Below, in pieces: positions 1 to 8,197 of a stretch of DNA of 8,197 nucleotides (position 1 is its first letter; each line of letters begins with the position of its first letter). The notes beneath the pieces were generated by a model. That model did no database searches, had not been told where the DNA came from, and saw only the letters and a program-made list of their open reading frames with translations. The stretch covers positions 1 through 8,197 of the forward strand of contig CAJINV010000071.1 in assembly GCA_905178155.1 (NCBI GenBank), in the 5' to 3' direction. The position numbers and the translations under genes were made by a program. This stretch comes from Amoebophrya sp. A120. Lineage: Eukaryota; Protista; Dinoflagellata.

Positions 1-210
1 TTTGGATTCCAAAAAAATCTGTATTGCATGAGTACCAAAGGGAATGTAATTCTTGCTACGCGGAGAGGGCATTTGTCATGCGGAATAGGCATCAAGAAGC
101 TCTCAAAAAATCTGTGCTGCTAGGGCATGCATCACAGACATCAGGGCTCATCCAAAACGTGCATGACAAGTGTCAGAGTCTTCCAGACCCAGACATTTTT
201 ACATTTGATA
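1..210. mobile_element. E1: MITE/introner-like TIR element, left ~52 bp outside the window
   Basis: Ends in the TIR ttccagacccagacatttttacatttgata (181-210). 1-210 is the reverse complement of 4597-4806 (E2) with 4 mismatches, at positions 103, 115, 178 and 204. The right flank ccagg (211-215) is the predicted TSD; its partner is outside the window. Confidence 0.92.
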
Positions 211-643
211 CCAGGAGTCGGGCAACCACCACCAGAATCACGAGACCAACAAATTGCACGGGTCTCAGGGTAGAAGTAGAGGTGGCCGGGGAGGCGGCGC
301 CCTTTATCTTCTTTATCCCGTCCTCGTCTCTACTTGCACTAGAAGCTGGCACCACAAAAGAGCCCCTCGTTGTGGAAACGAGGGTCGAACTCCCCTTAAA
401 CTCCGCATCGTCCTGTTGGGCGATGCCCCCGTCATTGTTCCGACCGGTCGGAGCTAAGGTGCCAACCGCTGGGTAGTACTCCACTTCGCTACCGGGCGTA
501 GCCGCGGACGGCCTTACAGTCGCTGCAGAAATTCGAGCAGGCCGCAAAGTGCTGCTAGTGCTGCTCCCCGGCTTTTTTCCTCTCGCGGAGCCTTGGTCTC
601 CCGCGCCCGCGCGGCGCCTCAGTACATCCTCCCGTTGGCTCAT
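211..643 (-). CDS. Hypothetical protein exon, Ser/Thr/Ala-rich with a hydrophobic segment, interrupted by E1
   Basis: GC-rich part of ORF 173..724(-), from the ATG at 643 (MSQREDVLRR...). It has a possible transmembrane stretch FVGLVILVVVARLL, then reads directly into the TIR (SNVKMSGSG) and stops inside E1. Sequence above 643 is AT-rich. Confidence 0.6.
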
Positions 644-1347
644 GAAAAGTTGTGAATGTAAAGAATCAATCTGAAGATAGACAGTACGGAGCTGATATAA
701 AGGCAAGCTGGAAGACACAACCAAAGATTAATTGGTCCGCAACAAATCTTCCAGGAACAATTACAATTTGCAGCAAATTAGGTAGATATCAAGCATATCA
801 ATTTTCAACACGTCAATACTTCGTAGATTAATACTGTCCATCGTGTATTCACAGATCGCATGAAACGGCACACAAAAAGACCCGAGTCTTTTTTTTTGAA
901 AAGTGATCCATCAAAATTATCTGGTACCGAAGCTACAGCTAGATTTACATCACAAACCGATCGGAGATCTCCTGCAGGCATTTGCATTTGTACTAAACAG
1001 ACCACTTGCACTACTACCGAGAATCTGACAATGCTTGACCGACGACATTTTCTTTGATCTTCAGAGCATTACAGCAATTCCGACCCATTTCTTCATTTTC
1101 GATTAAGTAAACCTCCTATGTTCCAGTATCAACATCAAGGAGATAAGCCCTCTGGCGGAGGCAATAGGACCTACCGAGTTGCCGTTTGCAGAGGCGTGGG
1201 GTCACATTTAACTTGGATGCTATATTCTCAATGCACTTAGTGAGAAGATTCTCAATCTTTATTCTCAGATCGGAAAGAAAGCGTTAATCGGCGGTTCCAT
1301 CCACCGTCGCTAGGGCGTCAGCCGGGCAAGAACTCCGGCACGGAAAT

Positions 1348-1836
1348 TCAGCAGCGACTGGACTGGGATCCACGGGAATCCCGTGGTTGGATCAGCCCCA
1401 TCCAGTCTTGGATCATGATGTCACGCCGCACCTCCTCTTTCAGGTGCCGGCCGGCGTTGCCCGCGACCGCAGGCCTTTTACCGCGGAAGCCGAGGTCGCG
1501 ACTTTTCCGGTTGCCACCACGCCTCCCCAGAACGGCGGCGTCCGACTGAATCAGGCTTGCCGCTTGTTTCAAACTCGACCTGCGAGCCCGTGTGGTCGCT
1601 GGATCTCCGGGACCCGAAAGCGCCCGCGCTCTTGCTGCAGCCCTTTGTTGAGGCGGGAGACCGTCAGAACTGTCATTATGGTCGTGTGCAGCGCCTACTA
1701 CTTCCAAGTGCCTAGGTTCATCTGCATCGGACCGGCGCGGGGTCCAGTGCTGCACACATGTTTTGTTTTTTCTGCTATTTTCAGAAGCCGATCTTGCAGC
1801 TGATCGACCACAAGCATGATTTTGATTTTCAAACAT
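1348..1836 (-). CDS. Probable 3' exon of a multi-exon hypothetical gene (5' boundary uncertain)
   Basis: 162-codon ORF, GC-rich over about 1350-1750, on the same strand as neighbouring exons. No recognisable domain. Confidence 0.45.
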   Translation of the reverse strand: MFENQNHACGRSAARSASENSRKNKTCVQHWTPRRSDADEPRHLEVVGAAHDHNDSSDGLPPQQRAAARARALSGPGDPATTRARRSSLKQAASLIQSDAAVLGRRGGNRKSRDLGFRGKRPAVAGNAGRHLKEEVRRDIMIQDWMGLIQPRDSRGSQSSRC

Positions 1837-1961
1837 CGTACATTCTGAGTACTACCACCATCTTCCTGCACATAGATGCACAACGAACTCAACAACAACG
1901 TTATCGGCGAGGACGATGCCATGCTAAGAAGACTGTGCGCAAAACGAAAAACCAGGGCAAA

Positions 1962-2668
1962 TCATATGAGCAAAAGTGAGTATACAACTTGCTGCTTCCG
2001 TGCGCCGTCGCCGCAATCGCGCGCACCGCCGTCCGGCTGGGCTTGGTGGTTGTGGTTTGGCGGTCGAGCTGCTGGTTTGATGACTGGTGCGTCAATTTCG
2101 TGCCTCGCTCGAATAACGTCATCTTCTTGATCGTCTCCCCGGGCCACGCCAAGCAGGTCGACGCTAACGGGCCGTAGTGGCTTCAGCTGGCTGGCACTGT
2201 AGCTCGCGGACCCCGGCCGCCGGCCCCGCCGAGGCCCCTCCAGCAACGCCACCTTCTGGAGCTGCCGTTCCAGATTCCCGTCAACCCTGTTTTTCATCCG
2301 CGCGGCCGCGGCAGCCGAAAGCGATTGCTCCGTCCACGACCGGGCGGAAGAACTGCAAGCGCTGGATGATGTAGTTGCCGCCCCGTGTTGTACTAGTTGA
2401 GCTGTGTGCAGTAGTTCCGGCTGGTGGTTCTTGCCCTTCTCCCCAACCACCGCCTCTTGTGGCGACGCGGTGTTCCGCCCACTCGTCAATCGCGAAGAGG
2501 ACGAGCCTTGCTTTTCCAGCGACAGCTTGTCGATTGCCGAGCGCAACTGCGACGAAGTCAGCGACCCACTACTCGCAGAATAGTCGGTCGACGCAGCGGA
2601 CACCGCGCTCTTGTTCTGCATCCGCTCCCGCCTGTACCTGTGTTCGTCTCTCGCGTAAAGAGTGCGTT
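1962..2668 (-). CDS. Large exon of a low-complexity (Ser/Ala/Arg-rich) hypothetical protein
   Basis: Part of the 248-codon ORF 1962..2708(-), preceded by a strong acceptor tttaatttcctttcttccgcAG ending at 2669. The exon probably ends near 1990, where the sequence turns T-rich on the sense strand. Confidence 0.6.
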
Positions 2669-2749
2669 CTGCGGAAGAAAGGAAATTAAACTTTGATGCT
2701 GCTACCAATGATCACTGAGGATCGGGACAAGTTTCCGCCCATGACTTAC
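2669..2749 (-). other. Putative canonical GT-AG spliceosomal intron (81 nt)
   Basis: Minus-strand donor cca|GTAAGT at 2749 and polypyrimidine tract plus cAG at 2669. Splicing gives in-frame ...KFREQIRIT-K-RTLYARDEH... Confidence 0.6.
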
Positions 2750-2949
2750 TGGTAATTCTAATTTGCTCGCGAAATTTACTACATAATATGCAAGTCACAT
2801 ATCTTCTACCTTTCCGTGAGATACGCCATCACGCTAGCAGACGGCCCAATGTCGCTTTCCTCAGCACTGGGAAGCCAGGAATACTGGACCCGCGAAAGCT
2901 TCGGCTCAAACAGCGACCTACACAGTATTTTTTCGAAGATCACGACCTC
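2750..2949 (-). CDS. Two small putative exons (2810-2949 and 2750-2778) separated by a possible 31-nt GT-AG intron (2779-2809)
   Basis: Acceptor ctccatcAG at 2950. The frame EVVIFEKILCRSLFEPKLSRVQYSWLPSAEESDIGPSASVMAYLTE joins S-KFREQIRIT if GTAGAAG...ATGTAG is removed. Hand-built model with no transcript evidence. Confidence 0.35.
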
Positions 2950-2964
2950 CTGATGGAGCCAGAG

Positions 2965-3435
2965 TTATGTAAGCACACGGCACAGCAAAAAGAAAGGAAA
3001 AACAGAAAGTCCGCTTCTACGAGCGTCATCAACATCACAATTATCATCATCTTCAGGCTCAGGCAACGCAAGCTCCATAAAATACGGTGGCGGCTTCAAG
3101 TGCGAAGACAATTCGGATGAAGTTCGCTTGATTTTTCGCAGCCCGCTGTCCAGAGCTTGCTCCCAACTTAGCAGGGCGCGCTCTTTTTCCGCCGCATCAC
3201 TTATGCCGTGTCCCGAGACCGGCATTTCCGCAGGAGAAGAATCGCTTGTCAGCGCTGTCAAAAATTCTGCTCCTTCTTCTTGACGCGCGTGGGCTCCACG
3301 CTGACGGCTCGTGACTGATGTCTTCTCTGTCGTATCCACTCTATCGGTGTAGGCTTCTGTGTAGCCGGTTTCCAAGTTCTTCACACTTTCCGCCGAGGGT
3401 TGCTGGCTATGGCAGCCAGGAGAAAACCCGCTCAT
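2965..3435 (-). CDS. Probable exon of a hypothetical protein (boundaries approximate)
   Basis: 156-codon ORF. Its last ~20 codons run through a pyrimidine tract (tttcctttctttttgct) that looks intronic. No recognisable domain. Confidence 0.5.
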   Translation of the reverse strand: MSGFSPGCHSQQPSAESVKNLETGYTEAYTDRVDTTEKTSVTSRQRGAHARQEEGAEFLTALTSDSSPAEMPVSGHGISDAAEKERALLSWEQALDSGLRKIKRTSSELSSHLKPPPYFMELALPEPEDDDNCDVDDARRSGLSVFPFFLLCRVLT

Positions 3436-3800
3436 TGTTTACCATTTTCCAAGAGCAAACTTTTGCACTGGTTTACTCGATGCGCCGCCCAGGAACTGCT
3501 CGGAAGTAGACTTGGATGAAGCGCAATAAACTTGGAGTTGTTCCCCACCAAATGGAAATCTGTGGCCTCGCTATGGTGTAGTGTCGAATGTTGATGTGGA
3601 AGCTCTACAAGCTTGTGAATGAGCAGCTGAAGTCGCATTGTGGACATCCAGAAGCTTGACTCAACTTTTTGCGTCTGTCTCTCCACGCGATCGAATCTAT
3701 CTCGGTGTCGACTCTGCTGTCTACTCAGTTCACAATGACACCCTTTTCTGCTCGCTCTGTTTTTATTACTCTGTTGCCGCAAAGTCAAAAAAAAAATCAA
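3432..3800 (-). CDS. Possible upstream exon or hypothetical ORF
   Basis: 122-codon ORF abutting the next minus-strand ORF, with a possible donor g|GTAAAC near 3442. I could not make the splice phases agree. Confidence 0.25.
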   Translation of the reverse strand: MIFFLTLRQQSNKNRASRKGCHCELSRQQSRHRDRFDRVERQTQKVESSFWMSTMRLQLLIHKLVELPHQHSTLHHSEATDFHLVGNNSKFIALHPSLLPSSSWAAHRVNQCKSLLLENGKQ

Positions 3801-4474
3801 GACGAGTCAACCATCAGATCAGCCAAAGAGTCACCTTTCCACGGAGTCACAAAAAAAAGGACCACGTGTCCTATGATATTGCACACGCATTCTTTTGCTT
3901 AACATGCAGATACATCCACACTGAGAAAGTAACGATTTGAAAATAGCCATTCATCCGAAGTGCGACGAAATGTCTTCAGACCTTCCTAGCTACAAAAGTT
4001 GAGAGATGGCTCGACTCTGTTTTTGGTCCCGAGGATTGGCTTTGTCTATACTGAATAAAAGGATTGCTTCTAGAAGCAGTCATCCTGTATTAATTTGGTG
4101 ACGTACGGCCCCGATCACTACTACTCTATCCAGCCACATCCTATTACCTTATCAAGGCAACGTAAGCATCACATAGAGGTGCAAAGAATAAAACACTGTT
4201 TCATGTATAAAGAGGTGAACTTGGTGAGTAACTACAATAAGAAATCGAGTGTCAAATGTCAGATAAGAATGTCAACATCAGCGGAAAAAAGTGGTCACGA
4301 AACTAAGTTGATTTGGGTTTAGTTAGTGCTGCAAATTGAGTATTTACATTGTGCAATGAATAGAAGGAGGACTCAACAAAACCGCCGAATATCGGGCTAG
4401 TCGCAACCCTTCGGCATTGACTGGCAAATCGTGCGCTCCAGTTCATCCCGCCCCACGTAGGATGGTAGATTCCA

Positions 4475-5249
4475 TTAGCGAACGCCTTCCGGATAGGGAT
4501 ACCCATACATGACAGGTGCTGGTGGCTCGTCGTGGTGTGCTGCTTCCGACTCCGGGGAACTTTCCTGCTGCGAGAAGAGGACGTTCAGCATGGCTTTATC
4601 AACTGTAAAAATGTCTGGGTCTGGAAGATTCTGACACTTGTCATGCACGTTTTGGATGAGCCCTGATGTCTGTGATGCATGCCCTAGCAGCGCAGATTTT
4701 TTGGGAGCTTCTTGATGCCTATTCCGCATGACAAATGCCCTCTCCGCGTAGCAAGAATTACATTCCCTTTGGTACTCATGCAATACAGATTTTTTTGGAA
4801 TCCAAATGCAGCATTACAAGTTGGATTCTTCCAGACCCAGACATTTTTACATTTGATAGGCTTCGCGGTCGTGCCATTCCTCCTCCACCATCTCGTCCTT
4901 CTCGACGCGTTATCAAATGCAAAAATGTCTGGGTCTGGAAGGATGCGAACTTGTGATGCGTGTTGCGGATAATCCAAAAATCTGTGTTGCATGACTTGCA
5001 AAAGGTCCCCATTTCTAGCCATGCCTTGGGGTCATTTCTGATGCAGAATAGGCATCACTAAGGTGCTGCAGAACCTGCGATGCTAGGCCCTGCATTACAG
5101 ACTTGGCGGAGCTTGGAAAAACTGCATGACAAATCTCGGAATTTTCCAGACCCAGACATTTTTACATTTGATACGCGTCCCTCGTGCTCCCGCACGAAGG
5201 CGAGTGGGGAAGGGTATGAAAGTGGACAGATCCCTCCAATCCCTTGCAT
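4475..5249 (-). CDS. Hypothetical protein or terminal exons, interrupted by E3 and E2; join(5174-5249, 4859-4905, 4475-4591)
   Basis: Removing E3+TSD (268 nt) and E2+TSD (267 nt) gives 79 aa: MQGIGGICPLSYPSPLAFVREHEGRV-EKDEMVEEEWHDREA-MLNVLFSQQESSPESEAAHHDEPPAPVMYGYPYPEGVR*. The true start is uncertain because an AG|GTGAGT donor lies at 5274(-). Other frames are also open over this short stretch. Confidence 0.5.
4597..4858. mobile_element. E2: 262-bp MITE/introner-like element, interior inverted relative to E1, E3, E4 and E5
   Basis: TIRs at 4597-4626 (one A>C change at 4603) and 4829-4858. TSD ggctt at 4592-4596 and 4859-4863. Confidence 0.95.
4911..5173. mobile_element. E3: 263-bp MITE/introner-like element
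   Basis: TIRs at 4911-4940 and 5144-5173. TSD cgcgt at 4906-4910 and 5174-5178. Confidence 0.95.
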
Positions 5250-5502
5250 GATAATTTTGGGAAAATATACTCACCTATGCAAAGATAGCTTTTGCACCTG
5301 CACGACAAAGGAGCACGTGCACGATTCAGGTTTTATTCAGATGAATGTATTTCGTCCGGTCGAGACAGTCCGATAGATGCCCGAAGGCCCATTATCTTCT
5401 AAAGTTCGTCATGCAATTACTGCCAAAAACCTAAGATAAGACGTATTTGACCTTTGGGTTCTTTCACTGACGAGGGGAACAAAGGAAACAAGCAGTCCAC
5501 TA

Positions 5503-8195
5503 TCATAAAAGAGGCTCTTCCACCAAAAACGGGTGGTCCGGGGGCACTTCGGTTCTTGTCCACTTCCCGAGCCAGCCCGAAGCGATTTTACCTGCCGTGA
5601 TTTTCTGGACATCCAGGTACTGAATCGGTTGCATGACCTCCCATAACCGATTCTGCTCCTCGCTTTCCCGTTGACACTCCTCCACACTTTTGTACCGTGT
5701 CGACTGCTATCAAATGTAAAAATGTCTGGGTCTGGAAGAGTGCATGCTTGTCATGCTTGTCTGGCATGACTCTCAAATCTGTCACGCACGTTACCCAAGA
5801 GCGCCACTTTTCTGTCATTCAGAAACGCAGTTTGTCATGCAGAATAGGCAACACCTAGAAGCTCAGAAACTTGTCATGCTGAGCCAGCACTTGTGGCCTC
5901 CTCATGATACGCCACCCAGCATCACAAGTTTCCAGACCCAGACATTTTTGCATTTGATAACTGCAGGGGTGCGTTCAAAGCTTCAAAGTTTTCTGAGGAA
6001 CCCGCGACGAGGTCCACCACGTCGAGTTTCCAGCGAATCCGTACAAAATCGCAGTATTTCCTCGTGCGCCCCTTTTCGTAGTTCTGCCAGGCACCCACCG
6101 GGTAGAACTTCTCGGTGGGACGAGAGTAGGGCTGAATGCAGGCAAGCGTTATCCCGGTGGCGAGACCGAAGGAAGGCGATTTCTGCTCGTACAGGAAGCG
6201 TCCGGGGGAGAGGTCGTGTACTTGGAGCACATAGCTTCCCACGGGACCGCGGACATCATCTCTGGCAAACGGACGCAAGGCAATGACGCGCAACGAGGCC
6301 AGGTCGTATCAAATGTAAAAATGTCTGGGTCTGGAAGAATGCAACTTGTGATGCTGCGTCTGCATTATCCAAAAATCTGTATTGCATGAACAGCAAAAGA
6401 GGTCTGATTTTGGCCACGGCGAGAGGGGATTTCTCATGCGGCATAGGCATCAGAAAGCCCTCACAAGATCTGTGATGGTAGGGCATGCATCGCAGACATC
6501 AGGAGTCATGCAAAATGTGCATGACAAACCTTGCATCCTTCCAGACCCAGACATTTTTGCATTTGATAGGTCGACCGTGTTCGCCAGATTCCGAAGTTGC
6601 TTTTCGAGCACACCAGGTTGCTCCTGCTTCTGCTCGTCATCTTCATTTTTACCGATCGCGGGGCTAAATGGACGCCCGTCCTCCACGGAGTTTTCGTCCT
6701 CACCCTCATTTATTCCGGAGCTTGATCCTCCGGGTCGGCGAAGGCCTTGCACCCTGCCAGCGGCATTCGCTGCCCAGTCCGGCAGGAGGTTCAACTTGAA
6801 GTGCTTCAGCCCAACTCGCACAGGAATCTTCAGCACTGGCGGAACACTGCGAATCACGCTGTTCTCGACACTGGGAACCAGTTCGAACCCCGCGGAAACG
6901 GAGGCGGGATTCCTTTTCGTTCGGTCGACTGACGGCTCGAACAGGCGCGCAAGTTGGAACATGCGCGGCTGGTGCAGGGCGGTGAACACGAATTGCGAAA
7001 ACTCTCTTGTTGCGCACTTCGCAAGCTTTTCGTCCGGCCCAATCAACAACATCACAAGCGGAAAAAGCTTTGCCGGGACATTCAGAAAGTGCGCCCAGTC
7101 CGGGGTCACTTGCGCGAGGTTGGTATTTGCTCCCAGTAGAGGACCCTGCCGAATTCTGGTGTTCTGCTGCTTTTTCACGTCGATCGCGCCACGATATACC
7201 GCAACGAGGTACTCCTTGTACAACTGACGCGCGATATCTTCCGCACTGGACTCTTTCATTAATTCAATCTGTTCCGCGGAATGCGCCTTGTGGACCGCCA
7301 GCACGCCCGCGCCGTCTGGAATTCGCGAAGACGATGATGTCTGGCTCAGCCGCCTCGCGGCCGGCCAAAAGTCGGGATCCACTTTGCCCATCTTCGCTTT
7401 AGCATCCTCCAGCCCTTTGTCCAAGCGATTCAAATCCAGGGTTCCTGCTCCGAGGGTGTGAGCAGCGCGGAGCTTTTGCAAACGTTCGGAGCTCTCTGCG
7501 GTGATCCCAGCCGAGTCTCGCAGGGAGGTGAGGTAGGATGTCACTGCTTTGTCCTTGACGCGACGGAGACGGACGGCACGGCCCACCGCACGCAACACCA
7601 CGGAATGGTCATTGTCCGAGTCGCATATCCTTCCCGCGGCGGTCAGCTCGGCGACCAGAAACAAACCGGCATCCCAGACTTCGCCCACAGAGGTCGCGTT
7701 CCACCACGTGTTGGAGATTTGCGCGGAGAACACGTCCGCGAAATTCACAACGGCCTGCCTGTGTAAATCTTGATACATAGCTTGCAAGACGGTTAGGGCG
7801 GACCGGATGGTCTTTGCCAGCGCGTCCCGGGCGGGGCACCTGTCCCCGTGCACGTTCACGTCGCAGGAAGCTGCAATCGCTTGCAATGATCGCCAGTCCG
7901 CGGTCTCATGCAACGTCTCGAGAAGAGCTTTCGTGCGCCGGAGCGCTCGCAGCTGGGCTCGAAAATCCCGGTGGAGAAAGAATGTGCCCGGCACATCCAC
8001 GAGGGCGTGCGCAGAGAGCAGGCGAACGTTGCGGCAGCTGTAGGCATCCTTCAACCCGTTTCTACCCAAGTCGAAGCACGTCCAGTGTTTCGGCGTGCAC
8101 GAGAGGTCGGCCCGGTACTGGCAGAACACCTCGGTTTGTGCATTTTTCACCAAGCCGCAGGAGCCCAATGCTGCTTTGGCTACTGCTTTGGACGG
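5503..8195 (-). CDS. Large hypothetical protein (at least 722 aa, 5' end outside the window), interrupted by E5 and E4; join(6569->8195, 5960-6301, 5503-5702)
   Basis: The frame of ORF 6450..8168 is open to the window edge. Removing E5+TSD (267 nt) gives ...NLANTVD-L-ASLRVIALRPF... and removing E4+TSD (257 nt) gives ...LNAPLQ-S-TRYKSVEECQRE...EEPLL* (stop at 5503-5505). This fuses three separately called ORFs. No domain recognised. Confidence 0.8.
5708..5959. mobile_element. E4: 252-bp MITE/introner-like element (most divergent interior by eye)
   Basis: TIRs at 5708-5737 and 5930-5959. TSD actgc at 5703-5707 and 5960-5964. Confidence 0.95.
6307..6568. mobile_element. E5: 262-bp MITE/introner-like element
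   Basis: TIRs at 6307-6336 and 6539-6568. TSD ggtcg at 6302-6306 and 6569-6573. Confidence 0.95.
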
Positions 8196-8197
8196 CG

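Follow-up and report, generated by a model that had tools for sequence, protein, structure and literature searches.

The window analysed here, 8,197 nt of DNA from Amoebophrya sp. A120 (contig CAJINV010000071.1), raises the question of how five copies of an element of about 260 bp came to lie within 6.6 kb, and of what becomes of these copies when the DNA is transcribed. A search with the 30-base terminal inverted repeat (TIR; Y at position 10), in which up to 3 mismatches were allowed, gave nine matches, and 0 matches were obtained, with 0 expected, in 200 shuffles of the window. Eight of the nine had no mismatch and one had a single mismatch (A7>C at 4597), as stated in the initial annotation, in which the copies were said to vary only at position 10 and by one singleton. 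Its other readings were likewise recovered, namely the short direct repeats within the 30-mer (AAATGT at 5-10 and 13-18, GTCTGG at 17-22 and 23-28), the four complete copies with perfect, mutually different and GC-rich 5-bp target site duplications (TSDs), and a fifth copy truncated at the start of the window. The complete elements were 252-263 bp long with a G+C content of 0.42-0.46 (window, 0.52), and the 4597-4858 copy was in the orientation opposite to the 4911 and 6307 copies. A Pfam domain search of the 14 ORFs in the window detected no transposase domain, the single match being HiaBD2 under its cut-off, so that the annotated absence of a recognisable transposase from the window was confirmed.

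Table 1. Features located in the window, with the joint found in place of each removed element in transcript contigs X3 and X4.
Feature	Position	Strand	Details	Joint
TIR matches	181-210-, 4597+, 4829-4858-, 4911+, 5144-5173-, 5708+, 5930-5959-, 6307+, 6539-6568-		30-mer search	
Probable introner element, cut by window start	1..210	-	Right-hand TIR 181-210; 98% complementary to 4597-4806	
Probable introner element, 262 bp	4597..4858	-	TSD ggctt (4592-4596, 4859-4863)	4591>4859 (X3, X4)
Probable introner element, 263 bp	4911..5173	-	TSD cgcgt (4906-4910, 5174-5178)	4904>5173 (X3, X4)
Probable introner element, other family, 293 bp	5215..5507	-	13-nt IR TATGAWAGTGGAC; decayed 5-nt flank repeat TCTTT / CCCTT (minus strand)	5209>5508 (X3); intron removed, 5210-5507
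Probable introner element, 252 bp	5708..5959	-	TSD actgc (5703-5707, 5960-5964)	5702>5960 (X3); X4 pieces 5508-5702 and 5960-6300
Probable introner element, 262 bp	6307..6568	-	TSD ggtcg (6302-6306, 6569-6573)	6300>6568 (X3); X4 pieces 5960-6300 and 6568-8197
Flank motif T-N-G, for 4597 copy	4874..4876	-	Class R	
Flank motif T-C-G, for 4911 copy	4893..4895	+	Class L	
Flank motif T-T-G, for 5708 copy	5690..5692	+	Class L	
Flank motif T-N-G, for 6307 copy	6584..6586	-	Class R	
Host gene, 5′ end beyond window	3958..8197	-	787-codon frame from contig-joined exons, ending at TAA, then about 520 nt of 3′ UTR	
Neighbouring gene	1143..3613	-	Three GT-AG introns (1750-1985, 2635-2806, 2916-3083); 503-codon ORF after splicing	

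The fate of the elements was read from the transcript contigs of runs X3 and X4, which are presumed to be RNA and, coming from one sample of one study, count as one data set; DNA was represented by runs X1, X7 and X8, of which X1 covered the locus at about 25x. Because the ordinary GT-AG introns of the neighbouring gene (CT..AC on the plus strand) were also skipped in both X3 and X4, these runs hold spliced RNA. One contig of X3 (depth 10.5) contained joints that skipped 267, 268, 298, 257 and 267 nt in the order of the window, each length being that of the element plus 5 nt. At these joints 5-6 bases were ambiguous, corresponding to the duplication (only 2 at the intron 5210-5507), and the first two joints were found in X4 at a depth of 124.5. 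At the truncated element (1-210), the match of the X3 contig began at 211 and continued into sequence outside the window, leaving a loose end at 211. The five window copies are introns, each removed from RNA with one TSD copy, since each is absent together with that copy from the transcript contigs, and copies of both orientations were removed from one transcript. The host protein matched no Pfam family and had no homologue at E≤0.001. Three raw RNA runs under the same species label gave 3, 3, and 0 reads on the window, too few to weigh on splicing.

None of the 29 possible registers over the five introns had canonical ends (GT-AG, GC-AG or AT-AC), and a canonical spliceosomal introner (GT/GC-AG) was thereby ruled out. 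When folded as RNA, the elements gave a terminal stem about 35 bp long, closed at its base by the first and last nucleotides of the element; the fold energy was -127 kcal/mol for 6307-6568 (z -11.25) and -108.2 kcal/mol for 4597-4858 (z -8.53), and 0 of 200 shuffles folded as well in either case. In the intron 5210-5507, the flank repeat of which is decayed, the 5′ flank copy was kept and the 3′ copy was removed, and this one intron puts the cut on the 5′ side at the base of the hairpin and that on the 3′ side about 5 nt further out; a cut register derived from a decayed copy was not found in print. Covariation gave no support for selection on the stem, because changes in one TIR arm at positions 4, 5, 7 and 15 were hardly ever matched in the other, the two varying independently. 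A structure-specific endonuclease combined with an RNA ligase, of the tRNA-intron or IRE1 type, might recognise such a long stem and remove it without any spliceosome, as both boundaries cannot be sequence-defined, removal occurs regardless of orientation, and the cut positions look as if measured from the stem base. We nevertheless regard this as rather unlikely, because the available parts of Farhat et al. (2021, PMC7789003) report more than 60% non-canonical introns in the published genomes, together with nearly all spliceosomal proteins, so that an altered spliceosome is the likelier machine in general.

Loss of an element with one TSD copy is also the outcome of precise transposon excision, and the boundaries carry no splice signals, as would be seen if the elements were cut from DNA in the transcribed nuclei by programmed elimination, like the internal eliminated sequences of ciliates, the RNA merely reflecting the altered DNA. 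Among the joints listed, however, the joined forms 4591>4859 and 4904>5173 (two of the five) had depth 0 in the DNA runs X1, X7 and X8, and every element/flank border was bridged by DNA contigs (X1). The intron 5210-5507 was still unspliced in a low-depth X4 contig (5182-5537), as in pre-mRNA, and IEs are treated as introns with RNA-seq support in the sections of Farhat et al. at hand (PMC7789003). Elimination at the DNA level is therefore very improbable, and removal from RNA is retained.

The family was counted in related public contigs totalling 487 kb, in which at least 150 stretches were found, and more than 11,000 DNA contigs of X1 matched the window at no less than 95%, nearly all of them falling on the elements. 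Across 110 copies the TIR varied only at positions 4, 5, 7, 10 and 14-15. The TIRs, the TSD of fixed length, the small size, the lack of an ORF and the very high copy number are classic features of MITEs, and would suit ordinary MITE insertions of an unclassified TIR transposon that are kept in the RNA, the genes being disrupted or the elements lying in untranslated DNA; the initial annotation had likewise treated them as plain transposon insertions. This reading was abandoned as extremely unlikely, since each element plus 5 nt is missing from the transcript contigs, leaving one long open frame, and since two results from the family point the same way. Removal of the element plus 5 nt gave the longest junction-spanning frame at 47 of the 85 decidable sites (p 2.6e-5) and failed at the other 38, with +4 and +6 best at 19 and 19 sites. 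A 972-bp family member splits the conserved RPB1 gene. The piece of the gene upstream of it aligns to residues 830-1068 of yeast Rpb1, and the 20 residues that follow the unit and 5 nt align to residues 1070-1089, so that the protein is colinear only with the unit plus 5 nt removed.

An exact 5-bp flank match was present in 107 of 125 short paired copies and a perfect TSD was absent from the remaining 18, while only 0-1 copies matched at lengths 3, 4, 6 or 7; the 5-bp duplication thus holds outside the window, where the annotation had proposed to look for it, and the family is MITE-like as it had claimed, having TIRs and a TSD of 5 bp and encoding nothing. Orientation of the copies relative to the inferred coding strand was 19 to 21. 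A flank motif, A-A-A-T-Y-G-T, was found on one side only, at a distance of 11-16 nt from the duplication; 81 of 110 sites carried it and 27 lacked it, and the coding strand had no bearing on its placement (20 v 13). If the elements moved not as DNA transposons but through RNA, by reverse splicing and then reverse transcription, this would suit the available statements of Farhat et al. (PMC7789003), in which A120 is said to have yielded no transposase and mobilisation by one is doubted. Such a route is scarcely credible here, as exact 5-bp duplications, the lack of orientation bias and a strand-independent motif would all follow from insertion into DNA but not into transcripts.

As to the enzyme that inserts the family, duplications of 5 bp are made by Transib, Tn7, Mu, Tn3, and retroviral or Ty1/copia-type integrases including Ginger-like ones, and the termini are CAC in Transib, TG in Tn7/Mu and GGGG in Tn3. 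Transib, Tn7, Mu and Tn3 fit by TSD length and were rejected by their ends, as the present termini read TATC/TATG, which bears out the annotated dissimilarity. To our knowledge, a one-sided flank motif is not familiar from the transposon groups with 5-bp duplications, and none at introner sites was found in print. No autonomous copy or transposase was detected in 120 of the 159 ORFs of at least 200 aa from the 487 kb of related contigs, and no autonomous partner was found there among long TAT...ATA pairs; after these domain and contig searches the family still has no assigned superfamily or autonomous partner, as originally stated. The DDE transposase that was there supposed to act in trans is hypothetical. 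An integrase-type enzyme may be a candidate inserter of the window family, because A120 introners that have TIRs, and ORFs similar to Copia/Gypsy integrase, are described, family 38 being Ginger-like, in the accessible part of Gozashti et al. (2025, PMC12130899).

As regards the kind of element, the novelty claimed did not survive comparison with published introners, which had itself been proposed as a check. In the available text of Farhat et al. (2021, PMC7789003), the IR motif of A120 is given as TAT, seven less-conserved nt and then at least 3 A's, and the window TIR (TAT, CAAATGY, AAAAA) satisfies it; because of this fit, the elements appear to be of a kind already known, Amoebophrya sp. 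A120 introners, the match being one of motif description, size and TIR figures. The IEs described there account for 17% of the A120 genome, with both the inserting enzyme and the splicing rule given as unknown; they form a hairpin, have non-canonical ends and are flanked by DRs of 3-5 nt, U1 snRNA not being found (PMC7789003). The window elements resemble them in their RNA-supported non-GT-AG ends, hairpin-forming IRs, boundary DRs (5 nt in 4 of 4 complete elements), TAT motif, lack of internal coding capacity and very high copy number. They differ in that the IRs of Farhat et al. are 8-20 nt long whereas the present repeat is 30-37 nt, and in that the commonest A120 DR is placed four nt before the IR and within two nt after it whereas here exactly 5 nt abut it; no family-specific IR, target motif or cut register is given in the portions of that paper at hand (PMC7789003).

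Two families in the portion of Gozashti et al. (2025, PMC12130899) available, including dataset file 8, have similar figures. Family fam12 has 331 intron-generating copies with a TE length of 252-260 bp and a terminal TIR of 33, is classed as 'TIR DNA / Unknown' with no TSD given in its row, and has mostly non-canonical splice sites and an 'LTR/Gypsy' peptide match; fam100 has a length of 256-261 bp, a TIR of 30 and a 4-nt TSD. That the window family is fam12 or fam100 is a lead, drawn from table figures and not from consensus sequences. The share of gt among the fam12 splice sites, 92/331, is about that expected if G happens to precede TAT.

MITE-type introners are known beyond Amoebophrya, and were reportedly described by Huff et al. 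in 2016. The introners of Micromonas, Aureococcus and Symbiodinium, in the available part of Gozashti et al. (2022, PMC9860276), are non-autonomous TIR/TSD elements that become introns upon insertion, and, as here, splicing takes the element and one TSD and leaves the mRNA length unchanged. In those introners one canonical site belongs to the element and the TSD supplies the other (GT/GY-AG), whereas the window elements have no canonical register and, unlike them, are removed in either orientation.

Taken together, it is very probable that the five copies are MITE-like introners of the A120 type, each in a minus-strand gene, inserted presumably by an enzyme acting in trans and removed probably under the guidance of their hairpins. 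Because the element encodes no protein, the inserting and removing enzymes would both act in trans. A staggered-cutting transposase or integrase would choose a site at a fixed distance (11-16 nt) from the A-A-A-T-Y-G-T motif on one side only, cut the target with a 5-bp stagger and join the TAT...ATA ends, giving the duplication. After transcription, the two exon ends would be held close by the TIR stem. Splicing machinery blind to GU/AG, in all likelihood the spliceosome without U1 that has been reported in Amoebophrya, would then cut at or within 2 nt of the stem base on the 5′ side and 3-5 nt from the base on the 3′ side, so that the mRNA would regain its pre-insertion sequence. It is conceivable, though we think it quite improbable, that a single asymmetric machine inserts all TAT-ended introner families of this genome, recognising a short motif to one side and cutting at distances of 11 and 16 nt from it (a type-IIS-like 5-nt stagger), and that an RNA ruler mirrors this stagger by cutting at the base of the hairpin and again 5 nt past it; the two might share an element-derived or domesticated enzyme, in a non-spliceosomal 'RNA excision'.

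The exact 5-bp duplication favours staggered-cut DNA integration, against the published doubt on transposase-mediated movement, and an asymmetric reader of the target is suggested by a flank motif that lies to one side only and at a set distance. Introns bounded by hairpins and devoid of splice signals rank among the oddest features of Amoebophrya; the window adds no new kind of element to them, and the 5-bp duplication, the flank motif and the cut register are the concrete handles that the related contigs provide.

A 30-base pattern, in which position 10 is Y, was found nine times in the window (eight exact copies and one with a single change) and in none of 200 shuffles, so that the nine terminal inverted repeat (TIR) copies of the initial annotation, described as variable at position 10 with one singleton change, were recovered. 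The nine matches pair into four complete elements of 252-263 bp, the perfect 5-bp flank repeats of which all differ as had been claimed, and leave a fifth, truncated element. Minus-strand genes host all five copies, and no transposase domain was detected in the 14 ORFs of the window, in agreement with the earlier statement that five copies are present and no transposase is recognisable there. The initial description of the elements was thus confirmed on all points that were checked. Rfam gave 0 matches to the window. Copies 1-210 and 4597-4806, inverted to each other and 4.4 kb apart, are 98% alike, the interiors of the family being typically ~62% alike; this likeness may be the outcome of a recent local hop or of gene conversion.

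Coordinates of the elements in the window and examples of further elements in the related contigs
Feature	Position	Description
Complete element	4597-4858	perfect 5-bp flank repeat ggctt
Complete element	4911-5173	perfect 5-bp flank repeat cgcgt
Complete element	5708-5959	perfect 5-bp flank repeat actgc
Complete element	6307-6568	perfect 5-bp flank repeat ggtcg
Fifth element	1-210	truncated at window start
Second-kind element	5215-5507	293 bp; 13-nt inverted repeat; unrelated to main family
Further elements (L001-L077)	e.g., L001 3678-3950, L002 3177-3405, L016 2486-2792	110-630 bp; perfect 5-bp target site duplication (TSD)

Removal of the elements was followed in contigs of runs X3 and X4, the RNA nature of which is a guess, with the ordinary introns of the neighbour gene (1143-3613, minus strand) as internal control. 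The X3 and X4 contigs are also devoid of the three introns of this gene (CT..AC on the plus strand, equal to GT-AG on the minus strand), and a contig of the DNA run X1 reads through all three. One X3 contig (depth 10.5) contains five joints, skipping 267, 268, 298, 257, and 267 nt; four of the five correspond to a family element plus 5 nt, with 5-6 ambiguous bases that match the duplication. The same joints were seen again in X4 contigs, which are not independent of X3 because they derive from the same sample. Every border between element and flank was bridged by DNA-run contigs, and, among the rows listed, two of the five joined forms (4591>4859 and 4904>5173) had depth 0 in three DNA runs. 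The DNA carries the elements, and the transcript contigs lack each element together with 5 nt. Joining the exons as in the transcript contigs gave an open frame of 787 codons ending in TAA, and deletion of two elements, each with one flank repeat, fused three ORFs into a frame of 722 codons. A low-depth X4 contig (5182-5537) retains the intron 5210-5507 and is either unspliced pre-mRNA or a DNA trace. At 95% likeness, the raw RNA runs X9, X10, and X11 placed 3, 3, and 0 reads on the window, all partial and too few for a splicing test; these runs share a species label with a DNA run, and strains that have diverged are probably grouped under it.

At the five introns the ambiguous bases permit 29 registers, and GT-AG, GC-AG, or AT-AC ends occur in none of them. 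The copy at 4597-4858 is inverted relative to those at 4911-5173 and 6307-6568, and all three are removed from one transcript; the ends are non-canonical and removal is independent of orientation. The intron RNAs are predicted to fold with a terminal stem of ~35 bp beginning with the element's first base (z-scores of -11.25 and -8.53; 0 of 200 shuffles as good). The 298-nt intron, 5210-5507, contains no copy of the 30-mer. It starts with TATGATAGTGGAC and ends with GTCCACTTTCATA, followed by five further bases, and therefore represents another TAT...ATA element that is likewise removed as element plus 5 nt. Its flank repeats, TCTTT and CCCTT on the minus strand, have decayed to three of five matches, and since they have diverged, only two bases are ambiguous at this intron. 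Of the two flank copies, the 5′ one stays in the mRNA and the 3′ one is deprived of its first three bases or more. Under a rule common to all five introns, this one intron would place the 5′ cut 0-2 nt upstream of the stem base and the 3′ cut 5-3 nt downstream of it.

The elements are introns of an already published kind. The reading in the initial annotation as MITE-like elements of unassigned superfamily stands in that respect, and had missed their nature as introns. According to the report of Farhat et al. 2021 on Amoebophrya strains A25 and A120 (PMC7789003), non-canonical introns of both have inverted repeats of 8-20 nt, direct repeats of 3-5 nt, and a hairpin, repeated introns of A120 number 29,850 (17% of the assembly), and U1 snRNA was undetected in either strain. 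The inverted repeat motif of A120 in Farhat 2021 opens with TAT, followed by seven nucleotides of weaker conservation and at least three A's, which is the pattern of the window repeat, TAT + CAAATGY + AAAAA; the motif suggests A120 or a close relative as the source of the window. In Gozashti et al. 2025 (PMC12130899), 58 introner families are listed for A120, among them fam12 (331 copies, 252-260 bp, TIR 33, 'TIR DNA / Unknown', ends mostly non-canonical) and fam100 (256-261 bp, TIR 30), and some A120 introners are described with TIRs and Copia/Gypsy-integrase-like ORFs (PMC12130899). By motif, size, and TIR length, the only features compared, the present family is likely a printed one; its TIR strings are absent from the supplement text of both papers, and the Farhat figures S19-S25, the family table, and the Gozashti consensus library may hold it.

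No homologue of the 540-aa exon was obtained at E<=0.001 (7993 candidates scored), and Pfam assigned no family to the host proteins of 3958-8197 or 1143-3613 (both minus strand). One strand carries all genes of the window. Both traits are in keeping with reports of rapid protein evolution and of unidirectional gene clusters in Amoebophrya (PMC7789003).

A 22-base part of the repeat was present in at least 150 stretches of public metagenome-collection contigs, all with JACKZZ01 names, and in 0 viral contigs. The 147 loci fetched from these contigs (487 kb), in which the unique DNA of the window is absent, yielded 132 unique paired elements, 125 of which are 240-330 bp long. A perfect flank repeat of 5 bp was found in 107 of these 125 short elements, and in 0-1 at lengths of 3, 4, 6, and 7; the TSD bases show no preference (<=0.06 bit per position). 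Of 85 decidable sites, the longest junction-spanning frame was obtained by removing the element plus 5 nt in 47, plus 4 nt in 19, and plus 6 nt in 19 (p 2.6e-5; 21 too-short sites and four ties excluded). This test superseded an earlier one with 240-nt flanks, which discriminated weakly (26-27 vs 16-18 sites). With respect to the inferred coding strand, the two orientations occurred 19 and 21 times. In locus L053, a 972-bp member (3995-4966) with a nested insert of ~690 bp splits an RPB1 coding sequence; the upstream part aligns to yeast Rpb1 residues 830-1068 and the 20 residues after the unit plus 5 nt align to residues 1070-1089, and removal of the unit plus 4 or plus 6 breaks the frame. 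The intron to be removed for this member would measure 977 nt, and a further break follows 20 codons on. Contigs of X1 on the window numbered 11,109, and the summed contig depth of the DNA runs over the elements was thousands of times that over unique DNA; as summed depth is not a copy number, it indicates only very many copies. As candidates for autonomous copies, longer TSD-perfect pairs (324-1031 bp) were rejected as nested inserts or two adjacent copies. A 6197-bp TAT...ATA pair in locus L051 was rejected as a partner (11 matching end bases, ~0.15 pairs expected by chance), and its ORFs had no Pfam match.

The insertion sites carry a flank motif, T at -13 with G at -11 or the mirror C at +15 with A at +17 (counted from the first TSD base). 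Of 110 TSD-perfect copies, 81 have T-N-G on a single side, 2 have it on both sides, and 27 lack it, with a background of 6.1% per side. The oriented motif reads A-A-A-T-Y-G-T at -16 to -10; in a profile scan the fixed offset held in 49 of 54 scored sites, and 37% of sites vs 4.9% of random positions exceeded 6 bits. The side of the motif was not associated with element orientation (20/20 and 23/21), coding strand (20 vs 13, p 0.30), or TIR end variants, so the motif looks like a choice made at the DNA level by an asymmetric reader. T-G-G lies at -13 to -11 on the 5′ (sense) side of 5215-5507. In a blind scan, 77 further elements with TAT...ATA ends and a 5-bp TSD were recovered; they belong to several families, with the end sequences TATCCTGAGTAAAA, TATCGCAAGAAAAA, TATCCAAGAAAAAA, TATGACAGTGCACA, TATGGCGTTCTCAA, TATGGAAGCGTCAG, and TATCAAAAGGAAAA; these families appear to make up one superfamily with TAT ends and a 5-bp stagger in common. 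In the 64 elements unlike the main family, T at -13 occurs in 30 and A at +17 in 32, and the base after the persisting T is a purine.

Variation of the TIR in the 110 copies is limited to positions 4, 5, 7, 10, and 14-15, position 7 differing between the arms of one element in 57 copies; at positions 16-28, no more than 3 of 110 are changed per arm. In 94 of 107 cases the unselected partner arm is mismatched at no more than five of 29 positions, with interiors ~62% alike. No matching changes between arms were found at the variable positions of the 110 copies, the arms varying independently; the TIR may thus be conserved for mobilisation no less than for an RNA stem. Internal conserved blocks (consensus 39-48, 77-83, 127-133, 178-185, and 199-222) all contain CATGC/GCATG, which is identical on both strands, and could be putative orientation-independent binding sites. 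No printed account of the flank motif or the TIR conservation pattern was found in the available parts of the literature searched.

The elements would be integrated with a 5-bp stagger by an enzyme supplied in trans, at sites that would be chosen 11-16 nt from the one-sided motif; the integrase-like TIR elements described from A120 may be the best lead to this enzyme. Their removal from RNA would be carried out by machinery measuring from the stem base, most likely, we infer, the U1-less spliceosome of the genus. Removal by an endonuclease plus a ligase instead of the spliceosome is less likely, and the counts obtained here make elimination of the elements at the DNA level, or their spread by reverse splicing, unlikely. 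The flank motif and the cut register offer small new leads on the agents responsible for inserting and removing these elements.

Follow-up and report, generated by a model that had tools for sequence, protein, structure and literature searches.

Genes and elements of the window

The window, i.e. the whole stretch of 8,197 nt from Amoebophrya sp. A120 that was analysed, contains five copies of one terminal inverted repeat (TIR) element of 252-263 nt, with TIRs of 30-38 nt and exact 5-nt target site duplications (TSDs). Two of these copies, E4 and E5, interrupt a gene on the minus strand, and two others, E2 and E3, lie within a short ORF on the same strand (Table 1). The TIR reads TATCAAATG[T/C]AAAAATGTCTGGGTCTGGAA, the elements starting with TATCAA... 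and ending in ...TTGATA between variable flanks. In E4 the TIR arms form a pairing of 30 nt (97%), in E5 one of 38 nt (95%). All four complete copies (E2-E5) are bordered by a perfect 5-nt TSD, which is expected by chance about once in 1024 for each of them.

Table 1 Features of the window and of the second locus L146 (positions refer to the window, or to L146 in the last line)
Feature	Position	Strand	Description
E1	1-210	none	Partial copy, truncated at the window start; 98% complementary to E2
E2	4597-4858	none	262 nt; TSD GGCTT; opposite orientation to E3-E5; transcript contig lacks 267 nt
E3	4911-5173	none	263 nt; TSD CGCGT; oriented as E4 and E5; transcript contig lacks 268 nt
E4	5708-5959	none	252 nt; TSD ACTGC at 5703-5707 and 5960-5964; 257 nt skipped in transcript contigs
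E5	6307-6568	none	262 nt; TSD GGTCG at 6302-6306 and 6569-6573; 267 nt skipped in transcript contigs
Exon A	6574..8195	-	Still open where the window ends; 540 full codons (6576-8195); ORF 6450..8195; orphan protein
Exon B	5965..6301	-	Middle exon, a TSD copy on either side; X3 record 12 piece 5960-6300
Exon C	5503..5702	-	Stop codon 5503-5505; ORF 5503..5706; X3 record 12 piece 5508-5702
Short ORF	4480..5240 (approximate)	-	79 codons from the first Met after excision; spans the E3 and E2 junctions; 46-nt micro-exon 4859-4904
X1 unitigs	187-4622, 4835-4935, 5150-5731, 5936-6328, 6543-8197		Flank-to-TIR
L146 elements	291-552 and 605-857		TIRs frayed or degenerate

With their TIRs, fixed-length TSD, small size, many copies and lack of coding capacity, the elements have the features of MITEs, i.e. 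non-autonomous TIR DNA transposons. At 252-263 nt they are too short to encode a transposase, and none is present inside. An Rfam search at gathering scores gave no matches, nor did a blastn search of a phage collection with E5. When folded as RNA of the sense strand, the TIRs of both elements tried are paired, with -131.1 kcal/mol (z -9.9) for E5 and -112 kcal/mol (z -5.8) for E4, in line with the stem that an earlier note, made from the sequence alone, had envisaged.

The minus-strand ORFs end within the elements, E5 bringing in an in-frame stop at 6450-6452 and E4 one at 5922-5924. Since E5 and its TSD together measure 267 nt (3x89), the reading frame is kept across E5; E4 and its TSD measure 257 nt, which shifts it. 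Deleting 5708-5964 and 6307-6573 gives a single open frame of 722 codons, running from 8195 to the stop at 5503-5505 with no further lesion. Both the lesions caused by the two elements and the fusion of three ORFs upon deletion of each element plus one TSD copy had been claimed in the earlier note, and both were found as described. In exon A, codon usage favours the minus strand by an LLR of +140.7 bits.

The product of this gene has no evident relatives. Pfam assigned no family to it, the only weak match being Ribosomal_L3 on the 67-aa tail, under the cut-off (E 0.16). A word-indexed homologue search of the 722-codon protein among lengths of 297-945 aa returned no match, the ESM Atlas no usable match, and a full HMMER scan a 150-aa fragment, 100% identical, as sole match. 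This absence of homologues fits the 'rapid protein evolution' reported for Amoebophrya, without proving anything. The short ORF has an LLR of +30.5 bits for the minus strand and is probably coding as well.

Due to the duplication, the borders of each complete element can be placed in 6-7 equivalent ways. None of these placements yields GT-AG, GC-AG or AT-AC on the sense (minus) strand for any of E2-E5, exactly as stated in the earlier note. A GT..AG placement for E5 (6303-6569) and a GC..AG placement for E2 (4593-4859) were considered and rejected, as they occur on the antisense + strand only. U12-type introns were discarded as well, an AT..AC placement being absent from the sense strand of the window elements; the minor-spliceosome snRNAs are reported absent in the text of Farhat et al. 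2021 (PMC7789003).

Genomic DNA and transcripts

The DNA-like run X1 is from sample S1 of study P1; the RNA-like runs belong to a different sample (S2, study P2). Outside the repeats, X1 has a depth of ~23-38x, and all 30 bins of the window are covered. Its unitigs extend from the unique flanks 22-26 nt into the TIRs without any other letter, a length under the 31-letter 'bridging' rule, and these flank-to-TIR junctions stand at single-copy depth (~25x). No X1 contig carries an empty-site joint at E2, E3 or the two elements of L146, although a rare empty form could escape contigs.

Run X3, on the other hand, has a depth of 0 over 275-1096 and of 0.31 over 3563-3836, and it lacks the GT-AG intron 1750-1985. 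Based on this intergenic depth of 0 and the missing intron, X3 is taken as cDNA, and runs X3-X6 are regarded as RNA. The RNA evidence consists of assembled cDNA contigs from one sample of one study, in which a retained fraction is not visible and rare forms are dropped.

Record 12 of X3 (2375 nt) joins 5702|5960 and 6300|6568, its third piece being 6568-8197. The exons of this record have no other letters than the window over 2166 nt, so it comes from the same strain, and its two junctions are precisely the + strand strings that the earlier note had predicted for E5 and E4. A further contig, X3 record 10, joins 4591|4859 and 4904|5173, with E2 and E3 both gone; X3 depth is 124.5 here. The raw RNA runs X9 and X10, with the same species label, each gave 3 reads, all of them partial and on repeats.

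Besides the elements, the transcripts lack an intron at 2635-3083, for which a single placement is possible (AT..TA). As it has neither a direct repeat nor terminal pairing, non-canonical removal also happens here without microhomology. One transcript cluster thus holds four elements in both orientations beside the GT-AG intron 1750-1985 and the AT..TA intron 2635-3083.

A second locus, L146, contains two further elements. Contigs of 3.5-4.5 kb in X3, X4 and X6 join 286|554 and 599|858 at this locus, removing 267 and 258 nt. The precise removal proposed in the earlier note, with element and one TSD copy missing, is hence seen at all four complete elements of the window and at both L146 elements in three runs, meaning that all six elements examined follow an 'element + 5' rule, with borders that always fall within the duplicated 5 nt. 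The L146 elements are removed exactly in spite of their frayed or degenerate TIRs, which does not agree with a perfect terminal stem being strictly required.

One duplication at L146 is imperfect (AGGGT / TGGGT) and may tell where the cut lies: A286 is kept and T553 is lost in the transcripts. The RNA contigs show 6 differences from L146 in 276 letters, and X1 barely covers the flanks. The sense strand of L146 is taken to be minus, codon usage giving +28.4 bits by a measure whose sign was right in 86 of 90 in-sample windows. With A286 kept and a minus sense strand, an intron composed of the element and the 3' copy would be excluded if the DNA of the RNA-producing strain has the same bases as L146. 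The imperfect duplication hints that the cut leaves the last base of the 3' copy. Should that copy be kept as a whole, the element's own ...GATA would form the end of every intron in the family, giving them the TA end also seen in the repeat-free intron 2635-3083.

The family across one public assembly

In one public assembly, at least 151 stretches contain the TIR core; the family statistics are based on 101 non-redundant complete copies from this assembly. The 5-nt flanks are identical in 90 of the 101 copies, with one mismatch in 8 and two mismatches in 1 of the others; such imperfect duplications could be used to map where the cut falls across the genome. Also present are larger units, of 481-1031 nt, that are bounded by TIRs and have matching 5-nt flanks.

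The open frame spanning the junction was measured for those 39 copies whose flanks reach 900 nt or more on either side. Its median length is 131 codons with the element left in, 191 when only the element is removed, 271 when the element is removed with one TSD and 212 when it is removed with two. The frame obtained with 'element + 1 TSD' is longer than that with 'element only' in 30 of the 39 cases (Wilcoxon p = 8e-5). Long frames are restored only by removal of the element plus one TSD, and 24 of the 39 copies are embedded in frames of 200 codons or more. Where the ORF reaches 250 codons or more, 10 elements are oriented along it and 12 against it, indicating no orientation bias.

The two copies of the TSD differ at ~10 of 495 sites (~2%), so the insertions are young. 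Intactness of the ORFs was considered as proof of selection and set aside as weak, given these young insertions and the roughly one new stop per 700 codons expected by our own estimate.

Canonical dinucleotides are at chance level: placements on either strand allow them in 22 of 88 family copies (0.21 expected by chance), placements on the ORF strand in 4 of 22 (0.11 expected). The TSD and target sequences have no consensus and no palindromy. Palindromic target sites, hinted at by E3, E4 and E5, were rejected, with complementary pairs around the duplication in 14-28 of 90, which equals chance.

Comparison with known systems

According to Farhat et al. 2021 (PMC7789003), more than 60% of the introns are non-canonical, those of A120 averaging ~240 nt, and 29,850 introns are repeated, with U1 not detected. 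That paper describes a subset of Amoebophrya introns with inverted repeats of 8-20 nt and direct repeats of 3-5 nt, the A120 motifs starting with TAT, followed by 7 nt and then at least three A. The elements of the window resemble these A120/A25 introner elements in their RNA-supported non-canonical borders, their inverted repeats at either end of the intron, capable of forming a hairpin, their direct repeats over the borders (3-5 nt in PMC7789003; 5 nt in 4/4 window copies and in 90/101 elsewhere) and their occurrence as repeated, strain-wide families without a transposase inside. The differences concern details only: the arms measure 30-38 nt here versus motifs of 8-20 nt in PMC7789003, and the repeat is fixed at 5 nt, abutting the TIR in 90/101 copies. 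Since the TIR, read as TAT CAAATG[T/C] AAAAA, fits the TAT-N7-AAA motif, the elements can be assigned to the published A120 class, and the phenomenon as such is already known from Farhat et al. 2021. The earlier note had drawn the link to Amoebophrya's introner elements, and this shared anatomy bears it out. The exact TIR string has 0 occurrences in one supplementary text file of Farhat et al. (PMC7789003). Gozashti et al. 2025 report that A120 has introners with flanking TIRs and a relation to integrases.

Euglenid nonconventional introns, which are excised as circles (PMC11282704, PMC12501133), share with the elements the variable borders, a terminal stem joining the ends, TSD-like repeats and a suspected MITE origin (PMC11282704; Nomura et al. 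2025, PMC12501133). However, the elements lack the signature given for Euglena in PMC12501133, which consists of a CAG at +4 to +6, paired with a CTG close to the 3' end, and of a purine where the exon begins. In addition, the stems are far longer here, there is one high-copy family with a fixed 5-nt duplication, and the host is an alveolate instead of a member of the Euglenozoa.

The introners of Micromonas, Aureococcus and Polarella reportedly (work by Huff in 2016 and Roy in 2023) are TIR/TSD DNA transposons that create introns on a genome scale and in both orientations. The elements studied here are likewise TIR and TSD transposons making introns in both orientations, but introners of the Micromonas/Aureococcus type are said to carry or co-opt GT/AG or GC/AG, whereas such ends are found on the sense strand of 0/4 elements in the window and at chance level in the family. 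The IESs of ciliates are also transposon-derived, bounded by short direct repeats and removed precisely, leaving one repeat, as is the case here. Ciliates remove them from DNA, whereas in A120 the DNA run keeps the elements and the transcripts alone are without them. A last parallel is offered by the introns of the tunicate Fritillaria borealis (PMC11282704), which are likewise mostly non-GT-AG, probably MITE-derived and efficiently removed. In contrast to the elements, with no preferred end and a long terminal hairpin, these prefer AG-AC or AG-AT ends, and an adapted U2 system is credited with their removal (PMC11282704, citing Henriet 2019 for an evolved U2 spliceosome).

Mechanism and alternative explanations

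The elements are non-autonomous TIR transposons that are present in genomic DNA and missing to the base, together with one 5-nt TSD copy, from the transcript assemblies. The explanation considered best, with a probability of about 0.6 as a whole, is that they act as non-canonical introns removed from RNA, with borders set by the TIR stem and a tolerant spliceosome doing the work. In the pre-mRNA, the two TIRs would pair into a stem of at least 30 bp, setting both direct-repeat copies side by side, after which the RNA might be cut and rejoined at corresponding points of both copies. In that case, the borders would be set by structure and not by sequence. The machinery might be a spliceosome with relaxed recognition of the intron ends, a guess prompted by Farhat et al., who did not detect the U1 snRNA in these genomes; the GT-AG intron and the repeat-free non-canonical intron in the same transcripts point to one tolerant system. 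The parts of this explanation differ in strength. Exact removal at the RNA level is very likely, and the stem is probably what defines the borders; the machinery could about equally be spliceosomal or not.

One alternative accepts removal from RNA guided by the hairpin. In place of the spliceosome, an endonuclease would cleave the two strands at the foot of the TIR stem and the exons would be sealed together by an RNA ligase, with the element released as a circle or a linear hairpin. Such a route resembles what is suspected for the euglenid nonconventional introns, with their variable borders, end-joining stem, TSD-like repeats and circular excision (PMC11282704, PMC12501133). It would also suit the lack of conserved terminal dinucleotides, TSD sequences without consensus and borders that, in 6/6 elements, lie inside the 5-nt duplication at the base of the stem. 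Moreover, removal is independent of orientation, so that a strand-specific internal branch site or polypyrimidine tract cannot be required unless present on both strands. Yet intron 2635-3083 is removed from the same transcripts with neither repeat nor terminal pairing, which implies that some non-canonical removal here is not stem-guided, and elements with degenerate TIRs are still removed exactly. The CAG/CTG signature of Euglena is missing from the element ends, Farhat et al. (PMC7789003) found nearly all spliceosomal proteins, and the tunicate case offers non-canonical introns, thought to be MITE-derived, that are excised efficiently with an evolved U2 spliceosome receiving the credit (PMC11282704). 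Taken together, this route appears rather doubtful, and removal by a tolerant spliceosome is preferred.

Other explanations dispute that removal from RNA takes place at all. A strong hairpin flanked by direct repeats is a textbook setting for template switching, and the elements, with hairpins of -112 to -131 kcal/mol between 5-nt direct repeats, would be a classic substrate. The mRNAs of disabled genes could keep the elements in vivo, with the reverse transcriptase jumping the hairpin from one direct repeat to the other in library preparation. All transcript contigs are indeed derived from cDNA, and at the informative position of L146 the base retained on the inferred sense strand is that of the 3' copy, as template switching would predict as well; intact frames with young insertions are no proof of function. 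In the main text of Farhat et al. (PMC7789003), 'template switch', 'artefact' and 'reverse transcript' have 0 occurrences. Such an artefact would nevertheless leave a large share of genes knocked out, with the family very abundant and 24 of 39 copies in frames of at least 200 codons. The joined form was assembled into single contigs of 2.4-4.5 kb, each of them unbranched across 2 joints (X3 at the window; X3, X4 and X6 at L146), and is thus dominant in the cDNA. Furthermore, intron 2635-3083 is removed despite having no direct repeat, an element with poorly pairing TIRs is removed just as exactly, and published RNA-seq support covers more than 60% of all introns (PMC7789003). An artefact is very improbable on these grounds.

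The earlier note had left the choice between RNA and DNA, and here its RNA branch is favoured over the DNA branch. Under the latter, IES-like programmed elimination or excision by a transposase would occur in the transcribing nuclei, or the RNA would come from cells or alleles in which the insertions had never occurred. TIRs and TSDs are features of excisable transposons, and DNA (S1, P1) and RNA-like runs (S2, P2) were obtained from different samples. Against this stand the filled junctions at ~25x in X1, the absence of contigs with an empty joint at E2, E3 and both L146 sites (from which a rare empty form could escape), and the identity of the record 12 exons to the window over 2166 nt, which makes it the same strain; all 6/6 examined elements would have to be absent at once. 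Loss at the DNA level is next to negligible as an explanation, and the reading as RNA-level introns is retained.

Implications

To the published picture, the present data add that the duplication has a fixed length of 5 nt and that only removal of the element plus one duplication restores the frames. They also add that orientation and target sequence are irrelevant, that canonical dinucleotides occur at chance level and that copies with frayed or degenerate TIRs are removed exactly. For genome annotation, this means that gene finders expecting GT-AG would split such genes into pseudogene-like pieces.

A more tentative thought concerns the spliceosome-independent reading of structure, in which no splice-site sequence is needed and the TIR stem alone marks both cuts in either orientation. 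Although unlikely, if true it would constitute a third route of intron removal from nuclear mRNA, convergent with that of the euglenid nonconventional introns, and it would allow a transposon to land in any exon at no cost. Among the papers listed by literature searches, none was a mechanistic follow-up on the removal of such introns in Amoebophrya. The question raised by the published work is how the cell removes tens of thousands of transposon-derived introns without a splice-site consensus, and the window presents a compact test case for the removal of these consensus-free introns.

Results and discussion

Sequence analysis revealed one element present in five copies in the window (E1 to E5), the complete copies having a size of 252-263 nt. 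The element starts with TATCAAATG[T/C]AAAAATGTCTGGGTCTGGAA and ends with the reverse complement of this start; the paired arms of these terminal inverted repeats (TIRs) are 30 nt long in E4 (97%) and 38 nt long in E5 (95%). Together with one copy of the 5-nt target-site duplication, E5 measures 267 nt and keeps the reading frame of the interrupted minus-strand gene, while E4 measures 257 nt and shifts it. The earlier note had claimed that both elements bring in-frame stops, that E4 also shifts the frame and that deleting each element with one duplication copy gives a single frame. The ORF positions (stops at 6450 within E5 and 5922 within E4) and the 257-nt length agree with this, and removal of 5708-5964 and 6307-6573 leaves one frame open for 722 codons, running in from the window end as far as the stop at 5503-5505. 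Its claim that no complete element has GT-AG, GC-AG or AT-AC borders on the sense strand also stood, as none was found on the minus strand for any element over all equivalent border placements. Canonical-looking placements occur only on the + strand (GT..AG for E5, GC..AG for E2), which is antisense by codon usage. The interrupted gene encodes an orphan protein, with no Pfam family and, in 1.8 billion representatives, no homologue except an identical fragment of 150 aa.

Table. Coordinates of the elements, introns, contigs and loci discussed
Feature	Sequence	Positions	Strand or orientation	Remarks
E1	window	1-210	as E3, E4, E5	partial, cut at window start
E2	window	4597-4858	opposite to E1, E3, E4, E5	duplication GGCTT, exact
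E3	window	4911-5173	as E1, E4, E5	duplication CGCGT, exact
E4	window	5708-5959	as E1, E3, E5	duplication ACTGC, exact
E5	window	6307-6568	as E1, E3, E4	duplication GGTCG, exact
Interrupted gene	window	6576-8195	minus	
Acidic ORF	window	~4480-5240	minus	79 codons from first Met
Canonical intron	window	1750-1985	minus	GT..AG, 236 nt
Repeat-free intron	window	2635-3083	minus	AT..TA, 449 nt
X1 unitigs	window	187-4622, 4835-4935, 5150-5731, 5936-6328, 6543-8197		
X3 record 12, adjoining pieces	window	5508-5702, 5960-6300, 6568-8197		2375 nt, depth 23.4
X3 record 10, joints	window	4591|4859, 4904|5173		617 nt, depth 124.5
Micro-exons, 46 nt	window; L146	4859-4904; 554-599		between two elements
Transcript pieces	L146	212-286, 554-599, 858-1012	minus	
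Wider TIR pairs, 481-1031 nt apart	L067; L075; L048; L047	1491-2521; 1491-2462; 1805-2435; 571-1051		matching 5-nt flanks

Public sequencing runs allowed DNA and transcripts to be compared. Run X1 behaves as genomic DNA, covering all 30 window bins at ~23-38x outside repeats with contigs of up to 95 kb. Its unitigs lead from unique flank 22-26 letters into the TIRs with no differing letter. This reach is below the 31-letter rule for 'bridging', yet goes far past the duplication, so the filled sites are present in DNA at single-copy depth. Run X3, labelled only 'RNA?', behaves as cDNA, with a depth of 0 over 275-1096 and 0.31 over 3563-3836, and the canonical intron missing from one contig. In X3 record 12, three pieces of the interrupted gene adjoin; therefore, E4 and E5 are missing, each with one duplication, and the junction strings proposed in the earlier note are matched exactly. 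The joints of X3 record 10 indicate that E2 and E3 are missing as well, and neither joint occurs in any X1 contig. Between 0.76 and 0.82 of the sampled words are found in the RNA-like runs X3-X6, as expected for a stretch without 524 of its 2693 bases.

With E3 and E2 removed, an acidic ORF with coding-like codon usage (+30.5 bits) crosses both junctions; the depth figure of its contig is ~5x that of the neighbouring gene's contig. Raw RNA runs X9-X11 (2026, same species label) each contributed just 3 reads to the 8.2-kb window, and probably represent another strain or little parasite RNA.

Two further introns lie nearby. One is left out of X3 record 9; only one placement of it is possible, with AT..TA ends on the sense strand. 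It shows neither a direct repeat nor terminal pairing, and no look-alike among the 151 loci listed. Its non-canonical removal cannot be put down to microhomology. The other is an ordinary GT..AG intron on the same transcript contig; canonical and non-canonical removal thus coexist in one transcript.

L146, a locus with the TIR core on an unrelated contig of a public assembly, was compared with X1, X3, X4 and X6. In each of the three RNA-like runs, one contig of 3.5-4.5 kb joins three exon pieces and skips two elements (267 and 258 nt, each element + 5), while no X1 contig carries these joints. In the first element, three of the outermost 7 bp of the stem are mismatched, and much of the left TIR is missing from the second, yet both are exactly removed. 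Removal of the element plus one duplication therefore applies to 6/6 elements examined (window and L146), in line with the precise removal supposed earlier. The transcript contigs depart from the locus at 212 and 1012, and in X3 and X4 they continue as long loose ends; the 276 nt of exons are therefore flanked by more introns or by elements from other families; GCATGACAA-type motifs occur in 1-211 too. At both loci two elements stand 52 nt apart. The two 52-nt stretches show no sequence relation, and the spacing is either coincidence or preferred insertion beside an existing copy.

One L146 duplication is imperfect (left AGGGT, right TGGGT), and the transcripts contain the left A but not the right T (joint 286|554, 4 letters ambiguous). 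The sense strand is minus by codon usage (+28.4 bits over 91 codons), using a method that gave +140.7 bits on a held-out window ORF and the correct sign in 86/90 in-sample windows. On this strand the repeat's last base comes from the 3' copy, which would exclude an intron made of the element plus the 3' copy. This is only a hint to the cut position, because the RNA contigs differ from L146 at 6/276 letters, X1 flank coverage is scant and template switching predicts the same outcome. Were the 3' copy retained in full, all introns of the family would terminate in ...GATA, which belongs to the element itself; TA is likewise the end of the repeat-free intron.

In one public assembly, at least 151 stretches contain the 20-nt TIR core. 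From the matches listed, 101 non-redundant complete copies were extracted (240-293 nt, modes 252 and 262), each TIR having at most 4 substitutions from the consensus, so that degenerate copies (the second L146 element, for example) are under-represented. The 5-nt flanks are identical in 90 of these 101 copies, with one mismatch in 8, two in 1 and three or four in 2. A 5-bp duplication would suit an integrase-type enzyme. Since the duplication copies differ at only ~10/495 sites, the insertions are young. Target sites showed no consensus and no palindromy among these copies.

Next, the longest junction-crossing open frame was determined for the 39 listed copies whose duplication is perfect and whose flanks measure at least 900 nt each. 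The median was 271 codons with the element and one duplication removed, 191 with the element only, 212 with the element and both duplications and 131 with nothing removed. Removal of one duplication outperformed 'element only' in 30/39 copies (Wilcoxon p = 8e-5) and 'both duplications' in 26/39. Frames of at least 200 codons surround 24 of the 39. In frames of at least 250 codons (n=22), 10 elements follow the ORF direction and 12 oppose it. A canonical dinucleotide pair is possible on either strand in 22/88 listed copies (chance 0.21) and on the ORF strand in 4/22 (chance 0.11). As the insertions are young, ORF intactness is weak evidence of selection, with by estimate only one new stop expected per ~700 codons.

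Within the element (105-copy alignment), islands around GTCATGC / GCATGAC are found some six times, in either direction, and match the TIRs in conservation, whereas the sequence between them is conserved at only 40-60%. Such islands might serve as subterminal binding repeats for a protein, or as additional stem segments. The four wider TIR pairs may represent longer members of the family, nested insertions or random matches in GC-rich flanks, and none is long enough to encode a transposase.

Removal leaves exact joints at sites that are filled in DNA, without canonical ends and independently of orientation and target. The TIRs would pair within the pre-mRNA, for which sense-strand folds of -131.1 kcal/mol (z -9.9) and -112 kcal/mol (z -5.8) were obtained. 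Such pairing would bring the two duplication copies face to face, and cutting both at matching points would restore the pre-insertion sequence. The machinery may be the spliceosome with relaxed end recognition (probability about 0.5). This is favoured because Farhat et al. (PMC7789003) detected nearly the full set of spliceosomal proteins but no U1 snRNA, and because a tolerant general system must exist where GT-AG and repeat-free AT..TA introns occur in one cluster. The main rival is possible but less probable: a cut-and-ligate route that needs no spliceosome, of the kind suspected for euglenid nonconventional introns.

Artificial skipping by reverse transcriptase deserves attention, as a hairpin between direct repeats is its textbook setting, all transcript data here are cDNA-derived and template switching would give the L146 cut outcome as well. 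In their main text, Farhat et al. (PMC7789003) do not use the terms for this artefact. However, the joined form consists of unbranched contigs with two joints each (X3 for the window; X3, X4 and X6 for L146), the poorly pairing L146 copy is removed equally exactly, and so is the repeat-free intron. Moreover, given the great abundance of the family and the long frames around most copies with sufficient flank, retention in vivo would disable a large share of genes. Skipping is thus improbable. Elimination from DNA, which the earlier note left side by side with removal from RNA, is very unlikely, as are insertion-free alleles; both are contradicted by the filled sites in X1 and the letter-perfect X3 exons.

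Conclusions

The elements are non-autonomous TIR transposons in exons, absent from transcripts. According to Farhat et al. (2021, PMC7789003), more than 60% of RNA-supported introns in Amoebophrya A25 and A120 are non-canonical, with a mean of ~240 nt in A120. A subset, the 'introner elements', is marked by inverted repeats of 8-20 nt and by direct repeats of 3-5 nt that overlap the borders. Repeated introns number 29,850 and together occupy 17% of the A120 assembly. The link to these elements made in the earlier note is supported by the anatomy and by the TIR found here, TAT-CAAATG[T/C]-AAAAA, which fits their A120 introner motif of TAT followed by 7 nt and three or more A. The orphan gene is consistent with the 'rapid protein evolution' they describe, and proves nothing. 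According to Gozashti et al. (2025, PMC12130899), A120 introners derive partly from TIR DNA transposons of diverse kinds, which in some cases carry integrase-like ORFs. As the anatomy, RNA-level absence and transposon-like spread are already published for very likely the same organism, the finding is real and already known. The cut could be mapped with copies whose duplications are imperfect.
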